Shown: piece after piece, positions 1 to 64,000 of the stretch | Layout: every line of letters begins with the position of its first letter | Numbering within the stretch: position 1 is the first letter of the stretch | From: an uncultured bacterium | Lineage (GTDB): Bacteria; Hinthialibacterota; Hinthialibacteria; Hinthialibacterales; Hinthialibacteraceae | Direction: 5' to 3' | Assembly: GCA_964517495.1 (NCBI GenBank) | Contig: CAZFER010000016.1 | Location: 31,564-95,563, forward strand | Length of the DNA stretch: 64,000 nucleotides | Notes under the pieces: model-generated | What the model saw: only the letters and a program-made list of their open reading frames with translations | Databases searched by the model: none | Told to the model about the DNA's origin: nothing | Made by a program: the position numbers and the translations under genes

Positions 1-1491
1 TTTCACCAGGTGTACAGCAATGCGGAGCTCGTTCTTGCCGATGGCATGCAATTGGTCTTTGCCGCCCGCTGGCATAATACTCCTTTAAAAGCCCGCATCA
101 CCGGTGTCGACATGGTCCCCGCGCTTTGCCAAATGGCCGCTCAAGAGGGATTTCGCGTATTCCTTTTCGGGGGTGGTGAAGGTGTAGCCGATGAAACTGC
201 CCAAAAATTGCAAAACGATATTCCAGGACTTACGATCGCTGGAACTTATTCTCCCCCCTTTGGTTTTGAAAACAATCCTGAGGAAGAACAAAAAGCGATC
301 CAATTAATACGTGACACTCAACCGGATATCTTGTTTGTCGCCCTGCGCACCCCACGTATGGAAACCTGGATTGACCGCCGCAAAGAGGAATTAGGCGTGC
401 CTGTCATGATGGGAATCGGTGGTGCATTTGATTTTATCATTGGCAGGCAAAAACGAGCACCCCGATGGCTTCAGCAAATTGGGATGGAGGGATTTCATCG
501 TTTTTTGTACCGTCCCAAGGATATAGGCAAACGCATCCTAACCCATGCCCCTTATTTTTTCCTGCTGTTGGTTGATCGTTTTACTTATCGTACTCAAAAA
601 CGGATCGCACAGTGTATTCGTCCGTTGGCGCTGGGTGTTGTTGATGTTTTTGTGGCACCTTTCTGTTTTGTGTTTTCTTACTGGCTTTATTTTCGTAGCA
701 ATCTATTTTCCAATCAGGCCGATCCTTTCCCCGTTCGCGAACTGTTGGATATGCCCGCCTATAGCGATTTATTAATATTTGTGGCGATTTTATCGATTGC
801 ATCCAATGCCTTTTTCCGTTTATATGAAAGGGATAAATATATCACGCTTATTACCCTTTTCTACAATACGCTAAAAGCATCATTGGCTTCTGTGTTTTTA
901 CTCATTGGCTTTCAGTTTGTATTTAAAGACTTATTCAAACCGTATGAATTTGATGGCTTTTCAAGGGTGGTGTTTGGATTTTTCGGGAGCTTTTATTTCT
1001 TGAGTTTATGGGGATGGCGGACCATTTTTCACCAACTCGAGCATGTTCTTCATCGTATTGGAATCAATATGGACCGCATTATTGTTGTGGGAACCAATCC
1101 CACCGCATTGAATGCTGTGAAAACCATGAAAAGCCGCCCCGAACTTGGCAATTTGCCTTTAGGCTTTATCGCTACGAATGATACATTTAACTCAAATCAT
1201 GAATTTAGTCCAATCCTGGGTAAGATTGAGGATATGAAGCGCCTATTACCAGCGCGCAAGGTGGATGAAGTTTTGATTGCAGATTCAACCCTCCCCTTAA
1301 ATCAATTAATCGAAATTGTTCGAACCTGCCGGGAAAATCGTGTTTCTTTAAGCATTATCCCCACCATCCATGCATTATTGGGTGTATCCTCTGAAATAAA
1401 ACGAATTGGCAATTTTAGAGTGATAACCGTTAAACCCGATCATCATATCGATTCGATGTTAGAGGTTTCGGAAAAAAGTGTATGGCCGTAA
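1..1491 (+). CDS. WecB/TagA/CpsF glycosyltransferase fused to the membrane and NAD(P)/CoA-binding domains of a WcaJ-type sugar transferase (5' partial)
   Basis: TagA/WecG motifs LVLADGM, RITGVD, PDILFVAL, MGIGGAFDF, RAPRWLQQIGMEG. These are followed by about 5 TM helices and IIVVGT...PLGFI...PILGKIEDM...VDEVLIA. The frame is open from base 1. Confidence 0.85.
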   Translation, partial: FHQVYSNAELVLADGMQLVFAARWHNTPLKARITGVDMVPALCQMAAQEGFRVFLFGGGEGVADETAQKLQNDIPGLTIAGTYSPPFGFENNPEEEQKAIQLIRDTQPDILFVALRTPRMETWIDRRKEELGVPVMMGIGGAFDFIIGRQKRAPRWLQQIGMEGFHRFLYRPKDIGKRILTHAPYFFLLLVDRFTYRTQKRIAQCIRPLALGVVDVFVAPFCFVFSYWLYFRSNLFSNQADPFPVRELLDMPAYSDLLIFVAILSIASNAFFRLYERDKYITLITLFYNTLKASLASVFLLIGFQFVFKDLFKPYEFDGFSRVVFGFFGSFYFLSLWGWRTIFHQLEHVLHRIGINMDRIIVVGTNPTALNAVKTMKSRPELGNLPLGFIATNDTFNSNHEFSPILGKIEDMKRLLPARKVDEVLIADSTLPLNQLIEIVRTCRENRVSLSIIPTIHALLGVSSEIKRIGNFRVITVKPDHHIDSMLEVSEKSVWP

Positions 1492-2477
1492 AGATTATTA
1501 AGTGTGAACGTGGTGATTTTAATGGATTAATAGACCGATGGAATGAAATTCTCTCATCCCTCGGCCAATACTCCTTTTTTCAAACACATGAATGGGTGGA
1601 TATCCTATATAAGTCCATGCCCGGAGCGAAACACCGGCATTGTTTACTCACTTTCTCAGATGGTGTTTCCGCGTTGCTTCCCTTGCTATCCATCCCTAAA
1701 AAGTGGGGCATCAGAAAAGTGGATTCACTACCCTGGGGAACTTACGGAGGCTTTCTTGGCGAGCAGGCTCTTTCAAATGCTCATTATGCAGCAGCCCTTC
1801 AATCAATGACTTCATTATTTGAACCAGTTTGTATCATAACCCTGCCGCCCAAAATGAAGGAGCAAAACAAGGATCAACCCATCTCTACCGATACCGATTC
1901 AATTCGCTGGCAATCAACACATATTTTGAAATTGGATTCGGATTTTGATTCACTTTGGGATACAAAATTCCAATCACGCAATCGCACCGCCATCCGTAAA
2001 GCTTTAAAAAGGGGTGTACAATGCCGGTTTAGCAATCTGGAAGGTGATATCAATCAATTTCATGCCCTCTATCAAAAAGCCTGTGAACGTTGGCAGGATG
2101 TTGAAACATTGCCCGATTCATTTTTTAACCAGCTGATTGACTATGATCCTGAAAAAATCAAGTTATGGTTGGCTGATTATGAAGGACGGATCATTGCCGC
2201 TGACCTTATTCTGTATGGCAAAGGGGAAGCGCAATATTTTGCGGGTGCAAGTGACCTTGAATTTTCCCACTTAAATGCGAGCAAATTACTGATGAGCGAA
2301 ATCATCAGAGATGCTGTATCTCGTGGCTATTCACTCTTCAATTTTGGCGCGAGTGCAGGTTTAAAAGGTGTTGAACAGTTCAAACGGCATTTTGGCGCTG
2401 AAAAAGTAGATTATCAACGCCTCTTTGCAGCGCATCCTGTATTACGGTTTTTCCAGCGTAAGCAGTGGCGTGTTTAA
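1482..2477 (+). CDS. GNAT/FemAB-like acyltransferase (polysaccharide-associated)
   Basis: FFQTHEW, SLPWGTYGG, RTAIRKALKRGV, FNFGAS...GVEQFKRHFGA motifs. Confidence 0.8.
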   Translation: MAVKIIKCERGDFNGLIDRWNEILSSLGQYSFFQTHEWVDILYKSMPGAKHRHCLLTFSDGVSALLPLLSIPKKWGIRKVDSLPWGTYGGFLGEQALSNAHYAAALQSMTSLFEPVCIITLPPKMKEQNKDQPISTDTDSIRWQSTHILKLDSDFDSLWDTKFQSRNRTAIRKALKRGVQCRFSNLEGDINQFHALYQKACERWQDVETLPDSFFNQLIDYDPEKIKLWLADYEGRIIAADLILYGKGEAQYFAGASDLEFSHLNASKLLMSEIIRDAVSRGYSLFNFGASAGLKGVEQFKRHFGAEKVDYQRLFAAHPVLRFFQRKQWRV

Positions 2478-2948
2478 TTTGGGGCTTAATCCATCATCTG
2501 AATTCATCCATTCAGGATGATAGGTGCGGGTGCGAATTCCATAAACCGTATCAATAAAATGGCTTTTGGTTTTTGCCGAAGCACTGCTGGCCAAAACCCG
2601 AAAGATCTCGTTGGAGGCCATTTCATCGAACAAGCGGGCAGAATATAAAACATTCACCGGCTCCTCCATGGCGTAACGTTTGACCATCCACGCAAATGTC
2701 CCTTCTGCCTGGGGATCAAGATCCAGGGCTTTCATTTCTTCCTCGAATATTTTGTATTTTTTCCAGCGTTGGTATTTATACGATCCAACAATGATGGTCA
2801 AAACAATGACCATCAAAGTGCCTAAGATGGTAAGTAAAGTTCCTGGTTCAGCACTGACGTTTTTCCAAATATTGGGGAGTACTTCCTCTGTTTGAGCTAA
2901 TACGGGGTAGAATTCTATACCTGAAAATAAATTCCAAACATCCTTCAT
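2442..2948 (-). CDS. Hypothetical single-TM membrane protein
   Basis: ATG at 2948 with a GAGGA RBS; one hydrophobic helix (LLTILGTLMVIVLTIIVG). Confidence 0.65.
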   Translation of the reverse strand: MKDVWNLFSGIEFYPVLAQTEEVLPNIWKNVSAEPGTLLTILGTLMVIVLTIIVGSYKYQRWKKYKIFEEEMKALDLDPQAEGTFAWMVKRYAMEEPVNVLYSARLFDEMASNEIFRVLASSASAKTKSHFIDTVYGIRTRTYHPEWMNSDDGLSPKLNTPLLTLEKP

Positions 2949-3272
2949 TGTTTTATCCTCAACAAAATAATAAGATACAACAAACGCAATATAATTATTC
3001 AAATTTTAACATAAATGCAAAATTTTTTCAAGATAATTTAACTTTTATTATAATTCTTATTTGGTATAATCAAAAGAAATCAATAAATAACTTTAGTCAT
3101 TAACTTAATGTTCTATACTTTACCTCAATTGGTAAAAAAGTCAGGAGAAGATTAACAAAAAAGTGTAATTTTTCGAGAATCACTATCACTGCTTACTCAC
3201 TCATCCTTTGCATTCGGGTATTAAGGAATATTGATTTTATATAAATACCTCATCACATACCTCATCACTCTA

Positions 3273-3300
3273 TTGACACTATAGATTTTCGACATATACT
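3273..3300 (+). promoter_or_regulatory. Sigma70-type promoter of the T-box/leuA leader
   Basis: TTGACA (3273-3278), 16-bp spacer, TATACT (3295-3300). Confidence 0.55.
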
Positions 3301-3318
3301 TTCTCATCTAAATCCTAT

Positions 3319-3562
3319 AAAGACGATGAAGAGGAGTAGTAGGTCATTTTCGAGGACTCAGAGAGCCGGTGGGTGCTGCAAACCGGTTCCTCGATCTGCC
3401 GAACTCGCCTTGGAGTCGCCTCCGCGAACGTTGGATAGCAACTATTAGTTGAGGCCGGGACGTGACCGTTACATCACGCAATGAAGGGCGTTCATAATAA
3501 CGCCGAACCAGGGTGGTACCGCGAACTCAACCTCGCCCCTGAAAATGGGGCGAGGTTTTTTT
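3319..3562 (+). promoter_or_regulatory. T-box riboswitch (Leu, CUC specifier) with intrinsic terminator
   Basis: Stem I with AGTA, AGAGA and GGTGCTGCAA motifs; specifier GAA-CTC (CTC at 3404-3406); T-box AGGGTGGTACCGCG at 3510-3523; terminator AACCTCGCCCC-TGAAAAT-GGGGCGAGGTT plus T-tract; lies upstream of leuA. Confidence 0.93.
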
Positions 3563-3594
3563 ATTAATTTTTGTCTCGAGAGGAGGTGATGATC

Positions 3595-3747
3595 GTGTTA
3601 GGTCTACCGACTGACTTATCCGGCGAAAGTGATCTTGGCGACCTTAGTGAACTTCCATTAGCGAAAATTGAACGAACAAAGACTATGCTGCGGTTTGACA
3701 CGAATCATCACCGTGGCGTTGAAAGGACAAAAAATCATGAGCGATAA
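3595..3747 (+). CDS. Putative Leu-rich 50-aa leader ORF overlapping the leuA start
   Basis: AGGAGGTG SD at 3581-3588, then GTG at 3595 (in-frame ATG at 3589). Translation MLGLPTDLSGESDLGDLSELPLAKIERTKTMLRFDTNHHRGVERTKNHER*. Confidence 0.45.
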   Translation: MLGLPTDLSGESDLGDLSELPLAKIERTKTMLRFDTNHHRGVERTKNHER

Positions 3748-5287
3748 AATTATCATATTCGATACGACCTTGAGAGATGGCGAACAATCGCCAGGCTTTA
3801 GCATGAATTTGCAGGAAAAATTGGAATTTGCGTATCAACTGAAACGCTTGGGGGTGGATGTGATTGAAGCCGGCTTCCCCATATCTTCCATCGGTGATTT
3901 TGAAGCGGTGAAAACCATCGCACAAAAAGTGGAAGGCCCCCAAATTTGCGGATTGGCGCGCGCCATGGAAAAAGATATCGACCGCTGCTGGGAAGCGGTT
4001 CAGTATTCAAAAAATCCTCGCATCCATACCTTTATTGCCACCAGTGCGATTCATGTTGAGAAAAAGTTGAAAAAAACCACCAAAGAAGTACGCGACATCG
4101 CTGTAAATGCAGTAAAACGCGCCAAACAATATACTGACAATGTTGAATTTTCCACCGAAGACGCCGCCCGTTCTGACAAGGATTACATCTGCGAAGTCAT
4201 CGAAGCGGCCATTGATGCAGGAGCAGCAACCATCAACGTGCCGGATACGGTCGGGTATTCCAACCCCTGGGAATTTTCGGCGTTGATCGAGTATATTTTT
4301 GAACATGTTTCCAATATCAATAACGCCATTTTGAGCGTTCACTGCCATAATGATTTGGGATTGGCAGTAGCCAATTCGCTGGCCGCCATTCAAAAAGGGG
4401 CCAGGCAGATTGAATGCACCATTAATGGGATCGGTGAACGAGCGGGCAATTCCTCGCTGGAAGAAGTGGTGATGAATATCGAAACGCGCAAGGATTTCTT
4501 CCCCTTTCATACCGATATCCAAACCACTCAAATTTATCCCACCAGCCGTCTGTTGACACGATTCACCGGGATCGGCGTCCAACCCAACAAGGCGATTGTG
4601 GGCGCCAACGCCTTTGCCCATGAGGCGGGGATTCATCAGGATGGCGTATTGAAAGAACGCACCACCTACGAAATCATGTCACCCAAATCGGTAGGCTGGA
4701 CCGGTAGTTCCATGGTGTTGGGCAAACATTCAGGACGGCATGCCTTCACCACCCGGATTAAGGAACTGGGTTTTTCGTTGGAAGGCGAAGAATTGCAGCG
4801 CGCGTTCGAAGCATTTAAAGAATTGGCGGATATGAAAAAGACCGTCTTTGACGAGGATTTGATCGCCATTGTCGATGAGCAATCACGAGCACAAGACTAT
4901 GCCCGTTATGTTCTGGAGGATGTGTTTATCAGCATTGGCCAGGATAAAAAACCCAATGCCTCCCTGCGCATCCGCGCTGATGGAGAAACGTTGGAAGGCA
5001 GCAGCAGCGGCGACGGCGCCTTGGACGCGGCCTTTTCGGTGATCAAGAAACTCACGGATATGGAGGATGCAGTGCTGGTCGATTATCATGTGGGCGCCAT
5101 TACCCTGGGAACCGACGCTCAGGGTTCCGCCAATATTATTTTGCGGAAAAATGACCGCGAAGTGGTAGGCCGGGGAACCGATACTGACGTGATCCACGCC
5201 AGCATCAAAGCCTTTTTGAGCGCCATTAACCGATTGTATACCGACACCAACGCCCAGCGGGAAGCGGATACTCACCCTAATCCCTGA
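3737..5287 (+). CDS. leuA: 2-isopropylmalate synthase
   Basis: IFDTTLRDGEQSPG, HCHNDLGLAVANS, GIGERAGN, HEAGIHQDG and a C-terminal regulatory domain; ATG at 3737 with an AAGGA RBS. Confidence 0.97.
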   Translation: MSDKIIIFDTTLRDGEQSPGFSMNLQEKLEFAYQLKRLGVDVIEAGFPISSIGDFEAVKTIAQKVEGPQICGLARAMEKDIDRCWEAVQYSKNPRIHTFIATSAIHVEKKLKKTTKEVRDIAVNAVKRAKQYTDNVEFSTEDAARSDKDYICEVIEAAIDAGAATINVPDTVGYSNPWEFSALIEYIFEHVSNINNAILSVHCHNDLGLAVANSLAAIQKGARQIECTINGIGERAGNSSLEEVVMNIETRKDFFPFHTDIQTTQIYPTSRLLTRFTGIGVQPNKAIVGANAFAHEAGIHQDGVLKERTTYEIMSPKSVGWTGSSMVLGKHSGRHAFTTRIKELGFSLEGEELQRAFEAFKELADMKKTVFDEDLIAIVDEQSRAQDYARYVLEDVFISIGQDKKPNASLRIRADGETLEGSSSGDGALDAAFSVIKKLTDMEDAVLVDYHVGAITLGTDAQGSANIILRKNDREVVGRGTDTDVIHASIKAFLSAINRLYTDTNAQREADTHPNP

Positions 5288-5314
5288 GTGTATTCATAAA
5301 TCTGGAAATGTAAT

Positions 5315-5349
5315 AAAAGAGCCGCTCGAAATCGAGCGGCTTTTGTTTT
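5315..5349 (+). terminator. Intrinsic (probably bidirectional) terminator after leuA
   Basis: AGCCGCTCGA-AA-TCGAGCGGCT hairpin flanked by A and T tracts. Confidence 0.8.
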
Positions 5350-5477
5350 AAACTTGGATTGAATTTATCCACGAATTTCTGCGATTACCTTATACCCAGA
5401 ATTGTGACGAAAAACTAATATCACCATTATTTTACATCACATTTTATCTTATACACATAGCTAGTTGGAACAAAACT

Positions 5478-5543
5478 TCAGACGGGAGATTCCACCCATA
5501 TCCATTTAATAGCTACACTGGCATCAATAACATAAAGGCTCAT
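5478..5543 (-). pseudogene. Truncated PIN-domain (VapC-type) toxin remnant
   Basis: MSLYVIDASVAIKWIWVESPV* matches the typical PIN N-terminus (hhDAShhhKW); the ATG overlaps the upstream stop (ATGA). Confidence 0.7.
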
Positions 5544-5830
5544 CGACTATCCCGGTCTTCTCGAATTAAATCGGCGCTATTGGTCTTTTGCGGTCCTACC
5601 TCTTTTCTAAACTCAGCGGCCTTTTGCAGAAATTCTTCCAGACTCAATTTCTGATTCTGAAACGATTTTGAATAATGAAAATCTCCTTCCGATCCATCCA
5701 AGGATTCTAATACGTATTTATTGATTGTTGTGTCATCAAAATAATTCTCATCGTAGAAAAAATTAACAATTTTTGAAATTTCTTCCGGTGGAAGAGACTT
5801 AATTTGTTGAATAATATCCTGGGCGTTCAT
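5540..5830 (-). CDS. Probable type II antitoxin (VapB/FitA-like C-terminus)
   Basis: 96 aa ending in the SADLIREDRDSR tail typical of PIN-associated antitoxins; coupled to the PIN fragment. Confidence 0.6.
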   Translation of the reverse strand: MNAQDIIQQIKSLPPEEISKIVNFFYDENYFDDTTINKYVLESLDGSEGDFHYSKSFQNQKLSLEEFLQKAAEFRKEVGPQKTNSADLIREDRDSR

Positions 5831-5881
5831 GGAATGTCTCCATTTTTATCGATTATTTATTCTCAGGATATAAATAATTCA

Positions 5882-8287
5882 TTATAATATATTCTTCCCA
5901 TCCACCCTGCTGGGGGCTTTCAGGTCGAAGTAATTCAGCACCGTCGGGGCGAAATCGAAGATGGAGGGGTTATCGGTGTTGATTTTGCGGTTGCAGAAAA
6001 AGATGCCGGGGACGTGTTTGGGATCAAAGCTGCAGTGACAGCCCGACCATTTTTCCATGTTGGGTTCCAGAACGGTGGGTGAAATCCCGCCCAGGCAGGT
6101 TTGCCAGGATACTCGGTAGTGTTCACTGAAACATACTTGAAGATCGGGCGCGTCATGGTCATCATCGGCATAGCGGCCAGTCCAGATATCACCGCGTTTG
6201 CCCACGAAAGAGACAACCTGCGCCCCTTCCATGCCTTCCCGGTCATCGTTAAGAGCGTTCAATTTCGTACAAATCTCGTCACAAAGAGCGTTATAGTCCT
6301 TTTTCTCAACAATGCCCAAGGGTTCACGCCCCTTCAGGTTAATGTATATCTGTCCCAAGCCAAGGGCATAGGCTTTGGTTTTTGACCAATCGACGTAAGA
6401 GAAGTAACTGTTGACATTCTTTTTCAGCAGATCATCCAGTTTCATCTCGCTATCCATCAAGGGATTGCCTTGCAGTGCCATATACCCGTTATCCACCAGC
6501 CACTTATTGATATTGACCTGGTGACGCCATGACTGAAAACCGTGGTCCGACATGACCACCAATACGGTATCCGGATCATTCTCTATCTCTTTCATCATGC
6601 GCCCCACAATTTCGTCCATACGCAGGAATACTTTTTTGATCTCGTCCTTATATTTCGCTGCATTTTCAACCTTGTGCATGGGGTGTTTTTCATCCATATG
6701 ATGGATAAACATATGGCTGACACGGTCTGTTTCTGAAAACACCGATATAAACACATTGCTGTTTGATTTGTTCCAGGTGGCGAAGGTCTTCTCTTCCCGC
6801 TTTTTCATCAGGTCAAGCAGATCATCCATGAAACCTTCTTCAGAAAGATGGCCATCCTTCAAGCCATGCGTTTCTGCGGCCCAGCCGCGGGTTTTAAATA
6901 GCCCATCGGTCCATTCAACCAGATCTTTGGAAAACGATTTGGGGTGAGAGATGGGAACCGGTGGATTGGTGGGATCGATATCAGGCGAACTCATAAAGAT
7001 ACTGATCTTACCATTGGACAGTTCCTGAGGATAAAACCGGCAGATACCATGCACAGCAATAAACTTGGTTACCGGGAATTCAAGGCGGAACCAGTCGCTC
7101 CACTTCTTTAATTTGGTCTGCTGTACCTGGCCACGGAGGCGAATTTCGACAGTTTCATCATCGATTACTTTGAATGCGACTTTGTTAAAGATGGTCTTCT
7201 TTATTTCTTCAATTTTGTCATCCAGATCATTCAATTCTTTCGACAATTCCGCCATGTGGGTTCGTGCCACACTGGCGCGCACACCTTCCTCCTTAACGAA
7301 GGGGATATCCTTCTCGATCGATTCCTGCAAGGCGTTTAGCCTTTTGGAAGTCTCTTCGGATCGTAAGTAAGAAAACAACGCCAGACTCTGAACGATTTGT
7401 GTGCCTACGATTTTCTTCAGGTTATACTTTTCTTCTTCGGTTACATGTTCGCGGCGAATCCGGTTTAAATGGGCTTGCCATTCACACCAGGTTAACCTTT
7501 TTTCCAGAATTTTCTTTTCAAGCGATCGGATTTCCTGATCAATAATGGGATCATAGGGGCCAAAGACATGGCCTTCCAACAGTTCCACATCCTTTTCATT
7601 TTGTTTTAGTTCAACAATTTTTCCACCAAAAGTGGTCTCTGTAGGTTCAAAGTCAGGGCCGTAAAGGAAATGATGAAAAGTGGCCTGCACACCGCGGCAG
7701 TCGGGAACCCCCAATCCGGAAAGCGTATACCCATAGTTCATCTTGGGCGGGGGGAAAGTGGTAGGAACTTCGAGCATGGATGTTTCAATACCATGTTTAC
7801 TCAAAACATCCCAAAAAGCCGTTCCACCACGGAGGCTTACCGCTTTGGGCATTTTGATGGGGATTCCACCAAAAATAAACTTGGGGAATTCACGCCCCAC
7901 GAATGATTCTTCAGTGGGGATATACGATCCAACAGGACGGCGTAAAAAGTCATAGACGCCATGCTCGCCTGGATTGGCGCCCACTGCAAAGCTTGCCCAT
8001 GCCACCGGTGATTCTGGAGGCGTTGAGGAACGCAAACGTGAATAAGTTCCTTGATCTGCCAAGCGGCGCAGGTTGGGAAGTTCATCCCACCATTGTTCCA
8101 CAAACCGGGGATCAGCACCGTCAAACCCAAGGATGATGAATTTCTTTTTCGTTTCTTTGCGGGGAGGTTTTCGATAGAAATAGATATAACCCGCGATAAT
8201 AACAACCAATAAGAAAAGAAACACACGCCGACTAAACCGGCGGTTTTTTTTAAATTGATCGGATGATTTTATTTTTATATTTTCCAT
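5882..8287 (-). CDS. Alkaline phosphatase superfamily / type I phosphodiesterase-nucleotide pyrophosphatase protein, membrane-anchored
   Basis: IILGFDGAD, STPPESPVAWASF...NPGEHGVYDF, DRVSHM, VMSDHGF, WSGCH motifs; N-terminal TM anchor. Confidence 0.85.
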   Translation of the reverse strand: MENIKIKSSDQFKKNRRFSRRVFLFLLVVIIAGYIYFYRKPPRKETKKKFIILGFDGADPRFVEQWWDELPNLRRLADQGTYSRLRSSTPPESPVAWASFAVGANPGEHGVYDFLRRPVGSYIPTEESFVGREFPKFIFGGIPIKMPKAVSLRGGTAFWDVLSKHGIETSMLEVPTTFPPPKMNYGYTLSGLGVPDCRGVQATFHHFLYGPDFEPTETTFGGKIVELKQNEKDVELLEGHVFGPYDPIIDQEIRSLEKKILEKRLTWCEWQAHLNRIRREHVTEEEKYNLKKIVGTQIVQSLALFSYLRSEETSKRLNALQESIEKDIPFVKEEGVRASVARTHMAELSKELNDLDDKIEEIKKTIFNKVAFKVIDDETVEIRLRGQVQQTKLKKWSDWFRLEFPVTKFIAVHGICRFYPQELSNGKISIFMSSPDIDPTNPPVPISHPKSFSKDLVEWTDGLFKTRGWAAETHGLKDGHLSEEGFMDDLLDLMKKREEKTFATWNKSNSNVFISVFSETDRVSHMFIHHMDEKHPMHKVENAAKYKDEIKKVFLRMDEIVGRMMKEIENDPDTVLVVMSDHGFQSWRHQVNINKWLVDNGYMALQGNPLMDSEMKLDDLLKKNVNSYFSYVDWSKTKAYALGLGQIYINLKGREPLGIVEKKDYNALCDEICTKLNALNDDREGMEGAQVVSFVGKRGDIWTGRYADDDHDAPDLQVCFSEHYRVSWQTCLGGISPTVLEPNMEKWSGCHCSFDPKHVPGIFFCNRKINTDNPSIFDFAPTVLNYFDLKAPSRVDGKNIL

Positions 8288-8412
8288 GATCTCCTTGTAC
8301 CTATGGTTAATGTGACATTTCTATTGTATCTCGAACAGCTTTAGGGTTTTCATTTTTTAAATTGTTTCCACGATTGTATCAAAAATGGGTTGAAACAATG
8401 ATCAATCTTTTT

Positions 8413-8472
8413 GTAGGGGCAAACCTATGTGTTTGCCCTATGCTTAGGGTTGACACAAAGGTCAACCCCTAC
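8413..8472. repeat. GTAG-type REP doublet (REPIN)
   Basis: GTAGGGGCAAACCTATGTGTTTGCCCT ... AGGGTTGACACAAAGGTCAACCCCTAC, an inverted pair of hairpins. Confidence 0.75.
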
Positions 8473-8629
8473 ATTCTGTAAGAAAAATTCTGCATACTTG
8501 CCTTAATCTCATGATGATGGTGTTAAATGCCTAAATCCAGTCAAACTAAAAGGTTACTTAAAGCATACCGTTCAAACATCCATAATCAAAATTTATGCTC
8601 TTGATTACAGGTTATAGTGGGGAAAAGGT

Positions 8630-9367
8630 TTATGTCTTCGGAATTATATGAGGTAGCGTCTCGCCGGCTTTGCCATGCAAGTGAATATCTGCCATTGATG
8701 AAAATCCTGTTTCCCCCAAATTTACTTCGATTATCTTGCCTTTCGCACCCCGGGCGCGGTTAGCCCAATCGGCAATATAACCAAAACTGGCTTCCGTGCC
8801 GACCACGATAACAACATCAACCTCACCTTCACCCAAAAATTGCTCGGTTTGATTAACAGATGTTTTATCGATCATCTCACCAAACCAGACAACATTAGGC
8901 CGTAATAGGCCATTGCAGGTTTTGCATCGGGGAGGTATCTCAGGAAGCGGGGTACGACGATCTTCACTGACGGTCCCTTCGACTGTGCAGCGAACTTTCC
9001 ATATACTACCATGAATATGGGAAAGATTCAATGATCCGGCTTGTTCATGAAGGTCGTCCACGTTTTGTGTTAACAAGAAGAACCGATCTTTCGCATTTTC
9101 CAAAGCTGCCAGGGCAATATGCCCCGGATTTGGTTTGCAATCCTTTAGGGTTGTTCTTCGCTCATCATACCATTTCCAGACATATTCAGGATCAGCGGCG
9201 AAGGCTTCTGGGGTGGCGACTTTATACGGATCAACTTTTTTCCATAGTCCTCCCGTATCACGAAAGGTTGGAACGCCACTTTCTGCCGATACACCGGCAC
9301 CGGTTAACACAAAAATACTCTCAGCCTGCTCAACAATTTTCCGAGCTTCATTCAAAGCCAAAGCCAT
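8630..9367 (-). CDS. cobB: NAD-dependent protein deacylase (sirtuin, class III-like)
   Basis: GAGVSAESGVPTFR, TQNVDDLH, HGS, LRPNVVWFGE; YxxR motif (YDER). Confidence 0.92.
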   Translation of the reverse strand: MALALNEARKIVEQAESIFVLTGAGVSAESGVPTFRDTGGLWKKVDPYKVATPEAFAADPEYVWKWYDERRTTLKDCKPNPGHIALAALENAKDRFFLLTQNVDDLHEQAGSLNLSHIHGSIWKVRCTVEGTVSEDRRTPLPEIPPRCKTCNGLLRPNVVWFGEMIDKTSVNQTEQFLGEGEVDVVIVVGTEASFGYIADWANRARGAKGKIIEVNLGETGFSSMADIHLHGKAGETLPHIIPKT

Positions 9368-9377
9368 ACATTACTCC

Positions 9378-10703
9378 TTAAAGCAAAATCCGTGTTATAC
9401 ATGCGACGATAACGGCCATCGAACCTCCAATCAGGGTATTGAGGAAATTCATCCATTCATTATCGACTTCTTCACCCTCTTCGGTCCAATAAGCCGAAAT
9501 GTACGATTCAGCATAAAAACCAATCCAACCCCCAATGACAACAGCGGGTATGGAATGAAAAGGAATGGTGGTCAAGCAAAAAGAGATCAAGGCAAATAGC
9601 AGGCACGCCCCCATTCCACACAGGGTTCCTTCAATGGATATCGCCCCTACCGTACCGGGTGGCACAAGCCGAAAGGTTGAGGCTAAAAAGGGGCTGCGGC
9701 CATAGACTTGTCCTAATTCACTTGATGTGGTATCGGCCAAGGCCGTTGCCAAGGCGGCACAATAAAAGATGCTCAACAATAGATCGAGGCCATCCGTCGC
9801 CCCGATCAACACAGCCGCCAATAAGGCCAAAATACAATTGGCAATGGCATGTTTTGCGCCCCGGCGCCCTTCTTCTTCCTGGGCGATGCCAAGCGTATCT
9901 TTTTCGTAATAGCCAATCCGGGTGGCCAATGAACCAAGCACAAAAAAGACAATCAGCAGGATATACAAATCTAACCCCATCGCCAATACCGCCGTTCCAA
10001 TCAGTGTTCCCCCCAACGCGCCTGAAGTGGAAACCATCCCAGCCCACCACGCCAGGCCAGCCACGATTAGATTGATCAACAGTGCCAATCCCCACCAACC
10101 GGCCGTTTGTGTGGTTGTTGAAAGAGATAGGTCAATCTGAGATGTGATGCTAAGAAAAACAGCAGCCACTAATGCGACGACCACATTATCATCCCACGTC
10201 AGTGGCAGCGTTTCAAAAAAGGCTGCCATCGCTGAAGCACATATGGCCATCATGGCGATATGAAGATACGTGGGAACCGGCCCAATCCAACTCATCACAA
10301 TAAACGAACCCAAACTGCCAAAAATCCAAAAAGCAAGTGTACCCCCAAATGACTTTTTAGGATTCCAGGGAAGCCGGAATATAGGCCATTTTGAACCGAT
10401 AATGTTAGAAAATCCATCTCCTAAAGCAAGGATGGCCCATGCACCCCCCGCCAACATCAGGTTATCCGGGAATATAATTATCAATAAGCTGACCATCAAC
10501 GGATAGGCAGCGATTCCCTGCAATAAATGCTCACGTTCTCGAAAAAAAGAAGGGGCATATTTAGGGAGTAAAAGAATATTATGGATAAAAGCCGTGAAGG
10601 CCAATAAAAAAGCCCATGAGGCGGTTAAATATTTCAATAAAAATGCGAATAAAACGCATAATATATGCAGCCACTGGCGTTTTCGTTCTGCGGAGGGGGT
10701 CAT
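9378..10703 (-). CDS. DUF92 (TMEM19) membrane protein with an N-terminal dolichol/phytol-kinase-like CTP-transferase domain
   Basis: LALGDGFSNIIG, KKSFGG and DDN in the N-half; RGAKHAIAN, ADTTSSELG and PPGTVGAISIEGT in the C-half. Confidence 0.8.
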   Translation of the reverse strand: MTPSAERKRQWLHILCVLFAFLLKYLTASWAFLLAFTAFIHNILLLPKYAPSFFREREHLLQGIAAYPLMVSLLIIIFPDNLMLAGGAWAILALGDGFSNIIGSKWPIFRLPWNPKKSFGGTLAFWIFGSLGSFIVMSWIGPVPTYLHIAMMAICASAMAAFFETLPLTWDDNVVVALVAAVFLSITSQIDLSLSTTTQTAGWWGLALLINLIVAGLAWWAGMVSTSGALGGTLIGTAVLAMGLDLYILLIVFFVLGSLATRIGYYEKDTLGIAQEEEGRRGAKHAIANCILALLAAVLIGATDGLDLLLSIFYCAALATALADTTSSELGQVYGRSPFLASTFRLVPPGTVGAISIEGTLCGMGACLLFALISFCLTTIPFHSIPAVVIGGWIGFYAESYISAYWTEEGEEVDNEWMNFLNTLIGGSMAVIVACITRILL

Positions 10704-11269
10704 TTTTGGTTGAGTGCCTCTCTCTCTAAAATATATGTATCTAATGACGGTTGTATCTGATAATGGGCTTTAAATGTTTCATATTCCTTGACTCATTCAG
10801 GCGAATTGGAATTCCCTTCGCTGGCACGAATGAAAAAATTTTTAGGTGTGGCATCACTTGAGATAAATTTCCCCACAATCACTGACTAACCCTGTGCTTC
10901 CAGGCATAACGACCGAGCCATGCCAGTCAGCATTTCTACAAAGCGCAGGGTAAACAATCCATGCTTTTTCAACGGATAAAAAGGGATGCTTTCCAATTGA
11001 TCCGCCAATTCATGTTGGCAACAGGGTGCGGCTGCAATATGCCTGGCCCGCTGAACGATTCCACACGCCAAGGCTTCATCGGTTGCAGTATCGCAAGCGT
11101 GTAAACTGATCAGTAAATCAATAGCCCTTGGAAATTCCGCTTCCAAAATTGAAGCGCATTGGAAATTCATCGAACCCAACGTTAATGTATCAGTTTTATC
11201 CAGACAATCTTCGATCAATTTTGTTGAAGTATCAATACCAACAAAAGAGGCTTTAAAGTGAACCCTATT
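10700..11269 (-). pseudogene. SAM-dependent methyltransferase (Methyltransf_32-like) pseudogene
   Basis: FVGIDTS...SLHACDTATDEAL...APCCQHEL...EAQG*SVIVGKFISSDATPKN...PE*VKEY. In-frame stops at 10886 (TAG) and 10793 (TGA); N-terminus missing; terminal TGA overlaps the DUF92 ATG. Confidence 0.8.
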
Positions 11270-11933
11270 GATCCTCGTTCCAATCGGTTTGGGTTAAATC
11301 ACGTTGTTTCGAGATTAAAGGTACAAACACGCATGGGATCATGCTTTCAGTGCGGTATTCACCGTTCTTTTTTCGAATACGGCTTAATGTTTGCATTTCA
11401 GAATCACCAATCGGGATTAACAACATCCCATTTTCAGCCAGTTGATTGGTGAGGGATGAAGGAACACGCCGAGTTGCTGCTGTAACTATAATTTTATCAA
11501 AGGGGGCTTTCTCTTCCCAGCCTTCCAATCCATCACCCACCTTAAATTGAACGTTTTCACGGCCTAAGTGCTGAAGAGTACGTTGAGCATTAATGCTAAG
11601 TGAATAATGGCGCTCAATGGTATACACTTCCTTACATAAAAACGATAGAATAGCCGCTTGATAACCTGAACCGGTCCCAATTTCCAAAATCCGGTCAGTG
11701 GACCGGCATTCCAGGCTTTGTGTCATATAGGCGACCATATAAGGTTGAGAAATGGTGGCTCTATCTTCAGGCAAAGTAAGAGGTTTATCCTCATAGGCCT
11801 GATTAACAAGGTCTTCAGGAACAAATAGATGGCGCGGAACTCGTTGAAATACATCCAGAATACGATGATCTTTAATCCCTCGCGATATAAACTGATCTTG
11901 CAGCATTTTTAAAAGCGATTGTTCGTAGTCCAT
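11265..11933 (-). CDS. pcm: Protein-L-isoaspartate O-methyltransferase
   Basis: VPRHLFV, TISQPYMVA, ILEIGTGSGYQAAIL, APFDKIIVTAA, FVPLI. Confidence 0.95.
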   Translation of the reverse strand: MDYEQSLLKMLQDQFISRGIKDHRILDVFQRVPRHLFVPEDLVNQAYEDKPLTLPEDRATISQPYMVAYMTQSLECRSTDRILEIGTGSGYQAAILSFLCKEVYTIERHYSLSINAQRTLQHLGRENVQFKVGDGLEGWEEKAPFDKIIVTAATRRVPSSLTNQLAENGMLLIPIGDSEMQTLSRIRKKNGEYRTESMIPCVFVPLISKQRDLTQTDWNEDQ

Positions 11934-12244
11934 CGGGCATCCTTATTGATAGGTAGAATCATGTCATGAATATATTCAATTCATTATAAATGCAATGATT
12001 TTGATTCGTTTTTAACAATTTATTCCAAATAAACTTGAATGGTGATCGTTATACAAACATCATGAGGAGTTAAGATTTAAAATGTGTAAACCATATGGAA
12101 TATTAATGGTTAACCTTCCAAAAACATTTAAAATCCCCTTAAAATTCTAGTTTAAAAGGTGTTTCAAAAAAAGTCATTAATATTTGAATGGATGTACATT
12201 CCAAACCTGCTTGATCCAGGCAAATAAAAATATCACGTATTTGT

Positions 12245-13510
12245 ATGATAAACAAAGACAATCAGCATATTTTGGGTATTTTTTTAATCATTATAGGTGG
12301 ATTATTTTACCTGCAAAATTGTGTGTATAAATCCTTTATACCTCCATTTGCCCATCGAAATGATTTTGCTCACCTATATTTGGGCGGATTTCTTGCAGAA
12401 CGAGGTGGAAATATCTATGATGCCCAATTAATGTTAAAAACCAAATCGTTTCTCAAAATCCCCACAGGCTTGAATCCATTTGTCTATCCCCCTTTCTTTG
12501 CCGTGTTACTCATTCCTCTCAATAAACTAAGTTATGATGGGGCATGGCTGGTGTTTTTTGTGATTAGCCAGGCCGCTTTTTTTTATTCTATCTTTCTGAT
12601 AATAAAGATGTTACGTAGAGAAGGCGAATCGCTGTCGCTATGGTGGGGACTGTTGATCGCTTATTCCGCTTGTTTCAATCCTCTCCCCAAAACATTCACC
12701 GCTGGCCAGATGAATACCATCATTCTTTTATGCCTGGTGTTGGGATGGTATTTCTTTAGGCGGAAGCAAGAATGGATTTCAGGATTGATCCTTGGTTTAG
12801 GAACGGCAGTGAAACTATCTCCCGGATTTCTGCTGGTATATTTCTTATGGAAAAGACAATGGCGTGTGGTGGGCGGAGGTGTGATAAGCCTCGTTCTATC
12901 ATTGATTATCTCATTGTCATATCTAGACTTGGAAATCCATCAGGCTTTTGTAAATGAAGCGCAGCAGATGCAATATGGAACCTCAACCTGGGAACAATAT
13001 GGACAGCATTACCATGTTGAACCACATAATCAATCTCCCGCTGCCATGTGGTATCGTTTGTTAACCGAAAATCCTTCAACAAGTGGTATAACCAATTCCC
13101 CTGGTACTGCCAAGGTTTTATCATATCTATCCGCATTGATTTGTTTTGCTGCTCTAATAATCTTGTCTTATCATCCACGTTTTGAGTGCAATTTGCTTGA
13201 ATATTCACTGTGGTGTATTGGTATGCTGTTATTACCGAGCTTGATGTGGGATCATTACCTGGTTCAAATGATATTTGCCATCGCACTGGCAAGCCGAATG
13301 GCGTTTTCAGGTGGAGAAACAGGGAAATATATCTTAGCGATAAGCTTAGGTTTTATGGCGATACCCTTTTGGTTTGACAATCCCATATTAAAATCAGGAT
13401 GGGCGACCTTAATAATTTCAATCAAATTATTTACACTCATTGGATTGTTTGCCTATTTATCAATAAATCAAGCTCGTAAAAAGAATGGTTCTTTCACGGA
13501 TTTCATGTAA
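12245..13510 (+). CDS. Glycosyltransferase family 87 (DUF2029, GT-C)
   Basis: Multi-TM; DFAHLY, FVYPPFFA, GQMN, AVKLSPG, HNQS, WDHY motifs. Confidence 0.8.
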   Translation: MINKDNQHILGIFLIIIGGLFYLQNCVYKSFIPPFAHRNDFAHLYLGGFLAERGGNIYDAQLMLKTKSFLKIPTGLNPFVYPPFFAVLLIPLNKLSYDGAWLVFFVISQAAFFYSIFLIIKMLRREGESLSLWWGLLIAYSACFNPLPKTFTAGQMNTIILLCLVLGWYFFRRKQEWISGLILGLGTAVKLSPGFLLVYFLWKRQWRVVGGGVISLVLSLIISLSYLDLEIHQAFVNEAQQMQYGTSTWEQYGQHYHVEPHNQSPAAMWYRLLTENPSTSGITNSPGTAKVLSYLSALICFAALIILSYHPRFECNLLEYSLWCIGMLLLPSLMWDHYLVQMIFAIALASRMAFSGGETGKYILAISLGFMAIPFWFDNPILKSGWATLIISIKLFTLIGLFAYLSINQARKKNGSFTDFM

Positions 13511-13648
13511 AATATAAGGGAAGGTACCAAATTTCCGATTTTCGGATTTAATATGTCTCTACTTGAAAATGAGCATAATACTATTTTACCAGAGTTTAAG
13601 CTGGTGTATGATTAGAATATCATTGCAGATATCATGCCGGAGGCAGTA

Positions 13649-14050
13649 ATGATCGGATATTTTGATACGGAATTGGGGCGTGTCCAGATTTCATCAACCA
13701 TCGTCAGGCGCTTCATCATGAGAGAAGTGGAAAAATCCCCATGTTTTCGCTTTCCTGGAACAAAACCAGGAGAGCCAGTTAGCCGCAAGGTTGCCGAACG
13801 GAATATCAGAGTCAACTTTGTTGAGGGAAGTATTGAAGCAACCTTAATGATTTCAGTTCTTTATGGTACTCGAATTATCAAAGAAGCACGTGAACTGCAA
13901 GGGAAAATCACTCGTGCACTTCAACTTGGAGCTGGTTTGAATGTTTCAAAAATGTCGATCAATGTTGAAAGTGTTTATGAAGAAACCCCGGAAGATACGC
14001 CATTACTCATTGATCACGAAACCGTGCCGGCCAATGCAGTCAACCAATAA
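13649..14050 (+). CDS. Asp23/Gls24 family envelope stress protein
   Basis: GRVQISSTIV...VLYGTRI...LQGKI...LNVSKMSINVESV; GGAGG RBS before ATG 13649. Confidence 0.75.
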   Translation: MIGYFDTELGRVQISSTIVRRFIMREVEKSPCFRFPGTKPGEPVSRKVAERNIRVNFVEGSIEATLMISVLYGTRIIKEARELQGKITRALQLGAGLNVSKMSINVESVYEETPEDTPLLIDHETVPANAVNQ

Positions 14051-14069
14051 AACAGGTTAAGGCGGATTT

Positions 14070-14726
14070 ATGAAACAAATTACCCTCACTGTTTCGTTTC
14101 TGATTGTTTTTGTTATGTCGCTTATATGCTGGCTAATTGTATTGGGGAGTGAGGAACTTTTAATTGGGCTTTGCACTCTGCTTCCCAATATTTATCTATA
14201 CGAAACGTGGGGGAAGTTGGCATTTTGGGCATTTGCTTTTATCTCTTTTGCATGCAGCCTTTCCTTATTAGCCCTCCTATTGGGTCTTGAACCCCGCTTG
14301 CGTAAACATGTCATTCTGGAAAACGAAGCGGGCGCCATAGGTGTTTCATTGGACGCCATTGAAGATTTCATCAAACGTAAAGCCATCAATGTAAGTGGAG
14401 TGCGGGATCTGATCGTCCGTGCCGAAACCATCGATGGTGAGCTGCTTTTAAAAACCAAAATCGTTCTTGAACTACAACAAAACGTACCCTCTTTTACCAA
14501 GGATTTTCAAGAGAAAATACGGAGAGAATTAACCGATACCCTTGGGCTGAAGAATATCAAAGAGGTTCAAGTTTTAATCCATAAAATTCTCCCCCGTGAA
14601 TCAAAATCTGAACCGATTCTGCTCTCACCCCCATCTCAAAAAATCCTCCTCAAAGATCAAGAAGATGAAGAAGTCACAGAAACTGAACAAAACGAACAAG
14701 ATATAAAATCCAAAGCCCAGGAATAA
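14070..14726 (+). CDS. amaP: AmaP-like alkaline shock response membrane anchor protein
   Basis: Two TM helices, then GAIGVSLDAIEDF...QEKIRRELTDTLGL...EVQVLI; adjacent to the Asp23 gene. Confidence 0.65.
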   Translation: MKQITLTVSFLIVFVMSLICWLIVLGSEELLIGLCTLLPNIYLYETWGKLAFWAFAFISFACSLSLLALLLGLEPRLRKHVILENEAGAIGVSLDAIEDFIKRKAINVSGVRDLIVRAETIDGELLLKTKIVLELQQNVPSFTKDFQEKIRRELTDTLGLKNIKEVQVLIHKILPRESKSEPILLSPPSQKILLKDQEDEEVTETEQNEQDIKSKAQE

Positions 14727-14739
14727 AGGATCGTATAAT

Positions 14740-15027
14740 ATGAGTATTCAACGAGATGAAGTTAAACATATAGCCTTGTTAAGCCGCTTGGACCTTACAG
14801 AAGATGAAGTTGATCTATATACCGGTCATCTTGCCGAAATTCTTGATTATGTCGAGAAATTAAAATCATTGGATGTGTCTAATGTTGAGCCTATGTCTCA
14901 TGCGGTTCCCATGTCAAACGTGATGCGGGATGACACCATCGAGCCATCTTTGTCCAGTGAAGACGCCTTGAAAAATGCTCCAGACCGTGACGGCCCCAAC
15001 TTCCGGGTACCCCGTGTCACTGAATAA
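14740..15027 (+). CDS. gatC: Asp/Glu-tRNA amidotransferase subunit C
   Basis: EVKHIALLSRL...ILDYVEKL...VEPMSH...NVMRDD...NAPD...FRVPRV. Confidence 0.95.
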   Translation: MSIQRDEVKHIALLSRLDLTEDEVDLYTGHLAEILDYVEKLKSLDVSNVEPMSHAVPMSNVMRDDTIEPSLSSEDALKNAPDRDGPNFRVPRVTE

Positions 15028-15048
15028 TACCTCCCTGCTATTCATATC

Positions 15049-15831
15049 ATGCCCAGCAAGGTTGTTTTAGGTATGACCTCTATTACGAAATGGAAAGGAA
15101 TTGTAGCACTAACACTCGGATTGAGTTTCATCTGCCCTTTCATTGGTTGGACTCATGGAGCAGACACCTATAATCTTCTTATCAAATTGTTTGTCGAAGA
15201 ATACCGAGACCGCTATACCAGAACGCTTGAAACAGATTCAGGCACATGGAGCGCTTATCCTATTGGTCCTCATTATATTCGATTTGAAGAAACTTATTAC
15301 AAATACATTTACTCCTTTCTCTTCCCCACAAATCAATTGGTACCCGAGACAAAAGACTTAAATTTATCTGAAGATTCCGTTAGTTTTCTTGTTATCTTCT
15401 CACCAAAACATGAGCCGAAACCGCTTCTTAAAGATGCATCACCTGAGTGGTTTTCTCTGGTGGGAGAAGAATTAGGATTGAATCATATCAAAGCGAAAGA
15501 AATCTATAGTGATCCCATACGTTCATTCCCTAAAATTCGAGACTCACGTCCCCAATCCAGTTTAGTCACATTTACAATTCAAACCTCATTTAAATCGGGA
15601 TCGAGAGAGGAAAATGTCCCAATTCAGTTGTATTGCCAACATCCTGAAGTAGCAAATACAATTTCGTTTGAATGGACTGTGCCTGACACGTTTCCTGTTG
15701 GAAACCGCCGTTATGCTGCCAAAATTTGGAAAGTAGCTCGCGAGCGATATGCCTCCATGCCCATGCCAACTCATGTACCGCGTATGGATCAGACTCCCAC
15801 TCCAACTCCAATAGAAAGAAATAACTCATGA
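15049..15831 (+). CDS. Hypothetical exported protein
   Basis: 260-aa ORF with a signal-like N-terminus and a TPTPTP tail; ATGA overlap with the next gene. Confidence 0.65.
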   Translation: MPSKVVLGMTSITKWKGIVALTLGLSFICPFIGWTHGADTYNLLIKLFVEEYRDRYTRTLETDSGTWSAYPIGPHYIRFEETYYKYIYSFLFPTNQLVPETKDLNLSEDSVSFLVIFSPKHEPKPLLKDASPEWFSLVGEELGLNHIKAKEIYSDPIRSFPKIRDSRPQSSLVTFTIQTSFKSGSREENVPIQLYCQHPEVANTISFEWTVPDTFPVGNRRYAAKIWKVARERYASMPMPTHVPRMDQTPTPTPIERNNS

Positions 15832-16415
15832 ATCCGTTACGAATAATTTCCCTTTTATTATTGATTCTTATCGCTGTTTCTATCCCCTCTCATGCCCATT
15901 TGAATAGTATTTCCTATTCAACCATCGAGGTTGCCACCGACGAAATTCGAATTGAGTTGAGATTCACTTTAATTTGTACATTGGAACTCTTTTCAGTCGA
16001 TGTGGATGGAGATGGAATTTTAACCAAGGAAGAATTGCAACCGGCCAAACCAGCGATGTATTATTATCTGACGAACAAAATCAAGATTTTGTCGGGTGGA
16101 CGCCAGTTACGGATGATATTGAGGAACCTGAGTTTCAAAGTGGAGGAAGATGACGCCTATACCATTTTTGAACTTGCGTATCCCAAAACAAACGAATCGG
16201 ATGAGTTCATCATATTATGTAACGTACTTGAAGAGACGGATCCTTATCACAAAAACCTGGCTGAAATCAAATATAATGGGAACGATTATTTATATGTTTT
16301 CACCAACATGAATTATTTCAACAGCCAGACGGCTTCAAACGAAGAAACCAAACAGGCAAACGTGCCTGGATCAGCAACAGCCTCTCTCCAGCCATCCGTT
16401 AATGAGAAGCAATAA
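15828..16415 (+). CDS. Exported protein with an EF-hand-like loop, resembling the N-terminal domain of HupE/UreJ-associated proteins
   Basis: Signal peptide ending SHA|HLNSISYS; DVDGDGILTKEEL; HKNLA. Confidence 0.6.
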   Translation: MNPLRIISLLLLILIAVSIPSHAHLNSISYSTIEVATDEIRIELRFTLICTLELFSVDVDGDGILTKEELQPAKPAMYYYLTNKIKILSGGRQLRMILRNLSFKVEEDDAYTIFELAYPKTNESDEFIILCNVLEETDPYHKNLAEIKYNGNDYLYVFTNMNYFNSQTASNEETKQANVPGSATASLQPSVNEKQ

Positions 16416-16451
16416 TTAAGTCTATTAATTAATCCCAAGCAACCTCAGTAC

Positions 16452-17513
16452 TTAGTTATCACGTAATAGTTCTCTTTTCAGTTTCAGGTGTTCCTCATAG
16501 GTTTTAGAAAATCGTGCAGAGCCGTCTTTGGTCGTGATGAAATAGAGGTAATCTGTATCGGCCGGTTGTAAGGCCGCCCGCAAGGACGCTTCTCCCGGAT
16601 TACAGATTGCCGCTGGGGGCAAGCCTTTGTTTTTGTATGTGTTATAAGGTGAATCGATTTCTTTATCCTTCACCTGAATGGAACGTGACCAATCCTGAAG
16701 AATATAATGGATAGTGCTATCCGCTTGCAAGGCCATATTTTTCTTGATGCGATTAACAAAGACGGATGCGATTTTGGCTCGGTCTTCATCTTTTTTGGCT
16801 TCTTTTTCGATGATTGAGGCCAAAACCACGACGTTGTGGACTTCTTTTTTAGGTCCTGCTTCTTTGTCTTCCCACCACCAACCTGTTTCTTTCACAGCAA
16901 GGGCTTCATTCAGGATTTCGTCCCATTTTTCGTTAAAATACCTTACCATACGGTCGAAAATGCGGATGGTTTCCTGGTTCTTTTCGAAAAAGTAGGTCTG
17001 TGGGTAGAGTACACCTTCACAGGCCGCGTTTGCTCCACCCGGGGCCTGAACGATAACAAAAGGAAAGACATCCCGGCTTTGGCATTCTTCCAAAAAGGCC
17101 TCTTTGGTGCAAATTTCAAGTTCTTCCAATGCTTCAGCGATTTGCACTTGGGTATAGCCTTCGGGAATAAGGAGTGAACGGTAATAATGTTTGCCTTCTG
17201 CAAACATGGTGATAACTTCACAGGGTGTTTGAGTCCCTTTGATCTGATATTCGCCGGCTTGCAGTTTATCGGCGAAACCTCGTAAATCCGCCAATATAAG
17301 GAACATGGTGGTATTTTCAATCACACCTTTTTCCACCAGCAAAGCAGCGATTTGACGCGCTCCCTTCCCCTCCGCTATTTCGATACGAAAACTTTGTCCT
17401 TCTTCGCCCCACGGTGTGTTCCACTTGCGGTATTCGAGATACCCCAAAACAGCGGCCCCCAAGACAACCAGGATTATAAGGAAAACCAATCCTCGTATAA
17501 ATAACTTTCTCAT
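16452..17513 (-). CDS. mltG: Endolytic transglycosylase MltG
   Basis: LQAGEY, IPEGY, EGVLYPQTY, LASIIEKEA, LQADST, SPYNTY...GLPP. Confidence 0.95.
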   Translation of the reverse strand: MRKLFIRGLVFLIILVVLGAAVLGYLEYRKWNTPWGEEGQSFRIEIAEGKGARQIAALLVEKGVIENTTMFLILADLRGFADKLQAGEYQIKGTQTPCEVITMFAEGKHYYRSLLIPEGYTQVQIAEALEELEICTKEAFLEECQSRDVFPFVIVQAPGGANAACEGVLYPQTYFFEKNQETIRIFDRMVRYFNEKWDEILNEALAVKETGWWWEDKEAGPKKEVHNVVVLASIIEKEAKKDEDRAKIASVFVNRIKKNMALQADSTIHYILQDWSRSIQVKDKEIDSPYNTYKNKGLPPAAICNPGEASLRAALQPADTDYLYFITTKDGSARFSKTYEEHLKLKRELLRDN

Positions 17514-17739
17514 TTCGTACCAGGCTCCACTTTGATAAAATTTTCGTATTCAAGTCAAGGCAAGGAACTAGCAGCGTATATGGGAGGCCACTAGCTCCGG
17601 CCTTATTTTAAAGCTCTTTTCCCTGTTTAATAAGTCTTTCTATCTTATCATCATTTCAATTATAATTCGAAGGTAGAAATGTAAAAAAGTTGTCGAAAAA
17701 ATTTAACAAGGATTTTGAATCCAAAATGGGAGAGTTCAA

Positions 17740-19110
17740 GTGAATTCGATCATTCAAACGATAAAAAAACAACATAAAAACAATATTGAGGATTTGATAC
17801 ATTTCCTGAAAATCCCAAGTGTCAGCGCCCAAAAAAAACATCAGAGCGATTGCCAGGCGGCCGCCGAATTTTTGATGGATCACCTCAAAGCGATGGGACT
17901 TGACGCAACTCTGCATAAAACACCCGGAAATCCTGTGATCACAGCGAAGTATCATTGCGGCGATCAAGCCCCAACTATTTTGATTTATGGGCATTATGAT
18001 GTTCAACCGGCTGAACCGTTTGAATTATGGAAATCGCCTCCTTTTGAACCCCAGATTCGAAAAAAGAACCTCTATGCGCGGGGAGCTACAGATGATAAAG
18101 GTCAATTAATGACTCATATTAAAGCGGTTGAAGCCCATCTTGAAACCAATGGCCATTTGCCGGTCAATGTCATCTTTCTTATAGAAGGTGAAGAGGAAAT
18201 CGCTAGCAATACCCTGGAAAATTTCATAAATGAAAATCGTGAGTTACTAAAAAGTGATATCGCATTGATTAGCGATTCATCCCAGTTTGGCCCCGATATG
18301 CCCGCCATATGTTATGGATTACGGGGGATTTGCGTGGAAGAAATTCGAGTTGAAGGCCCTGGGCAGGATTTACACTCCGGATCGTTTGGGGGAGCAGTGC
18401 CGAATCCATTAAACGAACTTTGTACCATCGTTTCAAAACTGAAGGATGATAAAGGCACAATCCTGATCCCGGGATTTTACGATGATGTGCTTCCATTAGA
18501 GGATTGGGAACGGGAAGCATTCAACCAACTGCCGTGGGATGATGAATCCTTTTGTTGCGAGTTAAAACTCACGGGACTGTCTGGTGAAAATGGATTTACA
18601 ACACTGGAGCGTAAATGGGCTCGGCCAACGTTGGATTTAAACGGTATTTATGGCGGTTATCAGGGTGAGGGAGCAAAAACCATCATTCCAGCATGGGGAG
18701 GTGCCAAGATATCCATGCGGCTGGTTCCCGATCAATCTCCCCAAAAGATAAGCCGTTTATTTCGCGAATACATCAATGAAATTGCACCGTCGTATATTCG
18801 ATTTCATTTTGCACCTACTTCCGGTTGCGGGCCTGTGCGGTTTCCCCGCTCTGCAAAGTTTATGCAGGAGGCGGAAAAAGCTATCGAAACGGGATTTGGT
18901 GTTAAACCGGTCTATATCCGTGAAGGAGGTTCCATTCCCATTGTCCTCACCCTGAAAGAAGAACTGGGATTGCATACCTTATTACTGGGTTGGGGGCAGC
19001 CGGATGATAATCCGCATTCTCCCAATGAGAAGTTCTCCCTCAAGGATTTCGAACGTGGGACCATTTCATCCGCCTGTTTTCTCCAATTATGTGGAGAAAA
19101 TCCAAGTTAG
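17740..19110 (+). CDS. M20 family dipeptidase
   Basis: YGHYDVQP, ARGATDDKGQ, IEGEEE, DLHSG, HSPNE. Confidence 0.92.
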   Translation: MNSIIQTIKKQHKNNIEDLIHFLKIPSVSAQKKHQSDCQAAAEFLMDHLKAMGLDATLHKTPGNPVITAKYHCGDQAPTILIYGHYDVQPAEPFELWKSPPFEPQIRKKNLYARGATDDKGQLMTHIKAVEAHLETNGHLPVNVIFLIEGEEEIASNTLENFINENRELLKSDIALISDSSQFGPDMPAICYGLRGICVEEIRVEGPGQDLHSGSFGGAVPNPLNELCTIVSKLKDDKGTILIPGFYDDVLPLEDWEREAFNQLPWDDESFCCELKLTGLSGENGFTTLERKWARPTLDLNGIYGGYQGEGAKTIIPAWGGAKISMRLVPDQSPQKISRLFREYINEIAPSYIRFHFAPTSGCGPVRFPRSAKFMQEAEKAIETGFGVKPVYIREGGSIPIVLTLKEELGLHTLLLGWGQPDDNPHSPNEKFSLKDFERGTISSACFLQLCGENPS

Positions 19111-19131
19111 ATATTCGTATATTTCTAAGCC

Positions 19132-20268
19132 TTAATCCTTAATAGCGAATTGGAAAATGGTGGTTTGGTTGTAGGTTTCATCCGGCCTTAATTCGGTTGT
19201 TGGGAAGTAGGCCCGGTTTGGGGTGTCTGGGAAATGTTGGGTTTCCAGGCAAAATCCATGATAAGGGCCATAAGGTTTACCATCACCTTGATACCGGTCA
19301 CTCAATCCTTTTGCGGTGTAAAGTTGAACACCTGGATGCGTGGTAAGAACCGTCATAAGCCTACCGCTTTGGGGATCATAGGCTCGGGCTGCCAATGACA
19401 ATTGATGAGGTGTATTTTTGTTTAGAACATAACAATGGTCATAATTTTCATCTTCAACCTGCTCGATTCTGGAACCAATTGTTGAGGTCATACGAAAATC
19501 CATAGGTGTATTTTGAACGGAGACAATTTCACCGGTGGGAATTTTGTTGGGATGAGCGGCTAAATAAAAATCTGCATTCAGCATCAGTTCATGATCAAGC
19601 ACATTACCATTTCCCGCCCCTGCCAGGTTAAAATAAGCGTGGTTGGTTAAGTTGAGATGGGTTGGTTTATCGGTTTTTGCCCCATATTCAATAATCAATT
19701 CATTCTTGTTTGTAAGTTTATATGAAACGGATACATGAAGGTTTCCTGGATAGCCTTCATCACCATCAGGGCTGAAGTATTTCAACAAAACACCCGTAAA
19801 GGCTGGAGCCTTGACAGGGAAAGCCTGCCATACCTTTTTTTGAAATCCCTGTCGTCCACCATGGATGTGATTTTTCCCCGCATTGGGTGTAACAAAATGC
19901 TCTTTCCCATCCAAAACAAAACAAGCCCCTGCAATTCGATTGGCAAAGCGGCCAACGACGGAACCGAATAAGGGGTGCCCTTTATAATAGTCATCAAACG
20001 TATCTAAAAAGAGGGTGATATTTTCAAGGTTCCCTTCCCTATCGGGTGTTCGAATGGCAATTAAGGTGGCTCCGTAGGTTATTATTTCGGCTTGTAAGCC
20101 ATTATCATTGGTTAAGGTATACAATTCGATTGGGGTGCCATCGGGAAGCTGGCCATAGGTGGATTGCTTCACATCCGGTGTAGCGCTTGTAAATAATGGA
20201 AAGAAAGATAGTACAAACGAGAAGAGAGATACACCCCATATAATTAAAAATCTAAAATGTGTGTTCAT
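19132..20268 (-). CDS. galM: Aldose 1-epimerase (galactose mutarotase) with signal peptide
   Basis: VGRFANRI, HIHGG, GYPGNL, NLTNHAYFNL, GFCLETQHFPD. Confidence 0.92.
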   Translation of the reverse strand: MNTHFRFLIIWGVSLFSFVLSFFPLFTSATPDVKQSTYGQLPDGTPIELYTLTNDNGLQAEIITYGATLIAIRTPDREGNLENITLFLDTFDDYYKGHPLFGSVVGRFANRIAGACFVLDGKEHFVTPNAGKNHIHGGRQGFQKKVWQAFPVKAPAFTGVLLKYFSPDGDEGYPGNLHVSVSYKLTNKNELIIEYGAKTDKPTHLNLTNHAYFNLAGAGNGNVLDHELMLNADFYLAAHPNKIPTGEIVSVQNTPMDFRMTSTIGSRIEQVEDENYDHCYVLNKNTPHQLSLAARAYDPQSGRLMTVLTTHPGVQLYTAKGLSDRYQGDGKPYGPYHGFCLETQHFPDTPNRAYFPTTELRPDETYNQTTIFQFAIKD

Positions 20269-20374
20269 TTTTCTTGGCTTTCTTATGGTATTTATATACT
20301 TTTAAATTCCCTGCAAGCTACACTGATCTTTACCCAAAAGTTTCTTTAATTAATCGGGATTGTGTGCTAATCCT

Positions 20375-20517
20375 TCAACCCTCCCCTAGCCCCTCCCAGG
20401 CTTGGGAGGGGAATGGTTGCTATACCTGTTTAGCGATTCTGAAGCCTCTTGGAATCCCTCTTCGTTATCGGCTATCCACTTCTCCCCCAAGCCTGGGGGA
20501 GATACAGAGGGGGTTGA
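20375..20517. repeat. Inverted pair of CCCTCCC/GGGAGGG REP-like hairpins
   Basis: TCAACCCTCCCCTAGCCCCTCCCAGGCTTGGGAGGGGAA and an inverted copy TCTCCCCCAAGCCTGGGGGAGATACAGAGGGGGTTGA. Confidence 0.65.
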
Positions 20518-20602
20518 TTGTCGGCCCCATAAGCCTATGCAAGCAAACAAGGGATATTTACCCCTTGTTTGCTTGCTGTTTGAACAATGATTTAAGCAAG
20601 GT

Positions 20603-21691
20603 TTATGCTTTCAATCCCAAGCCAAGTACATCCTTGCAGTATTTCAGGCTTTGTTCCAGATCCCACATCTGCTGCTTTTTATTGTCGCCTTCCGGGCGGC
20701 CTTCGGGTGAGACATAAGGTTTACCTTGTTTGGCCAACGCCAGAAACATGGCGAATTCACTGGCGCGGGCTTTAGGATAGATATCCCAAAATTCCTTCTC
20801 CAAATAATCAAGCGGCCGTGGATAAACACCCGAGATAATCTCCAGGATAAAGGGGGTGTCTGGGCAAAGTTTTTTATACAATTCCAGATAGGCATTCCAA
20901 TCAACCACACCGTCTCCCATATTGGCCCACATCACGTTTGCCCCCTTCTCTGTTTCCCATACTTCGCTGTCACGCAAGCCGGTTGACACAGCATAAGGGC
21001 CAAGCTGTTCGAGGTTAATCATGGGATCTTCAATTGTCCAGGTGGCATTACCCGAATCCATCGTCGCACCGACAAAATCTTTACCGGCCTTTTCAATCAA
21101 ATCCACCAGTTCCCATGCCTGCAAATCTCCCGCGTGGTTTTCAACCGCGAAGGTCACTTTGGCATCGAGTGCCAGTTTTCTCACTTTTTTAAGCAATTCA
21201 ACCGTGCTTTTGATATGCCGATAAATTCCACCTTCGCCTTTTCGATCATCACGGGATCCCAAAAAACAACGCGCCACCGGTGACCCCATATACTTCGCGA
21301 CTCGAATCACCAAGGCCAAATGTTCTTCTGGTGATCCATATTTTGTTATCAGTCGTTTTGAAGTTGGACAAATACCACCCGTTCCAACGTGGACTTCAAC
21401 CCCCAGTTCGTCAGCCTTGCGCTTCAGTCCTCGCAGATAGTCATCTTCAAAACTCTCATAGACCTCCAGGTCTGATAAGAGCAATGTATCAACCCTTAAT
21501 GAAGCGGCATAGTCCAACAGCTGCGAGGCATTCCACTTACAAGCCCGAACGGAAAAATTATCAAATCCCAGTTTAATTTTATGGTCCTTCGCCTTGGTTT
21601 CACTTGCAAATGCAGGAGTTACCGTCATTGCGGCTCCCATCGATGCGACTGAACCACAAAACCCACGGCGTGTGATTGTTTTTGATGTCAT
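20603..21691 (-). CDS. Sugar phosphate isomerase/epimerase (xylose isomerase-like TIM barrel), Tat-exported
   Basis: TRRGF Tat motif; AVENHAGD, DSGN, ILEI metal-binding motifs. Confidence 0.85.
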   Translation of the reverse strand: MTSKTITRRGFCGSVASMGAAMTVTPAFASETKAKDHKIKLGFDNFSVRACKWNASQLLDYAASLRVDTLLLSDLEVYESFEDDYLRGLKRKADELGVEVHVGTGGICPTSKRLITKYGSPEEHLALVIRVAKYMGSPVARCFLGSRDDRKGEGGIYRHIKSTVELLKKVRKLALDAKVTFAVENHAGDLQAWELVDLIEKAGKDFVGATMDSGNATWTIEDPMINLEQLGPYAVSTGLRDSEVWETEKGANVMWANMGDGVVDWNAYLELYKKLCPDTPFILEIISGVYPRPLDYLEKEFWDIYPKARASEFAMFLALAKQGKPYVSPEGRPEGDNKKQQMWDLEQSLKYCKDVLGLGLKA

Positions 21692-21780
21692 CTATCTTGC
21701 CTCCCATTAATTTACGTTGGATAGACATTGATGTGTCGTATAGTTTATAAATCGATAATGTAACACAAACCACGTTCAAT

Positions 21781-21810
21781 AAAAAAGGCACGCGCAAAAC
21801 GTGCCTTTTT
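21781..21810 (-). terminator. Intrinsic terminator after the barrel gene
   Basis: AAAAAAGGCACG-CGCAAAA-CGTGCCTTTTT. Confidence 0.75.
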
Positions 21811-21846
21811 AGATGTTCTGAATTTAAATTTCAATTTGATCTCTGC

Positions 21847-22992
21847 TTAGAATTCATACGATAATCCAAAGACGTGCATAAAGTCTCCGTCTCCACCAGT
21901 ATCGGAGTAAATAAAGCCATAATCCAAGGTGATTTCTTCATACACATAGCCCAAACCACCGGTAAAACCGCTGACGGATGGATCAGCGCCAAAGCCGGCA
22001 TCCTCTTCATAATCAAAATTTTCAAATTGGTAACCACCGCGGAGGTAAAGATTTTCATATATTTCATATTCAGCGCCGAGGTGCACACCGAATAAGTCCT
22101 CTTCGGTATCACCCGTTGAGAAATCCAATTCACGGTTTTCAAATTTAACATCCATCGCCAGCAGCAAGGGTAAATCCACCATAGGATTCCAAGCCACACC
22201 GCCGCGCACGGCCCAGCTATCGGCATCACCGTCTCCAGCGCCACCGACTTCCCAATCGCCGATTCCATAATATCCATCCAAACCAAAGATCAGGTTTTCA
22301 CGTAATGTATATTGCAAACCAACCTGGTTGCGATGGCCGGAGAAGTCTTCGCTCACTCCAAACCATACGCCGGGATTGGGAGCGATCTCAATGAGTTCAG
22401 AATCAGATTGCCAATCAATGTAGCTGTAACGATAACCTATCGACAATCCTTCCATATATCGGTACGCTGCGGTTAAGGATACCGCATGCCGATCCAGGTT
22501 GCCTTCCGAGCCAAAAGTGGGGAAACCTGAATAGGGGCCAGCTTCGCTCTCATCATCACGGTAGTTGTAAGTAAGCCCTAATCCACCCCAATCAAATGGA
22601 TAGGCAATGCCACCGCCTAGGCTCCACAATTCCGTATCGGCATGCCCTGTTGTGGGCGTGCCAGTAAAATTCTGAGCGCTGGTGCCCGTGATTTCATCAA
22701 GATCACCTTGCAGCATGAGGACGCGTTTTTCGATAAATCCCAAACTGGCCGGGTTACCGATAAGGCCAAGTTCACCACCACGCAGAGCGCTGTACGCACC
22801 CCCCATACCGGCGGATCGCGCGGACAAACCTAAATTGTAAAACAAATATCGGTTGTAATGTGCGGAAAAATCGTTGTTTTGTGCGCTTGCCAGGTTTGGC
22901 AAGATGGCTGCACCTAACAAACTTAGCACCAACACTGGTATCCATTTACGCTTCATATTTGTGAACCCCCGCACTGAACTTATTGTTTTCAT
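21847..22992 (-). CDS. Outer-membrane beta-barrel, FadL/PorV-like
   Basis: Signal peptide; SARSAGMGGAYSA...NPASL N-terminal motif; amphipathic beta strands; LRGGY; C-terminal LSYEF. Confidence 0.8.
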   Translation of the reverse strand: MKTISSVRGFTNMKRKWIPVLVLSLLGAAILPNLASAQNNDFSAHYNRYLFYNLGLSARSAGMGGAYSALRGGELGLIGNPASLGFIEKRVLMLQGDLDEITGTSAQNFTGTPTTGHADTELWSLGGGIAYPFDWGGLGLTYNYRDDESEAGPYSGFPTFGSEGNLDRHAVSLTAAYRYMEGLSIGYRYSYIDWQSDSELIEIAPNPGVWFGVSEDFSGHRNQVGLQYTLRENLIFGLDGYYGIGDWEVGGAGDGDADSWAVRGGVAWNPMVDLPLLLAMDVKFENRELDFSTGDTEEDLFGVHLGAEYEIYENLYLRGGYQFENFDYEEDAGFGADPSVSGFTGGLGYVYEEITLDYGFIYSDTGGDGDFMHVFGLSYEF

Positions 22993-23028
22993 ACCAATGG
23001 GCCTCTTTTCTTACAAGTATTCTTCGTT

Positions 23029-25908
23029 TCAGTCAGCTGTTGACGGTAAGGTACCCGCTTCGATATCGAAATAGCCTCTCCTGGTTCCAATCAGATTATC
23101 AAAATCAACTGGATCGTTGATAATTCCTGCCGGACCAAGAATGAAGCCGTTTTCATTAAGGATATATGGCACATCTTCCACCACCGTAAAGTCGACGACA
23201 AATGGATCATTTTCCATGCGAACCACTTCAGATGGCTCACCAAATTCGGCATCGATGGTGTAAGTCATAATCTGTCCAAGAATATTCATTACGCGATAAC
23301 CCTGTACTGCTCCGTCTTCCACGATCAGATCCATTGCCATGACAGGGGCAAATTCACTGTCCTCTGGGACTGCTGGGAGGGCTGGAACAGCACCATGGGC
23401 TTGAACCCGGCCATCATTGGTCAGGATGTAATAACCCAGGTTGACACCCGGCTGAGCCGGATCTTCAACCACTTCAAGGTCAGCCGCGATGGCCACTGGA
23501 CGCTCAATCTCTACCCGGCCAAATCGAATGGTCTGGGTAAAGACCTCATCACCTTGGTGGACAGCACTACCGAATGCATGTACTCGCCCAAAGCGGTCAA
23601 TCACAAGGTATCCCTCGGCATTCGCGCCAAGCGGTTCAAGATCAAGGTAATCACCGAATTCGGACAGCGCGGTTCCACCACTCGAAGGCTTCTGTATCTG
23701 TTCAGGGAACACTGAGCCAGCTTTTGTGAGGAACACGGTATTTTCGCCGACTAACTCGAGATCAACTGGTGCAAGAACATCAGCATCAAATGCAGCCAGT
23801 TCACCTGTTTCAAATCCACGTTCGATCAGGATTCCCTGTTGTGACAACACCACAAGCCCCGTGGCCGGTTCAACCACCTGTTCTGGTGTTGGCGTTGAGG
23901 TGGGTTGTTCTGGCGTCGGCGTTGGAGAGGCCGTCGGCTCAATCGTTGGTGTCGGTTCAGGTGTTGGTGTATCTGTCGGACCTGGTGTCTCCGTGGGTTC
24001 AGGTGTCGGTGTATCTGTTGGCACCGGTGTCGGGGATGCTTCCGGAGTTTGCGTTGGCGTGAACGTTGGTTCCGGAGTTGCTGTCGCTACCGGGCTTTCT
24101 GTCGGTGTGTTGGTCGGTTCCGGAGTCGGTGTATCTTCTGGTGATTCCGTTGGTGTCGCTACCGGGCTTTCTGTCGGTGTATTAGTCGGTTCCGGAGTCG
24201 GTGTATCTTCAGGTGATTCCGTTGGGGTCGAGGTTGCTACAGGCGACTCAGTCGGAGTATTGGTTGGTTCCGGAGTTGGTGTATCTTCTGGTGATTCCGT
24301 TGGCGTCGCTACCGGGCTTTCTGTGGGTGTATTAGTCGGTTCCGGTGTAGGAGTATCTTCCGGTGACTCTGTTGGAGTCGATGTCGCTACCGGACTTTCT
24401 GTGGGTGTATTGGTTGGCTCCGGCGTTGGTGTATCTTCTGGTGACTCTGTGGGAGTCGCTACCGGAGATTCAGTTGGTGTATTGGTTGGTTCAGGTGTCG
24501 GTGTATCTTCCGGTGACTCTGTCGGTGTTGAGGTTGATACCTCGGTTGGAGTTGAAGTAGGCTCTTCTGTCGGTGTATTGGTTGGCTCTGGAGTTGGTGT
24601 ATCTTCAGGTGACTCTGTTGGTGTTGAGGTTGGTTGAGGTTCAGGAGTATTTGTCGGAGTGGATGTTGGTTCCGGCAAAGGTGTAGAAGTCGGTGATTCT
24701 GTTGGTGTTGGAGTATCCTCAGGTTGAGCCCCTAATTCAACAACGGCAGACTGCGCACTGACACCTTCAACTGGTAAAAAGTCAGTTCCAAATAAATCTG
24801 TAATTTCCACCCCCAATTCAGTGGAAGCGGAAGGAGTATCAATCACATTAAAGGAAATAATAACAAGTTCAAGTTCACCCAGGGGATCAGCTCCTGCTTG
24901 GAAATCGTTGATGGCCAGCACTCCCGCCTGGTTGGAATTTACATTGGTGGGCGCCCCGAAATCAGACGAACCAGCCGCTGTTGAATCAAACTGTAAAACA
25001 TTCTGGTCATAATTGACGTTAACTTGATAAGAACCTAATGCAGTATCAACATTAGCGATTAAACGCGCTTGAACAGTCTGGCCTGTTTCAAAAGGTCCGC
25101 CATCCACTACAATACCTACTGTATTAGCAGGAACTTGAAGCAAATTAAACGCGAACGGCCTTATATAATTTCGTTTCGCTGAAGCAATAATGGCTTGATT
25201 GGGATTCTGGATAAGGCCGGCCGCCACCGCGGCAATAAACTGGGCATCACCAATATCAACTCGACCATTATTATTCATATCAACATTATCATTGGGCAAG
25301 TTTGATATTAAGCCAGCAGCAAAAGCGGCAACCATTTGGGCATCACCAATGTCAACGCGTCCATTTCCATTGGCATCGCCCAATACGCCTTCCGCTTGGA
25401 TTTGAACATCCGCCGGATCAACGGCTGAAATATCAATATTTAATCCTTCAGGCTGAGAAAAGGCTTTTTGAAAACCAATATATTTTGTGTAACTCACAGA
25501 GGTTGAAAGCGTTCCCTCTGTTTCAGTTTCCACATTCAATGCACCGATGGATTGGGCTTCTGAATTACTGAAACTGGCATCTTTTCCTACTAAGGAGGAT
25601 TGAATGGTTATGACATTTCCATCCAGGTTCACTGTACTAATGGGTTCTCCAGCAGTACTCGCCGATGCCCATGCCGAACCGTTGGGAGTATAATCAATCG
25701 AGGAAACGGTGACGCCTTCGAGTTGGATTTGCAGCAAAAATGCGCTAATCGCCTCCGTCGCTTGGAGTTGTATATCATAACTAACCGTCTCTCCCACCTT
25801 AGCGCTATCGGTTTGAGGTTGAAGTATGACTTGATCGCTAAAAGATGCGCTTATTCCATATAATAATATAATAGATAAGGCGCATGATTTGATTAACGAT
25901 TTCAACAT
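23029..25908 (-). CDS. Secreted multidomain protein: cohesin-like, dockerin, cohesin, Pro/Thr/Glu linker, C-terminal beta-repeat domain
   Basis: Signal peptide; dockerin GDANGNGRVDIGDAQ...DMNNNGRVDIGDAQ; cohesin GQTVQARL...GSYQVNVNYDQNVLQF...GELELVIISFNV; long TPTP repeats. Confidence 0.85.
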   Translation of the reverse strand: MLKSLIKSCALSIILLYGISASFSDQVILQPQTDSAKVGETVSYDIQLQATEAISAFLLQIQLEGVTVSSIDYTPNGSAWASASTAGEPISTVNLDGNVITIQSSLVGKDASFSNSEAQSIGALNVETETEGTLSTSVSYTKYIGFQKAFSQPEGLNIDISAVDPADVQIQAEGVLGDANGNGRVDIGDAQMVAAFAAGLISNLPNDNVDMNNNGRVDIGDAQFIAAVAAGLIQNPNQAIIASAKRNYIRPFAFNLLQVPANTVGIVVDGGPFETGQTVQARLIANVDTALGSYQVNVNYDQNVLQFDSTAAGSSDFGAPTNVNSNQAGVLAINDFQAGADPLGELELVIISFNVIDTPSASTELGVEITDLFGTDFLPVEGVSAQSAVVELGAQPEDTPTPTESPTSTPLPEPTSTPTNTPEPQPTSTPTESPEDTPTPEPTNTPTEEPTSTPTEVSTSTPTESPEDTPTPEPTNTPTESPVATPTESPEDTPTPEPTNTPTESPVATSTPTESPEDTPTPEPTNTPTESPVATPTESPEDTPTPEPTNTPTESPVATSTPTESPEDTPTPEPTNTPTESPVATPTESPEDTPTPEPTNTPTESPVATATPEPTFTPTQTPEASPTPVPTDTPTPEPTETPGPTDTPTPEPTPTIEPTASPTPTPEQPTSTPTPEQVVEPATGLVVLSQQGILIERGFETGELAAFDADVLAPVDLELVGENTVFLTKAGSVFPEQIQKPSSGGTALSEFGDYLDLEPLGANAEGYLVIDRFGRVHAFGSAVHQGDEVFTQTIRFGRVEIERPVAIAADLEVVEDPAQPGVNLGYYILTNDGRVQAHGAVPALPAVPEDSEFAPVMAMDLIVEDGAVQGYRVMNILGQIMTYTIDAEFGEPSEVVRMENDPFVVDFTVVEDVPYILNENGFILGPAGIINDPVDFDNLIGTRRGYFDIEAGTLPSTAD
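23880..24725 (-). repeat. Coding tandem repeat: 7 copies of ESPEDTPTPEPTNTPTE, six of them arranged as a 50-aa (150-bp) unit repeated about 3 times
   Basis: Alternating 24-aa and 26-aa units (…ESPVA / …ESPVATS) seen in the translation. Confidence 0.9.
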
Positions 25909-26123
25909 CGGTGCCTCCGTTTCTTTGGGGGGTCAATAAATCATTAAAATGCCCTAACCCTAATTTCATAGGTAGATACTGTACAATAACGAATCTTTCC
26001 TTTTTTTTCAACCTCAAAAGATTCTTTTTTTGCAAAAAATCCTGAATTGAAATTAAATTACTTTATTCCAACATTTTTAATGGTAAATTATTCAAAATCA
26101 ATTAATAACCATCAATAAACGAT

Positions 26124-27284
26124 ATGAAAATCTTAATCCTTCAACGATTCGATCTTTCTTCGGTTTCTTGTGCACGGCGTGTTTTGTGCCAAACAGAAGA
26201 ATTACTTAAACGTGGTCATGAGGTATATCTTACTGATTTTGTTCATCATAAACGCCAACAGGAAATGCCTTCAGTGGCTAATCTGGAGAGGTTAGGCGCC
26301 CATATAATTCCTATTGAACGAAGTGTAAAGCATTATTTTAAGAACTTCATGTCGTTACGAAAAATTACTCCTCCGCCTGATATTATTCATTTGTGGAAAG
26401 CCTATCCTGATGCTTCATTGCTTGCATTTGCCCTTTCAAAATATTGGAAAATCCCTTTGCACTACGACTATGACGATTGGGAAAAGGGGATTGCGGCTGA
26501 ATTGACTGGCTCAAAAGTAGCCGGTTGGATTGCAGGCCGATGGGATCGGCTTATTCCCCATTTGAGCCACACCATTACCGCTGCAAGTCAGTTTCTTAAA
26601 AAAAAGTTAATGTACTGGGGAATACCGGAATCCATCATTTGGGATGCCCCGGTAGGAGCTGATCTTGAGTGCTTTCATCCTCGCCAAAAAGACCATCACT
26701 TACTTGAAAAATTAAACTTATCCACACCCGTTTTAGTTTATAGCGGTCAACTGGAGGTGGCCAGTTATGCTGAACAAGCCATTGAGGTATTCGATATCGT
26801 CCGTCGGGAAATCCATTCCACTCGCCTCTTAATAATTGGTGGAGGCAGAAAATTGGACTATTTAAAATCCATAGCCAGCGAGAAAACGATTTCCGATCGA
26901 GTGTATTTCACAGATTATATACAGAGCGATCAAATCCCATCTTATTTGTCACTTGCGGATGTGGCTTTGGCTCCATTCGAAAAAAACAACGTCACCCGTG
27001 CAAAATCACCACTAAAAATCGCGGAATACCTGGCGATGGGTTTGCCGGTGGTTGCCTCTGATGTGGGTGAGACACAGGCCATGACCGTTGGAGCAGGAGC
27101 CTGCGTTCCCTGTGGTGACATCAAACAAATGGCTGACAAAACCTTGTGGATCTTAAAACACCCCGGCGTGCAAGAAAGCATGCGTATTGCGGGACGGCAA
27201 CTGGCAGAGCGTAAATATAATTGGAAAGCCCATACTGACTCTCTGGGAGCCGCATATAAACACTCCACAAAATTCTTTCGATAG
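26124..27284 (+). CDS. Glycosyltransferase family 4
   Basis: ADVALAP...SPLKIAEYLAMGLPVVASDVG (EX7E region). Confidence 0.9.
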   Translation: MKILILQRFDLSSVSCARRVLCQTEELLKRGHEVYLTDFVHHKRQQEMPSVANLERLGAHIIPIERSVKHYFKNFMSLRKITPPPDIIHLWKAYPDASLLAFALSKYWKIPLHYDYDDWEKGIAAELTGSKVAGWIAGRWDRLIPHLSHTITAASQFLKKKLMYWGIPESIIWDAPVGADLECFHPRQKDHHLLEKLNLSTPVLVYSGQLEVASYAEQAIEVFDIVRREIHSTRLLIIGGGRKLDYLKSIASEKTISDRVYFTDYIQSDQIPSYLSLADVALAPFEKNNVTRAKSPLKIAEYLAMGLPVVASDVGETQAMTVGAGACVPCGDIKQMADKTLWILKHPGVQESMRIAGRQLAERKYNWKAHTDSLGAAYKHSTKFFR

Positions 27285-27503
27285 AATACAGTGTGCTGTG
27301 CAGGATTCATCGCACCTGCGCGCTATATTTCCAGCTTTTTTGTTCACACTGAAGATATTAAAAAACGGGTGTATCGAACTATTACTCGAATTTTAGCTGT
27401 TTTATTCTGTAAATCCTCACTTTACTTACCAAATTCAGTAAAATTCACCCTGTGATGCCACCTGGTGACATCTTTTGTAAAGAAAAGTGCCTCTACAAAT
27501 ATT

Positions 27504-27519
27504 TGGCACGGTCCTTGTG
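27504..27519 (+). promoter_or_regulatory. Candidate sigma54 (-24/-12) promoter
   Basis: TGGCACG-GTCC-TTGT against consensus TGGCACG-N4-TTGC, one mismatch at -12. Confidence 0.4.
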
Positions 27520-27566
27520 TCTATGAAAGGCAAACGCGCGTAAATCTTTTTTGAGGGAGAGATATC

Positions 27567-28394
27567 ATGGACTTGGATTTTATTAAACGATGCATACACT
27601 GCGATGCTCCCACAGAGCCGTTAACCCTGCAAGAAGAGAAGGAACTCATCCGCAGTTATCAAAACGGCAATACAGATGCACGAAAGAAATTGATTGAATC
27701 GAACATCCGCTTTGTTGTTAAAATGGCGTTGCAATATAGAAACCAGGGTCTTTGCCTGTCTGACCTGATTCAGGAAGGAAACCTTGGATTGATTGAAGCG
27801 TTGGAAAAATTTAATCCGGAAAAGAACTGCCGGTTAATCACCTATGCTTCATGGTGGATTCGTCTTTATCTGCAGCGGGCCATCGAGCAAAAAACACGCC
27901 CGGTTAACCTCCCTATTAATAAATTGGAACTCTTGCGAAAAGTCCGTTCGTATGAGACCTCGTTTGAAATGAGCAACGGACGGAAACCCTATTCAGAAGA
28001 AATCGCGGATGGATTGAAGGCGGATATCAACAAGATCGAGAAAATTGGCCATCAAGCCCCTTCTTTCCATACCATCCATCATCAGGATTCTGACCATCCC
28101 GGCATGGAAACAGTGTTGCAGGATGAAAAATATGTTGATCCCCGCGACCGAATTTGGCTGAAGGAAGCCACCAACCGGCTAAAAACAGCCATGCAAGTTT
28201 TAAATAATAAAGAACGTGAAGTGCTCTCCTATCGTTATAACTTTGATAATGGCGGCAAACGGCTCAGTTTGCGCAAGGTTGGGAAGAAGATGGGAATGAG
28301 TGCTGAAGGTGTTCGACGAATTGAAGAGCAAGCCATGAGCAAATTACGACGGCCCAATATAAAAGAAAGGATGGAAGCGTTATTAGCCAACTGA
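27567..28394 (+). CDS. RNA polymerase sigma-70 family factor (RpoD/RpoS/RpoH-like, no region 1.1)
   Basis: LIESNIRFVVKMA, DLIQEGNLGLIEA, TYASWWIR, region 4 SLRKVG...SAEGVRRIEEQAMSKLR. Confidence 0.92.
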   Translation: MDLDFIKRCIHCDAPTEPLTLQEEKELIRSYQNGNTDARKKLIESNIRFVVKMALQYRNQGLCLSDLIQEGNLGLIEALEKFNPEKNCRLITYASWWIRLYLQRAIEQKTRPVNLPINKLELLRKVRSYETSFEMSNGRKPYSEEIADGLKADINKIEKIGHQAPSFHTIHHQDSDHPGMETVLQDEKYVDPRDRIWLKEATNRLKTAMQVLNNKEREVLSYRYNFDNGGKRLSLRKVGKKMGMSAEGVRRIEEQAMSKLRRPNIKERMEALLAN

Positions 28395-28459
28395 CCTTAC
28401 ACTCCCCGATTGATACAACCACTGGGAACACCGTAAAGCCGTGTTTCCGCCTCCTACAT

Positions 28460-28492
28460 CCCCGCTGAACTATCCCGATCAGCGGGGTTTTT
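28460..28492 (+). terminator. Intrinsic terminator after the sigma factor gene
   Basis: CCCCGCTGA...TCAGCGGGG followed by TTTTT. Confidence 0.75.
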
Positions 28493-28519
28493 CTGTTTCA
28501 TCATCTTTCTTAAAACGAT

Positions 28520-28548
28520 TTGACAATCATACGGTACAACCGTACAAT
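28520..28548 (+). promoter_or_regulatory. higBA promoter with palindromic operator
   Basis: TTGACA-17bp-TACAAT; palindrome TACGGT-ACA-ACCGTA (28530-28544) overlapping the spacer and -10. Confidence 0.75.
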
Positions 28549-28556
28549 ATCGGCAA

Positions 28557-28841
28557 ATGAAAATTCAAAGTTTGCAACATAAAGGATTGAAGTTACTCCT
28601 TGAGTATAATGACGAACGGGGTATCCGTAGCGATTTAATCCCAAGGATACGAAATATTCTAACCGCTCTTATAGCGGCATCAGACATTAATGGTGTTAAA
28701 GGCCCCCCTGGTTGGCGGATTCACAAGTTATCCGGGGAGAGAAGTGAGACATGGAGTATTTCTATTTCTGGTAATTGGCGTCTAACTTTTATGATCGAAA
28801 ACAATGAAATTTATAACCTGAATTTGGAGGATTATCACTGA
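28557..28841 (+). CDS. higB: HigB-like toxin (RelE/ParE family)
   Basis: HKGLK...PPGWRIHKLSG...WSISISGNWRLTF...LEDYH. Confidence 0.92.
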   Translation: MKIQSLQHKGLKLLLEYNDERGIRSDLIPRIRNILTALIAASDINGVKGPPGWRIHKLSGERSETWSISISGNWRLTFMIENNEIYNLNLEDYH

Positions 28842-29146
28842 TGGTCAATACGGAGATTAAAATTGGCATGAAACCATCTCATCCAGGTGGTTTTATACGC
28901 ATGGAAATTCTTGAAGAATTGGACTTATCCATATCCCGAGCGGCCGAAATTTTAGGGATTCGGCGTGCCACGCTTTCAGATCTTATAAATGAGAAAGCGT
29001 CTCTATCCCCAGAAATGGCGCTCAGGATTGAGAAAGCATTTGGTGTCTCCATGGATACTTTATTACGCATGCAAGCGTGGCATGATTGTTATGTGATGCG
29101 TCAACACGAAGACGAAATTAAAGTGGATCGTTATATTCCTTCCTGA
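28841..29146 (+). CDS. higA: HigA antitoxin (HTH)
   Basis: PSHPGGFI...AAEILGIRRATLSDLINEKASLSPEMALRIEKAFG...LLRMQ. Confidence 0.93.
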   Translation: MVNTEIKIGMKPSHPGGFIRMEILEELDLSISRAAEILGIRRATLSDLINEKASLSPEMALRIEKAFGVSMDTLLRMQAWHDCYVMRQHEDEIKVDRYIPS

Positions 29147-29202
29147 TTGAGTGGAGTGCTTATTGTACCTTTAGAATAATTTAACCAAAAAATAATTGCC
29201 AC

Positions 29203-30108
29203 TCATTGATCGATGTCTTCCATTGATTTGCCGATGACGAGTTCGATTCCTCTTTTGGAGGCCAGCTCATAAATCTCTCCCATGGTTTTTAAAAAGGGCG
29301 TATTTCCTCGCCATAAGGGAAAATGCCCCAGGCGGCGGGGTAAGGCGGCTGGAAGATCAGGAATGTGAACCTCTCCCAGAAAATGTTCAGGGATTTCCTG
29401 GCCATCCCAGAATTTTGAGATGTCGATCTCAAGAGGTTGAGGTTTGTAAGATTCAACCGCAAACGATTCAACAGCCGGTGCTGAGGTTTCATGATCGGCA
29501 TGAGGCGTTATTCGGGATATTAATTCTTCACGCTCCATCCCGCGTAGTTTAAAGATGAGGAAGGGATCACGATCAAATTCCTCACCCAACAGATAAAAAA
29601 TAGCAGCGATGTGTTTGCATGGATTGGACCAATCGGGGCAATTGCAATCGCTTTCCAGGTCGATATCCAATGAAGGGAAGAGAGATACCAGATTTTCATG
29701 AAATACATACTCGATGTCATCTGGCATCTCACCCGCGAGTAATTTGGCGATGAATAAGGGGCGCTCGCCGATATCGTTTATGATCTGATTCCAATCTTTT
29801 TTCTCGATTTTACTGATTTTAAGGATGACAGAGTATGGGTTTCGGCGTGAACCTTGAACTTTGGCTTTGACACTTCCTTTTTCAATATCAATGGATAAAA
29901 CCTGGCCACGGCGTGCGTAATTTTTCCCCCGTGCCAATCGCTTGCCAATGCGGGAACTTTCCACCACTTCGATCCAGCGTTTGCCCCACCAGCTGGATGT
30001 GAAAGCCCCCTGGCGTGATTGGGCTTTGATACCCCCTTTGGCTTCAAGAGGGGTGGAATGAGGAAAATAGAAGTAATCTCGATCGTAATATCGTCGTCTT
30101 GGTGCCAT
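29203..30108 (-). CDS. SWIM zinc-finger protein
   Basis: RLARGKNYARRG, CNCPDWSNPCKHIAA, DPFLIFKLRG. Confidence 0.9.
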   Translation of the reverse strand: MAPRRRYYDRDYFYFPHSTPLEAKGGIKAQSRQGAFTSSWWGKRWIEVVESSRIGKRLARGKNYARRGQVLSIDIEKGSVKAKVQGSRRNPYSVILKISKIEKKDWNQIINDIGERPLFIAKLLAGEMPDDIEYVFHENLVSLFPSLDIDLESDCNCPDWSNPCKHIAAIFYLLGEEFDRDPFLIFKLRGMEREELISRITPHADHETSAPAVESFAVESYKPQPLEIDISKFWDGQEIPEHFLGEVHIPDLPAALPRRLGHFPLWRGNTPFLKTMGEIYELASKRGIELVIGKSMEDIDQ

Positions 30109-30138
30109 GTTTTTACCTTTTATTTCATAATTCTCATA

Positions 30139-33100
30139 TCACACAACTGCCCGGTTTCGGTCGAGGGCAAATAGATCTTTTAGTTCCTGAGTGGACAATT
30201 CAGTAAGCCAAGCTTCACCGGTTCCGACAATGCCTTCGGCGAGTTCCTTTTTTTGTTCGATCAATTGATCGATGCGTTCTTCCAAGGTACCTGTGCATAG
30301 AAATTTATGGACCTGAACATTTTTGGTTTGCCCGATACGAAAGACACGGTCGGTGGCTTGATTTTCAACAGCGGGGTTCCACCAGCGATCGAAGTGGAAA
30401 ACATGGTTGGCTCGGGTGAGGTTCAGGCCAGTGCCTCCCGCTTTAAGAGAAAGGACAAATATATTGGGGCCGTGATCTTCATTTTGAAAATAGTGGATCA
30501 TGGCATCCCGTTTTTTCTTGGGAACGCCACCGTGCAGGAAGAAAACCCGCCGCCCAAACTGTTCCTGTAAAAATTGCTGTAGCATGGAACCCATCACGGT
30601 ATATTGGGAAAAGATGAGTGCCCTTTCATTCATTTCAATGATTTCTTCGAGCATTTCCAACAATCGGCTGAGTTTTCCTGAGCGTCCAAGGATGGATGAA
30701 TTATCATTCAAAAAATGAGCGGGGTGATTGCACACCTGTTTCAATCTTGTGAGGGTGGACAACACGAGGCCTTTTCGTTGAATGCCTTCGGATTGGGCTA
30801 AATCTTTGGCGGCTTCGTCCACAACGGCGGAATAGAGCGACGCTTGTTCTTTGGTGAGGTTGCAAAAGACTTTCATTTCCATCTTATCGGGAAGATCGGA
30901 GATGATTGATTTTTCAGTTTTCAAACGCCGGAGGATAAATGGGCCGGTTAATCGTTTAAGCCGATTAATTGCGTCTTCATCATGCCATGCCTGGATGGGG
31001 ATGAAATAATTTTCCTTAAAGTTTTTAAGTGAACCCAGGAATCCTGGATTAAGAAAATCCAGGATAGACCAAAGATCGCCAATGTTGTTTTCCACCGGTG
31101 TGCCGGTTAAAGCTAAGCGGTAATCAGTTTGGAGCGTTCGCGCGGCTTTGGCTTGTTTGGTTTGGGGATTTTTTATATTTTGTGCTTCGTCCAGGATAAC
31201 AGCTCGCCAGGAGAGTTCTTTAAAAATCTCAATATCGCGATGCAACAAGGCAAAGCTGGTAATCACAAGCGCCTGTTGAAGGGCCTTTTTCTTGAATGTG
31301 TTTCCTTTTTTGCGTGTGCTGCCGTGATGAATCATGACGGGAAGTTCGGGGGTAAACCGTTCGGCCTCTTTTTGCCAATTACCAACGACTGACGTGGGGC
31401 AGACTAACAAAACCGGCTTTTTACCTTGTTCATGCCAATCGTGTTGAATGAGCGCAAGTGCCTGGATGGTTTTACCCAAGCCCATATCATCCGCCAGGCA
31501 GGCCCCCAATCCCCATTGGCTTAGGAAGGACATCCATGAGTATCCGCGGCGCTGGTATGGACGCAAGGTACCGTTAAATGATTCATAGGGTTGTTGTTCC
31601 TCAAACGTTTCTTTTCCTTCCAAGCGGTTAAGCAGTTCGCCAATCCAGCCATCGGCTTTTACGCCCGCAAAATCAAATCCATCCGGCGTATTAGCTCGCC
31701 CCAGTGCCATTTGGACGACTTCCTGAAGAGAGGCAGACGAAGAAGTTTTGGATTTCAGAAATTCAACGGCGGCTTTGATTTCTTCGGCGTTGATGTGCAT
31801 CCACTGTCCGCGAACTTTAACCAACGGCACTTTCATTTCCGCCAGTTCTTTCAACTCTTCCAATGTTAAATCCTGATCACCAATGGCAGTTTGCCATTTG
31901 AATGTGAGGATGCTCGAAAGTGAAAAACCGGCATCGCTTTGCATGGCAGGGCTTTTAAAATTGGCGCGCATGGAAAGGCGTTGATTGGTTCCCTTCCCTG
32001 TCCACCATGATGGAAGAATGACACTGAAGCCCATATCCTTTAGCATGAGGGCGCTTTCATTTAAAAAAGAGAATGCGCCATGTTCATTGGTCTCATACCC
32101 ATCAGGTTTTGGACCTTCCAAACTACGTTCGATTGACGAATTAATCCCGCTGGCTTGACCCAATGAAAATAAGAGATATTCCGACGGAGAAAAACCAGGA
32201 CGTTGCAAGTATTTGGCAGACCGGCTTTTTGGATTCCATACTTCTTTGGCCTCAATCAAGAGGCTTGGATCGGAGACATCTTCAAGGAGATATCGAACTT
32301 TCCAGTGGCTATTGGCTGATTTTCGTTTTTGAACCATAGAATCTTCTTCAGGTTCTTCCAACCGAAAGCATAAACGAAAGGGAGAATCACTGGTTAAAGC
32401 GATTGGTTTTTTCCATTCTCTTACACGCTTAACCAATTCAGCCAATTCATTTGGATCACCGGTGAGCTCAGGGTTGGGTGATCGCAAAGCATAAAGCCAC
32501 TGGTCGTGGAGGCTGTCGAATTTTAGTTGACGAGTTTTGGAGTTAAACAGGTATGTACTATTCCATTCCATTGAATATGTCCGCACTAAACCATCCACTG
32601 CCATATCTATCCACTGGGACAATATGACTTCGCTGGGAGTTTGTGGGTGAGATTCCGAGTCCTGCGAAAGTGCGCGGCAAACGGAGGGCATGGCTTGAGC
32701 CAGATCGATCAGTTGGCGGCGATCCTCATTAAGAACTACGGGTTTCCAGCGTGCAATGTACTTCCCATTTTCGAAAGACAGATCCGGTAAATAGTGCTGT
32801 CGTGTGGCTAAGCTTCCAGCGAGTTGCAATGCCGTGATCCAATACTGTAGATCCGAGCCGAGAATAACTCCGGGGATTAGGATTTGCTGGTTACGACATT
32901 GGCATAAGAATGGAATGGCATTTGGGGGATCAAGGGGAAACGCTTCAATTTGCCAGGGGAGTATTTTTGTTTTGTGACGAGTTGTGGGTGGATCGCTTAT
33001 TAATGGGCTTGAGGGAATGGGTTGATTTCCCTTGGTGGGAAGATGAACAAATAATGTTTTGTAATTCTTTTTAACCACTTTACCGGGATAAGAACTTGCT

Positions 33101-33267
33101 TTGAGTGTTTCTATTATTTGTTTGATCCCGGCATCAAAGGGGTATTTATTTACTGTCTTGGATTTTGTAATTGCCTTTTTGGTGGATTTGCTATCCTCTT
33201 GATCGGTGGATTGTTCACCCCAAAGCCATAGGATATTTTCAAACCATCCAGCATGTAACACAATCAT
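30139..33267 (-). CDS. SNF2-family helicase (DUF3670-type N-terminus)
   Basis: LRPYQ, LADDMGLGKT, LDEAQNIKN, LTGTPVEN, SLKAGGTGLNL, WWNPAVENQATDR; ATG at 33267 with a GGAG RBS. Confidence 0.93.
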   Translation of the reverse strand: MIVLHAGWFENILWLWGEQSTDQEDSKSTKKAITKSKTVNKYPFDAGIKQIIETLKASSYPGKVVKKNYKTLFVHLPTKGNQPIPSSPLISDPPTTRHKTKILPWQIEAFPLDPPNAIPFLCQCRNQQILIPGVILGSDLQYWITALQLAGSLATRQHYLPDLSFENGKYIARWKPVVLNEDRRQLIDLAQAMPSVCRALSQDSESHPQTPSEVILSQWIDMAVDGLVRTYSMEWNSTYLFNSKTRQLKFDSLHDQWLYALRSPNPELTGDPNELAELVKRVREWKKPIALTSDSPFRLCFRLEEPEEDSMVQKRKSANSHWKVRYLLEDVSDPSLLIEAKEVWNPKSRSAKYLQRPGFSPSEYLLFSLGQASGINSSIERSLEGPKPDGYETNEHGAFSFLNESALMLKDMGFSVILPSWWTGKGTNQRLSMRANFKSPAMQSDAGFSLSSILTFKWQTAIGDQDLTLEELKELAEMKVPLVKVRGQWMHINAEEIKAAVEFLKSKTSSSASLQEVVQMALGRANTPDGFDFAGVKADGWIGELLNRLEGKETFEEQQPYESFNGTLRPYQRRGYSWMSFLSQWGLGACLADDMGLGKTIQALALIQHDWHEQGKKPVLLVCPTSVVGNWQKEAERFTPELPVMIHHGSTRKKGNTFKKKALQQALVITSFALLHRDIEIFKELSWRAVILDEAQNIKNPQTKQAKAARTLQTDYRLALTGTPVENNIGDLWSILDFLNPGFLGSLKNFKENYFIPIQAWHDEDAINRLKRLTGPFILRRLKTEKSIISDLPDKMEMKVFCNLTKEQASLYSAVVDEAAKDLAQSEGIQRKGLVLSTLTRLKQVCNHPAHFLNDNSSILGRSGKLSRLLEMLEEIIEMNERALIFSQYTVMGSMLQQFLQEQFGRRVFFLHGGVPKKKRDAMIHYFQNEDHGPNIFVLSLKAGGTGLNLTRANHVFHFDRWWNPAVENQATDRVFRIGQTKNVQVHKFLCTGTLEERIDQLIEQKKELAEGIVGTGEAWLTELSTQELKDLFALDRNRAVV

Positions 33268-33541
33268 GCTTGTTACTCCGCTCAATCAATTGAAATAAAA
33301 TTCTTCCAAATTTCCTCTCTATTTCTATTAATTTATCATCAATTACCCTAAATCGAAATGCTTATAAATTACTATTAACTGGACTATGGAGAAACAACAC
33401 TCTGAGAATTCTTATCTTATTTCACTGTCCAATTTTTGGGGAGTAGCTCAGCTTTCTGGCAACCATCCTATTTTAAAATCAAAACTATAGTGTTATAAAT
33501 GAGATTCAAGTATTTACCATTATTCTCAGGAGACCTTAAAC

Positions 33542-35209
33542 ATGAAAAAATTTGGATACTTTTTAATGATATCTTTAATCGTTTTCACCTCAACAACACT
33601 TTTTGCCCAGGATAAAAATCCTCATGCGATTGCCACGTTTGAATGTTTGGGATTGTATTATACGTCAGACGATCGTGGGAAATGCGGAGTGCGGTTTCGA
33701 GAGAAAGAGACCGAGGAGTGGCAGGAGGGATTGGACCTGGTCTATGATAAGCGTGATGAACAATACCGGGGGAGTTTAGTTGGCCTAAAATCAGACACCG
33801 TTTATGAAATACAACTCACATGTGGTGACAAAACCATTCCGCTTACCGCCCGGACTAAAAGTGAGGAATTTCCAATCGGTAAAACCACTTATCTGGAAGA
33901 AGGTGAAAGCAGTGAACCACTGATGATTGCAGAATCCGGCACGCCTGATGGCTATCATCTTATCGTCCCTCCGGAAAACGCTCGTTCCACCATCGATGTT
34001 CGCAATTCGGAGGATTACACAGCCGTGGTTGATGCGGATTATGTCATCATTCGTGGTGTTGAGTTCAAGAATGCGGCGCGGCATGGGATTTTTATCCAAC
34101 GCAACCGGCATGACATTGTTATCGATAACTGCCGAATCACCTTTTGGGGACGTATTGGCGGACCAAATTCATTTGGAAACGAGGGGAACATGGATAGCGC
34201 CATCTATGCCCATCGTGGATCGGGGAACCTGACCATCCAATACAATGTTATCGAGGATCCCCGCGGTGGTTCAAACGATTGGGACACCGGGCATCCCAGC
34301 GGCCCCCAGGCGATATCGATGAATAATTCCAGCGGTGGCAATATCATCCGTTATAACGAAATTCGCGCCAGTGAAGCGCATGGCTTTAACGATGCCATCG
34401 GTGGCAGCTCGAATTTTAGTTTTGAGGGCAGTCCCAACCGTGATTCGGATATCTACAGCAATATTATCACCCATGTATGGGATGATGCCATTGAAAGTGA
34501 AGGCGCAAACATGAACGTGCGCATATGGGGGAACTATATCAATAAAACCTTTCAACATATCGCGGTGGCGTGCACCTCAAAAGGCCCGCTTTATATCTTT
34601 CGCAATGTCTTTGGCGAAAGCCGACGCACGCATAAAGATCCACGAGGCGGAAGTATGATCAAAGTCGGTCAGCGTGATGAATTTGGTGGAGGACGCCGAT
34701 ATGTCTTTCACAATACTGGCTTGCAACCAAAGGGAGCGTTTCATGCCTTCAGCGGACATGTTAATCCTAACACTGTAACTCGCAACAATATTTTCGACTG
34801 CCCGGGACGATTGACCTCATCCCGTTCAGTTGATATCCCCAGTGATTTTGATTACGACCTTTTCACTGGCATGGAACGGGGAATCGCTCGAGAAAGACAC
34901 GGTGTACAGGGAAATCCGGCGTATATCGAGTCATACAATCTGGAGTTTTACCCCGCGGCCACGACAACAAAGATTGAGTGGGGCAAAGTATCAGTGCAGT
35001 TGGGGGATAGTAAAAAAACTTTGACTGATCCCGTGGTTACCATTCCCAATCCGGTGATTGATGCGGGAATCCCTCTTCCCAATTTCAACGAGGGATATCA
35101 TGGCGATGCTCCTGACTTGGGGGCGTTTGAATTGGGGAATCCACCGATGGTTAAATTTGGACGGCGGCCAAATGGTGTGGAATGGGCACCGTGGGAAATG
35201 TATAATTGA
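33542..35209 (+). CDS. Secreted right-handed parallel beta-helix protein (pectin lyase-like)
   Basis: Signal peptide; repeated IxxNxI beta-helix turns; DDAIESEG; C-terminal APDLGAFE. Confidence 0.75.
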   Translation: MKKFGYFLMISLIVFTSTTLFAQDKNPHAIATFECLGLYYTSDDRGKCGVRFREKETEEWQEGLDLVYDKRDEQYRGSLVGLKSDTVYEIQLTCGDKTIPLTARTKSEEFPIGKTTYLEEGESSEPLMIAESGTPDGYHLIVPPENARSTIDVRNSEDYTAVVDADYVIIRGVEFKNAARHGIFIQRNRHDIVIDNCRITFWGRIGGPNSFGNEGNMDSAIYAHRGSGNLTIQYNVIEDPRGGSNDWDTGHPSGPQAISMNNSSGGNIIRYNEIRASEAHGFNDAIGGSSNFSFEGSPNRDSDIYSNIITHVWDDAIESEGANMNVRIWGNYINKTFQHIAVACTSKGPLYIFRNVFGESRRTHKDPRGGSMIKVGQRDEFGGGRRYVFHNTGLQPKGAFHAFSGHVNPNTVTRNNIFDCPGRLTSSRSVDIPSDFDYDLFTGMERGIARERHGVQGNPAYIESYNLEFYPAATTTKIEWGKVSVQLGDSKKTLTDPVVTIPNPVIDAGIPLPNFNEGYHGDAPDLGAFELGNPPMVKFGRRPNGVEWAPWEMYN

Positions 35210-35251
35210 ACTTTCATAAATACACCAGGAAAAAAGAGGATCAATTTAACT

Positions 35252-36190
35252 ATGAAACGGGTTGCTTACACACGAATAATGGTCTTATTTATTCTTTTTA
35301 CACTAGTCATGAATTCATTTTCAGAGGACACTTACACCAACCCCATCATCAATGAGATCGGGCCAGCGGATCCATGTGTCATATTCTATGAGGGAACCTA
35401 TTATCTCTATCCAACTGGCGATAACGTGAGTTATCACGTTTACACATCAACCGACCTCGTTCATTGGAAGAAAGGCAAGCGGGTATTTGAGCCGGGTGAG
35501 CGAAACGTATGGGCGCCGGATGTGTTTCATAACCCAACGGATGGCAAATTTTATCTTTACTATACCGTCAACCAGCGTATAGGTGTGGCGGTCGCTGATG
35601 CGCCGGATGCGAAGTTCAAAGATATTAAAACCTTATACAAAAGAGCAATCGACGCACACATGTTTCGTGATGACGATGGGAAATACTATTTGTATTATGT
35701 TCAATTTCCAGGATTTCGTATTCATGTGCAACCCATGAAGTCCCCTATGGAAAAGGAGGGAAAACCCATCGAAATTCTTAAACCCACAGAACCATGGGAG
35801 AAAATCAGTGGTGACGTGACCGAAGGTCCCTGGATGCTAAAACATAAAGGAACGTATTATCTTTTATATTCCGGTACTGGCGCCAACTCCCTGAATTACG
35901 CCATTGGCTATGCCACTGCGAAAAAGCCCACTGGGCCGTTTACCAAATACGAGGGCAACCCCATTGTTTCCCGCAATGAACAAGCCTTTGGCCCAGGGCA
36001 TGGTTGTGTCATCAAAGATGGCGCCGATCAATTATGGTCCGTCTACCACCAGCAAAAAGACGATACCCAGGAATGGAACCGGTTTGTGTGTATCGATCCC
36101 CTTTGGTTTGATGAGAACGGGGTGTTGCATGGCAAGGCTACAAGAGGAACTCCCCACCCCGTACCGGTTCCCCCAAAAGGGAATGATTAA
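35252..36190 (+). CDS. Glycoside hydrolase family 43
   Basis: ADPCV, WAPDV, IDAHMF, TEGPW, GPGHG. Confidence 0.9.
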   Translation: MKRVAYTRIMVLFILFTLVMNSFSEDTYTNPIINEIGPADPCVIFYEGTYYLYPTGDNVSYHVYTSTDLVHWKKGKRVFEPGERNVWAPDVFHNPTDGKFYLYYTVNQRIGVAVADAPDAKFKDIKTLYKRAIDAHMFRDDDGKYYLYYVQFPGFRIHVQPMKSPMEKEGKPIEILKPTEPWEKISGDVTEGPWMLKHKGTYYLLYSGTGANSLNYAIGYATAKKPTGPFTKYEGNPIVSRNEQAFGPGHGCVIKDGADQLWSVYHQQKDDTQEWNRFVCIDPLWFDENGVLHGKATRGTPHPVPVPPKGND

Positions 36191-36810
36191 ATATCATCCA
36201 CGGGGCCTTCCTGACCTTCAAATCCCTGGCCAAGAATTCCGCTGTCAGTAACCATGATATCACCCACGCTATTGATGCCATTGGAGGCATCATAAGCCAT
36301 CCATTTCATCAAACGCTGTGGAGAATGAATATACCATCGGTCAGGGCCAGGGCTTCGTGCAACATAAGCGGCATTCGGGTGGGAATTACTTCCCCCGCTT
36401 TGAAGGTTATTTTCACGCATCACGTCGATATTGCGGTAATGGTAAACGCCATCCATGACCGCCTCCCACGCAGCATTGCCTGACGGAGGCTCAGTGGGGA
36501 CAAACACATCCGTAAAAGCACCGCTGGATGTATAGGGTGTTGGCGTGGTTAAAGGCGACCATACACGGTACCCTCGCTGATAAATACCCGCCTGGTTCCA
36601 CTCCCAGGGATCCATGATATTGCGGTTATGGTCAACCGCGTACATCCCCATTGACGTTCGAATCCCGCGCAAATCAGCTAATGAACGGGCCACTTTCGCT
36701 CGAATCTGCGCATTGATAAAATTAGGGACTGCGATGGCCGCCAATATTCCAATGATGGCAACCACAATAAGTAATTCAATTAGGGTAAATCCTTTTTTAT
36801 CCCATTTCAT
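36187..36810 (-). CDS. Prepilin-type N-terminal cleavage/methylation protein
   Basis: KKG|FTLIELLIVVAIIGILAAIAVPNF; GGGGAGG RBS before ATG 36810. Confidence 0.9.
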   Translation of the reverse strand: MKWDKKGFTLIELLIVVAIIGILAAIAVPNFINAQIRAKVARSLADLRGIRTSMGMYAVDHNRNIMDPWEWNQAGIYQRGYRVWSPLTTPTPYTSSGAFTDVFVPTEPPSGNAAWEAVMDGVYHYRNIDVMRENNLQSGGSNSHPNAAYVARSPGPDRWYIHSPQRLMKWMAYDASNGINSVGDIMVTDSGILGQGFEGQEGPVDDI

Positions 36811-37013
36811 GAACAACAAAACCTCCCCATGTATACAATCACTTAGTCGATTCATTTCACAAAATAAAAATTGAACTGTCAAGCGGGGGGATCAATTAAT
36901 TACACTGCGGTCATTTCATACCATTCATCGTAAATGGCTTTATTTCTGTATTGAAAGTGTGCTAAGATTGAATAAAATCTTTATTTACTCATAAATCGAT
37001 GGGGAGATGACTC

Positions 37014-38270
37014 ATGAACCTGTCACGCCGATCTTTTATAAAATCCACTTCATTTGCCAGTGGATTAAGCCTTTTCGCAATCAATCAAAAGAGTTCAGCA
37101 CAAAACCACGTCAGTGATAAAGATTTGCTCAACGCATCACAAGCCCCCGTGCTCAAATCAGAACTTTTTTCATCGCCTGTGACGATAGAGTCTGTGGATT
37201 TGTTGCGTAAAAACGGCCAATACATCGTTCGTGTACGCAGCAAGGATGGCGCTGAAGGATATGCTGTATCAAACAATGACCGAATCAAGTTCCTTTATCC
37301 AATCTTTGTTCAACGAGTGGCTCCCTATTTTATTAACAAAGACGCACGTCAATTGGACGAATTGATCGATGGTGTGTTTATCTATAAAAGCAATTACAAA
37401 TTACAGGGCCTGGCCTTCTGGGTATGTGTCGCTTCAGCGGAAATTGCCATCCTCGACTTATTAGGCCAATTAGCCAGCCAACCATTAGGTAATCTCTTTG
37501 GAGAGGTGAGAAGAGCAGACATCGAAGTCTATCGCGCCAGTGGAAATCGTGGCAATACTCCTGAAGAAGAAGTCAACGTATTACAACGACTGGTAAAACA
37601 GACAGGAGCCAATGCCATCAAGTTTAAAGTTGGTGGGCGGATGAGCAACGACGCCGATTCTCTTCCAGGGCGACCACACAAGTTGATCCCCCTCGCCCGC
37701 AAAACTTTGGGGGATGAAATGAATATATTTGTGGATTCCAATGGTTCGTATGGAGTGGAAAAATCCATTGAAATTGGCCGGATTTGCGAAGCGAACAACA
37801 TTGGATTTTTTGAAGAACCCTGTCCATTTGACCATCTATGGGAAACCAAACAAATCGCGGATGCACTCGATGTCCCTATTGCCGGTGGTGAACAGGAAAG
37901 CAGCCTGCGGCGTTTTCGCTGGATGATTAAAGAAAATGCCGTGCAAATCGTCCAGCCGGATTTGTTTTATTTTGGCGGCTATGTTCGCACTCTTCGAGTC
38001 GCACGTATGGCCCAGGCAGCAGGAATGAAATGCATCCCCCATATGGGAGGCAGCACCTTGGGCTATTTATATGTCCTGCATTTTGCCTCCTTTGTCCCCA
38101 ATGCTGGACGGTTTATGGAATACAAAGGCAAAAACGACAAAGTTCCTTATGAATGCAAAACATCCTCGCTCGATTGCATCAATGGGAAAATACGGATCCC
38201 ATCCGGTTCGGGAATCGGCATTGAGATAGATCCGGATTTCATCAATAGCATGGAAAACGTTGCAGGGTAA
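37014..38270 (+). CDS. Mandelate racemase/muconate lactonizing (enolase superfamily) enzyme, Tat-exported
   Basis: SRRSFIK; KFK; VDSNG, FEEP, GGEQ; QPD; PH. Confidence 0.88.
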   Translation: MNLSRRSFIKSTSFASGLSLFAINQKSSAQNHVSDKDLLNASQAPVLKSELFSSPVTIESVDLLRKNGQYIVRVRSKDGAEGYAVSNNDRIKFLYPIFVQRVAPYFINKDARQLDELIDGVFIYKSNYKLQGLAFWVCVASAEIAILDLLGQLASQPLGNLFGEVRRADIEVYRASGNRGNTPEEEVNVLQRLVKQTGANAIKFKVGGRMSNDADSLPGRPHKLIPLARKTLGDEMNIFVDSNGSYGVEKSIEIGRICEANNIGFFEEPCPFDHLWETKQIADALDVPIAGGEQESSLRRFRWMIKENAVQIVQPDLFYFGGYVRTLRVARMAQAAGMKCIPHMGGSTLGYLYVLHFASFVPNAGRFMEYKGKNDKVPYECKTSSLDCINGKIRIPSGSGIGIEIDPDFINSMENVAG

Positions 38271-38272
38271 GT

Positions 38273-39937
38273 TTAAGGCTGCGGCAAGGATCGAATTACC
38301 ACATAGTTATCAAAATGAAAGATGTTGGATTCATCCACATCCTCATAACGGGATAAGCCTCTAGCAAAGAGAACAATATAATCAGGATCTTCCACCAGCC
38401 CATCGGCGGTTTTGGCGGTATTGTTAAGCCCGTGTATCACTTCCAATAAAAAGTCAAATTCAGCGCCGATGTAATAGGTGTCCATCAAATCCAACGCGGT
38501 ATACGATGTAATCCAACACCACCCCTTTTCATCTTTCAGAAAATCATATTGAACAGCGATGGCTTCGTGTTTATGTTCTTTCGCATCACTCGCCACCCAC
38601 GTCATCATATCATGAGAGGGATGGCTTTCACCTGCCGCCCATTTATTCATGCGTCCTACCGTTTCGTACAGCGGTGGAATTATTAAGAAAAGAATCAAGA
38701 GAGTCAGAAATACTTTATATACAACATTTTTCAATAAACGAGGATGGGCACAGACATTTGACATCATAAGAATCTGCACACCATAAACCAACCAACAGAT
38801 GTCAGGCCGTTCGTAGGCAGTAAAAGGGGTTAAATTTTGTAAAACAACAGGTATAAAAAAGGCCAGAAGTAATAATCTGTCCGCTTGAGTTGCCTTTTTT
38901 TGAAGGAATGTTTTATACAACAAATAACCAAGCCCAAGCATGAATAATAACGACATCACCGAAAACTGTACTTTTTGATAAAGGGTTCCAGTGGTCGGTT
39001 CAAGTGGGGACCAGTAAAAATTTATATAAAATGACCGAATAAAACCAATCCCGTTAATAGCGACGCGCCGAATGAACATATAAATGGATGGAAAATTGGA
39101 TTTGATTTCATTCTTGATTCCACCCCCCTCCCCTTTAACGCTATCTTCAGGATACATTTCCTCTCTGGGAGGACATAAGGGGGTGATTTCATGGGGATCA
39201 ACAAAATCAACGGGCCCTTTTGCCAGGATCAACACATCCGCAAAGCTTCGTTGTATCTCTAACGACAGAAAAGGCAGCCATATCAAGACAGCCACAACAA
39301 GCCCCCCAACAAGAGAAACACGCTTAATCGATGGCCTAAAAATGAAATAAAGAATGACAAAAACCAGAATAGATAATAGACCGCTCCAATGCAAACCGGC
39401 AATATAAGAGACGGCGATTATGCCGCCTGCCATGGCCCACCCTTTGCCATCCATTATCCATCGAAAGATGAAGTAAAGAATAATCACACTGAGCGGTGCA
39501 ATAAGCGCATGCCAGCTGGTATGCCCTAAATATAAACCCAGAAACGTGAATGAATAAAAGATCGTCGATAAAATACCTGTCCGGCAACTGAAATAACGTT
39601 GCCCCATTTGGAAGAGTAAAAGCAATGCAATGCCGTGTAAAATCACGCCGGGCAGAATCAATACCACCGATGGATTGGTAATAAAAACCATAAAGGGTAC
39701 ATAAAGCCAGGGATGAAATGGGGGATTATATGCACCGTGGCTGTTGATGTTTCCGTGAGAGGGGATTACACCATTCTCGATAAAATCATGGGCGATGTAC
39801 AACAACTGAACTTGATCGATTTTGACCGGCGATTTGACCACATAGCTAATTTGAACCAAAGCCACAACGATGAATATGATGACCATGATCAAGTGTTTGT
39901 ATTTTTCTACCATGCTTCTTGCAATTCCTTTTCCCAA
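38273..39937 (-). CDS. GT-C (ArnT/PMT-like) membrane glycosyltransferase
   Basis: Multi-TM; DQ motif after the first TM; YNPPFH motif. Confidence 0.65.
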   Translation of the reverse strand: MGKGIARSMVEKYKHLIMVIIFIVVALVQISYVVKSPVKIDQVQLLYIAHDFIENGVIPSHGNINSHGAYNPPFHPWLYVPFMVFITNPSVVLILPGVILHGIALLLLFQMGQRYFSCRTGILSTIFYSFTFLGLYLGHTSWHALIAPLSVIILYFIFRWIMDGKGWAMAGGIIAVSYIAGLHWSGLLSILVFVILYFIFRPSIKRVSLVGGLVVAVLIWLPFLSLEIQRSFADVLILAKGPVDFVDPHEITPLCPPREEMYPEDSVKGEGGGIKNEIKSNFPSIYMFIRRVAINGIGFIRSFYINFYWSPLEPTTGTLYQKVQFSVMSLLFMLGLGYLLYKTFLQKKATQADRLLLLAFFIPVVLQNLTPFTAYERPDICWLVYGVQILMMSNVCAHPRLLKNVVYKVFLTLLILFLIIPPLYETVGRMNKWAAGESHPSHDMMTWVASDAKEHKHEAIAVQYDFLKDEKGWCWITSYTALDLMDTYYIGAEFDFLLEVIHGLNNTAKTADGLVEDPDYIVLFARGLSRYEDVDESNIFHFDNYVVIRSLPQP

Positions 39938-39984
39938 GGATAAGCCCCATCGGCAGGATTATTGTAACCACGGGTATATCGAAT

Positions 39985-40017
39985 AAAAAAGGCATGAGGT
40001 AAAATCCCATGCCTTTT
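39985..40017 (-). terminator. Intrinsic terminator after fabF
   Basis: AAAAAAGGCATG...CATGCCTTTT. Confidence 0.75.
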
Positions 40018-40049
40018 ATTGATCACGTAACAAATAGGAATCGTTACTG

Positions 40050-41288
40050 TTATTCGAACTTCCTGGCTGCCAATACGGCATTATGGCCACCAAATCCAAA
40101 CGAATTGGAGATGGCACATCGAATAGTTGTCTTACGGGCGGTATTGGGTACATAATCGAGATCGCATTCCGGATCCGGGGTTTCATAATTAATGGTCGGC
40201 GGGATTATACCATCCTTAATCGCCAAAATGATGGCGATAAATTCAACGGCACCTGCCGCACCCAACAAATGGCCCGTCATTGATTTGGTTGAACTGACGG
40301 CAACCTCATTCGCTCGAGATGAAAATAACGATTTGATAGCGTTGGTTTCAAACTTATCGTTATATTGGGTGGATGTTCCATGAGCATTGATATAGTCCAC
40401 TTGGTCCAGAGGGATCTTCGCATCATCCAATGCAAGGCGCATTGCATTGATAGCGCCATTCCCTTCGGGATCGGGCATCGTAATATGGTGGGCATCGGCT
40501 GACATGCCATATCCGGCAATTTCACCATAAATCGTTGCACCACGTTTTTTGGCGTGTTCCAATTCCTCCAACACAACAATACCGGCGCCTTCACCCATTA
40601 CAAATCCATCTCGGTCCTTATCAAAGGGACGGCTGGCTTTTTCCGGTTCATCATTGCGTGTGGACAACGCCCGCATGGCACAAAATCCACCAAAGCCCAA
40701 TGGTGAAATGGCGGCTTCGGTTCCACCGGCTATCATCACATCGGCATGACCATATTGGATCTGGCGCATTGCGTCACCAATGGAATGATTCCCGGTGGCA
40801 CAGGCTGTTACTACGGAGGTGTTGGGACCTTGCAAGCCGTAATGAATAGAGACCATGCCCGAGGCCATGTTGACAATCAACATGGGGATCAAGTAGGGAC
40901 TGATCCTCCGAGGCCCTTTTTTATCGAGGATCTCTTTTTGAGCCTCGAGGGTATGGATTCCTCCGATACCGGAACCAATAATGACACCAATGCGGCTACG
41001 ATCCGAGTTTTCCAAATCAAGGCCGGACAACTCAACCGCAGTAACCGCCGCTTTCATGGCATATTGCACAAACAGGTCCATTCTGGCGGCGTCTTTTTCA
41101 CTGAATGCATCACCGGGGTCGAACTGTTTGACTTCAGCAGCGACTTTGGATGAATATTTCTCCGGATCAAACCGTTCAACACGTGAGGTCCCGCTTCGCC
41201 CTTCCTTCAATGCGTTCCAAAACTCATCGACGGTATTTCCAACAGGCGAGACGACTCCTAACCCTGTGACAACTACACGACGTCCCAT
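40050..41288 (-). CDS. fabF: 3-oxoacyl-ACP synthase II
   Basis: [29 protein letters not shown]. Confidence 0.97.
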
Positions 41289-41315
41289 ATAGAACTACTC
41301 CCGTTCATTAACGTT

Positions 41316-41561
41316 TTAACTACTGATTTTACCCTTAATGTACTCAATGGCATCACCCACGGTTTTAATCTCCTCGGCCTCTTCTTCGGGGATTTCGTCG
41401 ATTTCAAATTTTTCTTCGAAATCCATGACCAATTCCACTGTGTCGAGGGAATCCGCCCCTAAATCACGGGTAAATGATTTTTCGGGAGAGATTTCTTCCT
41501 TATCCACCTTCAATTTTTCAGAGATAATATCGATTACTTTCTCTTCAATGTTTTCACTCAC
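41316..41561 (-). CDS. acpP: Acyl carrier protein
   Basis: [14 protein letters not shown]. Confidence 0.97.
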
Positions 41562-41625
41562 AAGATTAACCTCCTGACTTCCAATACTGTTGTAGATATA
41601 AACCGTTCAAAACGGTTTTAAACGC

Positions 41626-42372
41626 TTACATGGCCATACCACCGTCAATAACCATAACCTGGCCGGTGATATAAGCGGCTTCGTCAGAAGCCAAAAAGGC
41701 AATGACATTGGCGACTTCTTCCGGTTTGCCATAGCGGCCCAGTGGAATTTGTTTGAGGGTGGCTTCTCTGACCTCTTCTTTCAAACTTGCGGTCATGTGA
41801 GTTTCAATAAAACCAGGGGCGACCGCATTCACGGTTATGTTACGAGCCGCCAATTCCTTGGCGAAGGATTTGGTCATTCCAATTACACCTGCTTTGCTGG
41901 CGGCATAATTGGCCTGCCCAGCGTTCCCCATAATTCCCACTACTGAAGCGAGATTAATAATCCGTCCCTCTCGATTTTTCATCATGGGACGGGTTGCCGC
42001 ACGCGCCATATAAAACGATCCACTCAGGTTAACTCGCAAGACGGCTTCCCAGTCAGAATCTTTCATGCGCATCGCCAGGGTATCGCGGGTAATGCCGGCA
42101 TTATTCACTAAAATATCCAGCTGGCCAAATCGCTTGACACATTCATCCACCACATTTTGTGCTTTTTCGGAATCAGCAATATCGGCTGCCACTCCATCCA
42201 CATCAAAGCCATCATTCTTTAATGCTTCTATGGTTTTATTTAATCCATCTTCATCCAGATCGACTAAATACAGTTTTGCGCCACGGCGTCCCAGGCATTC
42301 CGCGGTACATCGTCCAATACCCCGTGATCCCCCCGTAATCAGCGCCGTTTTATTATTCAATTCACCCACCAT
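41626..42372 (-). CDS. fabG: 3-oxoacyl-ACP reductase
   Basis: TGGSRGIG, NNAGITRD, YAASK; lies in the fab cluster. Confidence 0.96.
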   Translation of the reverse strand: MVGELNNKTALITGGSRGIGRCTAECLGRRGAKLYLVDLDEDGLNKTIEALKNDGFDVDGVAADIADSEKAQNVVDECVKRFGQLDILVNNAGITRDTLAMRMKDSDWEAVLRVNLSGSFYMARAATRPMMKNREGRIINLASVVGIMGNAGQANYAASKAGVIGMTKSFAKELAARNITVNAVAPGFIETHMTASLKEEVREATLKQIPLGRYGKPEEVANVIAFLASDEAAYITGQVMVIDGGMAM

Positions 42373-43285
42373 ATTGCTCAATTACCTTTCTAAGGGTTTC
42401 CACATTGTCAGTCTCTTCACAAGGCAGATCATCGCAGCACGCCTTCGCCAAGCCACATAATACTTTCCCTGGTCCAACTTCCAAGGCTCGGTCACAATCA
42501 TTCTCGATCACGTGCATACAATCAATCCATCGAACCGGCTGACAAAATTGATTGATTAATTGTTCTTTTATCCGAAGCGGATCCATTTCTGGCTTGCCAG
42601 TGTTGTTTGAAATGAGTGGCACCTTGGGTGTTTTGATTTCAATACTTTCCAAATAAGCCGAAAATTTTATCTTGGCTTCTTCCATTAAAGGGGAATGGAA
42701 AGCATTGCTGGTAGCCAATGGCACAACCCGCTTGGCGCCTTTTTCTTTTAAAAGCGGTGTCAAGCCTTCAATGGCTTGTTTCTCGCCAGTGATGACGGTT
42801 TGTTTGGGGGAATTCAAGCCCGCCACTTGCACGATTCCCTCTGTCCATGCATCACATAATTCCTTGATAAGTTGATTATTTAAACCCAAAACGGCGGCCA
42901 TCATCCCTGTTGCCCGGCTTTCATGCATTAAGCGGGCGCGTTCGGCAATAACCTTTAGACCGGTTTCAAAATCCCAGCCTTCCGCAGCGGTTAAAGCCGG
43001 ATATTCTCCCGCGCTATGGCCAGCCACACAACAGGGTTGGATTTGCTTGGATTGCAACAGTTCCGCAATCACGCAGCTCAGCGTATACAAAGCCGGTTGT
43101 GTATACAATGTAATATTGAGCGACTCCGCTCCATCCGGTTTCGAAAGCGCTTCCACTGACCAACCGAGTATATCTTCGGCTTGTTGGTAACGTTCACGTG
43201 CTTTAGGGTACGCATCAATGAAATCCAATCCCATATTTTGGGATTGGGAACCTTGTCCTGGATATAAAAAAGCAATTCGTTCCAT
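42362..43285 (-). CDS. fabD: Malonyl-CoA:ACP transacylase
   Basis: PGQGSQ, GHSAGEY, AFHS. Confidence 0.96.
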   Translation of the reverse strand: MERIAFLYPGQGSQSQNMGLDFIDAYPKARERYQQAEDILGWSVEALSKPDGAESLNITLYTQPALYTLSCVIAELLQSKQIQPCCVAGHSAGEYPALTAAEGWDFETGLKVIAERARLMHESRATGMMAAVLGLNNQLIKELCDAWTEGIVQVAGLNSPKQTVITGEKQAIEGLTPLLKEKGAKRVVPLATSNAFHSPLMEEAKIKFSAYLESIEIKTPKVPLISNNTGKPEMDPLRIKEQLINQFCQPVRWIDCMHVIENDCDRALEVGPGKVLCGLAKACCDDLPCEETDNVETLRKVIEQYGG

Positions 43286-43287
43286 TG

Positions 43288-44265
43288 TTAAAATTTCACC
43301 ACACTGGCGCCCCACGTTAATCCTCCTCCGAAGGAAACGAGAAGCGCAATATCACCTTGTTTCAAACGTCCATCCTGCAATGCTTCATGCATCGCCATCG
43401 GGACGGTTGCTGCTGAAGTATTTCCATATTTTTCGATGTTCAGGTAAAAAAGATCCATGGATACGCCCAATCGGGAAGCCACGGCTTCTAAAATACGGAC
43501 ATTGGCTTGATGGGGAATAATCAATGACACATCCTGGAGAGTTAAATTACACCGTTCAAGCACTTTTAAACTGGTTTGTGCCATCACCCGAACGGCATGT
43601 TTAAAGATTTCCCGTCCATTTAGATATAAATAATGTTTCTTTTCTTGTATGGCTTTTTCAGAAATGGGAATACGTGAACCACCGCAGGGTTGGTAAAGCA
43701 ATTCCACCGCGGCGCCATCCGCTCCCAAAACGGTGTCTAATACACCAGCTTCTCCATTGGGTTGTATCACAGTGGCTCCGGCGCCATCACCAAACAACAC
43801 ACAGGTGTTACGGTCACTCCAATCAACCACTTTGGTTAATACATCCACTCCAACAAGCAATATGTTTTTATAACGTCCGGATTCAATATAGGCTTGGGCA
43901 ATGGAAAGGCCATAAATATAACCTGAACACGCCGCTGATAAGTCAAACGCCATGGCCTTTTTGGCGCCTAATTTCTCCTGTAACACACAAGCCGTGGCAG
44001 GAAAAACATAATCAGGTGAAATCGTGGCCAATAAAATGGCATCAATATCATCCACCGTTGAGCCAGCGGCTTCGATCGCTTTTAGCGATGCTTCATAGGC
44101 CAGGTCAGAAGCAGCTGTTGCCTCATCAGTTAGGCGGCGTTCAAACATCCCCGTCCGTTCACGAATCCATTCATCAGATGTATCAACTAATTTTTCCAAA
44201 TCGAAGTTATTTAAAATCCGGTCAGGCACTGCCATTCCAGTCGAGACAATATGTGCACGTACCAC
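43288..44265 (-). CDS. fabH: 3-oxoacyl-ACP synthase III
   Basis: AACSGY, FGDGAG, PHQAN, GNTSAA. Confidence 0.96.
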   Translation of the reverse strand: MVRAHIVSTGMAVPDRILNNFDLEKLVDTSDEWIRERTGMFERRLTDEATAASDLAYEASLKAIEAAGSTVDDIDAILLATISPDYVFPATACVLQEKLGAKKAMAFDLSAACSGYIYGLSIAQAYIESGRYKNILLVGVDVLTKVVDWSDRNTCVLFGDGAGATVIQPNGEAGVLDTVLGADGAAVELLYQPCGGSRIPISEKAIQEKKHYLYLNGREIFKHAVRVMAQTSLKVLERCNLTLQDVSLIIPHQANVRILEAVASRLGVSMDLFYLNIEKYGNTSAATVPMAMHEALQDGRLKQGDIALLVSFGGGLTWGASVVKF

Positions 44266-44290
44266 GAATCGGCCTCTTTTCTAAAAAGTA

Positions 44291-45286
44291 TCAGGACGCC
44301 ACAACCAGTTTGGCGTTTTGCAAGGCTTTTTGAATCTCTGCGATAGGACACCGTTCTGCAGCGGTTCTTGCGGCTCGAATACCACTGGCAATCGCCCGTG
44401 GATTTGAACGTCCATGACCGATCAAACAGTGTCCATTGACCCCCAATAAGGAAGCCCCACCGTACGCGGTGTAATCCACTCGCTGCATGGTTTCTTTAAA
44501 AAAAGCTATACGATGTTCCTGATCAATATCTTCACCTAAAACATGATCTGTTTCCCATTCCAATGCCCGGGCAAACATATCAACCAGTCCTTCCCCGAAT
44601 TTCAAAATAACATTTCCAACAAAGCCATCACACACAACCACATCGACCTTGCCCCCCATAATATCCACTCCCTCTACATTTCCAATGAAATTCAAGGGGG
44701 CTTCTTTTAATAATTGAGCGGCATTAATCGTAAGTTCATTCCCTTTGCCTTCTTCCTCTCCGATGGAGATTAAACCGACCTTGGGATTTTCCACCTTAAA
44801 CGCCAGGTGACAATACACCGAGCCCATTACCGCAAACTGAAGCAGATGATGGGGTTTGCAATCAACTGTTGCCCCTACATCCAGCAACAGGCTATACCCA
44901 TGAAGAGTCGGCATGGGAGCCACAATAGCGGGCCGGGAAATGTTGGGAAGACGGCCAAGTAAAAATAGTGCAAATGCCATGGTTGCACCTGAATTCCCCA
45001 TCGAGAGCAACGCATCTGCCTCACCGTCCTTGACCAATTTGGTGGCGATGGCAATCGATGAATCTGTCATCTTTTTCACCGCGATGGAAGGAGATAGATG
45101 CATATCCACAACAGTTGGAGCATCAACGATTTCAACGCACAAATCGGCACAGAGGGGTTCCAAAGTGGCTTTTTGACCCACTAATAAAATGCCCGTTTCC
45201 GTATCCTCTGCCTGAAATAGCCGCAAACCGGCGATGATCTCTTCCGGTGCCCGATCCCCCCCCATGGCATCCAACGCGATTTTCAT
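44291..45286 (-). CDS. plsX: Phosphate acyltransferase
   Basis: IALDAMGGD, GNSGA, NFIGNVEG, DGFVGN. Confidence 0.96.
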   Translation of the reverse strand: MKIALDAMGGDRAPEEIIAGLRLFQAEDTETGILLVGQKATLEPLCADLCVEIVDAPTVVDMHLSPSIAVKKMTDSSIAIATKLVKDGEADALLSMGNSGATMAFALFLLGRLPNISRPAIVAPMPTLHGYSLLLDVGATVDCKPHHLLQFAVMGSVYCHLAFKVENPKVGLISIGEEEGKGNELTINAAQLLKEAPLNFIGNVEGVDIMGGKVDVVVCDGFVGNVILKFGEGLVDMFARALEWETDHVLGEDIDQEHRIAFFKETMQRVDYTAYGGASLLGVNGHCLIGHGRSNPRAIASGIRAARTAAERCPIAEIQKALQNAKLVVAS

Positions 45287-45304
45287 AGTCTGCCCCTCTC
45301 TGAA

Positions 45305-45472
45305 CTAAACGATGAAGCGATCTTTATAAAATCCACAATGTGGACATACACGATGGGGCATTTTCATCCCACGGCAATTGGGACATTCCGTCAAGGAAGA
45401 CGGTTTAAGGGCTTGATGAGAGCGTCCCATACGGGATTTTGATTTGGATTTTCTGTGTTTTGGATGAGCCAT
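45305..45472 (-). CDS. rpmF: 50S ribosomal protein L32 (absent from the ORF track)
   Basis: MAHPKHRKSKSKSRMGRSHQAL...CPNC...HRVCPHCGFYK, 55 aa, upstream of plsX. Confidence 0.95.
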   Translation of the reverse strand: MAHPKHRKSKSKSRMGRSHQALKPSSLTECPNCRGMKMPHRVCPHCGFYKDRFIV

Positions 45473-45533
45473 TGTTCCATTCCTCTTAAGGTTAAACGAC
45501 TTTTGAATGCATTTCTTTTATTATTTTTTCTCT

Positions 45534-45605
45534 TACTTTGTGGTGCAGGCTTCCAGCCTGCTATAATATAATGCTATAGCAGACAAGAAGCCTGTACCAC
45601 AAGTA
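45534..45605. repeat. REP doublet, GTGGTGCAGGC...GCCTGC type
   Basis: TTGTGGTGCAGGCTTCCAGCCTGCTATA ... TATAGCAGACAAGAAGCCTGTACCACAA inverted pair. Confidence 0.7.
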
Positions 45606-45644
45606 AAATCGTTTTTTAAAGCACTCTTTATAAGATATTTATAA

Positions 45645-46142
45645 TCAATCGGCTTTGAAACCGTATTTTCGTTCTAAATTTTGTTCTACCAACGGTGGTA
45701 CAAATGCCTTTACATTTCCACCACACGACGCGATTTCCTTAACCAGGCTCGCACGTAAAAAAATATGCTCCTCGCTGGGTGGCATAAAAATCGTTTCGAC
45801 ATCCGCAGCCAACCGGCGATTGGTTAACGCCATCTCAAATTCAAATTCAAAATCAGAAACAGCGCGAAAACCCCGCAGTACCACATGAGCATTCATTTCA
45901 TGCATGAAATGAACCAACAAACCATCAAAACACTCAACAACAATTTTGCCATCGATGGTTTTTGTTGTTTCGCGTAACATTTCGAGTCGTTCCTCAATGG
46001 AAAAAAGAGGAACCTTGCCAGGATTTGCAACGACCGCCACAATCAATTTTTTAAAAATTCTGGCGCCTCGAACAATCAAATCCAGATGGCCGTAGGTTAC
46101 GGGATCGAAACTGCCAGGATAGACGGCTACGGTATGGGTCAT
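45645..46142 (-). CDS. coaD: Phosphopantetheine adenylyltransferase
   Basis: YPGSFDPVTYGHLD, RGFRAVSDFEFE. Confidence 0.96.
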   Translation of the reverse strand: MTHTVAVYPGSFDPVTYGHLDLIVRGARIFKKLIVAVVANPGKVPLFSIEERLEMLRETTKTIDGKIVVECFDGLLVHFMHEMNAHVVLRGFRAVSDFEFEFEMALTNRRLAADVETIFMPPSEEHIFLRASLVKEIASCGGNVKAFVPPLVEQNLERKYGFKAD

Positions 46143-46177
46143 ACCCATAAACTCCAAGCGGCTGGTTGCTTCACGAG

Positions 46178-46717
46178 CTACTGAAAAAAATAAAACTCCG
46201 CTTTACCGTAACTCCTTCGATCGAGAAGATGCAAATTTTCTGAGCGGATCGGCGTGCAATTTTCGACAGGCCGCTCAACGATAATGATCCGTTCCGATCC
46301 AAGAATCTCGTGCGCAACAAGCACATCCAAGAAATTATCCTTGACCATCCGTGGAGGATCAAGGAATACGATATCCCAATTCGACCATTCGCTGGGATTT
46401 TCTCCAAGTTTGAAGACATCGTTGACCCAGACACGGGCCCGGTCACGATCAACCTGAAAATGTTTTAATGTTTCACGGATGGTTTGGGCAATTTGCCCGC
46501 TTTTTTCAACAAAGGTTACTCGCTGAGCACCCCGGCTTAATGCTTCTATTCCAACCGATCCGCTACCTGCATATAGGTCCGCAAAGCGCGCATCTATAAT
46601 TTCATCACCTAATATATTGAATAAGGCTTCACGCATCATTTCACTAGTGGGTTTCAGTGATTTGGTGCGAGGTTTATGTATCATCCGGTTTTTAAACTCG
46701 CCGGTTATGATACGCAT
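46178..46717 (-). CDS. rsmD: 16S rRNA m2G966 methyltransferase
   Basis: MRIITG, REALFNIL, DLYAGSG..GIEALSRGA, FLDPP; adjacent to coaD. Confidence 0.92.
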   Translation of the reverse strand: MRIITGEFKNRMIHKPRTKSLKPTSEMMREALFNILGDEIIDARFADLYAGSGSVGIEALSRGAQRVTFVEKSGQIAQTIRETLKHFQVDRDRARVWVNDVFKLGENPSEWSNWDIVFLDPPRMVKDNFLDVLVAHEILGSERIIIVERPVENCTPIRSENLHLLDRRSYGKAEFYFFQ

Positions 46718-46781
46718 ATATCATCCTGACCAAGAAAGCATTAAAACAAAGATAATAGGCTAATACGTAAGAGGAATTTAT

Positions 46782-47951
46782 TCAAGCGACATGTTTCATT
46801 TTTTCCTGAAGCCAGCCAATAATTCGTTCACCGGCCTCCTGAATGTCACTTTCGCTTAAACCATGCCCCAAACTGAATCGAATCCCTTCCAAGGCTTCTT
46901 TGTCATTAAAACCCATTGCTTTCAGGACGGGTGAAACATCTGACGCGCCTGACGCACAGGCTGGACCGGTAGAGCAACAAATTCCCTGTTGATCCAGCGC
47001 ATCAACCACTCGTTCACCTTTCAGGCCAGGTATTCGAATATGTAATGTATTCGCCAACGAATCGATTGAAGAAATGGTCTTTTCAATATGTTTCACCGTT
47101 TGAGACGACAAAATTCGCCACAATTTTTCTTTCAAACCTGCCAAATGTTGATTTTGACGATCCCGATTATGCTCCACCCATTGAACGGCGGCCCCAAAAC
47201 CAACAATACCTGGAACATTTAACGTTCCTCCCCTCATTCCACCCTCTTGCGAACCATGAAAGAGAGGCCCAATTTTCTTGGAACGCCGGTTAATCAAGCA
47301 CCCCACTCCTTTGGGGCCGTATAACTTATGAGCAGACATCGATATCGCATCAACTCCCCAACTGAAAAACCCACCAGAATAACGGCCAGCCCATTGAGCG
47401 GCATCGGTATGGAAAAATGTCGATTTGGCATCCAATTTTTGCGAAATAGCATACAGTGGCTGAATCGCACCGGTTTCATGATTTGCCGCCATGATTGATA
47501 CGATATCCCAGTTACTTTCAGCATCAAAAAAGGTGACATCAACTTTGCCATCCCTGCCAACGGGGATAAATGCAACATGAGCACCACGCCTTATAAGTTC
47601 TTCAGCACAAGCTAAAACACAAGGATGTTCGATTGCACTCACAGCGACCCGAATGGCATTTGGATGAATCCCTTCACGGATCAGATATTGAAAACGCCCC
47701 AATAAAGCCAAAAAATTAGACTCGGTCGCTCCACTGGTAAAAATCACGTCATCGGCACTTGCCTGTGCCAATTTAGCAATGGATTGTCGTGATTTCTCCA
47801 CCTCCAGCCATGCAGCCTGTCCAGCCTGATGGCGGCTGGTGGCATTCGCATAACACTCACTCCAAAAGGGTTGCATGGCTGCTTCAACCTCAGCAAGCAT
47901 TGGAGTTGTTGCATTGTAATCAAGATAAATGGTTCGCTTCTTTTTAATCAT
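46782..47951 (-). CDS. iscS: Cysteine desulfurase (IscS/NifS family)
   Basis: YLDYNATT, FTSGATESN, HTDAAQ, SAHKLYGPKG, STGPAC. Confidence 0.88.
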   Translation of the reverse strand: MIKKKRTIYLDYNATTPMLAEVEAAMQPFWSECYANATSRHQAGQAAWLEVEKSRQSIAKLAQASADDVIFTSGATESNFLALLGRFQYLIREGIHPNAIRVAVSAIEHPCVLACAEELIRRGAHVAFIPVGRDGKVDVTFFDAESNWDIVSIMAANHETGAIQPLYAISQKLDAKSTFFHTDAAQWAGRYSGGFFSWGVDAISMSAHKLYGPKGVGCLINRRSKKIGPLFHGSQEGGMRGGTLNVPGIVGFGAAVQWVEHNRDRQNQHLAGLKEKLWRILSSQTVKHIEKTISSIDSLANTLHIRIPGLKGERVVDALDQQGICCSTGPACASGASDVSPVLKAMGFNDKEALEGIRFSLGHGLSESDIQEAGERIIGWLQEKMKHVA

Positions 47952-47958
47952 CCTCTCT

Positions 47959-49041
47959 TTACACAGACGACGTGGCTACATCAGCCACCATCGTTTTTCC
48001 AATGGCCTCAACCACAGGAGTCAGCCGTTTCATTAAATCCTGGAAGCTCTGTTCATCCAGGGATTGTGCCCCATCCGACCATGCTTGTGATGGGTTGGGA
48101 TGAATCTCAAGAATAAGGCCATTACAACCTGATGCGGCGGATGCAAGACTCATGGATAAAACCAGATCCGCTCGTCCAGTCCCATGGCTGGGATCGACAA
48201 TAATGGGGAGATGTGTCATTTTTTGTAACGTGGGAACAGCATTTAAGTCGAGTGTATTTCGATATTTGGGTTCAAATGTTCGAATCCCGCGCTCGCATAA
48301 AATAACATTGCTATTTCCAACGGAGGCTATATATTCCGCAGACATCAACCATTCCTCGATAGTTGAAGACATCCCTCGTTTCAACAAAACAGGCTTTGTG
48401 GTTGATCCTAATGATTTTAGCAGCATAAAATTCTGCATGTTTCTGGCGCCAATTTGAATAACGTCTGCATAACGGTCCACCACTTCCAGATGATGAGCAT
48501 CCATCAATTCGGTCACCACCGCCAAACCATATTCATGACGTGCTTCTGCTAATAATTTCAATCCTTCTTCCTCTAACCCTTGAAAACTATAAGGAGAAGT
48601 TCTCGGCTTAAAGGCGCCACCACGCAAAAATGAAGCACCGTTTTCTTGCGCAATGCGAGCACATTCAAAAATTTGATCCCGTGTTTCCACCGAACATGGT
48701 CCAGCCATCATGACAAATGCTGAACCCCCGATAGTCACTTTGCGCTTACCCTCTTTCCACTCAAATTCCACATCGATCAGGGTATCCGGACGAGTCATGC
48801 CTTTGCGCATTTCACGGCAGACCAACTTAAATGGAGGAAGTATATACTCAACCTTATCGACCATCTTTTGGCTGCTTAAGCGTTCATAAAGACCCGCTTT
48901 GCCGCGTTCATCACCCACGGCAGCCAGAACGGTCAAATTGGTCCCATGAATGGGATGAACCGTATATCCAAAATCCTCAATAATGGATTCAACATTTTCA
49001 ATATCTTCTTTTGTGGCATTGGAATTCATGGTTATAATCAC
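47959..49041 (-). CDS. aroF: 3-deoxy-7-phosphoheptulonate synthase, type I-beta with N-terminal regulatory domain
   Basis: AGPCSVE, RGGAFKPRTSPYSFQG, IGARNMQN, DPSH. Confidence 0.95.
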   Translation of the reverse strand: MIITMNSNATKEDIENVESIIEDFGYTVHPIHGTNLTVLAAVGDERGKAGLYERLSSQKMVDKVEYILPPFKLVCREMRKGMTRPDTLIDVEFEWKEGKRKVTIGGSAFVMMAGPCSVETRDQIFECARIAQENGASFLRGGAFKPRTSPYSFQGLEEEGLKLLAEARHEYGLAVVTELMDAHHLEVVDRYADVIQIGARNMQNFMLLKSLGSTTKPVLLKRGMSSTIEEWLMSAEYIASVGNSNVILCERGIRTFEPKYRNTLDLNAVPTLQKMTHLPIIVDPSHGTGRADLVLSMSLASAASGCNGLILEIHPNPSQAWSDGAQSLDEQSFQDLMKRLTPVVEAIGKTMVADVATSSV

Positions 49042-49640
49042 AGTATCACCTCAGTCCGATCAAATATTTTGTGGTATCGATGAAAAAGAATGGTTTAGAT
49101 TTTATTTTTTTTGATTTTACCCAGAAGGGTGTCATACACACTTTCAGGCCGGCATTTCAATAAATCCAGTTGATATATGCCAAACATGACAAATCATTAA
49201 GCCGGAATAAACTTATCCAGCGAATTTTTCACTAACACCTTTGCCGAATGTTGGAACGATAAAAGCTGATTATTCGAAGATGTCGACACGGTATGTCATT
49301 TAAATAGGATAATTCATCTCTATACCGAAAGTATTCATTATAAAACCAATCCTGGATTATTGAAGGACACTGTCTGTTATGAAAATGGTTTCAATTTGTC
49401 TGAGTTCAAGCCTACTACGCTATTTCTAACCCTCCTCACGCATTTTTTATCACTATTCGCGTCTATTCGCTCCCAATAATGATGATAATGGCAGTGTGTT
49501 CGAATGTTATTATAAGCCAATGGTTCATTTTTTATCCAATCTATTAAATATCGTCTTCAAGTAAAGTTTTTTTAATTCATTTCCTTGCTTTCATTTTAAG
49601 CCTATATTACCCTTAACCCATTCAACCGGAGGCACCTATT

Positions 49641-50729
49641 GTGATGAACACGTTAAAAACCTTTATCACGTTTGGATTTTTTCTATTCTTAATCAATACA
49701 CCCCATGCTCAGCAGGAGAACTCAACCATGCTTCATGGCGCTTTCCAGCCGTTTGACTATCCCTTACCCGCTAATTCCAATGAATGGGAATCGAAAAAAG
49801 CAGAGCTAAGAAAAACCTTAAAACATCATTTCGGGAACCTTCCCCTCCTGTTCACTCCAAAACCGGAAATTTTATACACCAAATCGCAGGATGGATATAC
49901 CCTGGAAAAATTCACTTTCGACAACGGTGTTGGCCATACTGTGTATGGCTATCTCGTTATTCCTGATAAACGGGAAAAACCTGCGCCTGCCATCCTTTAT
50001 AACCACTATCACGGCGGGCAATATGACAACGGCAAAGAAGAGATATTTAAATCCTGGCCCACCGACACCCCTCCTGCCAAAGCATTCGCCGACCGAGGCT
50101 ACGTGGTGATGGCTATCGACGCTTACGCTTTCGGCGAACGCACCCACCAAGGCCCCGCCGGCCAGCGTGAATCCGGTGGAAGAACCGAAAGCGCCTTGTT
50201 TAAAAGCTTTCTGTGGCAAGCTACATCCCTGTGGGGTATGATGGTCCGTGATGACCAACTGGCGCTTAATTACCTGATTTCCCGTCCCGAAGTGGATCAG
50301 GACCGAATCGGTGCAACCGGCATGAGTATGGGCAGCACCCGCACCTGGTGGCTATCCGCCCTCGATCCACGTATCAAAGCCTCTGTGTGTGTCGCTTGCC
50401 TTACCCGATACCAGGATTTGATCAAAGAGGGTGAGGTTAACAAGCACGGCATTTATTATTATGTTCCCGATCTACTGGATACAGGTATCGATATGGAAGC
50501 GGTTGTAGGTTTGATCGCCCCCCGCCCCCTTCTTACTTTGACCGGTGATCAGGATGGCGGCTCCCCCATCAGTGGAGTAAACCACATCAACACCTTTGTC
50601 CAAAAAGTTTATGACCTTTACGGTGTGTCTGATCAATTCAAGGGCTTGGTTTACCCTGGCGTAGGCCACAAATACACGCCCGAAATGTGGGAAGAAACCT
50701 TGGCATGGTTTGAAAAGCATCTGAAATAG
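49641..50729 (+). CDS. Secreted alpha/beta hydrolase (dienelactone hydrolase/acetylxylan esterase-like)
   Basis: GMSMG nucleophile elbow, APRPLL, GVGH. Confidence 0.85.
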   Translation: MMNTLKTFITFGFFLFLINTPHAQQENSTMLHGAFQPFDYPLPANSNEWESKKAELRKTLKHHFGNLPLLFTPKPEILYTKSQDGYTLEKFTFDNGVGHTVYGYLVIPDKREKPAPAILYNHYHGGQYDNGKEEIFKSWPTDTPPAKAFADRGYVVMAIDAYAFGERTHQGPAGQRESGGRTESALFKSFLWQATSLWGMMVRDDQLALNYLISRPEVDQDRIGATGMSMGSTRTWWLSALDPRIKASVCVACLTRYQDLIKEGEVNKHGIYYYVPDLLDTGIDMEAVVGLIAPRPLLTLTGDQDGGSPISGVNHINTFVQKVYDLYGVSDQFKGLVYPGVGHKYTPEMWEETLAWFEKHLK

Positions 50730-50750
50730 AAATGAATAACAATTTTAAAT

Positions 50751-53700
50751 ATGAATCATGAAAGGTTATTTGATATGAAATCACCCTGCAACATTTTATA
50801 TCACACCATTCGCTGGATCTCCTTGATTTTAATAACCTTACTGGCGGTTTCTTCCTACGGAAACGATACCGTCCGCATGTGGGAGGAATCCCTCGTTTTG
50901 CCCACTTATCAAATGGGTGAGAATGAAGTCAATCCCATCTTCCGGCGTCCATTATCCTATCAAGGAGCCAGCAAGGTCATTTATCCCTATCCCTTGCAGG
51001 ATAAATTAACCAATAATCGTGAAGATCAAATCTATAAAGCGTTATATCTGGAAAATAAATACATCAAATTATGCATCCTCCCCGAGTTGGGAGGCCGCCT
51101 GTTTTATGCCACAGATAAAACCAACGATTACGAAATATTTTACCGCCAGCATGTTATCAAACCCTCCCAAATCGGGATGCTGGGGGCATGGATTTCTGGT
51201 GGAATCGAATGGTGTGTCTTTCATCATCATCGCGCGTCCACCTTTTTACCCGTCAACTATCGCCTGGTCTCAAACGATGATGGCAGCAAAAGCATCTGGA
51301 TTGGTGAAATCGAACCACGCCATCGCATGAAATGGAGCATCGGCATCACCCTTTCCCCGAATTCATCACTCATCAAAGCCACCATACGGATGTACAACCG
51401 CACCGATTACACCCACTCAATCCTATATTGGGCGAATGTCGCCACCCACGCCAACGATGATTATCAAATTTTCTTCCCACCCAGCACTGATTTTGGTGTG
51501 TTTCACGCCAAGAACGAATTTGTACATTGGCCCATCGCACGCACTCGTTATCGTGGTGTCGATTATAGAGGAGTGGATTTAAGCTGGTGGAAAAACCATC
51601 CCAAACCGGTATCCATTTTCGCCCATGATTTAAAAGACGGTTTTTTAGCCGGTTATGATCACGGCCAGGAAGCGGGTGTCGTCCATGTGGGAAATCCTCA
51701 TATCGTTACCGGTGCGAAATTATGGGAATGGGGGCCGGGTGAAGAAGGCAGCATGTGGGACACCAAAGTATTAACCGACAGCGATGGCCCCTACGCCGAA
51801 TTAATGACAGGCGCATACTCAGACAACCAACCCGATTACAGCTGGATAAAACCCCACGAAACCAAAGAAGCCATTCAACATTGGTATCCCCTTCGTGATC
51901 TCGGTGGAGTAAAAGCAGCGAATACCAAAGCCGCAATCAATCTGGAAGCAAGGGAAAATGGCAACCTTAAGTTCGGAGTCAATGTCACTGAACCATATCC
52001 CGATGCTCGAATTATCCTTTCCGCAAATGACACCGTTTTGTTCGAAAAACAAATCGACATCGATCCCGCCCACCCGTTCATCCATACGATAGAAATCTCA
52101 GATTCATTAAACAAATCCAACCTTGAATGCGCACTTTATACCAAAGACAACGAGTGCTTGATCCGTTATCAACCTGTCATAAAAGATGTCCCCGATGAAT
52201 TGCCCGATACGGTACAACCTCCCGCTTCACCTGAAAAAATTGAAACCATCGAAGAACTCTACATAACCGGATTACGTATCAAGCAATTCCATAATGCACG
52301 CCTCAATCCCCATGATTACTTTTTGGAAGCGCTTCAACGTGATCCTTCCGATTCACGATGTAATATCCAAATGGGCTTGGATGCCACTCAACGCGGTTTA
52401 TACGACAAAGCTGAGACATACTTTCAGACCGCCATTGATCGGCTTTCCAAAAATTATACCCGCCCTCGGGATTGTGAAGCATACTACCAATTAGGTTTAA
52501 TTCAAAAACGAAAAGACAACCCCCAAGCAGCGTATGACAATTTATACCGCGCTGTGTGGGATTTCGAATTCCGTGCTGCAGCCTATTTCAAGCTCGCCGA
52601 GATTGCCTGCTTGCAGAATAATTATGATGAAGCCCTCGACCATATAAATAACAGCTTGGCTGTCAATGCTCTCGATCCAAAAGCATTGGGACTAAAGAGT
52701 GCCATCTTACGGCACCTGGATCGCCACCAAGAGGCATTACGTGGTGTAAATCAAGCCCTTAAACTCGATCCTCTTGGTTTTCTGGCTAAACACGAGCGAA
52801 TCATATCCCTCGAAACGCTGAATCGAAATAAAAGGTTAAGTAAAGAGACTGCATCTTTTATAAAATTACTAAAAGATGATCCGGAATCGTATCTTGAAAT
52901 GGCGGCTGATTATATCAACGCCGGCTTTTGGAACGAAGCACTCAACATATTAAACCGTGCCGTTGATCTTCAAAAAGATGGTTTGAGTGATTATCCCACC
53001 ATCCATTATTACCTGGCATATTTATATCACCAAAATGGGAACAAGGAGAAAGTGGAAACATCACTCAAAACCGCCCAACAATGTCCTACAGACTACTGTT
53101 TCCCCTTTCGCCTGGAAACCATCGACATCCTGCAATTTGCCCTGGATAACAATTCACACGATGGACGTGCCAAATATTTCATGGGCAATCTCCTCTATGA
53201 CCGTCAGCCAGAAAAAGCGATCGAGTATTGGGAACAAAGCGTTAACGCTGAACCAACCTTGGCCATCGCCCACCGCAACCTGGGCTGGGGATACTATTAC
53301 GCCCTGGATGATATAACCAAAGCCATCAAATCATACCAACGCGCCGTGCAACTTAATCCAACCGACGCCCGTTATTACTACGAATTGGACCGGCTGCATG
53401 AACGCAACGGCACCTCAATCGCCCAACGCCTCGAACTGCTTGAAAACAACCATCAGGCCATTCAAACCAGTGAACCCGCTTTAATCCGTGAAATTATGGT
53501 TCTCGTGCAGGCGGGAAAATACGATAAAGCCATTGAGTATCTCAACACCTATTATTTCCACATTCAAGAAGGTAATCGCCGATTGCATGATACGTTTGTC
53601 GATGCCCATCTATTGCGAGGCCTGCACCGGTTTCATGGTGGCGATTATCAAAAAGCCCTTGATGATTTCTTGATCGCCAATACCTATCCCGAAAATCATC

Positions 53701-54161
53701 AGGTAGGACGTGATCCAAACTATAACCGAAATGCTGAAATCGACTGCCTGATCGGTTTTGCCTATCAAGCGTTGAATAAATTGGAAAAAGCCAATACTCA
53801 TTTTCGCCAGGCCGTCGAACATTCAATCCATAGTTACGATGATCCCACCTATCTCTATTACCAGGGAGTGGCCTATCGTGAGTTGGGAGAAGAAGAAAAG
53901 GCAAACCACCAATTCTCTCAATTGGAAAAAGCCGGCAAACGTATTCTCGACCGTGCCGATCAAACCGACTTCTTCACCAAATTCGGTGAAGGTGATCCAG
54001 CCAATGTGCGTAAAGCAATAGGCCATTTGGCCATCGGCCTCAGTTATGAGGGCCGCAATAAACCAAAACAGGCAAAAGCCTCTTTCAAACAAGCCATTCA
54101 AGCCGATATCAATAACCTCTGGGCACACTACTACTTGGAATATGGGTCAGGACGTCAATAA
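50751..54161 (+). CDS. DUF5107 domain plus tetratricopeptide repeat protein
   Basis: LENKYI...LPELGGR, GAWISGGIEW, YAELMTGAYSDNQPD, then many TPRs. Confidence 0.85.
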   Translation: MNHERLFDMKSPCNILYHTIRWISLILITLLAVSSYGNDTVRMWEESLVLPTYQMGENEVNPIFRRPLSYQGASKVIYPYPLQDKLTNNREDQIYKALYLENKYIKLCILPELGGRLFYATDKTNDYEIFYRQHVIKPSQIGMLGAWISGGIEWCVFHHHRASTFLPVNYRLVSNDDGSKSIWIGEIEPRHRMKWSIGITLSPNSSLIKATIRMYNRTDYTHSILYWANVATHANDDYQIFFPPSTDFGVFHAKNEFVHWPIARTRYRGVDYRGVDLSWWKNHPKPVSIFAHDLKDGFLAGYDHGQEAGVVHVGNPHIVTGAKLWEWGPGEEGSMWDTKVLTDSDGPYAELMTGAYSDNQPDYSWIKPHETKEAIQHWYPLRDLGGVKAANTKAAINLEARENGNLKFGVNVTEPYPDARIILSANDTVLFEKQIDIDPAHPFIHTIEISDSLNKSNLECALYTKDNECLIRYQPVIKDVPDELPDTVQPPASPEKIETIEELYITGLRIKQFHNARLNPHDYFLEALQRDPSDSRCNIQMGLDATQRGLYDKAETYFQTAIDRLSKNYTRPRDCEAYYQLGLIQKRKDNPQAAYDNLYRAVWDFEFRAAAYFKLAEIACLQNNYDEALDHINNSLAVNALDPKALGLKSAILRHLDRHQEALRGVNQALKLDPLGFLAKHERIISLETLNRNKRLSKETASFIKLLKDDPESYLEMAADYINAGFWNEALNILNRAVDLQKDGLSDYPTIHYYLAYLYHQNGNKEKVETSLKTAQQCPTDYCFPFRLETIDILQFALDNNSHDGRAKYFMGNLLYDRQPEKAIEYWEQSVNAEPTLAIAHRNLGWGYYYALDDITKAIKSYQRAVQLNPTDARYYYELDRLHERNGTSIAQRLELLENNHQAIQTSEPALIREIMVLVQAGKYDKAIEYLNTYYFHIQEGNRRLHDTFVDAHLLRGLHRFHGGDYQKALDDFLIANTYPENHQVGRDPNYNRNAEIDCLIGFAYQALNKLEKANTHFRQAVEHSIHSYDDPTYLYYQGVAYRELGEEEKANHQFSQLEKAGKRILDRADQTDFFTKFGEGDPANVRKAIGHLAIGLSYEGRNKPKQAKASFKQAIQADINNLWAHYYLEYGSGRQ

Positions 54162-54230
54162 AACCACACTTTGTAATAAGCGCATGGTGCTTTGGAGTAC
54201 CTCCTATGCCCCATGTGCTTTTCTAATACA

Positions 54231-54296
54231 GGGAGGGCAAGGCTCCCGCCGAGCCGTTTCCACGTATAACGGCTGGGCAGGAGCCTCGCCCCCCCC
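54231..54296. repeat. REP doublet, GGAGGGCxAGGCTCCCGCCGAGCC type
   Basis: GGGAGGGCAAGGCTCCCGCCGAGCCGTT ... AACGGCTGGGCAGGAGCCTCGCCCCCCC. Confidence 0.7.
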
Positions 54297-54313
54297 TTTA
54301 ACATAATGACATT

Positions 54314-54338
54314 GGGGGTTGACTCTATGTGTCAACCC
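54314..54338. repeat. Single REP hairpin of the 8413 family
   Basis: GGGGGTTGACTCTATGTGTCAACCC, close to the reverse complement of 8446-8472. Confidence 0.6.
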
Positions 54339-54379
54339 ATTTGTCAAGACAATCTCTGCGTGTTCGTCCTATGGTGTGA

Positions 54380-57300
54380 CAACGCATTCAAAAGCATCTT
54401 GATGAGTGTTCGTCCACATTAAAATTCAACCCTCATGATCTCACCGCTTCTGAATTAAACGCCATCGTCAAGTTTGCCCGGCTACTGCTTGAACGACCAA
54501 TTCCAAACCGTGTTTTATTGGAACGAACCTCATGGGATACGACCAAAAGCCGGATTCAATCATGGATCGAAACCGGACAAAAAAGGGATAAAGGGCGCAA
54601 TCTTATTTTTTCCCATTTCAAAGAGGCTATTTTATCTCAGGATCTTGATGAGATACATGAAAATCTGAATCGAATGCTTTCCTCCTCCCCGCCCATGTCA
54701 TGGTGGTATTGGTTTAAGTGTTTTCGTGCCTTAAAACGATTGGCAAAACAAAAACTCCCTGCAAGCAAAAAGTGGATTGAGTATATCGAAACCGCCCAAA
54801 CCGTTAATCAATGCAACCGTGAACTCGAACATGACCAGCATGAAGCCACCCAGTGCCTTGGCGAACTCTGGCACGGTGGCGAAGCCAATTGGGAAACAGT
54901 ACAACAACACATGCATTGGGTTGACCGGTTTCGAAATCTTTGGTCTTTCATCCCTGCACAGGATTTTGATGCGAAAAAACAAATCAAAGACCGCTGGATT
55001 CAACTGGCAACGGATATGCGCGATCAAGTCAAATCAGATTCCGCCCTTGGTAAAACATTGGCACAACTGGCTACGGAACATAATGCATTGGAATCAAAAC
55101 GCCATGAACTGAATGAATGCCTTCACTTAAATGAAAATCTATTCTGGGGAGATCCAGAAGAGAAACAATTCCTTTCCCGTATCGAATCATCTATTCAAAA
55201 ATGCCTCAATAACCAAAAGCAATTTGCACCATGGTGTGGTTATGTTGACCGCCGCCAAAAGATGAAAGACGTGGAACTCGATAATCTAGTCCAGCGTTTT
55301 GAAGAAGACGGTTTCCCCATTGAAAAAATGATTCCTGTATTTGAACATTCCTTCTATCGCCACTGCTGGAACCACATACTTGAAATATATCCCGAATTCA
55401 GCCAATTCCAAAGTTACGAACAGAACCGCAAAATCAAACGGTTTAACGAACAAGATCGACAATATTTAGGTTTAGCCCGACAACAGGTTCAAAGCCAACT
55501 CAGCCAGGATGTCCCCAATCTTGAACATGCCACCGATCATTCCGGAACCGGAATCATCCGCCGTGAAATCAAGAAAAAACAAAGGCACAAACCCATACGA
55601 AAATTAATTCAAGAAGTCGGTCCCACTATATTCAAAATCAAGCCTTGCTTTTTAATGAGCCCTCTCTCAGTCGTCCAATATTTGGACCTGGAACTTCAAC
55701 CCTTCGACATGGTCATTTTTGATGAAGCCTCCCAAATTCCCGTCTGGGATGCGGTCTGTACATTGGCACGAGGAAAACAGGCCGTCGTTGTTGGGGATAG
55801 CAAACAATTACCTCCCACCAATTTCTTCGAAAAAACAATTGATGTGGATAATACCGAACAGGGGAATGAAGATGATATTCAGGATATGGAAAGCATTCTC
55901 GACGAATTTGAAGCCTCCAATTTTCCTAACTATCGCCTGCGCTGGCACTATCGAAGCCGCCATGAACACCTCATTGCGTTTAGCAATTATCAATATTACG
56001 ACAACCACTTGATTACATTCCCTTCCGCCCGGGAAAAACATCCTCACCTGGGCGTTGATTTGATCCATCTGCCGGATGCGATTTATGATCGCTCCAAAAC
56101 CCGGACCAACCAACTGGAAGCGGAAGTGATTGTTGAAAAAATCATCGAACAGCTTAACAATCCAGAACGATGCCATAAAAGCATTGGCATTGTAACCATG
56201 AACCAGGCCCAGCAAACCTTAATCGAGGATCTACTGGACAAAGCCCGCCGGGAGAACCCGGACATTGAACGATTCTTTAACTCAGGGAATGACGATCAGT
56301 CCGTGCCAGAAGCAATCATCATCAAAAATCTTGAAAATGTGCAAGGCGATGAGCGCGATATCATCTTCCTCTCCATCACCTATGGCCCCGATTCCCATGG
56401 AAAAATCTCGATGCACTTCGGCCCCATGAATCGCGATGGAGGCGAGCGTCGATTAAACGTGGCCATAACCCGGGCACGTGAGAAAGTGTATCTGGTTAGT
56501 TCATTATTAGCGGAACAAATTGATACAAGCAAAACACGCTCGCGGGGTGTTCGAGATTTAAAAACCTATTTGGAATACGCCCAAAAAGGCCCTAAAGCCA
56601 TTGCTGAAGCCTTAATACTTTCAGAAAATCATGATTTTGAATCACCACTTGAAAAAGAAATATTTTCTGAATTGACCGCTCGGGGCTGGAACGTGGATAC
56701 ACAGATCGGATGTTCAGGCTATCGAATCGATATCGCCGTAAAACATCCCCAAGAGCCTGGACGCTATTTATTGGGGATTGAATGCGATGGAGCCTTCTAC
56801 CACACCTCACGAGTCGCACGAGAACGCGACCGGTTGCGCGAAACAGTTTTAAGCTCTTTAGGCTGGAATATCCATCGTGTCTGGTCAACCGATTGGTGGC
56901 GGGATCGGGAAAGTGAAATGAATAAAATTGAAGACAATTTAAATCGCTTACTAAATCTCTCCACATCATCTAAACCTAAATCGATTGTAATTAAAAAAAC
57001 CACACATCCTGTCCCGGGAAAACCAACAGAACCAGAGCCTCAACAACGCTACGCCCATCAAAGTGTTTCAACCCCAACACCGTCCAAACCAGCTTTACCC
57101 CCAAACGCCGAGTATTTTAAACCATTTGATGAACAGGCATATGTTATACACGCCGATGCAAAAGATTTCCACGAAAAATCCTCTAACAAATTGATAACTG
57201 ATTTGATTGTAAAAATTGTAGAAACAGAAGGTCCAATCGTATTCGAGCGCCTTGCCCGCCTGATTTCCCGCGTATGGGGAATTAGCCGGAAGGGTAGCCG

Positions 57301-57670
57301 TATTCAAGAGCGTATAAAACAACGCATCCCCAAACGGTCAATTTACTTCTTCGAAGATCGAGGACACCAGTTCTATCATTTGAAAAAACGCCCCCTTGAA
57401 GACCTGACAGGATACAGAATCCCACAAAATGACAAAGATGAAAAACGTAAGTTCGAAGAAATTCCTACCAAAGAAATCCAAAATGCAGCCATTTCAATTC
57501 TAACTCAACAGGTTCAAATCCCCAAATCAGACCTCATTCTCGAAGTCGCCCGAACCTTTGGTTACCAACGAGCCGGCACATCATCCAAAAATGAAATTGA
57601 AACTTGCATACAAATATTAATTCAAGATGGAAAGATTATCGATGATGAAAACCAATACCTATTGCCATAA
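54380..57670 (+). pseudogene. N-terminally truncated SF1 helicase (AAA_12), Vsr/DUF559-like nuclease and DUF3320 gene (DUF4011/Hhe-like family)
   Basis: CFLMSPLSV, FDEASQ, VGDSKQLPP, WHYRS, VQGDERD, LNVAITRAR, GYRIDIAV, GIECDG..YH, RVWSTDWW are present. No Walker A motif. The frame is open from 54380 with no clear start or RBS (first TTG at 54518). Confidence 0.75.
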
Positions 57671-57693
57671 CAACCTTATTCCCATTTAGAGCA

Positions 57694-59358
57694 TTAACGC
57701 GCATGAATCGAGGATATACCCCCATTTTGAGGTATATGCAGGTAATCCGGCAACACACACAACGTCTCCCCATGCTGCCCGATAGCCCGATAGGCCCCAT
57801 TCAATATTTCAAGCGCATCCTGCACTTTTCTCGGTGAGGGGAATAGGCTGGAATTCTTCAGGCAGAGTTGTTTGAGTTTATCCTTGGGGATGCACAAACC
57901 CAAACGGCAGAATTGTTCATATATAAAAAAAAGCTGCTTGCGAGTATCCGTATCGGTTTCATAATCCAACACTTCCTTCAAGGGCGCCAACGCCTCACGC
58001 CGGGCATCCGGTGAAAGCCGGTCCTGCTCTTTCACCATCAAGGCCTCTTCCAGGGCCAAAGCACGGCGCAAATCATTGACAAAATCCTTCTGCGTCATCG
58101 CACGCTTGCTTAACTTTTGCCTCGAAAGCCCCAGTTCAACTGCGCGCCTCAATACATTCTCTCGAATATTGAAACCCCAGTGCGCACGATAAAGCCGGGC
58201 ATAATTCTCCTTGAGAAAATTAACCGTCTGTTTTAAATGCTCTAACGAATGATTCTTCCGCGTACGCGCATAGGCTTCCGCGGTATCCCGGCTGACCCCC
58301 TCTTGATTCACCAAATAATTACATATTGATATCTCCGCCTTGCTTTGCGCCTGACCATTTTTTCGTAGAAGCTTTCGAATGGTTCGTTTCCCCCCCATCA
58401 AATCCGATATCGCCAACTTGCCATTCGCCAGTTTTAGCAAATTTTTCATGGTCTGATAGGTGGCTCGGGCCGAAATATAATCCACTTGCTGCGGAGAAGC
58501 CCCTAATTTCAACAACAAATCACGACGCTTTTCATAATCAGACTGCCGCTGTTTGCTCCTCTGAAGATGCTCTTTCAAACGTGAATAATTGGCCTTCAAC
58601 CGATTTGGCTCTACATAACGTAATTCAGCCATCAGCAAATCAGTCTTCTTCTTCAGCATATCCATGCTTGATTGGCTGACCAAAAACTCCAGATCATTCT
58701 CCGTAAAAGGAGGGCATACCTTGTTCCCATCCGCTAATTTTTCCAAAAATTCATACTTTTCTCGCCGGTCATTCGGCCACAGATTCCCACGTTTGGCCCG
58801 GGCACTTGATCGATTCTTGACTTTTACCATCGAAAGGGTCAATTCCGGTGTATGAACAAATGATCCCACATCCCGATACAATGCGATTTTCTTACTGAAA
58901 CGCTTAACCGCATCAGCATTTTGAAACCGGTCATCCACTTCAAGTTGTTCCATCAGTTCCCGGCATTTCTCTTCCCCGCCAGCTAAAACATCATCGAGAA
59001 AGTTTATATGCTTCTGCAAAAGAAAATCCGCCAAATATTCTCGAATATGCCGGCTTACACGCCGATAAATCTCTTCATTTTCCGGATTTTTTTGGATCAT
59101 GTCGGTTTCAACGTCATGAACAACGTCCAACACCGCTTTGGCATCATCATCTTTTGTGATGGGATGAGGTAATTTGATTGAATTCTCTTTGAAATATTTT
59201 CTTACTTTTTCTTTCGATTGTTTGTAGGTTTGAACCTTTTTTTCATCAATTGATTCGATAGACCTCATAAAACTGCTCTTCATTTTTTTCCATTTTGATG
59301 TGTCCACCCCGAATATTAATGGAAAATTCTTATTGGAGTATTGCTTCTGCCTTACCAT
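57694..59358 (-). CDS. Hypothetical basic helical protein (554 aa)
   Basis: Long ORF, AAGGGGGA RBS, Lys/Arg-rich; no family recognised with confidence. Confidence 0.8.
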   Translation of the reverse strand: MVRQKQYSNKNFPLIFGVDTSKWKKMKSSFMRSIESIDEKKVQTYKQSKEKVRKYFKENSIKLPHPITKDDDAKAVLDVVHDVETDMIQKNPENEEIYRRVSRHIREYLADFLLQKHINFLDDVLAGGEEKCRELMEQLEVDDRFQNADAVKRFSKKIALYRDVGSFVHTPELTLSMVKVKNRSSARAKRGNLWPNDRREKYEFLEKLADGNKVCPPFTENDLEFLVSQSSMDMLKKKTDLLMAELRYVEPNRLKANYSRLKEHLQRSKQRQSDYEKRRDLLLKLGASPQQVDYISARATYQTMKNLLKLANGKLAISDLMGGKRTIRKLLRKNGQAQSKAEISICNYLVNQEGVSRDTAEAYARTRKNHSLEHLKQTVNFLKENYARLYRAHWGFNIRENVLRRAVELGLSRQKLSKRAMTQKDFVNDLRRALALEEALMVKEQDRLSPDARREALAPLKEVLDYETDTDTRKQLFFIYEQFCRLGLCIPKDKLKQLCLKNSSLFPSPRKVQDALEILNGAYRAIGQHGETLCVLPDYLHIPQNGGISSIHAR

Positions 59359-59823
59359 AACAAAATAGATCCCCCTTATCTAATATAAATAATATGAGGC
59401 ACTTAAATCAATTTCCCCCTAAAATGGGAACCTTGGCCTCATTTAATTATACCTAATAATGAGTATATTTGTCAATAAAGTAATTTATAAATTACATTAT
59501 TTATTTAATCAAATTTATAAATTTTAATTGATTTTTGAAAAAAATGAGCAGAAATTAACTTTATTCAGTACCTAAGCGTTTTGATTTATCAAAATTAAGA
59601 GGGTTTATTAAGCAGAATTCAGTTTTCATGGATGACTTGCAAATAAAGAAATTTTGAGGTGCTTAATTAAAGAAAATAGATTAATGCAGATATGATCGCT
59701 TACCAATTTGGAGTTTTTTTATTAGAATTGATCACATCAAATTATCAATCCCAATTAGAGTTACAAAAATTATATTGAAAAATACATATAAGCAACTCAC
59801 AACACTGAAGTTAAACCACAATC

Positions 59824-60162
59824 ATGATCATTCAAAAGCAAATAATCCATAATGTATTAGTCCTCCAACTGGAAGGGGAGATCACTATGGAAACCTTTCA
59901 GGAGTTTGTTGAATTCATGAACGATGTTGTCAAACACAAAATCCCCCGTATTCTGTTGAATTTCTCTAAAATAGATTATATCAACAGTTTAGGTATAAGG
60001 GCGTTGATGCGAATCATCATGGAAACTCAGGAAAACAACGGCCACTTGGCTTTCTGTGGCTTAAATCAGCATCTCATCGATACCTTTGAAACTATCAGCC
60101 TCGACAAAGTCATTAAATTCTTTGAAGAAGAGAACGATGGGATCGAATATTTAAAAAATTAA
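59824..60162 (+). CDS. STAS domain anti-sigma factor antagonist
   Basis: LEGEI...ILLNFSKIDYINSLGIRAL...LAFCGLN...FETISLD. Confidence 0.9.
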   Translation: MIIQKQIIHNVLVLQLEGEITMETFQEFVEFMNDVVKHKIPRILLNFSKIDYINSLGIRALMRIIMETQENNGHLAFCGLNQHLIDTFETISLDKVIKFFEEENDGIEYLKN

Positions 60163-61508
60163 TAAAGTTCCCAGTTCCCCACCGAGGTAATGGCATCATT
60201 AAAGAAGGTGTAAACCTGGCCATTATATGCATTGGCCGCTCCACCCACATCGTTGATGGAACAAAGCACCGCAATATCCGTATCTCCATCATCATCAAAA
60301 TCATCCTTCACCGCATATCGCGGTTCTTCTTGCAATTCATGGGAACTGATCTCAGTAAAATTGCCAAATCCATCATTTTCATAGATACGTAACGTTGGAA
60401 CCTGAAGATTTCCATCAGGTGTCTCCACAATCTCCTGAACGGTGACCGCAAAATCATCATCCCCATCCATATCGTAATCCTCGGCAAGTACAAAAAATGC
60501 AACACCAGGTGTGGGAATTATTTTTGAGCGGGAAAAACGGGTTCCATTAAATTGATACGTGGCAACGAATGCATTTTCCCCCGAAAAAGAGACAAAATCC
60601 ATATCACCCACTATCGCGACGATAATATCCGTCTCCCCATCACCATCAAAATCCCCCGTATCGATCGACCAGGGCTTATTTTCCAACAAGATAAACTTGC
60701 TCTCGTCATATTCCACACCGGATGATGTTCCTTTAAAGTAATCAATTTTGGGATCTTCTATAACCAATTCACCTGAGAAACCACTTAAACCAAGGGTACC
60801 TTGATCAATTCCCACCACATCTTTTAAGCCATCATCATCAAAGTCAGAATAAACAAAATGAACAATACTACCCACAATCGTTTGAGAACTAAGGCCAACA
60901 AATTCTCGATTTCCCAAATTCAAATAAGGATAAATCCCCCCATCTGTCTGGCCGATAAAATCAGGGCGTAACACCAAATTCCCATTGTTTCCGACCAGGA
61001 TATCATTGACGCCGTTGTTGTTGATATCCGCGACTTTCACCCATGATGGCACACCCCAAATCCCAAAGGCTTTTTGCTCAAGGCTTCCATCTTCATTAAA
61101 GAAGATGGTGATGATTTCCGCGCCATCATAAGGAACTTCAGATGAATCACCAACTTTTTGAATATGAGCCAGGACAATATCATTCCGCCCATCATCATCC
61201 AGATCACCGATATCCACAGCAACGGGGTGTTTTTTCTCTTGTTCCAATTGAATCTCTTCAAACTGGCCAAAGCGTCCGCTGCCATCATTATAGGCCACCG
61301 AAACGGAATGGCTGAACATATTGGCAACTGCCAAATCGGGATGGCCATCACCATTCAAATCCCCCGAAGCAATGGTTGAGCCTCGAAGCCCCACACCAAA
61401 TATCTGGCCAAAATTCATCTTGATTTCAGCAAATCCTGCATCAACAAATAAGCCGGCAAAACATACAAGTAATCCAATACGTTTAAGAAAAGATTTGTAC
61501 CAAACCAT
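60159..61508 (-). CDS. Secreted FG-GAP/VCBS repeat beta-propeller protein
   Basis: Repeated GDLNGDGHPDLAVAN, GDLDDDGRNDIV, GDFDGDGETDII; GGAGGG RBS before ATG 61508. Confidence 0.85.
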   Translation of the reverse strand: MVWYKSFLKRIGLLVCFAGLFVDAGFAEIKMNFGQIFGVGLRGSTIASGDLNGDGHPDLAVANMFSHSVSVAYNDGSGRFGQFEEIQLEQEKKHPVAVDIGDLDDDGRNDIVLAHIQKVGDSSEVPYDGAEIITIFFNEDGSLEQKAFGIWGVPSWVKVADINNNGVNDILVGNNGNLVLRPDFIGQTDGGIYPYLNLGNREFVGLSSQTIVGSIVHFVYSDFDDDGLKDVVGIDQGTLGLSGFSGELVIEDPKIDYFKGTSSGVEYDESKFILLENKPWSIDTGDFDGDGETDIIVAIVGDMDFVSFSGENAFVATYQFNGTRFSRSKIIPTPGVAFFVLAEDYDMDGDDDFAVTVQEIVETPDGNLQVPTLRIYENDGFGNFTEISSHELQEEPRYAVKDDFDDDGDTDIAVLCSINDVGGAANAYNGQVYTFFNDAITSVGNWELY

Positions 61509-61713
61509 AATAGTCATCCCTCCACGGATGTTTTCTTGTTTTTTTATCATAATATTAATTTCAATTAACAATTTAGTGATTTTGTCACAAATTGTCACTA
61601 ACAATTTTTTGCCGTTTATTTCATGATACACTATATTTAGAAACACAAGATAAACATCATAGGGAATTCACGCATGGCATTCACTCTAAAATAATGAGAT
61701 TGAGTAACTGATA

Positions 61714-62310
61714 ATGAAATCAATAATGAGTGGAAAACACAGAAACTCAAAGCTGTCCGCATTCACCCTGATTGAACTGCTGGTGGTGGTAGCCATTATC
61801 GGAATATTGGTTCTCATCGTCGTGCCCAATTTCCTCAATGCCATGATACGTTCCAAAGTTGCCCGTAGCCAGGCGGATATCAAATCTGTCTCCAATGCTC
61901 TAATGATGTACCGTACCGATCATAATGCCCTGCCGCCTCTAAAAATTGGAGGTGGCAGCACCATCATGCTCAAACCCATCCATGTCACATTGCTCACTCC
62001 TCTCACCACACCAACTTCGTATATGAGTGCGGGCTCGGCCCGAAGTCCGTTTTCCGATTATCATGGCTATTGGTATTACGGCCGCGAGTACTTTGTTCAA
62101 AGCGTCGGCAATGGAAGTGATATTTATCGCGATTTCTATTGGAACGATCCCACCAAACCAGAACGAGCCGAATGGATGATTTCCACTCTAGGCCCCAACA
62201 CCAAGCAATGGGGCTATGAAGTTATCAATGAAAATGAAGTCCTCTTTTACGATTACAGTCCCACTAACGGCCTTACCAGCCGAGGCATCATCCAGCAACA
62301 TGGTATGTAA
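61714..62310 (+). CDS. Prepilin-type N-terminal cleavage/methylation protein
   Basis: SA|FTLIELLVVVAIIGILVLIVVPNF; paralogue of 36187-36810. Confidence 0.88.
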   Translation: MKSIMSGKHRNSKLSAFTLIELLVVVAIIGILVLIVVPNFLNAMIRSKVARSQADIKSVSNALMMYRTDHNALPPLKIGGGSTIMLKPIHVTLLTPLTTPTSYMSAGSARSPFSDYHGYWYYGREYFVQSVGNGSDIYRDFYWNDPTKPERAEWMISTLGPNTKQWGYEVINENEVLFYDYSPTNGLTSRGIIQQHGM

Positions 62311-62354
62311 ATCCTGCTGGTATTGCTTTTATCGCAAGAACGGTACTATATTAA

Positions 62355-63065
62355 TTACTCCGTAGGCAAATACCGGGATTGATTCCTTTCAAACTCTTCA
62401 ACCGCCCGGTTTAAATCATCCGGCGTTCCCATATCCAGCCATCGCCCATTAAAGGGATAAACATTCACAGGCTCATTGGCTTCCAGCAACTTAAACATAA
62501 GTTGATCAAAACCAAGGGGTTGATCATATGGAATGTATTCAAGGATCCGTGGATCAAATATATAAATACCCATGCTAACATCATAATCAAACTCAGGTTT
62601 TTCATGAAAACCCTGCAGGCGATGATTGCCATCATATTCCAAAACCCCAAGCGATATTTGAACATGCCGCTTGCATGTCGCAATCGTGGCAATCGTCCCA
62701 CTCTCCACATGGTTTTGATATAAAGCTTCAAAATCCAGATCTGATAACAAATCGCCATTCATCACCAAAAAGGGTTCATCCAAATTTTTTATCTTCGATA
62801 AAGGGCCTATCGTATTCAACGGCTTATCTTCTTGCGAATAATCAATACTCACACCCCATTTGCTTCCATCCCCCATAACAGCCATGATCAGATCGGCATG
62901 GTAACCAACTGCACACGTTATGTTATTGAATCCTTTACCAGCCAACTGACGTACCACTATTTCCAGGATCGATTGCTCTCCAATGGGAACAAGGGGCTTG
63001 GGGATTACCAATGTATATGGATATAAACGTTTCCCCATCCCACCAGCCAAAATCACTGCTCTCAT
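62355..63065 (-). CDS. Sugar-phosphate nucleotidyltransferase
   Basis: AVILAGGMGKRL.P.T...PKPLVPIG, VMNGD, EKP, WLDMG. Confidence 0.9.
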   Translation of the reverse strand: MRAVILAGGMGKRLYPYTLVIPKPLVPIGEQSILEIVVRQLAGKGFNNITCAVGYHADLIMAVMGDGSKWGVSIDYSQEDKPLNTIGPLSKIKNLDEPFLVMNGDLLSDLDFEALYQNHVESGTIATIATCKRHVQISLGVLEYDGNHRLQGFHEKPEFDYDVSMGIYIFDPRILEYIPYDQPLGFDQLMFKLLEANEPVNVYPFNGRWLDMGTPDDLNRAVEEFERNQSRYLPTE

Positions 63066-63444
63066 TCTTCTTTTGCTCTCCCTGTTTGGAATAAGGCGCA
63101 ATTGTACTCTTTTTATCCTCCAATGGGTAGGATTTAAATCCTAAAACAACAATTTTTCATTGAAAAAAAAATCCTGAAATTTGACTCTAATCCATTCATT
63201 TTATTTAAAATACCTTAAATCCAGCAACTTTTCATATCTATTTATTGCTTACATTTTGCTTGATAAAATAAATGTTTGGAATAAAATGAAATCATGTTAT
63301 TCAGAAAATCATCTGGGTTTAATCGGCAAAAAGTGATTTTCTTTCGTATTTTCCATTGACCAAGAAGCCACTTTGAATATACTTAACTTTAGTGATCAAC
63401 TTGATATTATTTTTCCTTGATTCATATTAAAAATTTGCACCCCC

Positions 63445-63490
63445 GAGGAGGAGTCGCTTCCCCCCAACGCCGAACCGGCGACTCCTCCTC
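63445..63490. other. Perfect 13-bp GC-rich stem-loop in an AT-rich intergenic region (candidate sRNA element)
   Basis: GAGGAGGAGTCGC, 20-nt C-rich loop, GCGACTCCTCCTC. Confidence 0.45.
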
Positions 63491-63504
63491 TCCCCCCATA
63501 TTTT

Positions 63505-63536
63505 AAAAAAGCCTCTGCAATCACAGAGGCTTTTCT
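63505..63536. terminator. Bidirectional intrinsic terminator
   Basis: AAAAAAGCCTCTG-CAATCA-CAGAGGCTTTT. Confidence 0.8.
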
Positions 63537-63554
63537 CTTTTATACATCGACGCG

Positions 63555-64000
63555 TTATTCCTTAAATGACAGAATCCTCAAATCCAGGTTACCAATAAGC
63601 CGCATAATGTTCGCTTGTGAATCCAAGGAGCCTTCAGCCAACTTGATATGGGCAGCATCCATCTGGATTCGATTTAAGGTTGAATCGATTGGATACCATT
63701 CTCCATTGACATAAACCTCATTCCAGGCGTGGTAATAAAACCCATCGTCCTGATAAACAAGGCCAGCACAGATTTTTGTTGGAATACCAATCGAACGGGA
63801 GATGGCAGCCAATAAGGTCGAATGTTCATTACAATCCCCCCGCATGGAATTCAGGACTTCCAAAGCGGAAGGCATGGTGGGCCGCATTTCCTTTTTGATA
63901 GACCGGTATAACCATTCAGCGATTTGTTCTGCAGCCTCCCAGGGATTCTCCGCATTTCCCGTGATTTCCAAGGCCTTTTTCTGTATCTTTGGATGCGAGG
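63555..64000 (-). CDS. Transglutaminase-like domain protein (5' partial)
   Basis: GDCNEH, HAWNEV, WYPIDST (Cys-His-Asp triad); frame open to the window edge. Confidence 0.88.
   Translation of the reverse strand, partial: SHPKIQKKALEITGNAENPWEAAEQIAEWLYRSIKKEMRPTMPSALEVLNSMRGDCNEHSTLLAAISRSIGIPTKICAGLVYQDDGFYYHAWNEVYVNGEWYPIDSTLNRIQMDAAHIKLAEGSLDSQANIMRLIGNLDLRILSFKE

Follow-up and report, generated by a model that had tools for sequence, protein, structure and literature searches.

What does a secreted protein with cohesin-type modules and a dockerin do when its gene is closely followed by that of an outer-membrane barrel? The question is raised by a two-gene unit (genes A and B) of an uncultured mat bacterium, analyzed here within a window of 64,000 nucleotides. 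The best explanation overall, with a probability of about 0.45, is that A serves as a surface adaptor that is anchored through the B barrel independently of type IX secretion (T9SS).

Gene unit and modules of protein A

Gene B lies 36 bp downstream of A on the same strand and is followed by an intrinsic terminator (Table 1). The terminator hairpin has a stability of -17 kcal/mol (z -3.4), and equally stable folds occur in 2 of 200 shuffles; it is absent from the list of a consensus terminator scan. The single strand, the short gap and a terminator only after B define the operon layout. A and B may accordingly be read as a surface protein with its own outer-membrane anchor, as tentatively as the overall explanation to which this reading belongs. 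The open reading frames, the 959-residue length, the gap and the terminator given by the first-pass annotation all agree with the ORF listing and with the hairpin and its T-run. The motifs quoted there are present (NGRVDIGDAQ twice, YLVIDRFGRVHAFG, YYILTNDGRVQAHG and, in B, SARSAGMGGA). The proposed order of cohesin-like domain, dockerin, cohesin, long linker and repeat domain is real, and the Pfam scan finds no catalytic domain in A, as had been stated.

Two conserved neighbors of the pair are recorded as context. Orthologs of the GT4 glycosyltransferase adjoin gene A in 10 fetched loci with 56–68% identity, and those of the sigma-70 factor occur in 7 fetched loci.

Table 1. Features of the A/B locus, with positions in the window
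Feature	Position	Strand	Description
Sigma-70 family factor	27567..28394	+	Pfam Sigma70_r2 and Sigma70_r4
GT4 glycosyltransferase	26124..27284	+	divergently transcribed from A; Pfam Glycos_transf_1, 6.2e-22
Gene A	23029..25908	-	959-aa secreted modular protein (ORF listing); parts follow in order
Signal peptide	25843..25908	-	residues ~1-22, MLKSLIKSCALSIILLYGISAS, read from sequence
Domain 1	25399..25839	-	residues 24-170; divergent cohesin-like beta-sandwich
Dockerin	25189..25398	-	residues 171-240; halves DANGNGRVDIGDAQ.. and DMNNNGRVDIGDAQ..
Domain 2	24715..25137	-	residues 258-398; cohesin
Pro/Thr/Glu/Ser linker	23854..24714	-	residues ~399-685, ~285 aa, tandem repeats
C-terminal domain	23032..23853	-	residues 686-959; predicted six-bladed beta-propeller
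Gene B	21847..22992	-	381-aa outer-membrane beta-barrel, FadL superfamily by sequence (ORF listing)
Intrinsic terminator	21780..21810	-	3' of gene B; hairpin GGCACG...CGTGCC and T-run

The N-terminus of A is conserved among orthologs, with AF2 pLDDT below 50 at residues 1–23, and its signal peptide has no conserved lipobox cysteine. Domain 1 is modeled as a confident beta-sandwich, with strands across residues 26–144 and block pLDDT of 82–91. Its top Foldseek match is the cohesin dyad 3l8q (E 3.5e-15), the best single cohesin follows at 2e-8, and VIA-align superimposes 273 residues of 3l8q_B over model residues 22–397. An ESM-Atlas feature search places 21 of 30 matches within the cohesin set. 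Comparison with cohesins by hhalign gives 30% over 43 columns, Pfam and the PDB sequences give no match, and the domain HMM run on the genome matches this ORF alone. What had been called the first cohesin stands as a cohesin-like sandwich specific to the protein family of A; sequence criteria do not make it a cohesin.

The dockerin comprises two near-identical halves, each a calcium loop followed by a helix (residues 187–197 and 219–229 in the AF2 model). Pfam Dockerin_1 matches residues 176–225 with 29.8 bits, above the cut-off of 22.9, so that this module and its repeated halves are as originally described; the domain is also matched (E ≤ 0.01) in 7 of 11 orthologs. Domain 2 was likewise correctly named. 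Its model (residues 260–397) has a clear cohesin fold and superimposes on 6kgc_A with a VIA-align Z of 16.4 and an rmsd of 2.1 Å over 132 residues. Rows 1–49 of the 50 listed are, judged by their titles, cohesin modules or cohesin-containing entries. The Pfam Cohesin score, between 20.8 and 23.9 bits, is slightly below the cut-off of 24.1; the family matches 9 of 11 orthologous N-termini at E ≤ 0.01. Against the Pfam-positive cohesins of its own genome the hhalign probability is 96%.

The linker, previously put at about 280 residues, differs in length between orthologs; Tandem Repeats Finder reports periods of 72 nt (6.1 copies) and 150 nt (3.0 copies) at 24074–24528. The C-terminal domain with repeated motifs, also noted before, folds in the AF2 model (pLDDT 77.2, pTM 0.78) as a beta-propeller. 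Each blade has a strand pair of the G-Y-h-h-L-D-x-x-G-x-V-x-x-x-G type and a D-h-E motif. Six-bladed propellers lead a wide VIA-align search (1rwi_B: Z 12.8, rmsd 3.8, 209 residues aligned), and no Pfam family matches. Out of 1.84 billion entries, 37 representatives belong to the family at E ≤ 1e-3, of which 15 remain at E ≤ 1e-10. As modeled, this is a new six-bladed propeller of a small, lineage-limited family.

The barrel, its conservation and its contact with the propeller

Protein B carries a signal peptide and the SARSAGMGGA motif. Its profile matches FadL (3pf1_A, E 5.9e-6) and TodX (E 2.2e-5) among the PDB sequences. NCBIfam PorV_fam gives 52.8 bits (cut-off 90; E 4.3e-14), T9SS_OM_PorV gives 13.1 (cut-off 250), and B stays under every PorV/PorQ cut-off. 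Pfam Toluene_X reaches 16.5 bits with a cut-off of 29.7, and PorP_SprF has no match to B in the Pfam scan at E ≤ 1. By its sequence B is a FadL-superfamily barrel with weak PorV/PorQ-family similarity, which upholds its earlier placement in the FadL/PorV superfamily. All four residues of the hatch motif GNPA (G79, N80, P81 and A82) are invariant, so B could still be a small-molecule channel. B is single copy, its HMM matching one ORF genome-wide.

All 19 further genomes from the family of this bacterium have the barrel, against 0 of 6 genomes of the two sister families; elsewhere in the class there are weak relatives only. Fourteen of the 19 loci were fetched, and in the remaining 5 the barrel match lies within ~1.5 kb of the contig's low end. 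A propeller-ending ORF is found directly upstream of the barrel on the same strand in all 14; the eight loci whose genes are intact have gaps of 28–74 bp, and adjacency holds over barrel identities of 34–63%. The propeller family is co-distributed with the barrel, always adjacent in the fetched loci, and the gene pair whose synteny the first-pass annotation proposed to check is strongly conserved. In genome G020, from one genus, a PKD domain precedes the propeller, cohesin and dockerin are not found in the propeller protein, and the barrel is still next to it; ten further loci have the cohesin-dockerin cassette. Since the pair is kept while the payload changes, propeller and barrel look like a constant anchor unit that is separable from the payload.

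Complex prediction for the barrel (residues 37–381) and the propeller weakly favors the earlier idea of anchoring through the barrel. The score is 0.52 (runs of 0.47, 0.52 and 0.56) and 0.00 for the best of three controls; 116 of 157 solved complexes attain the pass mark, as do 2 of 215 mismatched pairs, and a passing score of 0.60 or less is seen for 18 of the 157 solved complexes and both of the passing mismatches. Agreement between the runs covers at least 88% of contacts, and partner pLDDT is at least 69. No propeller-barrel fusion was found among longer proteins, which is weak evidence against the contact.

Alternative readings of the cassette and the pair

Genome-wide there are 12 matches each for dockerin and cohesin, in diverse surface proteins that are non-enzymatic or non-glycosidase. 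The 10 other dockerin ORFs carry FG-GAP, WD40, beta-helix/lectin, FGE-sulfatase/CBM96, DUF7619 or M10 peptidase domains, or nothing, and no glycoside hydrolase is found in any of them. This census, together with the lack of a carbohydrate-binding module in A (Pfam), goes against the cellulosome-like scaffold of the first-pass annotation, in which enzymes would be displayed with the help of T9SS and B would be the PorV shuttle. Such a scaffold would account for the cohesin and dockerin modules and for the PorV_fam similarity of B, and a published relative from the same phylum is said to degrade polysaccharides and to possess many glycoside hydrolases together with 39 sulfatases (PMC9324843). 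It is nevertheless very improbable. Searches of the genome, which is 99.15% complete, found no SprA, GldM, GldN or cargo tail Por_Secre_tail, though they were run without a positive control; B lies far under the T9SS_OM_PorV cut-off; and the words cohesin, dockerin and cellulosome do not appear in that paper. The related premise that cohesins and dockerins normally sit on separate proteins was too strong. Two further proteins encoded in this genome show the cohesin-dockerin-cohesin order, and 14 of 15 unrelated database matches have a C-terminal cohesin-dockerin tandem. Outside cellulosomes, proteins that combine both modules are common. These same tandems, and a dockerin placed between two cohesin-type domains in a single chain, would also suit a self-assembling lattice or fiber, the main idea of the first-pass annotation, in which the symmetric dockerin of one A enters the cohesin of the next, head to tail, as a coat on stalks. 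Near-identical halves in known dockerins permit two binding orientations. Moreover, orthologs L031 and L036 switch dockerin and domain 2 type together: they share 12–25% (dockerin) and 11–25% (domain 2) with the other nine rows and 40% and 31% with each other, with domain 1 at 26–44%. The joint switch is expected if the two modules are a cognate pair, but a single recombination event would give it without binding because they are contiguous, and it is seen in two taxa only. The AF2 model of the cassette has no confident inter-domain packing (pTM 0.52), and it is equally conceivable that the dockerin binds within its own chain, blocking itself, or takes cohesins of other proteins. We consider the lattice unlikely.

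It is likewise improbable that A and B are merely co-regulated, B being a conventional FadL-type channel whose substrates are hydrophobic and A a binding protein, secreted or periplasmic, that makes no contact with B. The FadL and TodX matches, the invariant NPA of the hatch motif and the scores beneath all PorV/PorQ cut-offs fit this well, but adjacency throughout the fetched loci, its survival when the N-terminal payload is replaced and, weakly, the predicted complex argue against it. B might instead be a dedicated export or threading partner in a split autotransporter-like arrangement, with the propeller periplasmic or plugging the barrel and the linker passing through or beside it. A has a Sec signal only, with no other outer-membrane route identified, and for the same reason the propeller, or all of A, may be periplasmic. 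The anchor domain is C-terminal, with a long unstructured linker between it and the payload, and the conserved termini of the propeller domain (domain residues 1–25 and 253–274), which have pLDDT below 50 when modeled alone, could fold only against a partner. The lumen of FadL-type barrels is filled by the hatch, however, and the literature excerpts consulted contain no FadL-family protein translocator; we regard export through B as quite doubtful.

Relation to known systems and proposed role

The closest parallels to an anchor of this kind are the PorP/SprF systems with type B CTD proteins (SprB-SprF, PG1035-PorP). There, as here, the gene of a large surface protein adjoins that of its own FadL-family barrel (sprB next to sprF), and the barrel binds the protein non-covalently through its C-terminal domain, as proposed for A and B; FadL-family 14-stranded barrels are described as holding surface proteins in this way (PMC9143113, in the part consulted). 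A further such case is BamG, whose extracellular loops bind BamH (PMC12578637). A differs from the CTD proteins in ending with a 270-residue six-bladed propeller rather than a small beta-sandwich. In the Bacteroidota type IX system the propeller protein PorZ is held by PorQ. The present genome yielded no T9SS translocon, motor or CTD signal (again without a positive control), and B, from another phylum, is set apart from both kinds of partner by its sub-cut-off PorV/PorQ scores and the missing PorP_SprF match. With FadL and TodX transporters B shares the hatch-like N-terminal segment with its invariant NPA and the weak Toluene_X similarity, whereas it is shorter (381 against about 420–450 residues) and tied into one operon with the gene for a large modular protein that is secreted.

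For the cassette, the nearest relatives are the non-cellulosomal cohesin-dockerin proteins of Archaeoglobus, ANME archaea and Clostridium perfringens, and adaptor scaffoldins, where both modules also share one polypeptide. The top structural matches of domain 2 include solved cohesins of the non-cellulosomal kind (2vo8, Z 16.4; 2xdh, Z 15.7). Single chains with both modules are described from organisms, and in proteins, that have no connection with cellulose degradation (PMC9012536, as far as consulted). In A, by contrast, the cassette is N-terminal, in the order cohesin-like, dockerin, cohesin, and stands on a Pro/Thr stalk; the proposed tie to a diderm outer membrane is by propeller and barrel, not by SLH domains, sortase or an S-layer domain. 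A clostridial cellulosome scaffoldin resembles A in its cohesins, dockerin, Pro/Thr-rich linkers and lack of a catalytic domain, yet A has only two cohesin-type modules and no carbohydrate-binding module, and its host is a diderm in whose genome no dockerin-bearing glycoside hydrolases were found.

The adaptor reading would work as follows. A would be exported by Sec, and its propeller would bind B. B probably holds A at the cell, so that A would be kept at the outer membrane, presumably surface-exposed, with neither a lipid anchor nor type IX secretion. The stalk of ~285 residues would keep the cassette distant from the cell. The dockerin above its Pfam cut-off, the cohesin fold of domain 2 and the genome's cohesin and dockerin matches suggest that the cassette is a calcium-dependent protein-protein connector. 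It would tie A to the cell's own cohesin- or dockerin-bearing surface proteins; the candidate partners are the FG-GAP, WD40, lectin/beta-helix, peptidase and FGE-sulfatase proteins, and possibly further copies of A.

Organization of the two-gene unit and domains of protein A

The unit consists of gene A, for a secreted modular protein, and gene B, for an outer-membrane barrel protein, and the two genes are separated by only 36 bases. A hairpin followed by a T-run is located 3' of gene B (folding energy −17 kcal/mol, z −3.4; 2 of 200 shuffled sequences are as stable), while no such hairpin with T-run follows the end of gene A. This terminator is absent from the listing of a simple consensus scan. 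The start of gene B is uncertain. A Shine-Dalgarno-like AAGAGG lies 9 nt ahead of the first ATG, and M13 is an invariant methionine in the alignment of 24 sequences; a start at M13 makes the gap between the genes 72 bp. The stretch or part of it is present in 6 DNA runs from microbial-mat metagenomes of 2 studies; RNA runs are absent from the list. Every motif quoted in the first-pass annotation is found in the ORFs and its observation is confirmed overall; its interpretation is supported in part, as described below. Elsewhere in the window, two small overlapping ORFs have a toxin-antitoxin-like layout, and a SWIM zinc-finger protein gene adjoins a helicase gene.

Coordinates of the two-gene unit and of other genes in the window
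Feature	Position	Strand	Description
Gene A	23029..25908	(-)	ORF, 959 aa
Gene B	21847..22992	(-)	ORF, 381 aa, same strand as A
Small ORF pair	28557-29146	(+)	ORFs of 94 and 101 aa, overlapping at 28841
SWIM/SNF2 pair	29203-33285	(-)	301-aa SWIM zinc-finger protein beside 1048-aa SNF2-family helicase with DUF3670

Residues 1–22 of protein A have the features of a Sec signal peptide but no conserved lipobox. Lipoprotein anchoring was considered and rejected: a cysteine within the hydrophobic part of the signal peptide is found in some orthologues only, at varying positions and without lipobox context, and the cysteine of the window protein itself is early, at residue 9. The dockerin (residues 171–240) matches Pfam PF00404 over residues 176–225 with 29.8 bits (gathering cut-off 22.9), and 7 of 11 orthologues give a match at E ≤ 0.01. 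The Ca-binding loops of dockerins have an EF-hand-like consensus. Two loops of the form D-x-N-x-N-G-x-V-D-x-x-D are present, the model places helices at residues 187–197 and 219–229, and the two loop-helix halves hardly differ from each other.

Domain 2 (residues 258–398) scores 23.9 bits against Pfam PF00963 in the window protein versus a gathering cut-off of 24.1; database relatives reach 27.4–38.5 bits, and a Cohesin match at E ≤ 0.01 is found in 9 of 11 orthologues. Compared with the Pfam-positive cohesins of the same genome, the hhalign probability is 96%. In the AF2 model of the N-terminal part of protein A (11-row alignment, mean pLDDT 77.3, pTM 0.52), domain 2 superposes on 6kgc_A with a VIA-align Z of 16.4 and an rmsd of 2.1 Å for 132 of 144 residues, and rows 1–49 of the 50 structural matches listed are cohesin entries by title. 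As modelled, domain 2 has the nine-stranded jelly-roll fold of cohesins. Domain 1 (residues 24–170) is a confident β-sandwich in the AF2 model. It has no Pfam match at E ≤ 10 except the TMEM132 cohesin-like family (E 0.23) and 0 matches to PDB sequences at E ≤ 10, and hhalign gives 30% over 43 columns against cohesins and 4% against domain 2. By sequence criteria, domain 1 does not classify as a cohesin. The best Foldseek match of the whole model is the two-cohesin dyad 3l8q (E 3.5e-15, versus 2e-8 for the best single cohesin); with VIA-align, 273 residues of the dyad align over model residues 22–397, covering both domains, and 21 of 30 Atlas feature matches of domain 1 fall within the cohesin set. 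These structural matches suggest a divergent cohesin, and we call domain 1 cohesin-like.

The linker (residues ~399–685) is composed of Pro/Thr/Glu/Ser tandem repeats with a period of 72/150 nt, and its length differs among orthologues. The C-terminal domain (residues 686–959) belongs to no Pfam family. Its AF2 model, obtained from a 21-row alignment, has a pLDDT of 77.2 and a pTM of 0.78. Foldseek returns generic propellers alone (E about 2e-4, TM 0.3–0.48), and the full VIA-align scan gives a flat list with six-bladed propellers on top. The best match is the PknD sensor domain (1rwi_B; Z 12.8, rmsd 3.8, 209 aligned), with an NHL domain (Z 12.8), LDLR YWTD (12.7) and Cj1041c (12.6) close by. 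The alignment shows six copies of a repeat in which a D-h-E motif accompanies a pair of strands. When 1.84 billion representatives were searched exhaustively, 37 matched at E ≤ 1e-3, of which 15 reached E ≤ 1e-10. The propeller is an ordinary fold in a small family.

The barrel and its predicted contact with the propeller

The product of gene B had been described as a PorV/FadL-like barrel. The FadL part of this description stands at the superfamily level, but the protein is below every PorV/PorQ cut-off: NCBIfam scores are 52.8 bits versus 90 for PorV_fam, 22.9 versus 220 for T9SS_PorQ and 13.1 versus 250 for T9SS_OM_PorV. In Pfam, only OMP_b-brl and Toluene_X appear, below threshold throughout (Toluene_X 16.5 bits versus 29.7), and no PorP/SprF family is found in the Pfam or NCBIfam scans at E ≤ 1. 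A profile of 24 sequences matches the PDB chains of FadL (E 5.9e-6) and TodX (E 2.2e-5). The FadL alignment covers the N-terminal hatch segment with the FadL NPA included, and residues G79, N80, P81 and A82 (GNPA) of the barrel are invariant in the 24 sequences. Since Toluene_X stays below its cut-off and the profile matches FadL chains, the barrel belongs to FadL at the superfamily level only. Scores below the curated cut-offs, the FadL/TodX matches and the invariant GNPA together identify a FadL-superfamily barrel of PorV/PorQ-family flavour, which falls in none of the curated families. The barrel is single copy in the genome by tblastn and HMM. The own-genome HMM searches find the barrel and domain 1 once each, with weak propeller-repeat matches in 11 other ORFs; tblastn with three parts of the pair finds no close paralogue in the genome and one weak propeller match, on contig C114.

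The barrel had been linked to type IX secretion. In the 99.15% complete assembly there is no match at E ≤ 0.01 to SprA (TIGR04189, PF14349), GldM (TIGR03517) or GldN (TIGR03523), nor to the cargo tail (TIGR04183, PF18962); as 0 of 14 control genomes score over a cut-off either, these negatives are provisional. The PorU model matches C23:3190-5409 with 219 bits versus a cut-off of 420, in the C25 peptidase region of a 1849-aa open frame, and this PorU-like protein may be a C25-type peptidase that serves some other function.

The first-pass annotation had proposed that the stalk is anchored through the barrel, with a multimer prediction of the C-terminal domain and the barrel as a check. The complex prediction for the barrel (residues 37–381) and the propeller scores 0.52 (runs 0.47, 0.52 and 0.56), with a contact agreement of at least 88% and a partner pLDDT of at least 69. 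The pair beats its controls, the best of 3 scoring 0.00, but a value of 0.52 is weak support. Of 157 solved complexes, 116 reach the pass mark, as do 2 of 215 mismatched pairs; the passes scoring ≤ 0.60 comprise only 18 of the 157 solved complexes plus both mismatches that passed. The strong synteny prior combined with this score gives modest support for propeller-barrel binding. No propeller-barrel fusion is found at E ≤ 0.001 among the proteins of 668–2000 aa searched with the barrel, which is weak evidence. In the best-supported reading, barrel and propeller would form a T9SS-independent anchor, on which the cohesin-dockerin connector is borne on its stalk. With such an anchor the pair would resemble in function two kinds of Bacteroidota pair, PorP/SprF with type B CTD proteins and PorQ-PorZ (PMC9143113), and also BamG-BamH (PMC12578637), but A and B are within none of those families. 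The cargo gene adjoining its cognate barrel gene is common to PorP/SprF and A-B, an analogy of layout and not of membership.

Cohesin and dockerin modules in the genome

At E ≤ 0.01, Dockerin_1 and Cohesin each have 12 matches in the genome; cohesins other than those of protein A lie on contigs C1, C12, C15, C24, C33 and C41. A Pfam scan covered 16 dockerin/cohesin ORFs, 10 with dockerin matches. Apart from protein A, the dockerin is accompanied in these 10 ORFs by FG-GAP, WD40, β-helix/C-type lectin, FGE-sulfatase/CBM96, DUF7619 or M10 peptidase domains, or by no other domain. L051 (C41:29462-31588), a WD40 propeller protein of 709 aa, closes with cohesin-dockerin-cohesin, and a 2317-aa β-helix/C-type lectin/ASH protein (L052, C24:49465-56415) has the same arrangement near its C-terminus. 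In L059, a 1207-aa PA14 protein on C1, the C-terminal end consists of two cohesins spaced apart.

The cellulosome-like system proposed in the first-pass annotation is not supported by this census. No glycoside hydrolase domain is found in the 16 dockerin/cohesin ORFs at E ≤ 0.001; protein A has no CBM in Pfam and just two cohesin-type domains. The premise that cohesin and dockerin normally sit on separate proteins is too strict, as they share a chain in two other proteins of the genome and in 14 of 15 database matches. A database search for homologues of the N-terminal part gives 2 full-cassette matches (cohesin-like/dockerin/cohesin), the other 15 being found mainly via the dockerin. In 14 of 15 of these unrelated proteins (P0078–P0092), the C-terminus is formed by a cohesin with a dockerin immediately after it; several of the proteins are archaeal, with labels such as ANME-2 or Methanosarcinales, and S-layer, β-helix or subtilase domains occur among them. 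With 14 of 15 such ends, the C-terminal cohesin-dockerin tandem seems to be a module of wide distribution. For ANME archaea, single chains that carry both cohesin and dockerin outside a cellulosome have been described (PMC9012536). In the literature listed on cohesin and dockerin in one archaeal protein, no title or abstract opening deals with a cohesin-dockerin-cohesin cassette. In the paper naming the phylum (PMC9324843), the organism is a polysaccharide degrader and the words cohesin, dockerin and cellulosome have 0 occurrences each. For Cloacimonadota, a cellulosome-like complex with a T9SS-type CTD anchor has been proposed (PMC8542988), an arrangement unlike A-B.

Two orthologous loci bear on self-binding of the connector. 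In L031 (5677-6894) and L036 (5261-6511), the dockerin and domain 2 are divergent while domain 1, propeller and barrel are ordinary. Identity to the other nine rows is 12–25% for the dockerin and 11–25% for domain 2, versus 26–44% for domain 1; between the two loci it is 40% and 31% for dockerin and domain 2, respectively. The joint change is either a cassette swap or co-evolution. It fits a cognate pair of dockerin and second cohesin, but one recombination of the contiguous block gives the same picture.

Conservation of the pair and a possible surface-display system

The phylum survey included 35 genomes, 34 besides the window's own. All 19 other genomes of the window's family have the barrel, and none of the 6 genomes from the two sister families has it. 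Of the remaining three families, one gives no barrel match and two give weak matches only (E 1e-10 to 1e-20). Database homologues of the barrel have the source labels Candidatus Omnitrophota or Candidatus Hinthialibacter. Fourteen of the 19 family loci were analysed; in the other 5, the barrel match lies within about 1.5 kb of the contig's low end. An unconserved pair would have counted against the first-pass annotation. The pair is present in all 14: immediately upstream of the barrel, on the same strand, is an ORF whose C-terminal end is the propeller. Where the genes are intact (eight loci), the gap between them is 28–74 bp. Ten loci keep a divergently oriented GT4 gene, and 7 keep a gene of the sigma-70 family; the GT4 product was considered as a putative stalk glycosylase on the basis of conserved adjacency.

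The N-terminal part of protein A is more variable. The cassette is present in 10 loci, 3 of them with two dockerins. The order cohesin-like/dockerin/dockerin/cohesin is seen in L042, L033 and L035, and also in the database protein P0043. Gene A is split into two ORFs in L035 (737+288 aa) and L038 (618+404 aa), at or beside the Pro/Thr linker; a frameshift or faulty assembly of the repeat could explain the split. In the related genome G020, a PKD domain lies ahead of the propeller and no cohesin or dockerin is found there. This PKD domain, versus the cassette in ten loci, defines propeller and barrel as the constant unit and the N-terminal part as payload. Three loci of another family in the same class (L045–L047) have distant barrels of 25–27% identity that follow large secreted proteins of 695–1126 aa, with no Pfam family and only weak internal propeller-repeat matches. 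A different C-terminal segment of ~120 residues is shared by two of these large proteins and, in the third locus, by a 121-aa ORF between protein and barrel. Because they end in this other segment, the rule of a C-terminal propeller does not reach them; the layout of a large protein followed by a FadL/PorV-like barrel may be wider than the window's family.

We give a probability of roughly three in ten to an undescribed surface-display system in the window's family and, in modified form, in its phylum, with a barrel-captured propeller as anchor domain and exchangeable payloads, mostly a cohesin-dockerin-cohesin hub that networks surface proteins. A dedicated FadL/PorV-type barrel would capture the new six-bladed propeller and so tether payloads to the outer membrane of a diderm cell, with no need for type IX secretion, lipidation or a link to LPS. 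The payload of most members would be a hub on a stalk of roughly 200–320 residues that connects surface proteins of other kinds, and additional copies of the hub, in a network dependent on Ca. If true, this would be the first outer-membrane-anchored cohesin-dockerin scaffold.

To our knowledge, the surface retention of large non-lipidated proteins in diderms outside Bacteroidota is poorly known, and we know of no role assigned yet to cohesin-dockerin modules outside cellulosomes. The pair is a small, testable case for both, with a single barrel, an unnamed propeller that is always found beside it and a swappable payload. If the propeller docks, this would show that FadL/PorV-type barrels can anchor proteins independently of type IX secretion, and the pair would be a minimal anchor-plus-connector kit for surface display and a pointer to how microbial-mat cells build their surface protein layer.
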